From assembly GCA_965153455.1 (NCBI GenBank), contig OZ234493.1, positions 11,584,213 to 11,648,212 of the forward strand: a stretch of DNA of 64,000 bases, read 5' to 3'. Source of the DNA: Sphagnum compactum (lineage: Eukaryota). Below, one piece after another: positions 1-64,000 of the stretch (position 1 is the first letter of the stretch; each line of letters starts with the position of its first letter). Made by a program: the position numbers and the translations under genes. The notes beneath the pieces are model-generated. The model worked only from the letters and a program-made list of their open reading frames with translations, did not search any database and was not told where the DNA came from.

Positions 1-548
1 ACCCTCCTGCCATCTCCACCACATCGCCAGCAGGATTTATCAAATTGAAGCAGTACCTATCAATCCAATTTACATCCGCAGCAGTCTGATGCAATCTATT
101 GTAACTGAGTGTATAATCTTTCTTGGGAAAGTTCAAAAGTGAGAGTTGCTGTAAACCTTTCACACCACACAGTCAACACGGTGATGCTGAAAAGAAATCG
201 ATGATACTTCACTTATGTTCTTGTTTTGAATGCCTCCAGCTTTTGTAGATGTGGTCCTTGTTCACATGCCACAGATAAACAATGAACAAGTGTCTGCCTG
301 AAGTAACCTAAAAGTAAGCTCCAAAGACTATCATCCCTTTAGCTCAAAGAATTCAAGTTTGACCCTGAAGCAAGCAAGTAAACCCCTTTAAACATCACAA
401 GAGGCACAGAATGGATAGAATAGCCTCAAAACTTACAGTTGTTCCTACATGGGGCGCTCTGCCGTGCCTAATACACAATACTAAGAATCCGCCTGCATAA
501 GAATTGATCACAAAGCATAGTACTCAGAGAATCTTGCACAAAACCAGG

Positions 549-1992
549 TCAGAGCTTTGAAGGCTTTGGGAAGATGTCGGGTGTGAATTTCTGGGCAGCA
601 CTCATGCTTCCTTTGATCTTCATCTTACCCCTGCGGCCCAAATACACAGACTCTCTAATCAGGTTTCTTTGACTTTAAAACAGGACTCCTGAATTATAGA
701 CATATTGAGCCTCAACCCTTGTTGAATTTTTCATAAAGAAAGCATTTCACACAAAATACTCTTTGCAGAACTGTGGCTGCTACAATTGATCAGAGGCACA
801 ATTCACAAAACAAGTATGGGACACCTCAATAAGTTTGAACCACAGGAATGAAAACAGTAGCTCCCTTTCTATACCTGATAAAGGCCATTTGAGGGTTCAT
901 GGAGCCAGAGGACACAGCCATGAAATCAGCGTCTGCAAATGAAAAAGTTGCATCTGGTTTTCCCTCAAACTTCCCTGCAACAACGACATGCCCATCAATT
1001 CCATAGCGGAGGAACCTGACACCATACATACATATCTCATGTATTCAAAACACTGCCACCACCTCCACCACAGAAAACATTTTCAAAAGCAGGTCAAAAC
1101 CATCACCTGCATTCAAGTCATTGAAATTGACAAAACAGGAGATAATCTACAATTGTATATCAAGCAGATCACCAAGCCTCAAAGTGCAAACAAGCACGCA
1201 ATAGTCCATGCACATTAGGGACTGATTGCAATACTGAGATTGATTGCAACACTGATTGCAATACCCGAGATTCACAATAGGAGTCACACCTTTGTACACC
1301 TTCAAGTTCTTGAGATCCACCACAAAGCTTTCCTCATTGACTCCTATTTTCTGTCCACAGATCAAGCCGTAAAGGAATCTTCAATACTGGGGTGAAAAAC
1401 CATGCTTGTGGAAAAGTTTCAAGATCATAATTATTAGGAAAGAATGTTGTTGTGCATGTGAAGAGAAAACAGCAGTAGATTTCCAGACTGTCAATCAACA
1501 GGATCCAGAGACACCGTTTCCCTACAGGAAAAGGTTCCTCTGGTCAGGCAAACTAAAAGCAGGAAACACTATCTAATGGACCAGAAAAGAATGTCCCCGC
1601 CAAGACTTTAGACCGAAAAGAGTTCCACAAGGACAAAAGGAGTTCATTCGTCCACAGAATTACCCTAGGAGAGAGAGATTTAAGACAACCTGTGCTGCAG
1701 AGCTCACATCTAAGAACCCCGCAGTCAAAAAGAGACACACTCTACATTGTCAAGATCCTCCAGAATCTCGTGACAGACACACAAGGCAATTGAAGAGCCT
1801 TATCATGTGTTCAGATGATTCGTTCCTAAATGCTACTACGACGAAACCAAGAGATGTCACAGAATTGAACACCGATCAATTTTTGGCGAATACGTACACC
1901 ATCTGCCAAGGTTCTTCTGCTCCTGGCATAAATTGTGTTTAAGAAAAAAATCAAGAGATAAAAAGAGAAGGAGACGACAGAAGAGATAGAGA

Positions 1993-2038
<46 letters not shown>

Positions 2039-2227
2039 GACGAAGAGAGAGAGGAAGATGGTCAGAGAGCCCTAAGGCACCTTTGGTGCGATGTTGATCT
2101 GATACGTAAATCCAATTTTCTGCTGCAGCTCTTTGCCCACATCCGTTGCCAAGTGCGCCTTCACGAGCTCCAACAGCTGTGCAGACTTGAGCTTGGAGCC
2201 CTCGCTTACGCTTCCCTCCGACGCCAT
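549..2227 (-). CDS. SCP2: Sterol carrier protein 2 (peroxisomal), 4 exons, 129 aa
   Basis: Exons 2227-2081, 1350-1290, 974-875 and 630-549 have GT-AG introns and join in frame (390 nt). Protein: MASEG...KSAQLLELVKAHLATDVGKELQQKIGFTYQINIAPKKIGVNEESFVVDLK...KPDATFSFADADFMAVSSGSMNPQMAFIRGKMKIKGSMSAAQKFTPDIFPKPSKL. It ends in the PTS1 signal SKL. Confidence 0.95.
1996..2034. repeat. (GA)n microsatellite in SCP2 intron 1
   Basis: Uninterrupted GA dinucleotide run seen directly. Confidence 0.9.
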
Positions 2228-5200
2228 TGCTGCTGCAACAACCGAGAGTGCGCAACAACACGAGTCAAAGCACGCTTGCGGAGCCTGCACAGCACCCCCC
2301 CCCACCGGGCCACCGCGCGGGGCTGCCGAGCCGGACGGCGAAGCCGCGGGGGCCGCCACGGAAGGATCGGGTAACCCGGTAGAAGCGCGGTCCACCGCTT
2401 GCTTTAGGTCGAATTTATCAACTCTGTGGGACCCTCCACACACACAGTGACTTTCTTCTTTTTTTAAGAAAATTAATTTCGCCATTTTGCTATTAAAGAA
2501 AACAGTCCCAAGCAACATGATCAAGGGAATTTTTGGAAATTTTCCAAAACAAATCGCCAAAATTTCAAAGAAGAAAGTTATGAAATAGCCAATATTTTTG
2601 GAGGATTTGGACAGATTTTTAGATTTCTTCTTTTGAAATCGCCATATTTGGCTAATAGGTTCTAGTGCTTCACCAACATGTAATACAGTTCCTAGATTAT
2701 TTTTTACTTCATTATTTGTCTTGTAACTAGATTAGCCAAATCCTCTGGTGGCTGGTCGCCAGTTTGAGAAAATTGAGGCAAAAAATAAAACACTGCCTTC
2801 ACCCCCCAAGTCCTATTGATTACCTTTTGTGGCGAAACTCACAATTTTGCAACTTTATTTTATTTTAGTGTGAAATGTGGCAACACCCATCATCCATGAG
2901 TCCCATTGATTTTTTGTTTTGGCGAACTTTCAATATTTTCTAGCCCCAAAATAAAATAGAATGATAAACATCAATGGCAGTGTTTTCGTTAGCAATTTTT
3001 TTGTTATAGCCAAAGTGACAATGATCCACAGCAGATTTAGCCAAAATTTGGTTACAAGTTAAATATGAAAATATTTTTTTCTTCAGAAAAATATCCTTCT
3101 ATATTGTGGGCTACCCACTTGAACCATGTATAGAAATCTGGTAATTTTAAAAATATTTGCTAGAATTCTGGCTATTGGAAATCTCAAAATGCACATGATT
3201 TTAGCTCTTTTGATTTTAAATATAGCTATTTGGCTATATAGTTGGGTCATCATATTCATGGAATACCAAAAGCTTGAGAAACGTGTGGAGTCTGGACTCC
3301 CAGTGTTTTTCCTTTTCAACAATTTTATTTTATTTACAAAAAATTGGGAATTTCTTTGGAATTTCTTTTCTTTTCTAGTATAAATTTGAGTAAATTGGAG
3401 AAAACTGGCTAATCATTGTTAATAAATTCGCCATATGTTCAATAACACTAAATTGAAAATAAAATATAATTCAATAATCAATAATTCAATAATCATTTCT
3501 TTTCTCTTGGACTTGTAAAAAGCACACTCCTTCCATTTTTCATTTTTGAAAAGCTCTATATGGACCCTTGTGGATGAAGCTCATCCAATTTAAACCTATA
3601 ACCATGAATGCCACAAAACCTTGAAAAATGCCACCTTACAAAGAATTGAACAAAGGTGGAAAAATTTATGGTTCAAAAACAATTTCCACCTTGGTTCAAA
3701 AATTATGAAAAAAATTGGTTCCAAAAGTTTTGAACCATAAAACCCTAATTTGTGTTTCTATATTGGGGAGTGCCCAATGTTTCATAAATTTGGTGATGGG
3801 CCAATCAAAATGGCTCGTTAAACAAAAGGATAAAAGATCAAGGATACCAAAATTCAACTTTGGCCAAAACATATGGGATAAAAAAGTGTGATGCTATTGG
3901 GAACATCTTGGGAACACATTGAGAACAAAAAAAAACATAAAAATCCTCTACCCACCCCCCAAAAACCCAAATGAAAAAAACTAGGCACTCCTCAATGCAT
4001 GTTGAGCCTTCTCATTGGTCGCATGAAAAAAAATTTATTTCTAAAAACTATTTGTTATCATTTTTTAACCTAGGCTAATAGAAGGAAGGGGAGTATGAGT
4101 GTATATTGATTATACATTTTTTTTAATGTTTGCTCGTACAATATCTTGCATCTTTGCAACGAAGTCAAATTTACAAGTTACATTTGATCATAAGATTAAT
4201 AGAAAATCAAAATCAAAATATCGTTTGAACAACAAGTTAAATTATGATAAACTTGTAGACAAAACTTCTCTAATTCAACATGGAAGTGTAGGAAGCTCAT
4301 TCAAGGTGAATTCTAGGTTAGATCATAAGACCTAATGCTAACAAATTTATTTATATATAGCTTTTGACATCTAGATTACTAAGGGGCAAATTACACTAAA
4401 AGCACTTAGGTTTTTGGGATCACAAAAAAATCAAGTGTGAAGGGTGATAAATTCAGGTTTTTATTAAAATAATTTGAGACCCATGCCTAAGCAAATGGCC
4501 TTGGATGAAAATAATGACAACCCATTCATGAGTGCCAAAAGCTCCCAATCACTCATCTATGATATTCTATTAATATTTATTTTTATTTTTGAAAAGAAAA
4601 GTTGGAGGGAATTTTTGGTGGCTCCGGCAATTACCAGCCCCCCCCCCCCCACAAAATTATTTCCCCTTAAACATTAAACACAATAATAAAAAGGGATTAA
4701 CTTTTTTTCTCTAATCGTCTTTTAAGCTCTTCAAGGTGTTGAAGCTTTTTGTGCATTAGAGTTGCTTATTGATAGTTCACTTTGTTGTTAGCTTTTGTTC
4801 ACAAGTTTTTTCTTTTCAGATGTGAAAGGCTATCCACATGATGGAGATTACTCACAATCACAAGAGTGAAATCAAAATTCTAAAAAAATTGTGAGTTGCC
4901 CCTTCCATGATTGAAATTTAGATTCGTGAATCTTTCTTTGAGAATGTCCAATTATAGTGCATTCAATTGGTAAGAAGGGATTCAAATCTTCACATACGAA
5001 GATTTTTTGTAGTGACAAGAGTGCAAAATTTCTTGAGGAGAAGCCCTTCGTTTTGTTCTCGAAATGTTCAAATTTAGTGGACAAAAAATAAGGGAGATTG
5101 TGGCGGATCAAAGAAGAGATGGGCCATGAAATAATCATGTGCTTGTTGTTTGTTCAAAATTGGGTTTCCACTAGGAACAAATGTGAGATGAAAGGAAAGT

Positions 5201-5280
5201 TTGATAAAAGGTTTGTTCTTTGCCCTCTTTCAAAAGAGATGATGTCACCAGGGTTCATTCTCAAAGCCAAGAAGCCATAC

Positions 5281-6950
5281 CTCTTGTGTCAAAAAGGTTC
5301 ATCGACTGTCATGGCTGATCTGTTGAGATTCCAGAGGCAAGTCATGGCACACATGCTGCCTTTGAAGAGGCATCCTGTCTACACATGCCAGAGAGGTCCA
5401 GTGGTATGCAGTGAACGTGACTGTCAAGACGGGATCAGCCAAAATACTGAATACTTTTCAGCTGGAATCAACAGAAGTGAACATCACAGTCAGTTTTCGT
5501 CTATCTCCTCATTTACATTCAACTGTAAGGCTATGCGAGGTGGAAGGAAGAGTACACACCAAGGAACCAAGCTTGGAGGAAAATCATGGGTACTCTGTAG
5601 GACTCATTGTAAATCACATGGGAATTGTACACATGATCCTCATAACCAGGTAGCCCAGGACCTGCTTCCTACCAAAGTGGAACAGAAAAGCATTGACAAA
5701 ATGGTCAAATCATAAATGTTTGCTTCATTCTTGCAATACTGAGATACAGGTCTCAAGCTAGAAAAAAAGCTTTTGCACTGGTAGGGGCTCCAGCCACAAC
5801 CTGTCATAGAATATATGATCCAACATAGTTCATGCATACCCATTCAATCTGCTGTGTGGCTCTCTCTTGTTTGTTCTCTCTGCATATTGCAAAAAAAATT
5901 TGGCAAAGCATTCCAACAAAAGTGAAGGGCACTGAAGTTTACAGCGTAACCAGGTGTACCTTTCGTTCAGACAATATATGCACATCCTGTAGTGCTGAAT
6001 ACCCAACTGCCTGCACACACACACACACACACCTACAACAGAATCATATGACTCCATATATCTTCAAAATTGCAGAGAAATATCTGCAACAAAAACTTGA
6101 AGGCAATATGACAATTCATACAGTCATAAACTTATGAGGGTCTCTCACATACCGTCAGACCACCACCATCTTCATCACAAATTACAGTGAGACTGCCCAC
6201 TGACTTCATCAGCTCTCGACATGTGCATGAATAAGTATATGATCATATTTAGGCAAACCATAATAGAAATACTGAGTTTCTTTGCTTATTAGGCAATGGG
6301 AAGACTCAGTCATGCTGTTGGCTAGCACTCAAGAGACATAGCTAGAATCAGTCAACTCCAGCACATCATAAGCTCCCACTTACACTACAAGAGCAACCGC
6401 CATTGTCATAAATGTCCCTGAGGTTGCCACTTTCAATAATAAGAAAACCCTTGACATGCTTCACTGCAAATAGCACCTTCTTCACACTGTTCACACTACC
6501 AGATGTGAGTCATGTGAAGAAGAAGATACTCTGCTCCCTATCATTTCTGAATGACAGCAATGCTCCTCCCCAGATGACAGAATCCAAAATCCAGTTCTCT
6601 GGACAGCTGCAGCAAAACCAAATGGCACATACATTGCTGCTGCTGCATAGTTCAGCATGTAGCTTCAGGAGAACCTTACCTTCTTACTCCACCAAAGCTG
6701 GGTTCGTAGCTTTTGTGAACAAAGCACAACAACATGTCCGTACTTGTTTATACCAAACATACAAGAAGAGCAGCAGGTAGTGCACAGAGAGAGGTGCATA
6801 CAGAAGAAGCAAGGGCTGGTGATTTATTGCTTGTCAACATGCGAGGTCCGTGCAGGAGGTAATTGCAGTCATTGTGACTTCCAGACCCACCAAATACAAA
6901 GCTGCTGCTTCAAACCCTAAACCCTAAATTCCTGCCATTGAAGAACGTAG
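5281..6950 (-). pseudogene. ATG10: Autophagy E2-like enzyme ATG10 pseudogene (premature stop, frameshifts, catalytic 3' exon not found)
   Basis: Exon 5661-5560 reads YEDHVYNSHVIYNESYRVPMIFLQAWFL, matching the ATG10 HIVYS-SY-VP-LYF block. Exon 5378-5281 reads D-RMPLQRQHVCHDLPLESQQISHDSR*TFLTQE, with TGA at 5301-5299 where ATG10 has W in WTFITQE. Both are flanked by GT-AG. A donor near 6152 and the N-terminal-like text VLQWQEF...EAAALYLV near 6950-6885 are weaker. No EHPY...HPC exon is seen downstream. Confidence 0.75.
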
Positions 6951-7706
6951 ACCTGCTGCTGCACCTGGAGAATTCCAGATCCCAATTTTAGGTTTCTTCT
7001 TCTATCCGAACACGACCTTCTTCTTCTTCTTCTTCTTCTCCTTCTGCCTGACACAATCTCTATGCTAGTACTGTGTTGGAATGTACTCGACAAAAGAGAC
7101 TACTGTGCAGCTCCAGACGTCCCACATTCCGCTCTTCCAAGAACCAGAATTGTAAAATGTAAAGCACATGAGACGGCAGTGGGAAATCAGAAAAAGAAAG
7201 CGATTTGCAAAAATGGGTTTGATCATGTAGGGTTGTAGTTTAGCACAAAATCCCACTGGACAAGGATTTCAGCTGAATTCAACACTATTTTTGTTTGTGA
7301 AGAGTTTAGGGTTTAGGACAGATAGCAGCAAGTCCTCGGTGATGTCAGGGGCCAGGATCTTTGTCCCTTAATACAGACATCTCTCTGCAAAAGATCTCAC
7401 TCCTAGCACGGCTAAATCTTCTAAACTGAACAGTGCAAACATAACATAGAGAACACAAACACTTCGTCTTGAAGAAGAAGACAATAGTCCGAGGGAGAAA
7501 GGAGCAAACATGCTGCAAAGAATGCAAACCCTAAAGCAAAACATGCTGCAAAGAATCCGAACCCTAAGAAGCGCGCTCATAGAAGGGTTTGTTGTTTGGA
7601 TTTCTAGTCTCAGGAATTAGATTTGTGCTTTGGGTTTGTGTTTTTAAAGACGGATTTGGAGGGAGCTAGAGATTTCTCTTTTTTGGGGGTTCTTCTGTGT
7701 GTGCAG

Positions 7707-9943
7707 ATGGCTGCTGCTACACTAATTTTTTCCACCATGTCTTCCACTTCTTGCTGCTGGAAAGCACGGTGCTCTAGTGTTGTCCTTCCTCGCTCCGCAT
7801 GTCTGCAGTCGTCGTCATGTGGCTTCCGCTGTGTCAGGTTCCCGCAGTCGCAAATCCATTTGTTGAGGGCGAGACGAAGACCGGCCCTTGTCTGTGCTGC
7901 CAGAACTGGAAGAAGAAGGCAAGGAACATCCTCTTCAAAAATCAAGGTTGGTAATGTTTTCACTTCCTTCTTCTTCTTCTTCTTCTTCTTCTGCTCTCTC
8001 TCTCTCTCTTCGTTCGCAGAAGCACATGCTTTTTCAGATTTGCGTTCTGAAAGAAGAATTTGCAATATAACAAGAGGAAGAAGAAGAAATGATCAATTGC
8101 TGTTGTGTTTGGCAGAAAAAGAGGAGAGAAGAGGATGATGCAGCGGCAGAGGCAGCTTTGGAGGCCCTGTTTCTGCAGCTAGAGAAGGATCTGGAATTGG
8201 ATGGTGAGTCAGGGGAGGCGGAGGACGATGATGATATTACAGAAGAGGAGATGATAGCATTCGAGCAGGAACTTAATGCTGTGCTGGGACTTGGTGAAGA
8301 AGATGACGGTGAAGGTGATGACGAAGCTGCTGAGGACGGTGAGGTGGAGAGTGGAAATGGGGAAACGGGGCTACTTGACATGGTCATGAAGGATGGGATT
8401 TATGGTCACACCACCACTAGTCATCCTGACGAGGATCAGAAGCTTAAATTTGCTTCAAATGGTAGACTTGAGGTCGAGGAATATAGTTATGATTCTTACG
8501 AAGATGAGGATGATGATTATGATGAGGAAGATGAAGAAGAAGAAGAGCAGAGGACAGTGAAGCTAGAGAAATGGCAGCTGAAGAAGCTAGCTGTAGCAGT
8601 CGAGAAAGGTCGGCGGCATGTAAATGTAAGACTATTCTGTGCTCTTCCTCAAACAATCCACAAAAGTTTATTTTTTGGGCAGAGTGGGGAGTGGTGTGTG
8701 GGTTTTGATGCTTTCTAGTATCAGCAGGTTGCTCTTGTAGGATACCTGTCCTACTCATCATTTGTGTGAATGCGGAGTTTGGTGGTCTCTGAGGAGTTTT
8801 CAGGGTCCAAAGGGTGTGTGTGAGGTCTTTCACATGTTATGATTCCTCCAACAGATTGTGGTTGCCTTCTTACACAAGCTCTTCATGACTATTTATTATA
8901 CAGACTTTGTTCTCTTGGCGATATCTGTCCTATTGTTGTGTATGTGTAAATGCAGAGTTTGATCGTGTCCAAAGGGCTTTTGGGGGTCCAAAGGTTGTGA
9001 GAGGACTTTCTCATATTATGATTCCAACACATTATGGTTGGCCTCGTATGCAATGTTATTGAGTATTTTCTAGAAAGACTTTGGGGAATCTGTCTTCCAG
9101 AATGAAGTGCTGGGAATCTTGTAGACATACGACCCTTAAGGATTAGATTTAATTTGGGTCCGAAAACTAGGGTTTAGGGCTTAGCTTTGTGGTCAATTTC
9201 TGTTCTAATGTTTTGAGTTGAGGGAAAGAAGTCCCAGATGTCAGTAAGAGTGGTGTAATGGGCATTGAATCTGACTGTTCGTTATGTAGTAAAACTTTGG
9301 ATGCTCTTTTCAGGTGAAATCACTTGCAGCAGATGTGCGAATGGACCGCAGTGATGTGCTTTCTTTTCTTCGGGACCCACCTCTAGACCTTTTAGTCATG
9401 AGTGCCTCCCTTGAAGATTCTGATAGCTCAGATGATGAGGATGAATCTGCACAGATTACAAACAGTAGGCTGGCTGAGTTAACACGTACAAGGAGGTTAG
9501 CACCCACAGGTCTTCCTGACAAGAGGATACCTAAGCTGATGAAACAAGCCACTTTGGCCCCAGGTGGGGGTGCTGGGGGTCCCCAAAGCTGGCAGAGGAA
9601 TAAACGATTGCGCAAGGAACATATAGCCACATTTGAGCGCGTTTATCGGCAGTCGAAGCGGCCATCAGTTAGTGTTCAATCCTCTCTTTGTGTGTTCACT
9701 GTCTTAGTAGTAAATGATGGGAATTCCAAATCTTCTTCAAAGTTCTGCAGAAATGGGATGATATATGTAATTGAGGCTCTAGAGAGATGATTCTTACTGA
9801 GAAGAAGTGGTTTTTGGGTGCAGAATGCAATGATTGAGAATTTGGTTACGCTGACTCATGTACCACGCCAGAAAATCCTCCAATGGTTCAATGAACAGCG
9901 TTCAAAGAATGAAACTAGAACTACATTTGAGGATGCTTTGTAA
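7707..9943 (+). CDS. OCP3: OVEREXPRESSOR OF CATIONIC PEROXIDASE 3-like plastid homeodomain protein, 4 exons
   Basis: Exons 7707-7946, 8116-8625, 9314-9667 and 9824-9943 are all phase 0 with GT-AG introns. The protein has an S/R-rich transit-like N-terminus, ALEALFLQLEKDL, an acidic tract, KLEKWQLKKLA..GRR..VKSLAADVRMDRSDVLSFLRDPP, and a C-terminal homeodomain-like KRLRKEHIATFERVYRQSKRPSNAMIENLV...ILQWFNEQR. Confidence 0.88.
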
Positions 9944-10561
9944 AGATGCTAGTGGAAAGACTTCACTGAACTTCATGATCCAACTTCATGAACAACTTTC
10001 AAAGAATGAAACAAGACCTACATCTGAGGATGCAGAAGATGACAAAGAAATGGACAATTTGCCTTATGGTCAAGACAGTTAAGCCTGTCATGAAGGCTTG
10101 GTTCTAGGAGGAAAACAAGCTGGTTGACCCTAAACCACAGTCTCAACATCATTTCTAGTTGTCAGTGCATGCCTACAGCACAGAATGACTATCTGTTCCA
10201 CATTCCCAATTTTAAAGGATGGATATCAAGCAATCATCAAAGAGCAACAAGGCTCTACATTCTGGAGAGGATAGCTAGCAATAATATCTAAAACTAGACC
10301 TAAAATCCCACTAAATTCAATGACAAACTGGCTACTTACAGCATAATTGGAGGTCTGTATACATTTTCTTATTCATGAAGTATCTAGGTGGATCATCTGA
10401 AACAAGGGTGAAGGTTTGTTCCCCCTTAGCACAGGCATTCAGCTTTGATAAGAAAGCATCAATCACCTCTGTTGTCCCATGGGCTAATTTTCTGCATAGA
10501 TACTACAAAAGGATCTCAGATTTCTATAACACTATCCAACACAAATCATGAAGACATGTAT

Positions 10562-10937
10562 GAGCATCCCCAGCAGTGCTCAGTATATGACTGCTGCACA
10601 TTGCAATTGGATGAAGAAAGGTTAAAACATGCCAGTCTGGCTCAGGAAAATGGTTTTGCTCCTGTATGTTTGCACAATTTGTTGAGGCTCGTAAAAGGCG
10701 CAGCAAGGCTGTGCACCTGCCAGAGAAGAGTGTAATAAATATGATCTAACTTCTGTTCCTTGTTTCTGATTGTCCAATCATGATGGTTGGTCCTGGTGGT
10801 TTGCTATTAGTAGTCTCCCATCTACTTGCAGTCTCAGTTTCAGTTTTATGGATGGGGTTGCAAAAAAGTAAATGACTAAACTTGGATGTGACAAATATTA
10901 TTGCAGGGTCACATACTGAGCACTGCTGGGGATGCTC
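10562..10937. mobile_element. Putative MITE (Tourist/PIF-Harbinger-like), 376 bp
   Basis: 30-bp terminal inverted repeats, 10562-10591 GAGCATCCCCAGCAGTGCTCAGTATATGAC and 10908-10937, differ by 1 mismatch. Flanks are TAT (left) and TAA (right). No coding capacity. Confidence 0.6.
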
Positions 10938-12726
10938 TAAGAGCCATACAGAAAACAATACATACAAATTACTGTATGTGATCAGAAAAGCCGTGTGATC
11001 ATACAGCAATGGAAGCAAACAAGAGGGGCAAGGCACACCCAATTTGCAGATCTGGGAGGGCGTGCAGTTCTTCAGCTGGTTTTCAGCAACAAAGAAGTGC
11101 AATCAGCTAATTCTAAAAAGACCAGGATCTTGGAGCCCATGAGTGTCTCCAAATTCTAGATAGGCAGATTCACTACTTACCTGTCTAGGACTTGCTATGC
11201 ACGGCACATTCTTCAACAGATTGCTGTCATGGGCAGGTTACAGAAGTTCACGACAGAGCAATTACATGATCCCATAAAACACATAACTAAGTTCACAAAT
11301 AATACAAATCATCTGATGTACTGCAACCAAAGCTCTTTAGATTAATCTGAACTCAAGTCTGGATGTCCTTTACTCAACAAACATGAATGTTGTACATAGA
11401 TAAATTCGAAGAAGTCCATGGCCCATCCTGTATTGCAAAATTGCTGGCATTCTGCAATATGTACTGCATTCTCCCTATCACCCCAACTAGGGCCCCATTG
11501 CTACCCATTATAACTCAATCTGGCACCCCAACGCTTTATCAGGAATCACAAATTTAGCATTCCAAACAAACATAGCAGTTCATAAACTTGAAGCAAGAAA
11601 ATTGTATGAGTTTATGGGATCTCTAAATTTTGAGTGTGAGGAAGATTTGTTGCTTAGTTATAAAATTGCGCAAATGAAAGAGATAGGCTTGGAATGAGAA
11701 TGAGACTCCGAGCAAGTTTTGTCCTTATTGAATTCTTTTTTGATTTATCTCCTCATCTTCCCCATATCGAAAGTTGGTTGGAGTTTGAAAATCTAGTGAA
11801 AAAAGATGCTTTATTTCCATGAGTTACATAGAGATTGGTAGTTGTTGCTCGAAATTTTAAGTGTTATAGCATAAGCATTCTCAAGCAGCAATGCAGAAAG
11901 ATGATGATTGTAAGCCCTCAACTTATAGTGAACAATTTGCTATGGACATAAATAACATAACTTTACTAATGATTTTTGCATGCATTTGTAATGTATATAT
12001 ATACATTACTAGTTGGATCAACCCAAGTGATGGATCACTATAATTTTAATCTAATCATTGTCAATCTTCTACTATTCACAATTAATCTTCTATTGTCACC
12101 ACTTCTACATTATTGTTACAACTACTACTAGTGTCACCATGAACTACAAACTTAAATATTCTAGAACATTCATGTGTTTGAAAAGGATGCACATGACTTA
12201 TTTTCATGCACCCTCCATCATTCCTTTCCAGACCTGAAATTCTTATTTTACTTTCTTGGCTGGAAAGACTAGTACTATTGGCCTTTGAAGAAGTGGTGTA
12301 ATGTCAACTAGATAGCTATTGTGACAAAATTGTAGCAATCAAATAGAGCGTGAGATACAACTCTTCTAATCTTGATGATCTACTTCTAAATGTTAAATTG
12401 TAATTCAAGGACACCTTTTTTATCTTTCAATTTTTCAAAATGATGTTTGGACAATGGTTTCATAAGAATGTTTGCCTCTTGTTCTATTGTAGGTACATGT
12501 TCCAACTTCCATTTTGTTTATGTTAAATTTCTCATGAATGAACTAATGCTACAATTCCATTTGTTTTGTCTTAAATTGGATTTTCAACAAGCTTCAAAGA
12601 CATTTTCATAAGCCTTGAAGGAGTGTCACATTATATTGCTATGGCAACTTTTGCTTATAGTTTTACTAACAAGGCTTGTAACCAAGTGATTACCTTTGCA
12701 AAGTCTGTTGTCACTTGATATTCACA

Positions 12727-12920
12727 GGGAGAGGGAACAAGCACACTTGGAGAGCGCAGTACAACAAAGAGTTGTATGCTACGTTCGGGAAGGATGAATC
12801 GCTCCTAAAAAAAAGAAAATCTATTGATTTTCTTCCAATTGGATAATAACGTAGGTGCAAGAATTTACTTCACGGGTGAGGTCTCTGGTTCAAGTCCAGG
12901 ATAACCCAGCTGCGCCGGGG
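12727..12920 (+). pseudogene. trnI-GAU: Plastid-derived fragment (NUPT): 3' part of the trnI-GAU group II intron plus trnI 3' exon
   Basis: GAACAAGCACACTTGGAGAGCGCAGTACAAC...GTTCGGGAAGGATGAATCGCTCC matches the trnI intron. Positions 12874-12908 (GGGTGAGGTCTCTGGTTCAAGTCCAGGATAACCCA) match the 3' exon with substitutions. The 5' exon is absent. Confidence 0.85.
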
Positions 12921-12950
12921 GAAATCACAAAAAAAAACATCTGATTTGTT

Positions 12951-13130
12951 CCAGGTATTGGTCACAATTTGCAGGAACATTCTGTAGTACTAGTAAGAGG
13001 AGGAAGAGTAAAAGATCTACCCAGTGTAAGATATCACAAAGTTAGAGGGACTCTCGATGCTGTGGGAGTAAAAGATCGTCAACAAGGGCGTTCTAGTGCA
13101 TTGTATATTATTATCCAAAACTTGTATCGT
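12951..13130 (+). pseudogene. rps12: Plastid-derived fragment (NUPT): part of rps12 exon 2 plus the start of the following intron
   Basis: 12951-13095 translates [48 protein letters not shown]. It is followed by a group II intron-like start GTGCATTGTA. There is no start codon and no exon 1 or 3, and conserved residues are substituted (G>S, I>K). Confidence 0.9.
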
Positions 13131-13139
13131 GTTAAGGAA

Positions 13140-13215
13140 ATACCATGTCAATCGTTGTAGGCATGTAGAAGGTGAAGGGGATACCATGTCAATCATTGTA
13201 GGCATGTAGAAGGTG
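13140..13215. repeat. 35-bp direct repeat x2 next to the NUPT
   Basis: ATACCATGTCAATC(G/A)TTGTAGGCATGTAGAAGGTG occurs at 13140-13174 and 13181-13215. Confidence 0.9.
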
Positions 13216-14456
13216 TAGCTGACCCAATAATGAAAGTATCATGAGGGGATCGGAGCAGGCTAACGATAAAGACCATAATTCAAATTAAGATAAGATGTTG
13301 ATGACTTTTCATATGTGTATGTCCTTGCTTTAGGAGGCCCCACCTTGTATAATTTAAGAAACAATTGAAATAAACATGTAACTTTCATGGGGGTATCTTT
13401 TTTCTCCTTTTCATCCACATTATAATTATTTTATTTTGTAATATGCATAATTATATGGTAGGCCCTTTGTATATTTGACTATAGTCATATTCGAAATTTT
13501 ATATTAACATAAAAATGATTTTTTTGTTTAAAATATGATATATTTTATTAATTATTTGAAACAAACTAATTCAAAGTTTGAACATCAACACCACTCAAAA
13601 TATAAACATTTTGAGATTTTCATCCAACTCCAAACTTCTTTTCATCTGACCTTCATTCAAGACTAGCCCACCTTTTTACAAAGCTTTCAAATTAAATCGA
13701 CCATAAACTAAATGGCATGTGCCCTACATATGTATTTCACATTCTTGTACCCCTATTATTAATCTTAAAAATAAATAATTAAAACTTATATTCATAATCC
13801 TATATTTATTTAAATGTGGTATGTAATTTATTTTGAAATTTATTTTTGAAAAATATTATATCCTATGTGTTTTTGCATGTCGTTTGGAAAAAGATGGAAG
13901 TGGCCTCCCAAGTATTGTTGGCATAAATATTTTAGTTCAAAACCAAAAAAAATATTCAAATAAATTTCTATAGAAAAATTGACATTTTTTTGCATGATGA
14001 TTTCTGGCACATGCAACCTCCACTTGGGATTATACATTTTAGGCCCAATGAATGCAAACAATAGGTCAAATGGCCAAAAATTAATGAATTACGTAATCTT
14101 TCAAATTTTCATATAGTTTTTAATATAATCAAATGAATCCAATGAACATTGCTAAACATAAATGTAAGCATTGTTGATTCAATACATTTTTTAAAAAATC
14201 AATTGCAGTGTTACATAATTCATTCCTTTTAATTTTTTATTTAAAATATATATTTTGAGAGACCCTAAAAATAAATTTATATAATATCTGGTTTACTATT
14301 AGATTTAGAAATGTATTTTACATGACAACATTCTAATAATAAACATACAACAATCCACTATAATTTTAATAAAATAAATATTATAAAAACCCAAGTTGGG
14401 TTATGAAATTTTATTTTATTTTATTAAACAATCCTTTTGGGAACCTCAACCTTGAA

Positions 14457-14674
14457 TAAGACTTGCAATATCCTATCTTATGAAAAAACAAATCAATTAA
14501 TAATATGTTAAGTTTGATAACACATGTAAATTAGTTTCCCAAAACTAGTTTTACCTATTACTTAATATTAAGACTTGCAATATCCTATCTTATGAAAATT
14601 ATTTTAAATTAATATGTTAAGTTTGATAACACATGTAAGTTAGTTTCCCAAAACTGATTTTACCTATTACTTAA
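14457..14674. repeat. About 110-bp tandem duplication
   Basis: TAAGACTTGCAATATCCTATCTTATGAAAA...AATATGTTAAGTTTGATAACACATGTAA...TTTTACCTATTACTTAA occurs twice head to tail. Confidence 0.85.
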
Positions 14675-17349
14675 CCTTTCTTCCTTCTAAGTCCTAGAAA
14701 GTATGAGATAAACAAAAAGATCCAAACCACATACACAATTACAATGTCATAGCATATTCAAAGAATTCAAAACAAATCAAAACATGCTTCTACTAATGAA
14801 ACTCCAATACGAAATATCAAACTTCAAAAAACCGATCTTCATGAGGTCTATCCTTCAACTTTATATAGAAGCTTATTCAAAATTGAGCTAGTTAATAATT
14901 ATAGGTGCAATATAGTCTATATGGCTAATAACTAATCAATATCTTATAACTAGTGACATGAGACTAGTGACCTAATTCTAATTAAACATTTATTTCTTAA
15001 CATTTAGAATCAATTCAATTTTGTAAAAAAAATTCTACCTATGAAACATGATGTTTGATGTTCAGCACAAAATGATATGCATTCTTTTATTCAATATAGA
15101 CATGTTATTAGTATTAAGAACAAATTTTTATAATCTTGACATATAATTAATTATGAGGTTGCAAACATAATGCATTGACACCTAAACCTCCAACACTTGG
15201 ACAAAGAAATACTCTATCTAGATTGACACCTTCACCTATGTATATTACACAACCCTTCACCGTTGAGACTCCTCTAGCTATGCTACTACTTGCCTTCTAT
15301 TATCAAAGTATTTCCCTTGACGTAGCTTCTAAAGCCAAAAGTTCAAAGACAATTCCATTGGCAACAATCACAAGTTGATATGTAATGCTACTAGTTGGTG
15401 TAGCAATGGACCATAAGATGGTACCATTATTTGCATCAATAACTACCCACCCACCTTCATTTGTAACTTCATTTGATGGAAGAAATGTAAAATTGTTGCT
15501 TTGAGAATTAACAATGTTTGTGTAACATCAGTTGATAAACCCCAAATTGATCCTAGTGGCCCAACAACCTATTCAAGTTATGGAGAGATCATCAAACTTC
15601 CCATAGTTAATAAAAAGCTCCTTACAATAGAAGACAATTAACTTGGTGTCCAAAGAAAGAAAATGTATTCATGAAACAACTTGGATGTTCTTTGTCAAAA
15701 AAGAGGATTGGTTAATATAAATGTAGGTCAAAAGTTTCATGACCTTTAAATTAACCAATATGCATTATTTCATGGGTTGTATGATCAATACTTATGATTA
15801 ATGTTTAGCCGTTAATGAACTATCAAATTGACTTACAATACATGTAAGCAAATTGTCATCAAATTGTTAATAGATAAGTTTATATATGTATAATGAATGG
15901 ATTTAACCTTTTCTTGCACATTGATCGCCAAGTTTTCCTTTGTAGATGATGTACTTACCCAAAAAAAAGCCTACAACATGGTGAAAATTAAGATCACACA
16001 AAATATTGTCCAACCCCTAAATGCCTAGAACCACATTATCCCATTTCACAATCTTCAACTTGCATTGTCTTTCTTAACCTTATATCACAACTGGCGAACT
16101 GAAGACCTATAGAATGTTTTTGGTTCACAATGTCAAGTCTTTTTTTTTAGTCCCCTAATAAGTTGGAGAACTAAGTTGAAGACAAATAGTAGACATACAC
16201 AAATGGGCCTTTCCCATAATAATTCACAATCCATGTATGTTCAATTGTTGATATGTAGAGCAAAGAATATGTTTCATCAAATCTTCACAAATTTAATCCA
16301 TGTTATAGTGGTCCTAAGTTGTGAACTTGGAAGGCCTTGTCTCAAAAGACATAACTTTATTTTTTTTAAAACAACTTGAGATTGCCCATGCCTCATTATG
16401 GAAATATTCATCCAAGGCATACATGACACAAATGCTAACACAACTTTTGTCATCTATTAAAGTCAAGGCTCTATTGGCTTTTATATAATGTGTAGGTGTT
16501 TGGTGGTATTTTTTGAGTTACCCAAGTAGATGAAAACAAAAATTTGAAAAATTGGGTCCACATTTAATGTTTGGAAAGAATTGGATGACCTTCTTCCACC
16601 ACTTGCATGGCCCAAATAGCAATCCAACTTTTAACAAACATTACTATTGGACAAGTGGCAATTATCGAATGATTTCCCTTTATTTCCATTCCCTACCAAC
16701 TTTGAACTCCTTATGTTTAGTGCTCTTGTCAAATTAAAACCCCCTTAAACCATGAATGAAATGAACTTGGGGTCTTGGCACCTTGGTAGTGGCCCATAAA
16801 TAATGGTCCATTTACTTTGGGCCTTTTCAATGTATAAAAGAAGGGTCAAAATCATTCTCTTACATAAAACATCGTTATGAAAGTGACACTACAAAGGGAT
16901 AAGACAACAATGTAGTGACAAGGACAATGAGGAAGGACAAGTTGATGGCTAATTTCCACCCAGGTGGAAGTTACTTTGACATGTTAGAAAGTAGCTTTTT
17001 ACTATCCCTATGACATCACTATGACATCAACGAATAAGATTTCTTCAACCCAACAAAGGACCAAATATACAAAGGAAAAAATGCAAAATGTTCAAAATGT
17101 TTCAAAATGTTTTTACAATTACTAATCATTCATCATAAACTAGGTCAAATATTATAGTCCAAGCATTTCAAGGTCCATCCTAAAGGTATGTAATCAACAA
17201 CATTCATACCCAGTTCTTGCTCAAAATTGAAATGTATTAAACATTCCATGTTCTACAACCCACCACCAATCCCCCTTGACCAAGCCTAGACCACGTACAC
17301 TTTTTGCAAATGCCTTTGAATTGCAAATAGGCAATCATCAGCTTCCAAG

Positions 17350-20300
17350 GTGCTGATGCCTTCGACATTACCATCTTTTCCTCTTTTTTCAACTTGGACA
17401 TGGATTGCATCATTAGATATCATTGATGTTTTCCATCTTAGTTTACCACACCCACACTCATATCATCATATTCCATATGTTCTTTGTGTCAAGGTTCAAT
17501 GTGCTTTGCACATCCTTTTCGCTCGGCTGATTGTTAATCCATCTGACATAATAGCTTGGCATGCATTTTTGTTCTTCCATTCTTGGTGTTTGGGTGAAAA
17601 TCCTTTAAGGTGTACCACACAGAATGAAAAGGGCATAGTCCTTACTATAGTCCTTTTTTACCCTATATTTTGATCCCCATAAAAATTAATGAATCAAAAG
17701 TTGTCAAAATTTTCAGAAGGACTATATTTTAAACTAGTACAGTTTTAGATTCCATCATAATCATCCATAAATGTGAGTTTACATGGTAAAAAAGAATTAG
17801 GTAAAAAAGACACAAAAAGGTGATGTTGTGATAAGATTTTCGTACACCTTAAAAAATTTGGACCCATTTGTCATTTCTGCCAAGGGTGGTGAAAAAGACC
17901 ACCAAAAGACTCACGCCCATTTGCATTGATAAATGACAGGGGATTAAAAAACATTACAAGACGAACATACATTAAAGCGCAAGCATTGGCTTCCCGAAGA
18001 CCTTTAGAGAAAGCACCAGATCCTACTCCACTTCCATCAACATGATTGTGTCATGCACATGCACTTGTTCATGTAGGGGACTATGTTCGAACAATGTGTG
18101 CATTAGCCCCCAACATTTTTGCGGCCTCATCAATTGAGACCATTACGGCCCTTTGCCATCTTCATCCATTAGCTGAGGTTGACCTCCTCCCTTTTGTCGA
18201 TGATTTTCATACAAAGACGAATCTTGTTTTGGATAGAGAGGCATTTATTTATGCTTTGACATGTTCATCATATTTTTCATTTAACAATCCTTTGGGTATG
18301 GTATGAGTTTTTATGAGATTGTTTTGTCCCTGATGACTATATTAATGGCTTTGATATTTTTTTTGAGATATGCAAGCACATTGTTCATGGTAATGTTCCT
18401 CCATTAGTATCATGCCTATTTGTTGCATTGCAACTATTAGCTTTGGAAAAACAAATTGGAGGCATTCGACCCATTGCGATTGGGAAGGTGATTTATCGGT
18501 TAGTCACCTGCAAATTGGCTATTCAATTCAAGGATACATTTGCAGAACATTTTAATCCACACTAGTTTGGGGTGGCAACATCGAGCAAATGCGAAACAAT
18601 GGGTCATGAAATTAGAGCTATGTTGGATCTACATCCGAAATGGGTGGTATTACAAGTGGATGTTCAAAACGCATTTAATTCAGTATTTCTCGAATAGCCA
18701 TTTTTCAGGAGTTACAATCTTGTATTGGCACTTTGGATCAACTTTTCCCATTTGTTTGGCAGTTTTACGCATGCCCATCTTCATTATATTTCTTGGAGGC
18801 TTTTAGACACAAGGATCTCACTGTCATTTCATCCAAATCTAGTACATGACATGGGGATCCTTTGGGAGGAATGTTGTTTGCATTAGTTCATTTTCGCACT
18901 TTTTGTCTTACTGCAACAACCCACCCTACTTGTGTTTTTCCTTCATTGGCGAATGATACACACATAGTTGGTCCTGCCTCGAACGTGTTACCTATTTTTT
19001 GCGATTTTAGGAAGAATTTGGACCATTAGGATTTTTAGTGCAGTCGGCAAAATGTGTAGTTTAATCTCCATAAGGGTTAGACCAATCTATATCACCTTCT
19101 CCAAGTTTTCTGGCACCTAAGTTTGATCTTTGTATTTTAAATGTTTTAATGGTTTTTTTGTCATTTGTGGAGTCTTTGTATCAGAGGCGTTCTAAGAGGA
19201 CCTGAACACAATCGTTAGCCTTCCTATGTTTGCAAATCCTCAAGTAACTTTTGTGATGTTTTCGTTTTATTATGCCAAATGACTAAACTACCTACAACGT
19301 ACTATATTTCCATCACCAATTATCTTGTAACATTATATTGAATTTGATGTTCATACCATTGCTATGTTGGAAAAGCTATTAAGGTCAGGATCCTTTGGAA
19401 CCATAATGGGCCATTTGATTCATCGTCAGGTCACTCTTCTTGTTTCTTTAAGGGGGCTAGGCCTTCCCTTAGTGGTTTGACATGTTGCCCTTGCCTTTTT
19501 AGGATGTTGGACTTTGATTGCTCCTACATTAGTTTTTCGTTTCCAATAGGATGATCACCCTCTCTTCTTGATGCAGTGGCACATGTAGAAACCAATACTT
19601 ATTCCTTCTAGGTAGCACTACGGGATTCCTGTGCGATGTTACATGAGGTCATTTAATCACATGTCTTGCCTTTCAAAAATCTAGTGGTGTAATATTATCT
19701 TCTAATGCAATCTTTTTTGATGGACCAACTACATGAGTAGGAATTTACTTCATTTCTAGCAAATGTTCCTTTGAATGTTATGCAAACACATCTCCGTTCA
19801 TGTGCAGGTCTAGCAATGAGGGCTTAGTTATTAGCTCGTCCTAACACCCCATTAGTTCATTTGTCCTCCGCCCATTTTCTTACAACATTCCATATTCATC
19901 TCGATATACCACATCCTACAGTTACACATTTTTCACAATGTTAGTGTGGTCACACCATCAATGATTTGGGTATCCATTTCCTACGTTGCATATGTGAGAG
20001 TGAATGCATTGCAACCCATGATACATTTCAAAATACCATTGCAGTTATCGCATTGGAGAATGGAGTTCACATACAAAGAGATATTTCCCACCTTTTCTCC
20101 CGCCATGCACGGAAATGAGTGGATATTGTCATCATCAAAGACAATTTTTGAACCTTAGCGGACGTTGTCATTGTTAATCTAACTCATACAAATTTGGTGT
20201 AGTGTGCTTTGATGATGATAACACATGTAGCAACAGTTGTCACTCAAGACAAAACATGATCCTACATAAAGCAAGCGTCAAGAAATAATTTCATTCCCCT

Positions 20301-20580
20301 TGCCATAGAAACCTATGATTGTCTCCATCCTCATTTTGATTCCTTTTTTACTTCTTGTGTACATGTCAATATAGCTCGCCATAAGCAAACCTCCTTGGTA
20401 CCTTTGATGCTTATATCTTATTATAAACAACAAGTGTCGATAGCCTTTCAGCGTGCACAAGTCATCACGATTCTTTAACGAGTTGCCACTCTTAGTGGCA
20501 ATCCTTCATGTCTTTCACACATACCAGCTAGTGCACCTCCACCATTAACCGATTTGTGACAAAGGATGCCCTTTTAACAT
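17350..20580 (+). mobile_element. Decayed non-LTR retrotransposon with RT, CCHC finger and restriction-like endonuclease (CRE-clade-like)
   Basis: Motifs in order across stops and frameshifts: GGIRPIAIGKVIYRLV (18458), QVDVQNAFN (18653), ST*HGDPLG (18841), ANDTHIVGP (18949, the degenerate xDD), GGLGL (about 19450), C*CGHTINDLGIHFLRC...HD (19939), FIPLAIETY (20290), QQVSIAFQRAQ. No APE domain is seen. Ends are approximate. Confidence 0.85.
17592..17865. mobile_element. Non-autonomous TIR element (274 bp) nested in the CRE-like element
   Basis: 24-bp TIRs: GGGTGAAAATCCTTTAAGGTGTAC versus the reverse complement of the right end, GGGTCCAAATTTTTTAAGGTGTAC. The 4-bp flanks are GTTT and ATTT. Removing the element and one flank restores the host reading W-C-L-S. 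Confidence 0.75.
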
Positions 20581-21283
20581 TACGTCTTCCACTTCATTAC
20601 TACTACTTTGATTGTCTTGGTCTTCTTCTTGTGTGTTTACATTTGCTTTGACATGCCTTGTACTTTTTGTGAAGAGATTTCCATCCTTGTTTATACATAT
20701 ACAGGGTTTTCTCCCTTGAAGGTTGCCCCGGGTGAGCCTTGTTGTCCTACAACCTTCATGCAGATGGTGTGCACTAAAGGAAAGAGCATGAGAGTACTAA
20801 TCAGTTTGGATTCTGAATCCAATTCACGTCATCTCTATTTTTCGAGGTAACAGGTAAACTTCAAGGGGTGCAAGTGCAATATTCTTGTGTTGTTTAATAA
20901 TAGAGTTTTCCGTAGTCAGGAAAACACGGCACCAGAACCCTGAGTTTGGAGCCAGAAAGTCTTTTATTCAACTTCATGATGTGAATGCTATTTTCAAGTA
21001 CCAGAACGTAGTTGGTGGTATGTTTTCTTGCATCACAAATTGAATCCAACAACCAGCAAAAGTTGTTGATAGTTTATGGGGCATTCTTGAGTGTTGTCTT
21101 GATGAAATCTTTTTTTTTCTGATGATGTTGTCACCAGTTTGTGTGGAGAGTTGTTGCCAAGGTTGGATCAAGACTTTGAGTTAACATGTGAGCTTCTGAA
21201 TTCAGAGTAACTTGTCTGTTCGGTTGGGACTCCAATAGATTTAGAACCTTGACTGTACATGATGTCCATTCCTTAAAGATCTG

Positions 21284-21452
21284 ATCAAGCTCTATCATTG
21301 CTCTAGAAGAATCCAATTACAATTCCTTGCATTTGAAACATCAAGCTTTGCCATTGCTCTTGAAGAATATCCAATGACAATTTCTTGTATTCAAATCATC
21401 AAGCTCTGTCATTGCTCCTAAAGAATCTGAGTGCATTTCTTGTCTTTGAATC
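21284..21452. repeat. Imperfect ~56-bp tandem repeat x3
   Basis: Unit ATCAAGCTCTGTCATTGCTCTAGAAGAATCCAATGACAATTTCTTGTATTTGAAAC. Confidence 0.75.
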
Positions 21453-21565
21453 GAATGTGGAAAACGTTAAGTAGAAAATTCAAACCAACCACAGCTACCT
21501 TGTGATCAATGTTTGCAATATCTTTGTACTCAAATTTTTGCATCAGTACTTGAAAGGAAAACATG

Positions 21566-21790
21566 GATCCGGATTTTCTTTAGATCAAAATGAGGCAGCA
21601 GGTACTTCATTCATAGCTCTGGATTTTCTTTGAAGCAGATGAGGCCACAGGTACATCACAGATCCGGATTTTCCTTGAAGCAAAAGAATGGTGCAGCAGG
21701 TATGCCATGGATCTGGATTTTCTTTTCAAAGCAAAATGATGCAGCAGGTACATCACGGATCTGGATTTTCTTTGAAGCAAATGATGCATC
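21566..21790. repeat. Imperfect ~45-50-bp tandem repeat x5
   Basis: Unit GGATCTGGATTTTCTTTGAAGCAAAATGATGCAGCAGGTACATCAC, with indels that break the reading frame between units. Confidence 0.85.
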
Positions 21791-22912
21791 ATGATCAATT
21801 GAATTCATTCTCCTTGCAAAATTTGAACAAAAATAGAGTGAATTGATTTCATGAAGCCTGTCTGGAATGGAGGAGAAGATGTAGATGCATGCACTCACAG
21901 GAAAGGAGCAACATGATTGAATGTATAACTAGGCAGGAGATCACACAGCATTTCTGCACTGAGTATGAGAATCCTGAACCTTGCAGCACTTTTGTCTCCA
22001 AGCTTTTTTCTTCTTGGAGGAGGAAACAGACAAACTTGTGGGAGAAGTGGCTGTTGATGATTGAGTCAGATTTTACACAAAGAGAAAGCTGCTGATCATG
22101 GCGTGCTCATCTGTTGGAGGAAACAAACACAATCTATGGAGAACTGGCTGTGCTGATGATTGAGTCAGATTTTCAAAGAGAAAGCTGAGGATCGACTGTA
22201 GCCCCATGGAGATGCTGATTGTAGCCTGCTTTCTATTTCCAGTGGCACAAAACATAGAGAGAGAGAGAGAGAGAGAGAGTTGTTGCAGTGAACGGGAGCT
22301 CAGTTCCTCTCTGAAAATGGGAGCCTAGAGGAGACTTGCATGCAGTGCATATGCAGATTCAGCAGCCAGCAGCAGGCACAAGAAGAAACTGGCAGTGCTA
22401 GTGCTCAGCAATTGCGGCATGATGGACATGGGTGTCTTCGAGTTCCACCATCCCTCCAACCCCAAGATCACCAGACCAACCGGCTGGAACTCTTTCTTCT
22501 TCTGCTGACCACCAAAGAATTGAGCGTGAGCTGTTGCTGCTGCCTGTCTGATGAAGAATTCAAACAAGCAAGAATTTGAGGACCTGCTGCTCCTCCTCCT
22601 CCTTGTTGCTGCATGCATTCGATGATCAGGCTGCTTACATGCTGCTGGTACTTTCGGAGCTTGTTGCAACCTCGAGATCTGTTCCTGATGTGGAATTGCT
22701 GATCCTTGTCTTGACACCTTTCTGAGAGAGAGATCGTCAGGAATTGCATGATCAGGAGTTTTGCAGCTACGTCTGTGGGTGGATTTTCAGCTTCTGCGAG
22801 ACTGGATCTTTCCCTTCTTGAGGCACGAAGGGATTTGTGAAGACGAAGATCATTTATCTATCTATCTATCTATCTAGAAGACTAATTCTCGCGAAGAAAG
22901 AAAGAAAGAAAA

Positions 22913-25603
22913 ATGGGTCAGAGCCTGAGCTCCATGTTCTCTGCCTTGAACCTCAGAGGCGTTTTCGGGCCCCGAGTGACGGCGGAAGAAGTTGCGAGAG
23001 GTGTTGATCTGTTCAAACGCACCGTCATTGTCACTGGTATGCATTCACATTTCTCTCGCTCTCGCTCGCTCTCTGTCTCTCTGTCTCTGTGTGTCTCGGA
23101 GCTTGTGCTTCAGAAGAAATGGCCGACATTGGGTGGTAAACATTGTAGGAGCGACGTCGGGAATAGGACGAGAGACGGCGAGAGTGCTGGCAATGCACGG
23201 AGCGCATGTGGTGATCGCCGCTCGCAAGATGGAGTCCGGATTGGCGCTCAAGGAAACCATACTCACAGAATCTCCCAAAGCCACAGTGGATGTGATGCAC
23301 ATCGACCTGGCTTCCTTGAAATCCGTCAAGAGTTTTGCTGAGGAATATAAGGCCAAGAATCTTGGCCTCGACATTCTCATGTAAGTTGTCCAAATCTGAA
23401 ACAAGATCTTCAAGAATCAGAAGAAGTTTCTTTCCGCAAGAACGTGGAGAAGATCTTCAAAAGATGCAAACCCAATTGAGGTTTTGTCTTCCTCACAAGG
23501 AATCAAGGAACTTCTGCTGCTGCTGCTGCAGCAGCAGCAAAAGTACAACACTTTCCTTGAACTCAGGTTTCTGGGTTTCAGGCCATCAAACTAGAGAAAG
23601 CTTCAACAGTGAAGGAATCAACAGGAGGGTTATGATGACGATGCCAACTTGCTAACTCTTTGTGTGCACTGGGGTTTGCTGGATGCATCTTTTGTGCACT
23701 GCAGCAACAATGCCGGAGTGTTTATGAAGCAGTTTGTGGCATCCGATGAAGGAATCGAGTACATGTTTACAGTTCATGATTTGGGTACTAATCCAGAACT
23801 TTTCTTGCCGTTGAAATTCTTCTTCCCATATAGATTGAATGAGTTTCTTAAAGCTATTTTACATATGGCTTACTTCAGAATGAATCAGATGCAGCCAGTT
23901 TGTTTCAGAGCTTGCAGCTCCTTTGCAATCAAATCCCACTCTGCATGCCAGACAGTACTGCCACCTAGGTTGCTGCAATCTTCTCCAAAACTTGGCAAGC
24001 ACACTCACCTCTGCCAATGGGCAGTACGAGTGAGAATGAGAGAGAGATACCAGAGAGACAGTTAGAGGGGGGCTAGGTTAGCAATAGACGAAAAGCAGGG
24101 AAAACAACCATGAAATTGTCATTCTACTTTCAGAGGCACACATGGGAATCAGCAGATGTGCATTGTGAATACCACAGACAGACAGGTCTACAGGCAGACG
24201 AACACATGGATGGACAGAAATACAGGATCTTGTGTTTGACAAAGCACACATGATGTGGTTAGAGGACTTGGGTTGCATAATAATGTGCGACATTGTTTCT
24301 GGTGCAGGGCATTACTATCTCACTGCACTGTTGCTTGATACCATAAAGAAAACAGCAAAGGAGAGTGGCAACGAAGGCCGAATTGTCTTCACAGCCTCTG
24401 AAGGGCACCGCATCACATACAAGGAGGGAATCGATTTCCATTCCCTCACAGATCCAGCCCTGTACTTGGCTAATCCATTTGCTTCTCACTAGGGGCTTCA
24501 CATTTTATACAGCATTCACATCCTCCCTAATTGCCCACCCATCAACAGTAAAATATTTGGAAATCTCTTGAGAAATCTTTCTTGAGTTGCAGGCAAATTT
24601 TAGTGCAGAATATGGAGTTGTTCCTCATCAGTTTGGGGATTGTGTCCACAGCTTCAACCCGTACAAAGCATATGGGCAGTCAAAGCTTGGGGATATTCTT
24701 CTTGCCAAAGAGTTTGCTGAAATTTTGAAGGTATAATTTCCTTGCTCCAGCCCTAGTCTTATAATTATAGGAGCTGGAAATGGGATCTGATCTGTGTTAT
24801 GTGAATCTGTACCTTTAAGTATTTGGATATAATCTGGGTTTCAATAGAGGTTTGAGGGTGCACTCGAAATTGTGGGGGTTATATTGCAGGGTTAAGTATG
24901 ATATTGAGTTGTCCCCCCATAGAAGAATTGTTGATGGATGGGATTGGGCAGGAGGAGGGAGCACCAGTGACATCAAATGCTGTGCACCCAGGAGCTGTGA
25001 CCACAAAGTTGGGCAGGAATTTCTTCAACCATGCCATCACAGGTTTTTGCTACTGAGCACCCATGTACTCCAAGTTTTTGGCAGGTTTAGTAAATTGGAA
25101 TGTAGCCCGAGGAGTTGGGTGGTGTAGTGAACATCAACAATGGTTTCTGCAAGTTCCAGTTTGAAAACATGATATGGGTGAATTTTGGTTTTGGTTGTTG
25201 CTTGCACAGATGTTGGCTATGAGGTTTCAAAACCATTTCTGAGGTCACCAGAAGAGGTAATGTTCAATGCCATGCATCTTTTGGAAGATTTTTCTTGTCA
25301 AATGCAGTGAAAGGTGGAAGTTCAATATGCAGAAGAAGACAACCATAGTAGAAACCTGCAGTTACGTGTACTTCTTTTTTGGGGGCTGAAAATGCCATGT
25401 ATTCGGAATTGCAGGGAGCAGCAACAATAGTATATGTTGCAACACGTCCTGAGTTGAAGGGAGAGACAGGCAAATATTTTGCAGATTGTGCTGAAAAGCA
25501 ACCAAGCAATCATGCTTGCAACAAGGAACTCCGGAAGAAGCTATGGAAGTGGTGTGAAGAATTTGTGGCTGCACGACTGAGTACCTACTCAGAACAGAAG
25601 TGA
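22913..25603 (+). CDS. Short-chain dehydrogenase/reductase, TIC32/retinol-dehydrogenase-like, 8 exons, 331 aa
   Basis: Exons 22913-23036, 23149-23380, 23705-23784, 24308-24461, 24652-24730, 24952-25042, 25210-25256 and 25415-25603 (996 nt) are all GT-AG and in frame. Motifs: TGATSGIG, DLASLKSV, INNAG, YGQSK (catalytic YxxxK), VHPG, GAAT..Y, GKYFADC. Confidence 0.93.
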
Positions 25604-26999
25604 GAAGAAACTATCAACTTTTGCTCGAAGACGCATCTTCAAGCATCTACAAATTTGCAGAGGTCATGGAAGCTCTGGGTCAGGGACTTGACACTGGAGG
25701 AGCACACTGTACATAATGGCAACAGGTGCCATGGATAGCTGTTTGTCTGGTCTCTCAACACACATGAAAAGATGGAAATTTTGCACAGGATGGATCAATG
25801 AAATGAAAAAAAGTATTTCCAAGGACATGGGTGGTCCACTTGGTAAGTGACATATCATATGTACATTGATACACAAGAAGGGTATTAGTCAGTCAGGCTA
25901 CAACGTGTGTGTATTGCTTTTGTAAGATCCGTTATGCCTCCCTCCCACACACTTTGTAAAGGATTTTGAATGCAGCTACAGCAACACTATGGAATTCTGC
26001 AATATTTCAGTCAAAGCAGCAAAAGTAGTAGTAATAGTAATGCCCACAATGACCAACAGAGTGATGGCTGCAAAGTAACTTCTCTCTCTTGAGGGGGAAA
26101 AAAAACCGTGGAGACCCAATTCAAACAGAAATAGCATGAAACACATGCACAACACAGCAAGCTCTTCTTCCAAAGATCTCTTACTCACAGAATTGGTTAA
26201 AGGGTTTTTTTTCCACTTCCTGCAATGCATCTGCAGAAATAACTCCAAATGTTTCATCTCAACACTTATATCATAGCATGGCATTGTGTCTTTGGTTTCA
26301 CACATGCAGACATGTTTTAATTTAAATGATTTGTCAGATTGTTTTAATAATGAATTATTATGCTATTCAATCCATGAAGACAAGAATATATCAAGTAATA
26401 AATGTTCTATTATACCATAGCATATAAATATCACAATGCATGATAACATATAAATGAGCAATATTATGATACAAGCCAAATAACATGCCCAGACTTCAAT
26501 AACTCTGCATCTTTGAGTAATTATTGACAATAGACAACAATGAAATGTCCAAGTAGCTTGCATACACCATAGCAAACTTCCTTTAAATACACTCTTCATG
26601 CACTGTACTGCAGACAGTGATCAAGTTTCAGAAGGCTGAGCCCTTTTTCCCATGGACATACAAAATTATCTCTATGACATTTTACAGACAAAAGCGATCT
26701 TTGATGTCTCAGCCACTTTACACAGGTATTGACAACCATTTCAAATCTCCCAACCCAGAAAAGACTAGTATCCGTAAGCCCTCCTAATATGTATCAATAT
26801 TGTCTCCATTTTTCATACATGTTAATTATGAGCCCTCTTCACATCCCATATGCATGTTGCAATGTTACCAAAGAGCTCAATTGACTAGCAAACAGGCATT
26901 CACTAGAAATAACAAATATACCACTAGGTTTCATTTCTACATCTTCTGTCATTTGCCTGCAATCAAGTGGTTGCATCATGCCACAAACAAGGTGGCCTC

Positions 27000-29900
27000 T
27001 CAGAACCCTGGTGAGTAGTGCTCAAGGTCAGGGTGACCACCTGGGGGACGTGATGGATCCCTGCACATGCAAAGCACCAAACAAGGCAAATTGTGATCTC
27101 AATATCCATAATTTAGTACATCTTAATAGTTTCATGAGTTGCACTTAGTGTCATGTACTCACTAGTCTCCTCTTTCAGAAGAAGTCACTATTACAAGAGA
27201 AAAAGCAGCTCATCACAGTATGTTTTAAATTGGGGACACTGTGCTTTGATTAGAGGTTGAACAAGCACACCTGGCAAAGCGATTCCTTTCAAACCCTGGG
27301 ACACCCGGGGGCCCATAAGGATCAAATCTCGCACCTGGGACCACACCTCTACAAGGAAGAAAAGCATGGAGCACAACAAACAGTGTCATCAACATGTTTG
27401 AAGAGAAGCCCTGCCATTGCATCACAAAAGAACTGCCCTACCCAAGGTGCAACAAGGGTTCAGGGTTGAAATCATCAACCTATTTCACCACACCAGGCTG
27501 GTGATCTCACAGGGATCAGAGTTCAAATTAAGGGATCAGAAAGCAACTGAAGAGACAACAACAGAGTACATTGAAGGATCCAAGGTCACTTACATCCCAC
27601 CAGTGTCTGGAACTCCAACTCCTGGTTCCAACCCACCCATGCGACCCCACCGTGGATCATTTGGGCCTGCAACACAAAAATAGCATCACTTTATCTGTCC
27701 TTGCTCTTGGCTCTTTTAACACTGGAGAACCTCTGAAATTCCCATCCCTCTTATTAAACATATATAGAGAGTTTAGTAGAGATGAACCCCAGAAAACATT
27801 CTACAGATACATGACATGTACCAACAGGTTACCTGGACTCTGATGGCAAATTCCTGCAAGTCTTCTTTCACACAAACAAAAAGTAAATAGTAGGCAACAA
27901 TACCTACATAACAGGTGAATGGAAGCCACTAACTACAGGAGATTAACAGTAATGACGTCCTAAAACAACCAAAACACAACAGAGAATGCCAGAATGGGTC
28001 ATTGAATAGAGGGATGACTATATCAGTATCCATCCCTCCAAAGGCATATAGCAACAGCAATGTGGCCAGAGTTGCATCACAGGTGAACATTGTGCTCTGT
28101 TGTGATAGATGTTCAACAATTAACCAATATTCATATCCTGGTGGCAAGCTGCCTATAATCTCAGTCAAGTCTTGGCATTCTAGAGGTAGATTATGGAATA
28201 GCATACACACCTAGGAGCATTCCATCATATCCCCGCTCAAGCCTGCAGACAACATTCAAGTAATGGAACTCTGTCAGTAGCAGACTATTTATGAATTAGC
28301 ATCACAGAAAAAGCTCTCTTCACTTAAAACAACACTATAAGTTAAACAGCTACCAAAGGAACTTTCTATTAATGTACATCCACATGAAAGCTCAGACAGC
28401 CAATGAAACATATAGGGACAAGATCTCTTGTACATCTAATCCAAGACATCTTGGAGCCTCAGACAGAGAGAAGAAGGAAAGGGCCATACACCTGTTCATT
28501 GGACTTGCTCAATTTGAAGTGAGATAGAAAGCCAGAAGAGTGTGAAGATTACCTTGGACCAAAAATACCAGCACCAGGTGATGGATAGAGATCACCACCG
28601 CCAAATGCAGGCACTGGAGGATAAGCAATCCTGCCACAGAAAACCAAACACTAATTAGGTGAAAGATTCAACTGGTCTATTATAACCCCTCTAATCAGCA
28701 GCATACTGAAGTCCTTTCAGCATCTGGATATGTTAGGAACATTCTGTCCAACAGTACTTGACCTCTGCAGTTGAAAACAATATTTCATTCCTTAGTTAGC
28801 AGGTTGGTATACAAGGACCACAACTTCTTTACAGTCCCTTCACAAATCCATGCAATGGGCTTGTGTCTGAGTGGTTTATTGTACAAATGCTGTTGCACTT
28901 TCACTATGCAGACTCTCTGGGCTGCCATCAGAGAGACTCACTCTCAGTTCACCTCAGTCATCAGGTCATTAACATGGTATCAGTATTCTAGTCTTGTTTC
29001 AATCCATCAGCTGCATGGTGAGACAAGAAGGCTGTCAGCTCATATGGGCATGAAGCCTTTGTTTCATGAATATGAGCTTCTGGAATGGCCAATTGGGCAA
29101 GCAGAGAATATACTGTGATAAAGGTGCCCACCATAATAGTCCTATCAAATTGCCTCAGCTGGAGGTGGTGGTCCACTGGCAGACAGGGTCATGGATGCTT
29201 AATGTTATTCATGTAATGATTGTAGGAATTGAGGGAGGAAAAAACCTCATGCAAATGCTTACATACCCTGGAGATGGATACGGTTGCCGCTCATCAATAA
29301 GAGGATTAACAAGCGGTGGTGAATGCCTGTCCTCTCCTTGCCCAACTCTGCCACCACATCCACAATTACAACAGAGCTGAATCAAACAAAGAACCAGTGA
29401 GACTAGGCAAACGTGGCTGGGTGGATGGCCATAAGAAACTCTCCTTCAGAAGAGTTTCTCACACAATGTAAACACCAGCTCAGGATCACAGGCTTACAAT
29501 TGATCCATAGAAAACCTGGAGATGCTTTCAAAAGGGGAGTAGTCTGTGCAGAAATTATCTTTTGTTTGTGTTACAGAAGACAAGCTCAAAACAAGAAGAT
29601 TGCCAATGTCAGCAACCCCTAAGAGAAAGGAAGGTCAGAACAGATTGCTTTCCCAAATGCCTAATGAAAAAATTCTGCCTTTAAGCAAGCACACACCATT
29701 CAACTTGAAAAATAAACACAACAAAAGCAACACAAGAATCCACAAAACAATCATAAAATTCCAAGACCAGCATGAGGATATTGATGTTGTCAGTACAGCT
29801 ATCATTGCTGAATCAAGGGTAAACTGAGATTGTATCCTCATGTCACAAATCAGCAGGAGTAATGAGAAGGACAAGAGGAACAAAAGAAAAAATTGTCCAG

Positions 29901-31080
29901 AGACTAACCTGCTAGATGAAGCTGTGCCAGGGCTTGGTTTCACAGGTGGTGGGGCAAGCTTTGAAAGGATGGAAGAATGAACACGGTCGACCAAGCCTGG
30001 CAAATTAGTGTACTGCTCAGCATAGTTGGCTGCACCTCCATCAACAGCAAATTCTCTTGGCCTGAAAAACTCAACCATTTGTCAGATTCACATTAAGTTC
30101 AGTGAGATCTGATACCTTGTGACAACTCCCATAACAACAGAATTCAGTGTCCGCACTCAAACATAACACAATGGTCTCCTTAGTGCATCAATATTATCAG
30201 CAAAGTACTTATGACAACCAACAAAAACATAGCTATTGGCATCAAAAGGACAAAACTGACAATCACTGCTTCTAGGGCTTAGTTACAAAGTCAAGGAAAA
30301 AAATTTGAATGTGACCCAAAGATCAGCTAGCTTCTTGAGCCTGAAAACAAATGTTCTTGATGCAAGGTGCTCTGCTAAAAGTTAGTACTGTTTTGGTGTG
30401 TTTCTATATAGCTCTGCTGCTTCCAAAAATGTCTGCAAAAAATAAGGACTGGAGAACTTACTTGAGCTCCAAATTAACAGGGGTATCTACATCAAAAGAG
30501 ACAGCATCAATTAAGAGAGAGTCACCCATAGCCAGGCACTTCACAGTTACTGACTTCGAAAGCCCTAACTCGTTCCCTGCATAGCGAAAGGCGTATGCAC
30601 CATCCATCTCATTCCATCCATCAATTCCAACCTCTGTTTCTTCTCCACTTCCTGAAACACAATACCACAAACAAACCATGAAGACTCTGTCATTACACTG
30701 GAGGGTGCTGCTTCCACTCTATCTACTTCTCTCTGTCGCCACCAAAACCATCATAGAACTCCTCAATCAAGCTTTTGTCTTTCCCATGGAAAAATTATAC
30801 ACCTGAAATCAACTGCAACATCTCGGATATCTCTCTGATATGTGGAGAGAGATTTGTGATATTTCTTTCTTCCAATATCATTGAATAAGTTGATCTAGCA
30901 AGGTCAAACATCCTTGCAAAGTTCACCTGAAGAAGAATTTGCATTGCTGCCAGTTGCTACCAATGAGTAGCCAGCTGCAAGAAATGTGCCATGCACTGCA
31001 AAAACCACCCGCTCCATTGCATTTTGTAGTTGAGGCCGAGCAGCTCTGATGACTCCTAAAACCGCCCCTGGTGTTGTCAT
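27000..31080 (-). CDS. PI31: Proteasome inhibitor PI31 (PSMF1) family protein, 9 exons, 299 aa
   Basis: Exons 31080-30927, 30651-30462, 30061-29909, 29347-29267, 28630-28553, 28242-28211, 27666-27594, 27348-27271 and 27060-27000 (900 nt) join in frame. N-terminal FP domain: VIRAARPQLQNAMERVVFAVHGTFLAAGY...EVGIDGWNE..YAFRY. Pro/Gly-rich tail: GGGDLYP, GMLLGPNDPRW, PGARFDPYGPPGVPGFE, HPDLEH. Confidence 0.92.
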
Positions 31081-32023
31081 TCTTTTCTTACTGATTAGTC
31101 TGCTCCTTCACTTATGCTCCTCGTCTCGTATTTTCTTGTTCTCTGTACCAATAAAATGCATCAGAATCCTTTGCTCATCAGTGCTTCAATTTCTGAATCC
31201 TTCAGATTCATGTATCAACAAATTGCTCTCTTCTGCATCATCCCTTTCCACTTCCTGGCAGAAAATCTCTAGCAGATCAATATATCATCACTTGCTAATT
31301 CTGATTCCAAGCACCCCATTCTTCAAAAGAAAATATCTGACGAATGTCTCCATTTCTCATGTTATACACATGCATAATTGTTTCTCCTCCTTGTGAAGAA
31401 GTCTCTCTCAACTCCAGTAAAACCCTAAAGCTAGGTTTTCTGTTTGTCAGTAACATCACCATGCATCTTCTAGGGTTTGGAGTTTGAACCCACAACAAAC
31501 AGCTTGTCGTAGCATAGCTCTCAAATTTGTTTCCTTTCCTGTGCACAGCTTATATACCTTCTCTCAAGAAACTCCTCCGAATTTTGTAATTATCAACAAC
31601 AAAAACAACAACATCACTCTGATGTACCTGAAACCCCAACCCTAACAAGAAAATCACCGTGCATAAGGAAGAAGACTACTAAAATTCATGGTGAAGAAGG
31701 TTTGCTTCGTCCTTGTCCAATTCCCGACGATCTCGAGCGAGCGCCCCGTTTTCATGTTCCGTTTCCATTTCCAATTCCATTCTAGAAAACAAAATCTCCA
31801 CAAAAGAGAGAAAGAAAACATTGCATACTCACCAGATCTGCAACCAAATTTGTTGACGAAAACTTTGTTCAACCGGTTTCCCGACTGCACCAGAGGCTGA
31901 TGTGCTGAAGATAACCGCAGAGAACGACACGCAATTGTGCACCCACGAAGAAGAAGAAGAGAAGCTCGTTCGTTCGTCGCAACAACACCAAACTCTCTAC
32001 TCTGTTTTCTCTCGCTGCACTTT

Positions 32024-32032
32024 AAACCCTAA
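32024..32032 (+). promoter_or_regulatory. Telo-box (AAACCCTAA) in the divergent PI31/MsrA intergenic region
   Basis: Exact AAACCCTAA near the likely PI31 transcription start region. Function is inferred from known plant telo-boxes. Confidence 0.4.
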
Positions 32033-32252
32033 TCCATGGACCTCAAAAAATATACACAAATATGGGGGGGTCTGTGGAGTAGGCTTGTGCCTCCGGATTG
32101 AAAAACATTTTAAAAATAAATATTTCAATTAAATGTTATGATATTAATTGAAATATATATATTTTAGGGCCAATGGGAATGTTAGAATTGGTAGCCTTGC
32201 ATTTGTTTTTGAGGAATTAATTTGATTTTTTGAAGATTTTTTTTTTTTTTTT

Positions 32253-32353
32253 GCATGGTGAAATATTTGAGTTTCCATAAATCTTGTTTTGCCTTAATAT
32301 ACTTTTTTTTAATGTAAATGGCAAGGCCACAATGTGTGACACACCCCCCCTTG
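32253..32353 (+). repeat. Interspersed ~100-bp repeat, copy 1
   Basis: GCATGGTGAAATATTTGA...GCCTTAA...TGGCAAGGCCACA...GACACACCCCCTTGTT recurs at 44004-44109 in the same orientation. Confidence 0.8.
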
Positions 32354-32924
32354 TTACATCCCTTGTTACATATTATCAGTTCACTCGAGATAACAAAGAA
32401 AACAAATCCAGCAATCTCATTGGCTACAACCATTTGTTTTTGCCCATTAAAAATTTGTGACCTACCCAGATTGTTCAAATCAGTACTTTGAATTTATTTT
32501 TAAGAGTTGCCATATTATTAAAGGAGAACGTCTAATTTAGGCGATTCCTTTTTATTCCTTAATTGTTTTTAAAAATAAAACCCCACCAAACGGGTAGGTT
32601 CTACTAGGGTAGGGTTATCTGTTTTGGCCTCGTCGTTGTGTTTCTTCTAACCGCCGGATCTCATCTTGGGCGATTACCCCAAGACGTACACGCGGTCACC
32701 AGCTCTCGACGTTTGTCGTGCGTGCTTAGCGATCGCTCGCTCGCTCGCGGGTAGCTTCATCTGGTTGTCTGTGATTCTGTGTTGAATGGGAGTTTTGTGG
32801 CATTGATTTCGTGGTCAGACATTTCCCGCAGATTTTGTGAAGCAAAAAAGAAGCACAAGCAAGCGTCTGCATTGCCATTTGGAGACGTTTCTGCGGAAGA
32901 GGGGAGTGGAAGGGAGGGGAAGCG

Positions 32925-33392
32925 ATGTCTGTGCAAAGTTTATCGCTGATTGTAAGCCCATTTCTCTCATCTGCCCTTGTATCGCAAACCGGAAAGACAC
33001 AACTCGCGAGTTCGCTCAAGCATGAATTACCACTAGACAAATCGGTTTTCACGAGCTCCTTTCCTGCTGCTCCTGCTGCCTCGCCAGCGAGAATGATGGA
33101 GAAGAAGGAGGGTGGCGGTCGGAGGTTTTTGAGTATGTTGGGTTTTGGTACTCGAGGATCATCGTCAGCTGCTGAGACGGACCCCACCACCGCCGGCATC
33201 GCTCAAGGCCCTGACGATGATACACCAGCGCCGGGCCAGCAATTTGCTGCTTTTGGAGCTGGTTGTTTCTGGGGCGTGGAACTGGCTTATCAGAGAGTTC
33301 CTGGCGTGACGAAGACTGAGGTCGGGTACACCCAGGGGTATACGCACAACCCGTCCTATAATGATGTATGCTCTGGAACCACAGGTAGGAAT

Positions 33393-33441
<49 letters not shown>

Positions 33442-34783
33442 ACAGAATCATGATTAGGGTTAGGGGTTTCTGCTTCTTGTCTTCACACACAGCAAGTGGA
33501 AGCTTCACGGATTCTTGATGCATTTCGTGAAGGAAGGAAGGAAGAAGAATCATCAGACTTGAGATCTGTTGCTGTTGTTCTTCGGGAATTCCATGGAAAC
33601 CCTCATTCTCTCTCTTTCTGTGCATTTTTTTTCTCCCAGAATCATCATTAGGATTAGGAACTTCTGCTTCTTGTCTTCATACACAGCAACTGGAAGCTTC
33701 ATGGACTCTTGATGCATTTTGTGAAGGAAGGAAGGAAGGCAAAAGAATCATCAGACTTGAGATCTTTTACTGTCGTTCTTCTTAGTGATTCCCATGGAAA
33801 CCCTAATTCTCGTAGGGTTGAAATTTGGTGTTTTTCTAAATCTTGGAAATCGGGAAGATCTATGGTTTTTGCTGAAAACTATTTGTGAAGCAGAAAACCA
33901 ACCTTCATGAATTCTTGATGTATTTCATGAAGGAAGAAGAAGAAGAAGAAGCATTGGACTCAACACTGTTGTTTGTTCTTCTTGAATAATAATTTCGTGC
34001 AAACCCCTCTCTCTTTGGGAAAGAAGGAAGCACCGAGGGTTTAAGCCAGCACTGAAGGTTCTTATCATGGAGATTTCTCAAATTCTCATGAGAGTTTTGA
34101 AGATCTGTGAATTATACAGGACATTCGGAAGTGGTGAGGGTAGAATTCAACCCTGCAGAGTGCAGCTACGAAAACCTGCTCGATGTTTTTTGGGCACGTC
34201 ATGACCCCACAACTCTCAACCGCCAGGTAATATTTTTCCACAATATTTTTAGAAGGCTCGTCTTTGATGAGATAGAGTATGATAATCAATCATCTCTCCA
34301 CAACTCATACAGAATACCCTTGAAATCTCATCAGGCTTGTTGATGTTTCTGAAACCTCTAAGAAATCCTTGAAATCTCTTCAGAATTTGAAGTCCCAAAC
34401 CTTTGAAATCATGGGCAGCTTGGCTGTCATGTGATGTAACAGTCGATCTGTGCTTTGTCATGTATATACCCAATTATCATCTATTTGCATTCTGAATGGA
34501 TCTATGGGTTACCTGCTTTGGGTTGTTCCAGGGAGGTGATGTAGGCACTCAATACAGGTCAGGTATTTACTACTACTCGCCAGAGCAAGAGAATGCTGCC
34601 AAGGAGTCGATGCAAAAACAGCAGAAGTTGTTGAATCAAAAGATTGTGACTGAGGTTTTGCCAGCAAAGAAGTTTTACTGTGCAGAGGAATATCACCAAC
34701 AGTATCTGTCCAAAGGAGGTCGTTTTGGTTTTGGACAATCTAGTGAGAAGGGGTGCACAGATCCCATTCGTTGCTATGGCTAA
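32925..34783 (+). CDS. MSRA: Peptide methionine sulfoxide reductase A, probably plastid-targeted, 3 exons, 272 aa
   Basis: Exons 32925-33384, 34120-34226 and 34532-34783 are in frame. Motifs: [10 protein letters not shown] active site, [42 protein letters not shown]-rich N-terminal extension. Confidence 0.96.
33395..33438. repeat. (TC)n microsatellite in MsrA intron 1
   Basis: Direct TC run. Confidence 0.9.
33443..33810. repeat. About 190-bp tandem duplication in MsrA intron 1, with a weaker third copy near 33890-34010
   Basis: CAGAATCAT...TTCTGCTTCTTGTCTTCA...GGAAGCTTCA..GATGCATTT..GAAGGAAGGAAGG..GAATCATCAGACTTGAGATCT...CCATGGAAACCCT.ATTCTC is present at 33443-33610 and 33637-33810. Confidence 0.85.
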
Positions 34784-35477
34784 AAATCATTAACATGGTG
34801 CAATTTTTGGTCTTCATTACTGATCAGACAGATAAAGTTCCGTCTTCTTTAGGGTAGCAGTGTGTGCTAGTTGTATACTATTTGTATGGTCAGACTTCCT
34901 TGCTACACTTCTAGATCTTCCAAACATTCACTGGAAACTCAAATTCTTCTCAAGCAAATTGGAGATTTTAGTATATGCATGAGAGTTAGTATACTAATCT
35001 TCTTATGCAAACGAAAATAAACCTTTCATAAAACAACCGGTTCTTTGCTGTGTATTTTCATGAGAACTGTCGGTTTTTATGAGGGTGTTTGAAAAAGCCA
35101 AAACCAAAGGGTTCTTCAATGTGTTTCTAGGTGGAATAGGCCCTTTACCCCTACCATAGGGCCCATTCCATAGTACGGAAAATCCTGCCCTAATTTTTGT
35201 ATCGAATTTAGATGGCCAGTGTCAGGTGTGAGAACTCAGCAATGATCTTCCAGGATCTTACAAAATGGAAGAAATCTTGCACAGTGGAAGCGCATGTTCT
35301 CTGAAAATTAAGGCAGGTTTTTACTCTGGAGAACGCTAGGGCCAGAGCTCCCATACTTAAAATAGGTACCGACACTTCCAATTGTCTTAACACTTCCAAT
35401 TTACCAATGTAAAATACCCTTTACTTTGGGTTCAAAGTATCAAAACTTTGGTGATTCACTGACCTAGTGACGCTGAA

Positions 35478-35557
35478 GTGGCTTGTAGCCCTTGGTGGTC
35501 CAAAGCTTGGAGGGGATAGGAGGCCAAAGAGACTTGGCCACCAAGAAAAGAATCACA

Positions 35558-35601
<44 letters not shown>

Positions 35602-35816
35602 TGAAAAAATGATGTGGTTTGTAGCCCTTGGTGATCCAAAGCTTGGAGGGGTGCCAAAGAGACTTGGCCACCAAGAAAAGAATCACAAAAACACACACAC
35701 ACACACACGCTCACACACAAAAGGTTGAAAAAATGATGTGGTTTGTAGCCCTTGGTGGTCCAAAGCTTGGAGGGGTGCCAAAGAGACTTGGCCACCAAGA
35801 AAAGAATCACAAAAAA

Positions 35817-35855
<39 letters not shown>

Positions 35856-35876
35856 ACAAAATGTTGAAAAAATGAT
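35478..35876. repeat. Tandem repeat x3 (124-139 bp) with an embedded (CA)n microsatellite
   Basis: Unit GTGGTTTGTAGCCCTTGGTGGTCCAAAGCTTGGAGGGGTGCCAAAGAGACTTGGCCACCAAGAAAAGAATCACAAAA(CA)nAAAGGTTGAAAAAATGAT. Confidence 0.92.
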
Positions 35877-38210
35877 GATTCCGACAATTGTCTACCTTTG
35901 TGTTGCATGGCTTTGCATTCACAATCGACCTTCTAGCATAGGTTAAAAGATGTAAACAACCAAGGTGGTGACATTTCCAAAATAAGGGACTTGGGACACA
36001 ATATGGTAGCCAAGTCCAACCTCACGTTTTGGAAATGTCCCGATTTGTGGGCCTGACCCACCATAAAGCATGGGGGCAAACATTTTCATAAGCTGTAAAA
36101 ACCTCCAAGACTTTTCTTAATGTATTTGGAGGTTCACTTATAGCCGTAAAATATTAGGGGGCGAGAACGGTTAGTAATGTCATAATAGGGCATCAAATGT
36201 GTAAGTGGGAATGAAATTTTACAAAACGAAATAACTGGGACCCAAATTAGTTTTTCCACCAATTTTGGTGGTAAACTCAGTTTTATCCTCTCTTTCCTTT
36301 TTCCTGAGCGCCTGCATTGATGCTACGTATTTTTTCACTGCTCCTACCTGTACAAGTACTATAATTACTTTTGAACCTTGTGCATTAAATGCTGAGTTTC
36401 GACATTTCATACTGAGATTTAATAAATTTTTCCTTACTTTGGGGATACCACTGAAAGCGGGGATAGGGGGTGAAAGAGATGGTGACTTTACGGAAAACTT
36501 TAGTGCAGTCGGAAATTTCTCAGAATGCTTAAACCCATGTTTCCAACCAGAGTGTTTTCATTTCCTTTGCACTATGGTTGCATTTTACATTCCCCCAAAA
36601 TCATGACTTGTTGCTTAGGGTTCAAGTATGAACATGAGCTTTATTACCCAGCTACCCAATGCATTTTCTTAGTTGTTTTGTGTGTTTATGTTTGATTGCT
36701 TCTGCAACCACACTCCACTACACAACCATATACCTTGGTGGTGGAAATGTGTGTGATTTCACAACGTTGAATTTGCAATATTTTTCATGCTTGTGTGTTT
36801 GCAACGCGGTATTGAAGTACATAGTTTGGAGTTCTAACACCAAAAAGAATTTGGGTATTGGGTGGGAAAGCAAATCAAGAAGCATGGAGATTTGACGACA
36901 TGATTTTTTTTGTTCAGAGTTCCGGGACCAAAAAATATTGGGTGTTGGGTGGGAAAGCCAAATGAATCATGGAGATTTGATGTCATGAGTTTTTCATGAA
37001 TTGGATTGGGTGGATTGGGAAAGAATCCAACTTGTTTTTAGGGCCTGTTTGATTCAAGTCATTGATTCTCATTCATGAGAAAGAGAGACCCAAATTTCAT
37101 GGTGTGTTTTTGTTGGGATTTTGGAGGTTTTTGTTTTTACCACAAAAGCTTGAAGAATGATGAGAAGTTGTCGGTAAATTAATGGAGCTTGTTTTAGTGC
37201 AGCAGGGACAACAGGATTTCAATTTCATGTGGAATAGAGTTGGTGTGCAAAGAAAGAGAAATTGTTGATTTGTGATGAATCTGGTGAAATGGAAACCAAA
37301 AAAAAATGGGTTTCTTCGTTGTTCGTTAGTGCATGAGACTTTTAGATTTGACATTCTTTGCAGAATCTGTCTGTTGTAAGCAAAGCATCAGAGTGGTGCT
37401 ACAAGAGAGGAGAAGGAGGAGTGATGAATTTGTGGGTCAGCTTGTTTGTGTGCAACAATTTTTGTCAGTGCAAATTGACAGGTGTTTCTGAAGAATCACT
37501 CCTATCTGATCTGCTGGAAGTTGGTTTTTAGGGTTGCATTTTTGGAGTTGTTGGACAAGTAAAGCTCTAGCTTGGGGTGGTATTTAGGGTTACATTTTTG
37601 GAGCTGTTGGACAAGCAAAGAGCTCCAACTTGGGGTATGTGCAAGAGGTATGCGTATGCCCATGGAAGGAAATTTTTTTTAGGGTTTAAGGTTTTTGTTT
37701 TATTTTTCCTACCCCTGAAGCCCTTTCTGTTTTGCATTTTGTGGTTGTATGAAAGCAGAACAAAGAGTTATGCTCATGCAGATTGTGAAATTTTGTAGCT
37801 TGATGATGATTTTAGTATGTTGTTTTGCTCGTCCTTTGCGTAGTTTTTACAGTTCTGGGCAAGCAAAGTTGCTGCCACTAGTGCATCTTGATGAATTTCT
37901 TGGCTAATTGAGCTTTCGGGTAGTGAATTCATTCAAGAAGAACTGCTGTTATGCTCTGCAGGCTCTCTAATCCAGCTGAGAAAACTGTATCTGGAATGTA
38001 GGTTTTTCTCCTTTCTTTGTCTCTCTGTTTGTGATCCAAAATCTTAGCTGGGTGCTTGTGAAGTTTGATGCCTGATTCAGTCATTCATGCTTTGAACTAT
38101 TTTGTTGTCTTCTGATCATAGTGATTCTCCTGTTGTGCAGTACAGTGATCTGCTAGTTTTTTCTCACACGGGTACAAAGGAAAACAGGAGTACAGGAGAC
38201 CACTGCTACA

Positions 38211-39347
38211 ATGATGCTGGTAAAAGAGACAGTAATGAAGGAGACTCTATGGGGAAACCTTCCTTCAGAGATTCTAGAGAGGGTACTTGCTTTCTTGCCA
38301 GTTGATAGTCTCATCCGGATGAGATGTGTCCAGAGAAGGTGGAATGAGCTGATTGCCAACTCACACAGCTTTGCAAAGCATCATGCAAACTTTTCTCCTC
38401 ATTCACCATGGTTCATGCTTTTCACAAGGCAGATGTCATGCTTCCTGGCTTATGATATCAACTGCAATAAGTGGCATCGGGTGTCTGTCCCTGGTACACC
38501 ATTTCTTCCCAACCAGTTGCCTTTGTCAACAGACAGTGGATTGGTCTGTTACAGGCGGCGCTTTGTTGCTCATAAACGTCAGCAGCAGGAGCCAATTGAG
38601 CTCCTCGTGTGTAACCCTCTTACAGGTTCTTCCCGACAGCTACCCTCCCTCAATGCACTGAAAATTGAGGTACTGGGCATGGTTTGTGGTCTCGAGGCTG
38701 ATGGTGCTGCATACAGAATCTTCACTGTGGCGAATGTAAGTACGCTGGTGGGGGGATCATGTGACTACAAGGTCATTCTTTATGATTCGGTAACCAACCA
38801 ATGGACAACAGAGTGTTCATTTCAATCAGACGAGACATGGGTTCCAAGGCCTGCCATCTGGTTTCAGGGATCCTTCTGTTTTTTGTCACAGAGTGAAACT
38901 TTCTACACATTACAATTCTATGACATGCAACAACGGATGTGGATCGAACATGCAACAAAGAGGGAACAGTTCTTTTTCCACAATGATCCATTTCTGATGG
39001 AGTGTCAAGGTCGGCTGTTCATCGTGGGCGATACCCTTCAGATCTGTTTTCAGATCTTGGAGCTTGTGGAGGAGGAGGCAAAGGCGGAGGAGACTCACAG
39101 ATCAAGAAAGTGGGTCAAATTTGATGTGATGCCAAGATCCCTTTACTTGGACTACTTTGAGAATATGAATGTCATTGTGGCTGGGAATGGGAATTTCATC
39201 TTTTTCCAGACCCAAGGCTGTGAACGAACTCTCATGTACAATATCTCTCATAAAAGCTGGCAGTGGACATCAGATTCTGGGGTTGTATCCCAAGGTTCAC
39301 CATACACCGGACTCATGTTTCAACCTCGCATTGGAGCTGTAGCATAG
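38211..39347 (+). CDS. F-box protein with kelch-like/F-box-associated C-terminus, single coding exon, 378 aa
   Basis: N-terminal F-box WGNLPSEILERVLAFLPVDSLIRMRCVQRRWN, then SGLVC, LLVCNPLTGSSRQLP, LYDSVTNQW, LMECQGRLFIV, LMYNISHKSWQW and terminal FQPR. Confidence 0.92.
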   Translation: MMLVKETVMKETLWGNLPSEILERVLAFLPVDSLIRMRCVQRRWNELIANSHSFAKHHANFSPHSPWFMLFTRQMSCFLAYDINCNKWHRVSVPGTPFLPNQLPLSTDSGLVCYRRRFVAHKRQQQEPIELLVCNPLTGSSRQLPSLNALKIEVLGMVCGLEADGAAYRIFTVANVSTLVGGSCDYKVILYDSVTNQWTTECSFQSDETWVPRPAIWFQGSFCFLSQSETFYTLQFYDMQQRMWIEHATKREQFFFHNDPFLMECQGRLFIVGDTLQICFQILELVEEEAKAEETHRSRKWVKFDVMPRSLYLDYFENMNVIVAGNGNFIFFQTQGCERTLMYNISHKSWQWTSDSGVVSQGSPYTGLMFQPRIGAVA

Positions 39348-40483
39348 ACAGACTTATTGCAATGAAGAAATCATAGTTGCTGTTGGTTGCTGCTAAGCAG
39401 ATCAAGGCATGTCATATAAGACGATCAGATCCATGAAGGTCAGTTCCATGAGCATTCATTCTTGGACCATGTCCCAACCTTTTAGCTCAAAAAACTTATA
39501 GAACCCATCTTGTAACAGTATTGAAATTACTCAAAGCTCCCAACTGCAGTTCATGCAGTCATCAACAGCAATGCTCTTGAGGTAGTATGTATTTTAGAGT
39601 CTATGTTTAGTGTTAACCTAAGCTGTAGCAGATTGGTAGCACATGTAGGCATAGAGCTGTGGGCATAGAGCTGACATCATGACTCAGTCTTCTTCTTCTT
39701 TCTGTTTGCTTCTGGAAATGTGGCAGAAACTCAAGATGTCAATTTTTGTACATTGGGTTTAAACCCAAACTTTTGAGCAGATGATTTTATAGTTACCGAC
39801 ACCCACCTACCATGGGAGCTGCCAATGCAGTCCAAGGAATGGCAGCCAGTCACAGCCATTCATGACAAAGTTGATACTTTGATAGTTTGGGAGCGACAAG
39901 TAGAGGTTGCATGCACCCACACTCAGGTTGGTAATTTTATACTTCAGGATGGTAGAGAGTGTGGCCCTTTCCTCATTACAAATGTGGCAAAGCCGGTTAT
40001 GCTTGAACTTTTGCACAAGGTTGCACCCACACTCAATCTTGTCATGTTGGTTTTGAATTTGGCTGGAACTGACATAACAGTTAGATTCAAAGTGTTTTTG
40101 TGGAGTTATCTCTGAAATCTCAATTGATATACAACACCCAAAAACCCATCTTCCGTATTACAATGTGGCATATTACAATGTGGTTTATGCAAATGTTTCT
40201 CAATTTTTTTTGCTTTTGTGAGTAGTTAGTAGTTTTTACTTGAGCAATTTGGTTGCTAACAAGCATGTTGTTTCATCTTTAGTTCTCAAACTCCTGCCAT
40301 CATTGCAAGTCTCTACTTTGTACCTTTCTGATTGTCTGTCACCGCTGTTCGGACTGCTAGTTCTGGTGATGTTCTTGTTCTGAAACCAGAGGTTCTCTCT
40401 GATCCTGAACTATCGAAAAATTAAACCCGGCGGTTCTTTAAAATTCAAATAACTGCGCATAGCTTCTTTTCCCACCACTACAG

Positions 40484-40778
40484 TTTTATAATTAGAGCCG
40501 GTGGTTCTGTGACATACAGGCATATAATCCAACGCTTTTTATTGAGAACCGGGGGTTCTTGGACATACAGACAGATTCTAACAATACGGTTTTTATGAGA
40601 ACCGGGGGTTCCTGGACATACAGACAGATTCTAACAATACGGTTTTTATGAGAACCGGGGTCCTATGACATACAGGCATGTTCTAACAACACGGTTTTAA
40701 TGAGAACCGGGATCCTATGATATACGGGTATGTTCTAACAATGTGGTTTTAGTAAGAACCGGGGTTCTGTAACATACG
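40484..40778. repeat. 52-53-bp tandem repeat x6
   Basis: Unit TTTTTATGAGAACCGGGGGTTCCTGGACATACAGACAGATTCTAACAATACGG. GAGAACC starts at 40544, 40597, 40650 and 40702. Confidence 0.9.
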
Positions 40779-41198
40779 CACCTGCCCGTGGCAGATATAC
40801 CCGTGCCTGCCCAGGACCAGTGCTGGCCGATTCTTTGAATTTTTAAAGAACCACCGGTTCCAGTTCTGGAGAATTTTCAGAATCAAAGGACGGCTGGTTC
40901 CAGTTCTTTGGGGGAAAAGTAAATGAAAGAATTAAAGAACCTCCGGTTCTTTTTATTTCTTCGTGAAAACACTGATATAGAACCTCCGGTTCTTTGGCCA
41001 GCTCTTTGACTTTTAAAAAGTTGGGAACCGTGGCTATATACCAAAACCGGTTATTTGAAAAAAAGCTGGGTTAGGGGTATATGCACCCGAGATGATAACC
41101 TGAGGGTATATTTCCCTCATTCTGAGAACCGCCCACACTGGCCAGGACACATTAGGGTTGCGAGCTTTCAGAGGAGAGAGTGCGAGAGCGTTGCAGCG

Positions 41199-41687
41199 AT
41201 GGCGATGGTGATGTTCGCAGGGCGGAGATGCTTGCAGCGAGCAGTGCGACATGCGGCAACGGCGGCTGCGCCGGCCGTGCATGTAACGCAAGAGAGTACC
41301 AGGAGAGAAGCAGGAAGATCGGCCAAAGTCTCGGACCGGATGCTGGAGATGACAGCCATAGACGAGGACGGGGAACGGCATGTGGTGAAAGGACTGACGG
41401 GGCACACGTTGTTGAGGACTCTGGTGCAGAGCGGACTGTTCGATCCTGAGCGTCATCGTCTGGAGGATATCACTGCTTGTAACGGTGAATGCGAGGTAAG
41501 CATCGCCAACGAGTGGTTGGTGAAACTGCCTCCTCGCACTGAGGATGAGTTGGACGTGTTGCAAGCCAAGACGTTCTCCAAATTGGCTGATCCGCATTCC
41601 CGCCTCGGTTGTCAGATCATCCTGGAGCCTGAACTCGAGGGTATGGTCGTCTCTATAGCTGAAGAGAAGCCGTGGAGAACTTTGTGA
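41199..41687 (+). CDS. Mitochondrial atypical ferredoxin, complex I bridge subunit C1-FDX-like, intronless, 162 aa
   Basis: ATG at 41199 starts an R/A-rich presequence. Ferredoxin fold: AIDEDGERHVVKGLTGHTLL...HRLEDITACNGECEVSIANEW...SRLGCQI. It has only three of the four 2Fe-2S Cys plus a His, and ends KPW, as in the plant complex I ferredoxin. Confidence 0.88.
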   Translation: MAMVMFAGRRCLQRAVRHAATAAAPAVHVTQESTRREAGRSAKVSDRMLEMTAIDEDGERHVVKGLTGHTLLRTLVQSGLFDPERHRLEDITACNGECEVSIANEWLVKLPPRTEDELDVLQAKTFSKLADPHSRLGCQIILEPELEGMVVSIAEEKPWRTL

Positions 41688-43599
41688 AAAAACAACAAAA
41701 GAAATGCATGCGTCTTCGTCTCTAGGGTTTGGTTCTTTACACCGGTGTTGTGTAGAGAGTCTCTGCAGTTTTTCTTTCACGATTCTCTGTCATTGAATCT
41801 TGGATCCTTTGACGCTCAATAAGGATTCCTGACTACTTTAGACTGCTGTATGGTAGGAGGGGGGGTCGAAGATATTACCTATAAAAAAAGCTTGCTCAAT
41901 GGAGGTAGTAGCAGGATGTTGCCATACAGCCTTGTCTGGGAACCCTAAAAGAGCCTTTGATAGATTGGGCTTTGTTTGATGTTTCAAACAGATCTACAGT
42001 GAATTTGTGGATGTGGCATAAGAAGAAGGCCTGGCATCTTTCTGTGGACACTCACAATGAACAAGATGATCAAATATCACCAACCTCCCACAAGTCACCA
42101 TTCCCTTTGTCTCTCTCTTTTGATGTTTATGTTTCTTCTTGACCTCTTTTGGGTTTTGTTGAGTTAGCCAGCATCTTTTTCTCATTAGTGTCAGCCTTGT
42201 GACAGCAGCAAATTGGTATGATGGTTCATGTTTGAAATTAGCCTCTGCCGCCCATCACAGTGATTTCAGGGAGTTGATGAAGTGACTGGAGATGTTACCG
42301 TAGGCAGTCAACACATACATGTTGCTGTTGAAGGTCCCTGAGAATGCAAATGACCATTGATGTCATGTTCCTCTGTTCTTTAGGGTTGCGTACAGAACCA
42401 AGTGCACATTGTTCCTGTGATGTTAGATCTATGTGTTTTCATGGTCCTGTCTTTCCCTTGTATGATTTTGAACATGGAAGTCACAAGGCTAGTCCATTCT
42501 GGTGCTCTCAAATCCATGATTCCTGCCTCTCATTGAAGACCCCCTGATTAAGGGTTCTTGGTGTGATGTAGACTGTGCTTTGTAAATAGCTGGTCCTCAT
42601 TTCATTCTCAGGTGGTGTGATGATCAGAAGTTGTAGCCACTAAATCTAGATCTCAATTCTTACTGAACCTCTGGGTTGCTGGGGGGCAAATCCTTGCTGT
42701 CTACATTGGAGAACTATTTGTGCGTTGTTGACTTATGGTTATTGGTTTGCATGTGTCTAATGAATGCTAGCCAACATCAAATCATGCGGTGCTTCAGGAA
42801 ATACAACAGAAGCTGAGGTCATAGATGTTTTTTCAGTCATTTGCCCAAATTTTCAGCAGACTGTTATGTAGATATATATACTTATCTTTTCTCTTGGGCT
42901 AGGGCTCCTCTTTCCCATGCCTGCTGATTGGTTTCTGTTATATTGTCAGATCTAGGATATCCATAACCTTATTATACGGGATTCTCTCAATCCTTTAATG
43001 ATAAGTAATTCCAAAGTCTCAGTGCTTATGAATAAATTGTATACTTTCTATAATATGTTTGTGGGCGACTCCTGCAGCTAGTCACTCCCATTCATCATGA
43101 AAGTGATGATCTCATGTTTTGAGTGACACTCAGAAGGTTATAACTGTACTTATCCTTGTCATGTTAGTTTTGGTTTTGCAGCAACTGACAGAATGGTGGT
43201 TACCTTCAAAGTGCTGTTGTGAAGTTATGTCTGCAATCTCATAGAGATACTATGGATTTGTTGTTGTAAAATAGAACTGTTGGGTGGGATGAGTTCTCAG
43301 TACACTTTTAGGGTGTTGAGATCAAAGCTGTTAGTAGCCAATAAATCCGAAACCCCCTTTTAAACAACCTTCCAACAACAGGAAGAATCATGGTTATGGC
43401 ACAACAACAAATGCAAAGCCCGGCTTCCAAAATTGAATCCTTCAACACAGTTGGTGGTCCTTAGGGTAGGATTTGATTAAACTTTCCATCAATAAAGAAT
43501 TATGGTGTTATATGTTTGGTCTCAAGATCTGCAAGAAAACGCTGTATCCATGTGTAATTTCAGGTTCAATTAAGATAACCCAAGAGTGGTTATGTATCT

Positions 43600-43672
43600 T
43601 CCGTTGTAGTCTAGGTGGTTAGGATACTCGGCTCTCACCCGAGAGACCCGGGTTCGAGTCCCGGCAACGGAA
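43600..43672 (+). tRNA. tRNA-Glu (anticodon CTC), nuclear type
   Basis: TCCGTTG...CAACGGA acceptor stem, D loop TAGGTGGTTAGG, anticodon stem CTCGG/CCGAG with CTC at 43634-43636, T loop GGTTCGAGTCC. Confidence 0.97.
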
Positions 43673-43675
43673 ACC

Positions 43676-43680
43676 TTTTT
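43676..43680 (+). terminator. Pol III oligo-T terminator
   Basis: TTTTT 3 nt downstream of the tRNA. Confidence 0.7.
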
Positions 43681-44003
43681 ATTTAATTTACTGTCTGTCT
43701 GACTGTCTGTAGCTTGGACTTTGATCGATTGGATCCTTGCCATGCTTTTTTTGTGTTTTCTTTTTCCTTTTTTTGTTGGTCTTGCCTACTAAGGCAAGAA
43801 GGATATTGTGTTTAGATTCATTATAGAGTATAGTAGCTTAATGGATTTTGGCCCCTAGTTACTAGATCTATTTTATGCAAGGAAAGGATTTCCGAAAGAT
43901 GATAATTTGGCTTGTGTTGAAACTTGAGATTAGTTATATAGAGTTATAATATCTTGAAGGATTTTGGTTTCTTTTAGAGTATTTCTTTGAAGATTATGTT
44001 TTT

Positions 44004-44109
44004 GCATGGTGAAATATTTGAATTTCCCTAATTCTTCTTTTGCCTTAAAGATACTTTTTAAATGTAAAAAATGGCAAGGCCACACGGTGTGTCGACACAC
44101 CCCCTTGTT
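44004..44109 (+). repeat. Interspersed ~100-bp repeat, copy 2
   Basis: Similar to 32253-32353. Confidence 0.8.
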
Positions 44110-45023
44110 TTTCCTTGTGTCTTTTTTCTTGCAGCTTCACTGGTGAAGTGGGTGGTGAAGGTTAATTGAAATAACTCATTAGTACCAAGTACCCCATCAT
44201 CCTTTTGCATTTGTGAATTTGCATGCTTTTCAACAAGAGCAACAACTCCTTGTGTATTTTGATGTCTTTCTATCTTTGTGTTGAAAAACTTTTCCTCTGC
44301 ACCATAAACAGTGAGGATACCATATCAATGCGCGAGATTTAGGATGTGCCTCAAAAAATTTTGCTATCTTTTTTTTAAAACTTGAGTTCACATCACCAAA
44401 GCTTTTTTAGAGTACATTTAATGTGACATGTTTGATTCCATATTTTTTACTTTATTGTTTTTATAAAAAATAAAAGTATCCTTTTGATTTGAGGTGCATT
44501 AAAAAACTGAAACTAAATGTTGTTGATGATTTATGTTCAAATTTTTAAATGTGATATTTGAATTTGGCCTTTTGGTTTTTCTATCTTCATCAAGTCTTGT
44601 TCATTTAAAGATCATGTTTTTTTTTTTTTAATAAACCCAACTTTATTTAACAAACACTTAATTTCAAATTTTGGCACTTGTGACCCATGGTGTCAACAAC
44701 ATTGTTTTTCCCATGCTAAGATTTCATTATCAAGATTTAAGATTCCTAAGTGACGATAGGGGGGGGGGTTTAGGAAACACATTTTGGTCACCATTAGGAG
44801 TGTATGATCATCACCCGAAGGTTATGCCATATAATGAGGTCACGAAAGTGACATAATCTGCCACCACAGACCTTAATATTTTTTGGTTGGTGTAACCAAA
44901 CAATCTCTTCGGACATGAGAAATGCTGATTACTAATTCTAGTCTAGACTCCACCATGTCTAAGGAAAGCAAGTAAACACATAAAGCAAAGCCATATTAAA
45001 GCAAATGTATTAGTTCTTTACTA

Positions 45024-47656
45024 CTATGGGCATTGCAAATGCTGATAAACTTGACATCTGATCACTGATTGATTGAGTTGGAATCCAGGCACAGTCATAA
45101 ACTGCACTTTAGCGATATTACCACATTTTTCACATGGATCTGCCAATTGGACAATAGTCTCAATGTGTCGTGGATTGATTGGCATACCCTTTCCAACTCG
45201 TAAAATGTTGGCTGCTGGGTGCAACGAGAAAGCAAGGCAATGGAGTAACCATATGCATTTGGCAGCATCTAGGAATGCCCCCGTAAACAATTTTCTCTCA
45301 TCTGAATGTTTGAAAACAATGTTCCATGGGAATAGAAACCACATCTCCCGCATTTTCCGCTCACAGAACGCCAAGAACTTCGGCTCAAAATCCTGATGTT
45401 TCAAGTTTGCTGCATCGGTTGCATCCACCAGTCTCATGCGTTGAAACTCCTCAAACCGTGCTTTGCATCGCTTGCTTGGATCGATTATTAAGGTTAACCC
45501 TAAATCATCAAAGCTATCATTCTCAAAGCAATGGTACATAGCCTGCAAAACACAAAGCCCAAGCAAAAACTGGTTCATGAAAACCACCAACCAGTTCCTT
45601 GAAGCTTTTCCAAACAACAGTTCTAACAGGAGGCTCTTTGATTCTGAAAATTAACTTTTTTTAAAAAACCCAGAACTAGACATTCTCTAGAATTCTGAAA
45701 TTAAAAAAACCGCCCAACGGTGGAAAGAAAGAAAGGAAAAAAAAAAAAATTTACCTTGTTGAGGTTCGACTCAAGTGCATATGCAGTATGCTCTTGTTTG
45801 GCGAATGTAGCATCAGGGTCGAGAGCTTGAAGTGTCCTCCAAACTGAGTAGCCAGAGATTTCCATCTGTTTCATGAACAATTTGCAGAAATACCGAACTG
45901 CAACTCTCGCCCTCATAACACCCATCTCAAATAAATGTTCCTTTTCAGTCAGATTTATACATTCAAGTCCCGACGAAGGATTCCAAGTTGGAATCTGCAG
46001 CACCTGATGATCAGTAGCAGCACCAGCAGCATTCTGTGCCTCCCTCCCTGCAGAATCCTCCTGTAACCAGCTTCTTGAACTTCTTTCCGTTGCAGAAAAT
46101 GCTTTGGTCGTCTCCTCACCATCCTCCTGTAATAAGCTCCTTGAGCTTCTTTCCTTCGCAGAAAAGGCTTTGATCTCCTCATCTTCCTTCTGTAATGAGT
46201 CCCTTGAGCTTTTTTCCTTTGCAGAAAATGTTTTGGGCACCTGTTGATCCTCCTGTAACGAGCTTCTTGAGCTTTTTTCCATTGTAGAAAATGCTTTAGT
46301 CTCCTGGTGATCTTTTTGTAATGAGCTCCTTGAGCTTCTTTCCCTTGCGGAAAATGCTCTGCTCTCCAGGTTATCTTCCTCCTGTGATGAGCCTCTTGAG
46401 CTTCGTTCCTTTGCAGAAAATGCTTTGGTTGCATGATCCTCCTGTGATGGGCTTCTTTCCTCTGCAGAAAATCCTTTGGTCTCCTGATCCTCATCCTCCT
46501 GTACTGATGAGCTTATACTTTCCTTTGCAGAAGCTTCTTTGGTGTTAACTGAAGAGATGCAGCTGGATGCTGCTGCTGCTGCAGCAGCAGTTGCTCCTTG
46601 TTGGGTTCTTCTAATTGCTGCAGCAGCAGCAGCTTGTGGTGAGTGATCTTCAGTACTAGTGCTTTCTGGGAACCGGTAACTAGAAGAAGAAGATGTAGAG
46701 GTCTGATCTGAAGAAGCTGTGGTGGAGTCAGGGATTTCCAAGTTGTGCAATAGCAGCTTCTGGTGATGATCATCATCTGCAATACCCTGGGTCAACAGCT
46801 TTGAGTGTGATTGTTTTCCTGCTTGTTGCAGCTGCAGTAGTTCCGGAGGTTTCATGGATTCTGACTGTAGTTGCTGAAGCTTTCGTTCCAGAAGCTCAAT
46901 TGCTTCTTGTTTGTCCATAAGAGCTGATTGCTGTCTCTTACTGAGCTCTAGAAGTGCGTCGGCTCGAGTAATTTTCGCCCATGAGGCCTTGGACTCTAAG
47001 CTGCTGCTGCTGCTGTCATGCAGACCAGGAAGCCAACAATTGAAGAAACTGGAGAAGATAACTGAAAGTGGACCTCCGCGAGGTCTACATGAGCATGAGG
47101 AGCTGCTGCGATGATTCACACCACCACCACTACTACTACTGCAAGCAGCTTCCTGGATGGCATCATCACTGTAAAACATGAGCGGCGAACCATGAAGACC
47201 CAATCTGCCTGCTGCACGAAACCAACACAAAGAAGAAGAAGAAGATGAAGAAGACCCAATTATTCCGGAGGAAAGGAGAAGAACAACATGCATGACAGCA
47301 GATCTCAAAGAAATAAGTTGAGAACAAAACAAAGCTTAAAAGAACTCTAGAAGAAACCCCATGAAGAAGTCTGCACTACCTCTTTGAGTGTGAAGAGGTC
47401 TTGACGGTCTATGCAGCAGGTCAAGGGAATTGGGCACCAAGGATGCGGTGCTAGAAAAGCTAGTGGATGCTGCAGGCACTGGAGAAAAGCTGCAATTGTA
47501 GTTGTTGTTGTTGTTGTTGTTGTTGTTTTTCTGCAACAACATCCATGACGACTGTGAGCTGGTTGCATTTTTTCTGGAGTTCATCTGTTCTGTTTGATAT
47601 GTCATGTTCTGCAAGGACTGGCAATCAGGAGGCGTTGGTTTGCCTTGCTGCTGCAT
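45024..47656 (-). CDS. IRK-interacting protein / GIL1 / DUF641-related coiled-coil protein, 3 exons, about 750 aa
   Basis: Exons 47656-47380, 47211(or 47208)-45755 and 45542-45024 join in frame; the start codon is uncertain. Coiled coil ALMDKQEAIELLERKLQQLQ. C-terminal domain ARVAVRYFCKLFM...HTAYALESNLNKAMYHCFENDSF...FLAFCERKM...FLDAAKCIWLLHCLAFSLHPAANILRV...FMTVPGF...VIRCQVY is typical of this family. Confidence 0.8.
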
Positions 47657-50600
47657 GATGATGCATACAAAACAGAACCACACTTGACTCACACCCAAAA
47701 ACACCAGCTGCAGCTTCAACTAGTACTGGATCTTCTTCTTCCTCCTCCTCCTCCTCCTCTTAACAACAACAGTTGAGAAAACCTTGAAAAAGAAGAAGAA
47801 AATAGCTTTGAATATTCTCACTACAACTCTTCTTCAAAATGCAAATTCATTGATTGATTGCAACCGAGGAAATGCAGCTTGAAGCCTCCTCCTCCTCCTC
47901 CTCCTCCTCCTCCTTCTTCAACCTCTCAACAACAACAAATTTGACAAAATTTGAAGAAGAAATTACTGTGAATCTGATTACTGCCACTAACTATTCCAAA
48001 TTGCAAATTGGGTGCAAACCAATTCTTTGATTGCAAGCGACATTTATGCAACTTGAAGTCTTCTTCTTCATCCTCTCAACAGCAACAACAATAACACCAA
48101 CAAAAGCTGACCCAAAAAATTGAAGAAGAAAAAACTGTGAGTCTAATCTCTGCAACTAACTCTTCCAAATGAGAAATGCAGCTTGAGTTTTCTTCTTCTT
48201 CTTCTTCTTCTTCTTCTTCCTCCTCCTCAATAACAACACCAACAGCAGAAACAACAACTACAACAAAGCTTGAAAAATTTGAAGTAAACTCCCCCCCCCC
48301 CCAAAAAAAAAAAACATTCTCAATACAACTCTTCTTCAAAATATTACAAATTCTTACATTATTGCAACAGAGAAATATTATGTTCATATTAATGTGCAAA
48401 TCTGAAGCAACAACTTGGAACAACAACAAAACCTAAATCCAATTGTTTGTTTGCCATCCATAACTAATGAAAAAATTAATTAAAAAAAGAGACAAACTAT
48501 ATGGGGCAATAGCTAAGTAACCCACTAAGATATAATAAATGTCATAATTAGTGTTGTAATACAGTATGCAATGTGTCTTTAAAATGTAATCAGGTGATTA
48601 TGTAATGTCCTAATTAGGGACATAATAAATAATACTTAGTAATAATAAGTGTACCTAAGCAAAGTACTTACTTATTATTATTATGTGAACACTTGGTGCA
48701 TTAATGAAACACTTGATGGGTTTGATAAAACTTGATGATATCAATCTTCTTTAGTGACAGAAAGAAGAAGGTTTAATTGTGGGTAGGCTATTTAATTATT
48801 TGGGGTGTGGGGAAATGGGGGTTTTGGGTGTCATGCTCATCACTTCTCATTTACTCCTCTATTTGTAAGTTACTCAATCTTCCTCTGCAGGTGCACCACC
48901 TCCTCATCACATAAGCTCATTAACTTACTAGTAACTTCCATAATCTGCCACCCCAGACCTTAATATGAATCATAATGGGTTTTTTCCAGCTGATTGTGCG
49001 GTGCTGGTTGCTGGGTCACACATAATCCCCCACCATGGTAGCCTATAATGGGTTTATGATCAAATTGAATGTGCTTAAAGATGGAGTAAATTGAGGTTTT
49101 ATAATTGTCACTAAAGAAGCAAAAGCATAGGAAGCAAGGGCTGTGAAATGGGTGTGAATTTTTTGGGTTGCTATTCATACTAGTTGAAAGTGGGCATTTA
49201 CTCCCTCACACTAGGATGAGGCTCTTAATTGTAAGAATCAATGTGCATTGGATTTTGTGCTAGTGAGTGAAGGGGGGCAGTGTAAATCTGTAATCAACAA
49301 TAAAGAATCCTTTCAGTCTCAAACTCAAAGTATAAGTCTCTGGAAGACTCACTCCTTTCAAACCAACTTTGAAAACCCAATCAGTAATGAATGAGAAATT
49401 TGGAGTCTAATCTTCTTCAACTGGATCTAGTATGGTGGTTTTTTTATTTTTAAGGAATATCATTATGGCGATCATCCTTAGGAAGATGTTTTTAAAATTT
49501 TGATTATTCTTAGGAAGATTTAGTATCCAGTATGGTTATAAATTAGATACCAAGGTCCAATCTCTAATCATCCTTGTTTAACTTTTGGCTACACGTTGAA
49601 AAGCAAGAATAGAAATTTCACAAGTTTAGGGTTTACACTTTCGGCAATTGAAAACTTTCATAATCACTTTGTAACCAAAAGAAAGGGCTAACAAGGATTG
49701 ATGACTATGTGTAAACAACTTACAATGTGCTATCCACCTCATTCACATAAACTTTTTTTTATTCAATTGTCGTTGTTACATGGCCCAAACATAGCATTTC
49801 AACAACACAACCTACAAACACAATATTCTAGAACATAAACTAACATGATTTTGATCACCTCCACCTTTACATGGGCAACTCCTTTTCATCTCCATCCCCA
49901 CATCCTCCAACACCAATAGCAAAATCACAAACTAAAAAAAAAAACATACTCACCTTTTCACCACCCATAAAGTTCCTTAGAAACCATAGGACCACCATTG
50001 TCGTCATCCTTCATGAGTGAAAAAACAAAAAGGTTTAAAGGTCACCATTCACAAGCAACCTTACCTAGAAGGTTCAAAACCCAAAACCTTAATGTTGTCT
50101 GATCACGTATTGGATTTGTTTTCAGGCTACTTCTTCCTATTCAATTTTTTAATTTTAAATTTCATTTTCTGAAAAAAAAAATTATCGATTGAAAAAATGT
50201 TAATCTAGTTGGTCATTTAATAGTTTCTTGTTCTAATTCCATGCCTAACTCATATATTCTTTGGTTTAAATGTGAAATATTTCATTAAACGAGTATTGGT
50301 CATTGGTCATTATCAATGTAATTATAATACAGATGGTCATGATTTATTGTATTATCATTTGCATGCCTTATGACCAATGTTGGGTGGGTATTAGCAAAAA
50401 GGTTAAAAGAAACCATGGTTTCAAATCAATTCTCACTTTCAAGATTGTCAAATATCACCCTTGGTAATACATTTGTATGAGATTCTCCCTATTGGTTTCT
50501 CAATAAAGTGGGAACCATCCCCTTGGCAACTAACCCCTTTATAGAAAAATCAAAATTTTGATACCTTAACACAATATTGGAAGGTAGCATGGTCAAATTT

Positions 50601-52086
50601 TTTAGGGTTAAAAAAAAAACTTAAGGTTTAAGGTGGTATTAGGCAATGGTTGTTTGTGTGGAACATTTTTCTACATGAACATAAAGCACCTCCACTTTTC
50701 TAAGTGCTTCGCCTTTTTTTACATCATTTATTTGTTGTTGTTTGTTTGGTGTTAATATTTATAATCTTTCTAAAGGTAAACATATTTTGTGTTTTTCTTT
50801 TCTTTTCTTTGTTTGCGTTTATAGTTTGCAAAACAACATGGAACTCCTCATTTTTTTCTTTGCTACAGCTTTTCCATTGTTCCTCCTCGTCTTATCTTGC
50901 ATGTTGCCAATCGTTGCTTGTCACCATTCACTCTTCTTCATCCCCATTCATTCTTATTTGGCACAATTTGCTCCTACTCATTGTCACTCATTCTTAATTC
51001 ATGCCACTTGTGCTTGTTCAATGCCATTAGCTCCTATTTGGCATTGCTTGTTCTTGTTTGATGGCACTCACTTTTGTTTAATGTCATTTACTCCTACTTG
51101 TTATTAATTGTTCTTACTCATCTTTATTCACTCTTACTCACCTTTCAAATACCCTTTTAACATGTTCGTTCATGTTTGTTGCTCTTGTTTTGGTTGTGTT
51201 TTTTCTTAGTTTGGCATTTCCCCCTCCTTTTGCTTTATGCAAATTTAATAATAGGTAGCTTGAGGGCTTCAAGCTTCTTTTATGATGTCAAGTTTTTGGG
51301 TGTTAGTTTGCTTCAAGGGGTCAAAAATACCATCCAAGGGATTTTTTTCCTCTTTTAAAATGTAATGAGTATGTAAAATATTAATAATCACAAAAACATA
51401 TTCCTACAAAATGAAAATCTTATAGTCCAAATCAAGAAAGTCAAGGGCATACCAATGAATTTTCATGAAACTTAACTAAACTCGTGTTGTGAATATATTT
51501 GTGAAGAGGAAATACTTGTCTAAGGGTATTGATCATTATGTTTGGAAGTGAGAACTTTGAAAGGGTTTCATCCAATTAGGGTTAATTTGTATTATTTAAT
51601 AAGATGATAATAAATGTGTATTTTAAATATTTTATTGATTGATTTACATTAAAAAAGGGCCCCCAAGGATATTATAAATGCAATGTTTTGTCGAGTTTTT
51701 TGTCCACCTAGCAAACTATCTTAATTTTATATTTGTTGAAAGCCACCACCTCTCATTGTAATTGGTACAATATATATTAATTATTTTTTATTTTATTGGG
51801 GTTAGGCATACAATAGGTGTATTTATATAATTTATGAATGGTTACATAAAAAAATAGTCATGATTGTGGTACATTCAATATTTTTCAATATTCCAAATTT
51901 TGAAAATACCTATCCAAAATTGGTTCACTCAAGCAAATGTGTGCACATACTTGTTTGAACCATTTTGGTTCATTTTCCAACTTTAAAAGTGGTGGTAATG
52001 TTGTTATTATTAACCCAAAGATAATTTAGTTTTATTGGACTTTAATTGTATCCAACTATTTTGCGACTAAAATTGCAATTGCAATT

Positions 52087-52846
52087 GGGCAAACCCATTG
52101 TTGGGCGGTACCACAAAAAACGTCTCATCCCAAATTTTTTAGACCTATCCAACTGTAGGACAACATAGGACCTACTTAAAGAAAGTTTTTCATTTCAAAT
52201 TTTATATAAAAAGATTACTCAAGTCATGTAAAATTTGAAACTAAAATTGAATTTTCCAAAAAAATATTTTAATATTCCAAATGAATGGTCAAGGAAGATG
52301 TTTCATGAAAGTAACATTTGGGTTTTTAATGTTTCAATTTTTTCAATGCTTTTAATTTCTAGGAGGGCCTCAAATATTCTTTTTTATTTGTTTAATAAAT
52401 AGTTGATTGAGGCAACTACAAAATTTTGAACAATTTTTGAAGGTCAAGACTAAGAAGTCTTGAAAGGCCATTGCATTCATGTTTTCAATTTTTTAATAAT
52501 TCTCATTTTTTGTTGCATCAATAAAATAAAAATGAAACTTTTGAAAAAAAAAAATTTAATTACAATGTGACAATTTCACATTTAATGATAAAGGTTGGAA
52601 ATTTCAAGAACACATATTAAAAACATTTCAACAACAAAAATTTTTTGCTTGTGTAGCCTATGTAAGTGTCTACAGTTTTTCCATAATGTATACATAGGTG
52701 GGGAACATAAAGCCCATGTGGTGCAAGTCAACAATAAAAATCACAATTTAAAAAGATTAATTTTTTTAATTAAATTAAAATGGGTCCACCTTTCCTTGAA
52801 TTTGGTGAGGTGGTTCCTAATGGTACCACCAAGGATGGGTTTGCCC
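52087..52846. mobile_element. Non-autonomous TIR element (760 bp) with AATT target-site duplication
   Basis: Left end GGGCAAACCCATTGTTGGGCGGTACCA; reverse complement of the right end GGGCAAACCCATCCTTGGTGGTACCA. AATT on both sides (52083-52086 and 52847-52850). Confidence 0.8.
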
Positions 52847-54435
52847 AATTACATTACAGCTATAAAAATACCCATATGATCTAAGGAATAAATAACAAGT
52901 TGAAAAGTTAATAATAAATGAATGATACATAATTTCATTATATTTTTCAAGATAATGAGTCTAAAAGGATATTATATGCATGTATTTTTTATGCACCCCT
53001 AGGTTTGTCAAGTGATTATTATGACCAAAAAAACTTCTTGATTTTTTATTTTTCATGAAAGTGCAAATCCCAAGGCATGTTTTTAAATTTCCAAGGTGAA
53101 AGAGGTTGTGAAAACTTTAGGAGGGGATGAACACAACTCCTAAGTTATATTCATTAGCATGTAAAATTACAAAAACCAAAAATAGAAGGTAATTAATGTA
53201 GTTTGTAACAAAGTGATTCTCAAACAAATAATGGGCAAATATAAACTCACAAAAAATATTGTGACCTAAGTTGGGATGAATCATCACTTTCCTCCTTATA
53301 CTATTTTGCACCTTGTTGGGGCATTACATTTGAATGACATTTTTTCCCAAGACTCCCAAATGGGAGTCACAAAACTACCAATGTATGCATCCCACCACTT
53401 TGAGGGCTCATCACTTTTTATTTCATGTTTGATTAAAAGATTTTCATGAGGAAATTTTAGCCCATGAAAATAAAAATTCCAACAAAAGCTTTTGATTTGA
53501 AATTGATTTGATCATTTTTCTTATATGAAATTATAGTCATAAGTCATTTGGTATTCTGATTCCTAAACCTATGAATGGACATAAGTTATGTTTCAAATTT
53601 TAGATTTGGGAATGAAACCTCATTTTAAATATCCACTTTCCAAGAACTTTTTGATGGTCCAAGGAAGACCTAGTTTGAGCAAATATTCCAAAGCGCATCA
53701 CAATTTCAATACACCTTAAGGTTTGGGAGTGTTGGGATTCATTCTCTTGCATTCTCCCACACTTTTGGGAATGTGTTTGAGTCCCAATAGAACTTGATTT
53801 ATTTGGCATATTATTTCCCTTGTCATGTCCCAACCTTGATTATGAGCCCAAGGTTATGGTCCCAACATATACCTTGAAATGACACATTGAGTTTTTTGAA
53901 ATTGTCACAGTTTGTCACAAATAATATCCAAATGCATTCACAACATAATGACCTACATTTAACTATAACCATTGCTTAATTTTTATTGTGGTGAAAAATC
54001 ACTCAAGTTGATGTTGAAAGTTTTGAATGAACTTGTATGACAATATTTTTAATGTACTATGGGAACATTTGGACATATTTGAAATGAATATAATGAGCAT
54101 GAAGAACCCAAAATGACTTTTAAAACACTATACCCAATGTCTTTTTATTGTTGAAAGAAAATTTCAAACAATTTGAAATTTACATTTTTATGGGAATTCT
54201 TTTAAAATAAACCTTTACATGGTAGTATTATGCAACATCTTTTTGGGTCATAGGAATCTTACAAATCTTTTTGTTGATTTGTAAATTATGATTTTAAAGA
54301 TATTTAACAAAATATTCCATGGATTAGGATTGTTTTAGGATTCAATTTTTTCCTGCCAAACCCATTTTATTATTATGAATACAACCATCCTAAAGTTTTT
54401 ACTTTAACATAATTAATTATTAACAAAATATCTAA

Positions 54436-55048
54436 GGGCGAATCCATCCTTACCGCTAGGAACGGTATAATTTGGTACAATTTTTTTTTCATGTTTATCC
54501 ATGATTACAAATTGATTTTATATCATGTATATTATGCATTCATGCCCTCTATCACATAAATATGAACAACTTTTGTTAAATGCACATTTTCAAAATCCAT
54601 AATTTTCAGGGTCAAAAACATTTTTGAACCAAATGTGCTCAAATCAATTATAAAAACAATTTTCATCAGTTCAAATCCTTTTGCCCTTCTAATCATCAAT
54701 GTTAAAATCCTCTCCAATTTTCAGAAGGAATGGTGCACATTTGGTAGAAAAAAAAGACATTTAGAAAAAACAAGTTGTTCACTTTCAAAGTTTGAATGTT
54801 TTGAACATGCAAAAACATTTTTGATTTGTGTCAAATTTTGACCATGTAAACTTTGCAATTAATGGAAGGTATTCCAAAAAAAATTATGAATTCAAAATAT
54901 TATGTTTCACTTGTGATCTTTCAAATATACAAAATTGCAATTTTAAGGAATGTCCATTCACTTGGGTGGTTCCTTTGACTATGTTTTTACCCATAGGAAA
55001 ATCGAGGTGTGACATTTTTGGTGGTACCACCCAAGGATGGGTTTGCAC
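54436..55048. mobile_element. Probable second, more decayed element with related TIRs
   Basis: Left end GGGCGAATCCATCCTT; reverse complement of the right end GTGCAAACCCATCCTTGGGTGGTACCAC, similar to the TIR of the 52087 element. No clear TSD. Confidence 0.5.
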
Positions 55049-56479
55049 AAAAGTACTCGTAAAATTAAAATGTTTCTTGAATATCATTACCAATATCACC
55101 ATGGATGAAATTCATTCATGAATGTTCACTTTTCATATGTAATATGGATGAATTCATTTGGTACCGTGCCCACCTTTCATCCATTATATAAGTTCATTCA
55201 CATGAATGAAATTCATCCATCATTGACATTTTCATTCATAATAAAGGAAATTCATTCACCAATGTCTATTTCTTATCCATAATGTGTAATTAAGAAGGTG
55301 CTCATGATGGTTCTTTGGATGGTGGGCCATATTCCAAAACTCTAAATGGAGCTTTTGTGAACTAAGTCCCCAAATGCGTATCAATACAAGTAGTTCCCTT
55401 CCCCCATTGCCTTTAGTGTGTTCAACATCAATATAAAATATAATCTTGCACCATAATATTATTTCTTTCATGTCTATATTTTCATACATTATTAGAATAA
55501 AATTTCATTTAGATTTTTTTATTAATCATGCATCATGTTCTTGTCTTTGATTATCATGTTTCATGGTTAGATTAAGATTTAAATATGCTTTTGCCATAAT
55601 ATGTCCTAGATTCCATTTTCTTTGTAAAAAAATTTACCATTGTGATAGTTTTCATGATTGTGGTAAACTTTATGAAAGTAAAATAAAACTTGAACTCTTG
55701 TGGAATAGTTCAAAACATGTTGGAACAACATGTTCCATCTAGAAAAATATTTGATGTTCATGTACGTGACATTGTTAGCAAAAGTGCTTATTCAAATAAT
55801 TCATTCATCACCGGTGGTAAAACTAATTTTGATCTTCTTTTTAATGTAAAATCATTGAATTGTCTTTCTTGTTTGTTTCCCACGTTGGAATCAATCCATG
55901 ACTTCATTAAAATTGTACCCAAAAAAATGTGTTTGTTTGTGATTTTGTTGCAACTATCAAAATTTCCTAAGGACAATTGTACTTTCATTATTCAAATCCA
56001 AAAATTATGTACACATATGTTAAATATTTCCAAAGAATTTGATGACTTGGTTAAAAGTATAAAATTGTGCATATGAAATGGAAGGTGAGTCCATTGGAAC
56101 TTAATACCCCATGTGTTGGATATTTGTGCTTTGATTCCTCAAGTTACACGTTTAAATTTTGTTGGTGAAAAGGTCCAAGTGAGTTAAGAGATATTTTCCT
56201 ATTGCGAGAGATGCAAAATAAACTTGTTCAAGTTGTAACTTATTGCATTGATGTTTTCCATTCATATGTTTGTTACTAATAATGTGTTGGTGGGCTATAA
56301 ATAATATATTTGCAACAAATTTTTGCAATCATTAATTACAATTCATTTTTACCTGCACCATGGATTAAATTCATTAATATCATTGTACAATTTTAGAAGT
56401 TCTTTCTAGAAATTTCCATCTACAATTTTGCATGTGTGTGTATTGTTGTGTTTTCTTTGATAAAAAGTCTACCCATGTT

Positions 56480-57870
56480 AAGCTACTTCCAGCTATTCTT
56501 ACATTATTTTTCATTGTTATAAGTTATTTCACCCTACATTATTTACGACTATTTATGGCTATTTTTAGTTATTTCACCTTAAGTTACTTTCAATTATTTT
56601 AAATGTTTTTGGTTATTTTAAGATATTTCACCTTAAGTTATTTTCGACTATTGTAAGTTTTTTTTGCTATTGTATGTTATTTTTGGCTATTATAAGTTAT
56701 TTCGCTTTAGGTTATTTACGACTATTATAAGTCTTTTTGTTATTTTGAACTATTTCATTTTAGGTTATTTTCAGCTATGTGAGGCTATTGTTGGTTACTT
56801 TTGGTTATTGAAGGTTATTTCACTTTATGTTATTATTGGTTATTATAGGTTATATTACCATAGGCTATTCGTGACTATTGTTGGTTACTGTATTGGTGGT
56901 TATTGGTGCCCATTCTATTGGTGGCTATTGGTAGCTATTCTATTGGTAGTTATTGGTTACTTTTCTATTGGTGGCTATTAACGACTATTTTATCAATGGC
57001 TATTGGTGGCTATTACTAGTTATTCTACTAATGGCTATTAGTGGTTATTCTATTAATGGTTATAAATGATTATTCTATTACTGACTATTAATAATTATTT
57101 TATTGATGGTTATTAGTGGTTATTATATTAATGGCTACTAGTAATTATTCTATTAATGACTATTAATAATTATTTTATTGATGGCTATTAGTGGTTATTC
57201 TATTAATGGTTATTAGTGGTTATTCTATTAATGACTATTAGTGATTATTCTATTAGTGACTATTAATAATTATTTTACTGGTGGCTATTGGTGGTTATTC
57301 TATTAATCGTTATTCGTGATTATTCTATTGATGACTATTAATAATTATTTTATTAATAACTATTAGTAAAATAAGTTTATTAATGGCTATTGGTAACTAT
57401 TATATTGGTGGTTATTAATGGTTATTCTATTGGTGACTATTTTATTATAAGCTATTATTAGATATTCTAAGCTATATTATCATAGGTTATTAGTTATTTT
57501 ATTGTAGGCTATTTTAAATTATTTTTCATAGGCTATGATTCATCATTCTAGGTTATTTTACCTTAAGCCATTATACTTTATTTTCGATTATTTTAAGTTG
57601 TTATATACTTAAGATAAAATAACTTATAATAACATAAAATAAAATGACCTTGAATAACCTAAAATATAACTTGAAATAATATATATTAACTTAAAATAAA
57701 ATAACTTAAGGTGTAGCCTAAGGTTAAATGAATAATTTAATTCAAAATAACTTAAAGTAAAAAGCCTATAATAACTTAAGATATAAGTTATAATAACTAA
57801 GATAGCATAATATAATATAGGGCATATCATAAAGTAACATAAGGTATTTAAAACAACAACATAAAAATAA
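56480..57870. repeat. Low-complexity GGCTATT/GGTTATT-rich repeat that switches to the complementary motif near 57610
   Basis: Dense TTATT/GGYTATT units up to about 57600, then AATAAC/TAGCC units. Confidence 0.75.
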
Positions 57871-58685
57871 ACCTATTTACCATAATATATTATAATAATG
57901 AATTATGTCAGTTAGAAGTGAAACACGATGTTTACATAGTGATAGTATATTGAAATAACTTTAACCAAGGTGAAATCACTAAAGTGCAGTGAATTTATTT
58001 CACTTTTAAGGTCCCAAAATGATTTAAGCTAATGAACTACACCCCACTTTTGTACTAGTGAAATGTTATTAAATAGACTCTATATTTTCTAAGTTAACAT
58101 GTTGAAGAACAAATTTTAGAATGAAACAATGTTAAAATATGTTTACCATTTGGCAACCATGTAAAACCATGGGATCTAACAACCTAATTACCAACACAGA
58201 AAAAGGTTGTTGGATAGAAAAGAAATAACAAAAAAATGGAAAAGCTTGAGGGTAGCAACTGTTTTTTGTCTACCTATTGTTATGTTGTAGCTACCGTCTT
58301 ACAACAACTATCGTCTTCTGTAGCCCTGAAAAATAGCCACAACCCTTTGCAGATCTCCTACAATTTTGCCTACCATCTGTAGTGCCTGCAAACCCTTTAT
58401 GGCTGCTACTTACCATCTACAACACCTTCAAACCCTTTGTGGTTATTGTTTACCATCTACAGCGCTTGCAAACATTTTGTGGATTTTGTTTATTGTTTAA
58501 AACAATGTTATTTTCCTTGTAGACCTCAAATTTCATGTTACCTTTTTGTTATTACCTTCCAATGGTAGCTACCATCCTGTGGCAAAAGGTATTTTCTATT
58601 CCCTAAAAACTACCACAGAAAGTAGATAGTATTTTTAATCTTATTAAAAAAACACAAACTAATATATGAACACAATAAAACTCTA

Positions 58686-59279
58686 TGTAATACTAATATG
58701 AACCACTCTCTCCTCTCTTTTCTTACTTTAAGTAAAACGAAATACCAACAAAGAGCCATGAAAATCCATCAACCATTTTCCATTACAATGAAAGTACACC
58801 TTGTTTCCATACTCTCTTCCTTGCTATTCAATGTCACACACACACTTCTTCTTTATAAAAAAACTCTCCGAGCCACATCCAACCTAGAATCATACAAAGG
58901 AATGATCCACAATCCTCCTCTTCAAAGGATAAATAAGAAATCCAAGAAGGATTATTCACCACACAAGGGTTGAGTCCTTATTTTCTTAAATTTTCTTATC
59001 CTTCTAAATTTCTTTATCCTAATCCCTTCCACACATCCTAATTAAGGGAAATCCATTCGTCCCTTATCCACTTTGACTAATTAATTTAAATGGCTTCACC
59101 CCTTCATAAATAAATGATGGTAAGTATGACATTTATCACTAGTAATTAAATAATTACTATGATGCCCTTCAAAATAAACTAAACTAGGAGATTATTTTTA
59201 GTAATTAATATTATTTTTATTAGAATTCTTCTTAGAATTAACTCCTAATTATTCTACTCTATGAAGGTAGAACATTATA
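58686..59279. mobile_element. Possible decayed solo LTR
   Basis: Starts TGTAAT and ends ATTATA (a TGTAAT...ATTACA-like pair). It interrupts a CTACCA-rich repeat present on both sides. No convincing 5-bp TSD. Confidence 0.3.
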
Positions 59280-61831
59280 TTCACGATACTACCATAAACA
59301 ACACTTTCATTTGAAAATTCTTTTGAAATTGTTTTGTCATTTGACGGTAACTACCATCCAATGACGGTATTACCATCTCCTAACATCCATAAGACAATTT
59401 TCTACCCTTAATAGACCATCCCCACAATTAAATTTGGGGTAAATATTCAAGTTTCAATGGATTATTTTTGTTTTGGTTGTTTTTTGTGAAAAACAAAAAA
59501 AAATTATTGTGAAAGATTTTGTTGTTTTTATTTGGTCTTACAAATTCAGAATTGGTTAAAAATATTGTTAGGATTTACATCTGAGCAAAATAATTTTTGT
59601 AAGGATTTAAATTTATGGCAAAAGATAATTTCCAAATCAAAATGGTAGAATGGCAACAAACATGAATCACATGGCGACTCAAAGTTTGCAAAGATAAATG
59701 GATCAAGTTGCAATTCAACCGAATGAAGAAGAAAATGTAATAAAAGAAAAATTGTCGTTGTTGAATGATATAATGTAGTTTCACACTCCAAAAAGAGTAC
59801 AATATATTGTGTCAAGAATACTAAGACAAAGGAACAACCTATAGAGTACAACACACCATCTACAATACTTATGGAACCTCGGGAAACATTTATTGGTATA
59901 GCAATGAAGCAACCCAATATCTGAATGAAACTGTCAATGAAGGCAATATTTCTAGACATTGAACCAAAAGGATGGGAAGGTAATGCAAACATGGTTACCT
60001 TTACATATCTACAATGAAGGGTATAGGAAAGAAAAAAAATGAGTCTATCATTTTGAAGACATGGTCATTTGTACAAACCTAAAGAGATACTATATGTCCA
60101 AGAAAAAATGTAGAAAGGGTTAGAGATAATATCCACATATAAATGTTTTGTTTAACAATCTACTTCACCTTAATACTGTCAATTCCATGAGGAGTGGGAT
60201 GAAGACCTGGACAATGATGAAGTTGAACATGCAATACCATAATATGTCAAAAGTACACTAATAAAAGGTTAAGAGGAACATGTTTTTGCAACCAAGGTTG
60301 TCAAAATTGACGTGACACAACCATTTTGAATTGGAGATCATGTTGCCATCGGTGTGATGTGCCGATATGTAGTGATTGAAATTCGGTTGATAATCCTATG
60401 GCAATTGAATCTTATCAATCACCATTTGTGTGGTGATTGAAATTTTTTGGTCGCCAATCTTGTGGCAACATAAAACATTTCGTGGCTAATCGTGTGGTGT
60501 CCAATTTATTTTTTTATCACCATACACATGGCGACTAAAAGCTCTTTCACTCTAGATTTTGGTCATTTGATCCACGATGGATTGATCTCCACCATTGATT
60601 TGGCAACAAAATTTGGTGATGCTTGGTAATAAAAAAACGAACCTTATAATTTCAATTCATTTTTTCCTTTGAGGTGTGTGGGCCTTGTCTTGTTTAATAA
60701 GAAATCACTGCCATATACTTTAGGAGGGAGGGGTGAAATCTCATAGGTGTTTGAATTTCAAATCATCATATTCCATTTATAATTGGTGCTAAATTTCAAT
60801 TGTAGCCTTGAAGGTGGAGTTCGATTTTATTGTTAAATACCCTAATTATATTAATCAAGAATATTGTGAGGTGTTAGTTTATTATAAATTGGTCAACCAA
60901 CCTTGGTAGATGTAGTTTTAGATGAAAGTCCTTTAAGGTGGAACAAAAGCAATTATATTTTTAATATTAAATGAAAAACCCAAATACCTCAACAATTGGG
61001 GAAACTAATTAAAGTTTTGACTATATGTCCCTTTCATTATATCACCTTTTATTTTTTTCATTTGAAAATTTGGCAAGGCATTAGTAAAACTATTTTGAAC
61101 ACATAGAGGGGTGACACAATGTCAAAGGAAGAAAAAGGGTATTTTGTAAGGTGAACAATTTTTTTCAATTCAATCAAGTTCCGAATATCTTAGTGGGGTG
61201 TAGATAATTATATCGAGGCCAATACACATCAAAAGATGCACTTAATTATTATCTATCCATAGCAATTTGTTTTGCACAAAGTGGTGTACGTAGCATAATC
61301 TTTTCATGTGGTGGAAGGAGGGTGTGTTGTATTGGACAAATGCCCTTGCATATATAATATTTATTAAATACCATGAAAACTAGTTACATTCATTCCACCT
61401 TTTGGAATTATGATTTGTTTAAACACTTTCCATTTAAAAGGATGTTATAATCATTTTGAAATTGTTATCTATGGCATTTTTGACTTGAAAAGTTTTAAAA
61501 GACAATTTTTTTAAATCACCCTAAAGGATTTTCACCTTTTTATTGGCAAAAAAAATTAAGTTCAACATGGTGGAAAAGAAAGTGGTGAAAATTGGCTTTA
61601 ACAAGGACCACCAATGCACCAAACCGTTTCAACCATAGATTTAACAACATGGACAACCAAACAAAGTTGTTCCACAAAAATCTAAACAACCTTCGAAAGG
61701 AAATTAAGGTGGCATTGACATCATTCTTTGGACAACAACAATCATATTTGAATTGCTAGACTTGTGAAAGGAATCATTTTGTTCACATAAATGCAAGGGG
61801 ATAAACTTGGGTCCAAGGTGTGCAACTATAA

Positions 61832-63705
61832 TGTGAGCATTGTGGCAAGTTGGGTCATGACATAATACATTGATATTATGTGCATTTCAAGTTCTGACCA
61901 AACTCAAATTGTGGCAATCAAAGTGCCCAAACGGCATGGGAATGGTGTCATCCAAAAAAAAAAAGGTGGCCAAGATCAAAATATAAAACAAAATTTGAAC
62001 CAAGGTCAAATATATGGAGGTCCTATAGAACAAGGTATGGTGAACATGATTGCATAATTGGAACAATGACTTGGAAACCATTGCCATTACTCATGTGTCA
62101 CCAACTCCAAGGCCATTGGTTCCAAATGGAACCCTAATTTGTTTATTAGGTGAATTTGGCAAGATTGGGCTTCATGTGCGAAGTTGCATTACTAAAACCA
62201 ATGCATCTTACAATGACTTTTATTTAATAAGCTATCCAAGTTCATGAACCTTGAGGAACAAATGTGGCATTGGATCCACAAAAGGGAAAAACTAATCAAC
62301 AAGGTCGCCTTTTATAATTACTCACATTAGTAGAAATTATGCCAACCTCTTCCATGCACTAATTTGACCAAATGTGTGTGGATTGGAACAAATTGCGTCC
62401 TTAGCGAGGACATTATGTCTACCTTTGATGCTCATTTCAAAAGCCAAAACTTTCTTGGGAGTGACAATCACAGTTCATCAAGTTTTTTTGTTTTCTCCAA
62501 CCATGATTGCAACATTAAAATTTGGATTCATTGTTGTGTTCAAATTAGTGGCCACACTTTGTGAAAGCAAGGAGAGGTTAGCATCGTTTGTAAAATTGGT
62601 AGATGTTGTGTCACAAGATGAACTTGTGGACATGGGAATTGTTATGACCACTTTTGTTGCACCATTGCAAGCAACAATTGTAAGGTTACAAGAATTGCTT
62701 GCTAGGTTGACAATTGATTGTGTAATGATAACACCAAATTGATCTTATTAAATAATGAACATAAGGTTTTGTGTGTTGACCACTTTATCAACTAACAAAT
62801 ATTGGCCAATGCAAGTTTTGACAGACTCTAAAGTTTAACCATTGATGTTAGGGCAAAGGGGCTATAGTTTGGCTTCATGAACATAGATTTGAAACCTTGT
62901 ACATTTTAAATAAAATTTTCCTTAACTAGATCGCAGAAGGTTTGAAAGATGACACACTAAACATTCAATGTGAGATTACAAGTGGATCATCCCACAAATG
63001 GATCCACCATGAGAGTCAAGGTTGTTGTGATAGATGCCATGCCATATGATGTGTTGATGGGTGGAACAATTTTATTCCCTATGGGTTACACATTAGATTT
63101 TTTGGAAGGAGATTGCTTCTTATAAGTTGGGATGGCAACTAGGAGATAGCATGGGTGCACACTTTCCAATACATTTCATTGGGAAGAAGTTTTGAGCTAA
63201 AGAACACGATGCCAAGTTTGCTTGCATGTTTTGGGATTGTGAATTTTGGTTGAGAACTCATAAAAAACAATGTTTCCTTCAAGGATCATTACCCAATGTT
63301 GGAAGAGGAACGAGGAATGGAAATGTCTCAAACAAATTTGGCATCAATCAAGAGGCACATTAGTGGGGCACTAATGCACATTTGCAACATGTAGCAAAAC
63401 ATCATGCACAACAAGATTGGCAAGAGGCCTTTGCACTATTAAATGCCAACTCTATTATTGCCTTGGCACCATCTCACTTGTCACCATTGCCTACCATTTC
63501 ATTCGTTTAACAACATCTCAAGAAGGGGATCTATGTTTTGGAGTTGAACACTAAATTACCTACAATGTTGCAAGCAAGAATTTCAATTCAAAAATACCTC
63601 TATGTGAAGAATGATGAAGTGGCTAAATATGTTTCATTATATTATGCGGCTTACCTTATTCAACATCCTAACTTACTCCCATTATCAACAATTTAAGGAT
63701 ACTTC
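61832..63705 (+). mobile_element. Fossil LTR-type (Ty3/gypsy-like) retroelement: Gag CCHC knuckle, aspartic protease, then a putative cytosine-methyltransferase N-terminus
   Basis: CEHCGKLGHDIIH* at 61832-61873 (CX2CX4HX4C with the last C mutated to TGA). VLTDSKV*PLMLG at 62815-62853 and YDVLMGG at 63045 (protease D-S-G and DxLxG motifs). GIYVLEL--NTKLPTMLQARISIQKYLYVKNDEVAKYVS...HPNLLPLSTI*GYF at 63526-63705. Many stops and frameshifts. Confidence 0.65.
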
Positions 63706-64000
63706 AATTACGTGTATGCTTGTTTAATAAAATTTATTTTGATGTGTTATTGTAAACAAGTAGGCAACTAGATATGGTAGTGCACGACATATGATTGCAT
63801 GATCATAACACACGCCAAAAAGTCATGCCATGGCCGTGTGCTAAAGCACAATCCTGTCCAAAACATTAAAATACTACACATTGAAATCATTAATTGCATA
63901 GTGAAATTATTGTCTGGCTTGATTAGCTGCATTCACATGTGCACTTTTACATATAGAGCACCTTGACCATTGACCTAGCAAAGGGGGCTATTTAGCACCT

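Follow-up and report, generated by a model that had tools for sequence, protein, structure and literature searches.

A probable DNMT-bearing Ty3/gypsy relic in Sphagnum compactum and its relatives in bryophytes

The window, a stretch of 64,000 nucleotides of Sphagnum compactum DNA, contains at 61516-63714 (+ strand) what is very probably the dead remnant of a Ty3/gypsy-type element, truncated at both ends and belonging to a bryophyte family that encodes a DNMT3-type C5 methyltransferase (DNMT) between protease and reverse transcriptase (RT). As judged by homology, it retains, in this order, a Gag tail, two CCHC knuckles, a protease, the linker found in the family and the opening 65 residues of the methyltransferase. 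The region is collinear with Gag-zinc knuckle-protease-DNMT-RT-RNase H(-integrase) polyproteins of Marchantia polymorpha, Calypogeia fissa and Sphagnum fallax and with metagenome ORFs, and tblastn and profile searches aligned it in order to residues ~230-943 of one relative, P0019. The window copy is called a retrotransposon because of this homology, as no LTR, target-site duplication, RT or integrase was found in the copy itself. All features named in the original prediction, which was made from the letters alone, were found at their positions on the + strand.

Composition and decay of the relic

Homology to the family started at the 5' truncation with a Gag C-terminal remnant (61516..61626, +), matched by positions 219-255 of a Gag profile built from the first 560 residues of 13 relatives (i-E 5.9e-6); profile positions 1-218 had no match in 56000-62600 on either strand. 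P0036 residues 159-193 were aligned by tblastn to 61564-61710. The double CCHC zinc-knuckle region (61697..61921, +) was matched by profile positions 284-344 (i-E 5.2e-4) and, over 61706-61921, by P0019 residues 287-359, and carries 5 in-frame stops. Knuckle 1 is left as a remnant at 61754-61792, with C-stop-T-C at 61754. Knuckle 2, the Gag zinc knuckle originally predicted at 61832, occupies 61832-61873 and reads C-E-H-C-G-K-L-G-H-D-I-I-H-stop, a CX2CX4HX4 pattern whose final Cys codon has become TGA; in P0019 it is matched by the second knuckle, CDHCGRAGHTRDRC.

Between the knuckles and the protease, a conserved stretch, 'EPRG..ELDPQRGE..RLP' (62222..62362, +), was matched by profile positions 444-490 (i-E 1.9e-6) and showed 49% identity to P0027 residues 461-497 by tblastn. 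It is followed by a pre-protease conserved region, 'LFS...VF.LAATLCE...LPARPAID' (62473..62805, +), found by tblastn of P0018, P0021, P0032, P0041 and P0009 and including a 124-residue open frame (62368-62742). The retropepsin-type protease remnant (62806..63177, +) is collinear with P0009 residues 102-226 and P0019 residues 629-757, and both marks by which a degenerate protease had been proposed were aligned to the relatives' protease: the active-site DSG, decayed to DSK at 62824, where LLDSGAQPLMLG of the relatives aligns to 'LTDSKV*PLMLG' of the window, and YDVLMGG at 63045, which aligns to 'YDVLVGG.VLYPMGF'. The reading frame changes once near 62860 and again near 63100, and at the homologous place in the relatives Pfam reports Asp_protease_2 and gag-asp_proteas. 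A word-based search using the protease ORF of 54 residues gave 3 candidates, none of which scored. Downstream lies the protease-DNMT linker (63178..63519, +), through which P0010, P0018 and P0019 align in one frame with 3 stops.

The N-terminal 65 residues of the DNMT3-type domain (63520..63714, +), identified by phmmer, tblastn and profile match, span the motif I strand, the first helix and motif II, 'YLYV.NDE'. The segment GIYVLEL/NTKLPTMLQARISIQKYLYVKNDEVAKYVS...HPNLLP (63526-63705), previously read as the SAM-binding start of a C5 methyltransferase, aligns to 'GICVLDLFGGISTGLAAVLQAGI.V.KYLYVE.DETARRVS...YP.LLP' in the DNMT domain of the relatives, and a DNMT-region profile of 13 relatives matched 63463-63714 at positions 18-106 of 461 (i-E 1.9e-14). 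The part of P0018 homologous to this segment itself aligns to DNMT3A from motif I on. Motif I of C5 methyltransferases is FxGxG, the SAM loop; it is not present in the window copy, where the four codons F-G-G-I are missing in a clean 12-base gap between 63546 and 63547, in line with the earlier guess that the FxG codons were deleted. Homology stops at 63702-63714, where truncation near 63710 had been proposed, and this is 28 residues short of the catalytic GWPCQ; catalytic motif IV (PC) and motif VI (ENV) were absent from the window copy by tblastn and profile search.

An ordinary protease-RT linker that mimics motif I by chance was considered for this segment, since its 61-residue ORF matches no Pfam family (Pfam matched 0 of 6 ORF pieces of the relic) and the FxG signature is absent from the window. 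With stops read as X, 63097-63696 was searched against 1.84 billion representatives using phmmer, yielding 14 proteins at E <= 1e-3; 11 of these are distant (28-46% identity, best E 1.2e-10), two of the 14 pass Pfam DNA_methylase, and two are from Calypogeia fissa. Full-length relatives compared with the window by tblastn were collinear over 61706-63702, with summed E of 3e-33 for P0018 and 1.5e-29 for P0019. Identity of 35-44% over 100-123 residues was obtained to proteins that continue into GWPCQ and ILENV, and the four missing residues form one clean gap. Chance resemblance was refuted by the phmmer, tblastn, Pfam-passing and DNMT-profile matches together, and its probability is close to nil.

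Over the 564 aligned codons there are 21 stops, and the frames run 1,2,2,1,0,1, with at least four frame changes; CpG o/e is 0.18 in the relic vs 0.34 in the whole window. RT, RNase H and integrase, the first and last of which had been described as out of sight together with PC and ENV, gave no match in the whole 64-kb window by tblastn of full-length relatives, and no RT or integrase was found in the next 5.3 kb downstream at the homologous locus L002; they are absent because the copy is truncated. By self-comparison, the window contains no second copy of the relic and no direct repeat joins 59000-64000 to the rest of the window, and direct repeats in loci L002 and L003 amounted to one short tandem, in L003; since both ends of the relic are truncated, no LTR is expected. 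In polyA RNA run X22, of which ~12% was read, 0 reads fell on 61400-63835; RNA runs X15-X20, which contain 5-7% of the sampled words, were not counted as evidence of expression or habitat. With its SAM loop gone and nothing left from motif IV onward, the window copy cannot act; it is dead and now does nothing.

Relatives of the relic in bryophytes

Profile search gave 26 longer relatives, comprising 15 from Marchantia polymorpha, one each from Calypogeia fissa and Sphagnum fallax, and 9 other ORFs. Pfam was run on 14 relatives, and DNA_methylase was above cut-off in 11. The order is zf-CCHC, protease (Asp_protease_2), DNMT in P0040 and DNMT, RVT_1, RNase H (RT_RNaseH, RT_RNaseH_2) in P0032 and P0037, and P0036 has an rve integrase. 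Across the relatives, the family-level Ty3/gypsy features CCHC Gag, retropepsin, RVT_1, RT_RNaseH and rve were thus found, with knuckles and protease being the part of this set kept in the window. Using our own regular expressions, motif I was counted in 21, GWPCQ in 21 and [LF]ENV in 22 of the 26, with all three in 15. An 11-sequence DNMT alignment (mean identity 34%) shows no variation at the motif VIII Arg, at E-N-V or at the F and G of motif I, and P-C-Q reaches at least 90% conservation. Viral contigs compared with the 11-protein alignment gave 27 pattern matches, none of them confirmed.

The relatives' DNMT carries the FGG, PCQ and ENV that a consensus had been expected to show, and its place, within one protein, is after the protease and before RT, which bears out the proposal that the methyltransferase-like segment is the retroelement's own part. 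Where Marchantia and Sphagnum proteins join DNMT to RT, they are eukaryotic gene models and may bridge a stop or frameshift. At L006, a decayed locus, protease, full DNMT and the start of RT are collinear on one strand.

These relatives bear on a second reading, in which a piece of another element or of a DNMT3 gene from the host came to lie beside an unrelated Gag-protease fragment; in its favour, the relic is incomplete, and AT-rich repeat regions of this sort often contain nested insertions. Against it, the 340 bases that link protease and DNMT are homologous to the family's linker, with order and spacing alike, which rules out chance juxtaposition of two unrelated fragments, and the arrangement is repeated in at least 9 other ORFs and 17 named bryophyte proteins as well as on the single strand of L006. 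Such a juxtaposition is exceedingly improbable.

The same locus in related genomes

The sequence after the break (63715..64000, no strand assigned) is unrelated to the family, with no tblastn or profile match to it, and is conserved in homologous loci of relatives, being 91-95% identical to L001-L005; P0001 reads through the same junction. The loci fetched with P0001 form two groups (L001/L002; L003-L005), each 99.4-99.9% identical internally. Their alignment with the window starts at 58443 or 57389 and continues to 64000, covering the flanks as well, with 85-95% identity. The FGGI deletion of the window is common to L001 and L002. In sequencing runs, organism B yielded one contig covering 61451-64000 (85 differences, 11 gaps), and organisms C and D yielded two variants of the relic contig.

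A non-autonomous subfamily, amplified with a truncated DNMT after the deletion arose, could be read from the ~90% identical P0001, P0003, P0015 and P0016, as these four database proteins have the FGGI deletion and the post-break sequence in common. The P0001 loci, however, align with the window over 5.5-6.6 kb that include both sides of the relic, and they fall into two loci; the sequencing runs show a single contig for organism B and a pair of variants for C and D. This pattern is that of orthologues or homeologues. The subfamily reading, very unlikely by our estimate, was rejected on the flank collinearity of the ~90% copies. The look-alikes represent this one locus as it occurs in related genomes and not transposed copies, and the relic is therefore an old fixed insertion. 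Conservation of the locus is equal in its non-coding flanks, which indicates recent common descent and not selection. The presence of the family in this moss lineage predates the split between the related species or subgenomes; beyond this, the window copy adds little.

Alternatively, the relic could descend from a domesticated host gene, a Gag-protease-DNMT without RT and with no mobile element involved. The window copy does sit at a conserved locus in several related genomes, and ORFs P0018, P0019, P0027, P0039, P0040 and P0042 are uninterrupted and end after the DNMT without RT (in the metagenome ORFs P0018, P0039, P0040 and P0042, 77-150 residues past the DNMT and before any RT). Set against this are the many diverged copies in a single genome, with 15 Marchantia models, the RT, RNase H and integrase that follow in P0032, P0036, P0037 and L006, and the equal conservation of the non-coding flanks; moreover, the window copy is stop-ridden in every lineage examined, and no reads fell on it in the ~12% of polyA RNA run X22 that was read. 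Domestication is accordingly very unlikely, and descent from a mobile element is preferred.

Proposed role and comparison with known systems

In intact elements, the DNMT would be made with Gag-PR, possibly as the end of the first ORF; as the C-terminal domain of such a Gag-PR-DNMT first ORF, it would perhaps be produced in Gag-like amounts. Its target would then be the cDNA of the element, a new insertion of it or host DNA close by, along the lines that de Mendoza et al. suggested for algal elements; the enzyme may have methylated the element's own DNA. More tentatively, and with confidence a little short of even, there may be a liverwort and peat moss Gypsy lineage, undescribed in print and possibly still active, with a complete DNMT3-type enzyme directly behind its protease. 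Its module would be the one that chlorophyte Gypsy elements carry, would have been shuffled between slots or lineages of retrotransposons across green plants, and would have reached land plants.

At least two liverworts and a peat moss contain elements of this kind, in which the catalytic residues are conserved. A retrotransposon that carries the enzyme normally used to silence it strikingly inverts the usual arms race between host and transposon. As a genetic model for which methylomes have been published, Marchantia allows direct tests of DNMT activity, of methylation targets, and of whether the enzyme helps or restrains the element. If the proposal is true, the Marchantia copies would supply de novo methylation from a transposon-encoded source and inflate counts of host DNMT genes; because at least 17 DNMT polyproteins are annotated as ordinary proteins, some of them as DNA methyltransferases, such counts can be distorted.

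This kind of retrotransposon is known in print from algae, namely dinoflagellates and one charophyte, and its occurrence in bryophytes is new within the literature searched: no description of DNMT-bearing retrotransposons in bryophytes or land plants was found in open-access papers and bioRxiv, nor one in bryophytes in the accessible portions of PMC11982613, PMC12344493 and PMC6453930. The prediction's statement that such elements are known from dinoflagellates and charophyte algae agrees with the available text of de Mendoza et al. 2018 (PMC5890265), whose survey table, in that text, includes Physcomitrella and not Marchantia or Sphagnum. A 2019 opinion paper, in the part at hand, describes DNA methylase-encoding transposons as absent from land plants 'such as tracheophytes' (PMC6338049).

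Among known enzymes, the family DNMT is by sequence nearest to DNMT3, ahead of DNMT1, DRM and bacterial enzymes. Compared with PDB sequences, P0018 matched DNMT3A (3.6e-11), DNMT3C (3.8e-10) and DNMT3B (6.4e-8) and, more weakly, a plant 'DNA methyltransferase' chain (4onj; 1.2e-6), M.HaeIII (4.5e-5) and DRM2 (0.004), so that the best solved-structure matches are mammalian DNMT3A/3B/3C catalytic domains (PDB 6brr, 2qrv, 8tci and others). Motifs I to VIII are covered by the alignment to mammalian DNMT3, and motifs IX-X by a second, weak stretch. The family differs in having PCQ for PCN in motif IV, a longer insert between motifs I and IV, no PWWP or ADD, and a retrotransposon polyprotein context.

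Among the closest described elements is KnitGypsy-Dnmt3 of the charophyte Klebsormidium nitens, which according to the available sections of PMC5890265 is likewise DNMT3-type, with unrearranged motif order, within the coding region of a streptophyte Gypsy-type retrotransposon, and its copies are silent or decayed, and methylated. The hosts differ, being land plants (bryophytes) for the family and Klebsormidium for KnitGypsy-Dnmt3. No protein from Klebsormidium was among the matches of the searches, and the persistence of such a family into this lineage, raised in the prediction, would be one possible history. The peer-review file, in the part available, places the KnitGypsy-Dnmt3 DNMT in one ORF with RT and RNase H (PMC5890265), whereas in the bryophyte family, set beside it by description only, the DNMT comes after the protease, and RT is not reached in several uninterrupted ORFs. 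In yeast, KnitGypsy-Dnmt3 gave no methylation, a result called inconclusive by the authors in those sections (PMC5890265). SymbioDIRS-Dnmt3 of Symbiodinium likewise has a retrotransposon-borne DNMT3-type domain and, in the same text, is the only retrotransposon DNMT shown to methylate CG de novo, in yeast; it belongs to a dinoflagellate tyrosine-recombinase DIRS element with a backbone unrelated to Gypsy (PMC5890265).

EpiLTRs and DAM-LTRs resemble the family in being LTR retrotransposons whose DNA methyltransferase modules have moved between slots; their DNMTs are sister to DNMT4 and occur with adenine methyltransferase and chromodomain in Euglena and Cymbomonas (Fernandez-Moreno et al., bioRxiv 10.64898/2026.05.21.726589, available part). 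The same part cites 'streptophytes (Gypsy-DNMT3)' only as earlier work and names no bryophyte, moss, Marchantia or land plant (bioRxiv 10.64898/2026.05.21.726589).

Chlorophyte-type Gypsy elements with the order RT-RNase H-DNMT-integrase-PHD were represented by 177 database proteins, and among the best 120 of these the only plausible name was 'pol [Scenedesmus sp. PABB004]'. We know of no paper that describes them. Their DNMT is of the same kind as that of the family (P0018 vs P0043, 42% identity over 331 residues, E 6e-62), sharing GWPCQ, 'AHR.R.WW.N' and 'RRQVLGQA.D.N', and RT-RNase H is 35% identical. In the chlorophyte type, the DNMT lies between RNase H and integrase and a PHD finger is present at the C terminus, whereas in the bryophyte family the DNMT lies between protease and RT.

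Anatomy and decay of the relic

The relic (61516-63714, + strand) was mapped by tblastn with full-length relatives and with two profiles built from natural relatives, which delineated, all on the + strand, a Gag tail (61516-61626), the knuckle region (61697-61921), a conserved spacer (62222-62362), a pre-protease region (62473-62805), the protease (62806-63177), the family's own linker (63178-63519), and the DNMT start (63520-63714). The landmarks behind the original prediction of a Gag-protease fragment carrying a DNA methyltransferase were all present on this strand: a zinc knuckle at 61832-61873 (C-E-H-C-G-K-L-G-H-D-I-I-H-stop; CX2CX4HX4C with the final Cys codon changed to TGA), D-S-K from 62824 and YDVLMGG from 63045 in the protease, and, from 63526, a third segment, GIYVLEL-NTKLPTMLQARISIQKYLYVKNDEVAKYVS...HPNLLP. 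Because Gag profile positions 1-218 found no match upstream, and the DNMT profile past position 106 of 461 found none downstream, the relic is cut at both ends, its DNMT homology stopping 28 residues short of the catalytic cysteine. Neither RT nor integrase was detected in the whole 64-kb window by tblastn with full-length relatives.

The aligned pieces contained 21 stops in 564 codons, with frames 1, 2, 2, 1, 0, and 1 used in turn. CpG observed/expected was 0.18 in the relic vs 0.34 in the whole window, and TpG+CpA observed/expected in the relic was 1.57, a loss and excess that are the mark left by prolonged cytosine methylation and deamination. The six ORF pieces matched no Pfam family, a word-based protein search with the protease ORF returned no match, and in one polyA RNA run from the source species, read to ~12%, 0 reads fell on 61400-63835. 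The relic itself has no mechanism: it retains neither SAM loop nor catalytic cysteine, RT, or integrase. The fragment in the window is dead and ordinary, the family it comes from unusual, and the finding is real and was correctly read.

The bryophyte family and its methyltransferase

One frame of 63097-63696, with stops as X, was searched with phmmer against 1.84 billion representative proteins, giving 14 matches at E ≤ 1e-3: 3 near-identical short ORFs and 11 distant relatives (28-46% identity). The liverwort Calypogeia fissa supplies two of the matches as named proteins, one of which, P0009, has a protease followed by a DNMT start, both collinear with window 62515-63702. In the distant relatives the sequence is 'GI(C/R)VLDLFGGISTGLAAVLQAGI.V.KYLYVE.DE.A...YP.LLP', against 'GIYVLEL----NTKLPTMLQARISIQKYLYVKNDEVA...HPNLLP' in the window; precisely four residues, F-G-G-I, are absent between 63546 and 63547, as the predicted loss of the FxG codons had it. 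In two relatives, P0007 and P0008, the sequence goes on to GWPCQGHS and ILENV, and both score above the Pfam DNA_methylase cut-off of 22 bits (38.6 and 25.5), bearing out the reading of the third segment as a C5 methyltransferase start.

Searching a profile of the relatives among longer proteins yielded 26 proteins (15 Marchantia polymorpha, 1 Calypogeia fissa, 1 Sphagnum fallax, 9 unnamed metagenome or run-assembly ORFs), and Pfam DNA_methylase was found in 11 of the 14 scanned. Family protein P0040 has zf-CCHC (387), protease (773-862), and DNMT (1071-1159), P0032 and P0037 have DNMT followed by RVT_1 and RT_RNaseH, and P0036, from Sphagnum fallax, contains an rve integrase core. These domain orders therefore give the architecture Gag, two knuckles, protease, DNMT, RT, RNase H, integrase, with the expected placement of DNMT between protease and RT. 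By its predicted domains, the family is a Ty3/gypsy-type element with a methyltransferase at the usual protease-RT junction.

The FxG, PC, and ENV motifs sought in the family were found in most members by our own regular expressions (motif I in 21, GWPCQ in 21, [LF]ENV in 22, and all three in 15 of 26). Aligning 11 members (mean identity 34%) showed no variation at F and G of motif I, at E-N-V, or at the arginine of motif VIII, and at least 90% conservation of P-C-Q; such conservation at catalytic positions favours an active enzyme in intact members. Among solved structures, the family DNMT domain was closest to DNMT3A (3.6e-11), then DNMT3C and DNMT3B, followed by plant DRM-type chains and M.HaeIII, with the alignment spanning motifs I to VIII and weak over the motif IX-X stretch.

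Uninterrupted ORFs (P0018, P0019, P0027, P0039, P0040, P0042) stop 77-150 residues past the DNMT, without RT, even on 9-10 kb contigs. L006, a separate family member from a metagenome contig, is better preserved yet broken, with protease, complete DNMT, and RT start collinear; at L006:2846-3491 the DNMT-frame ORF (to 3148) overlaps an RT-frame ORF (from 3117), with RT in the +1 frame, and the splicing in gene models P0032 and P0036 apparently bridges the DNMT-RT joint. This layout suggests that Gag-PR-DNMT may form a first ORF, linked to RT-RNase H-IN by frameshift or restart.

Databases list at least 17 family polyproteins from Marchantia, Calypogeia, and Sphagnum fallax as ordinary proteins, 'hypothetical' or 'unnamed', and one UniRef name begins 'DNA (cytosine-5...'; host DNMT gene counts in these plants may include retrotransposon polyproteins.

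Related loci and the history of the insertion

A metagenome scan with P0001, one of the near-identical short ORFs, gave six loci, L001-L006. L001 and L002 are 99.4% identical, L003-L005 99.5-99.9%, and in both groups the alignment to the window starts at 58443 or 57389 and runs to 64000 at 85-95% identity, a stretch that takes in several kilobases outside the relic. Further transposed copies were rejected as an explanation of the short ORFs, since the loci match the window well beyond the relic. The 12-base (F-G-G-I) deletion is common to L001 and L002; L003-L005 are without 175 bases at 63375-63548, with the linker end and 'VLEL' strand gone, and have ~820 additional bases at window 60077. 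No LTR-like direct repeats were seen in L002 or L003, and a further 5.3 kb of L002 held no DNMT, RT, or integrase remnant.

In sequencing runs, the stretch was present in 8 runs of the source species at ≥ 0.81 of sampled words, and in three other coded species at 0.25-0.34. A single organism B contig spanning 61451-64000 shows 85 differences and 11 gaps; two variants of the stretch occur in organisms C and D, one with a 175-180-base deletion also in L003-L005, and a contig of organism D has the matching joint (63368>63549) alongside the undeleted variant. Flanks collinear in L001-L005, together with this pattern across runs, thus identify the relic as a single old insertion that related species or subgenomes have inherited.

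The window has higher GC (0.35-0.47) and long open frames over 1-48000 (e.g. 38157-39344, +, 396 residues; 45704-47335, -, 544 residues), and is AT-rich (GC 0.25-0.37) and repeat-like past 48 kb. Arrays of 15-, 25-, 50-, and 100-base tandem repeats (56552-57469) directly precede the start of homology to L003-L005; the 25-base unit, present 17 times at 57000-57431, recurs in L003 at ~3161-3283. Upstream of the relic, the AT-rich block contains open frames at 59549-60064 (-, 172 residues) and 58626-58970 (+, 115 residues).

Proposed function and comparison with known elements

The DNMT of intact members would act along lines proposed for algal elements. In PMC5890265, de Mendoza et al. propose that cDNA is methylated on reverse transcription, to pass as self or shape insertion-site chromatin, or alternatively that the DNMT is self-limiting; there, CG methylation in yeast is shown only for dinoflagellate DIRS enzymes, and no signal came from the Gypsy enzyme of Klebsormidium, a result the authors call inconclusive.

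A second, large Gypsy polyprotein family has the order RT, RNase H, DNMT, integrase, PHD. At E ≤ 1e-3 it numbered 177 proteins, and the 120 best-scoring of these (P0043-P0162) include one called 'pol [Scenedesmus sp. PABB004]' and another assigned to a Minisyncoccia MAG, probably through misbinning. Over 331 residues the DNMT of this second family shares 42% identity with that of the bryophyte elements, but it occupies a different slot.

The original prediction placed DNMT retrotransposons in dinoflagellates and charophytes, in agreement with PMC5890265; the survey table of that paper includes Physcomitrella, not Marchantia or Sphagnum. A 2019 opinion paper states that land plants 'such as tracheophytes' lack transposon-encoded DNA methylases (PMC6338049), and a 2025 paper and a 2026 preprint (bioRxiv 10.64898/2026.05.21.726589) from the same group refer to nothing beyond the earlier report on streptophytes. 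No description of DNMT-bearing retrotransposons in bryophytes was found in open-access literature and bioRxiv. The kind is already known from KnitGypsy-Dnmt3 of the charophyte Klebsormidium, as described in PMC5890265 and matched here by description, the protein searches having returned no Klebsormidium sequence, and the bryophyte family newly extends the host range of this known kind of element to land plants.
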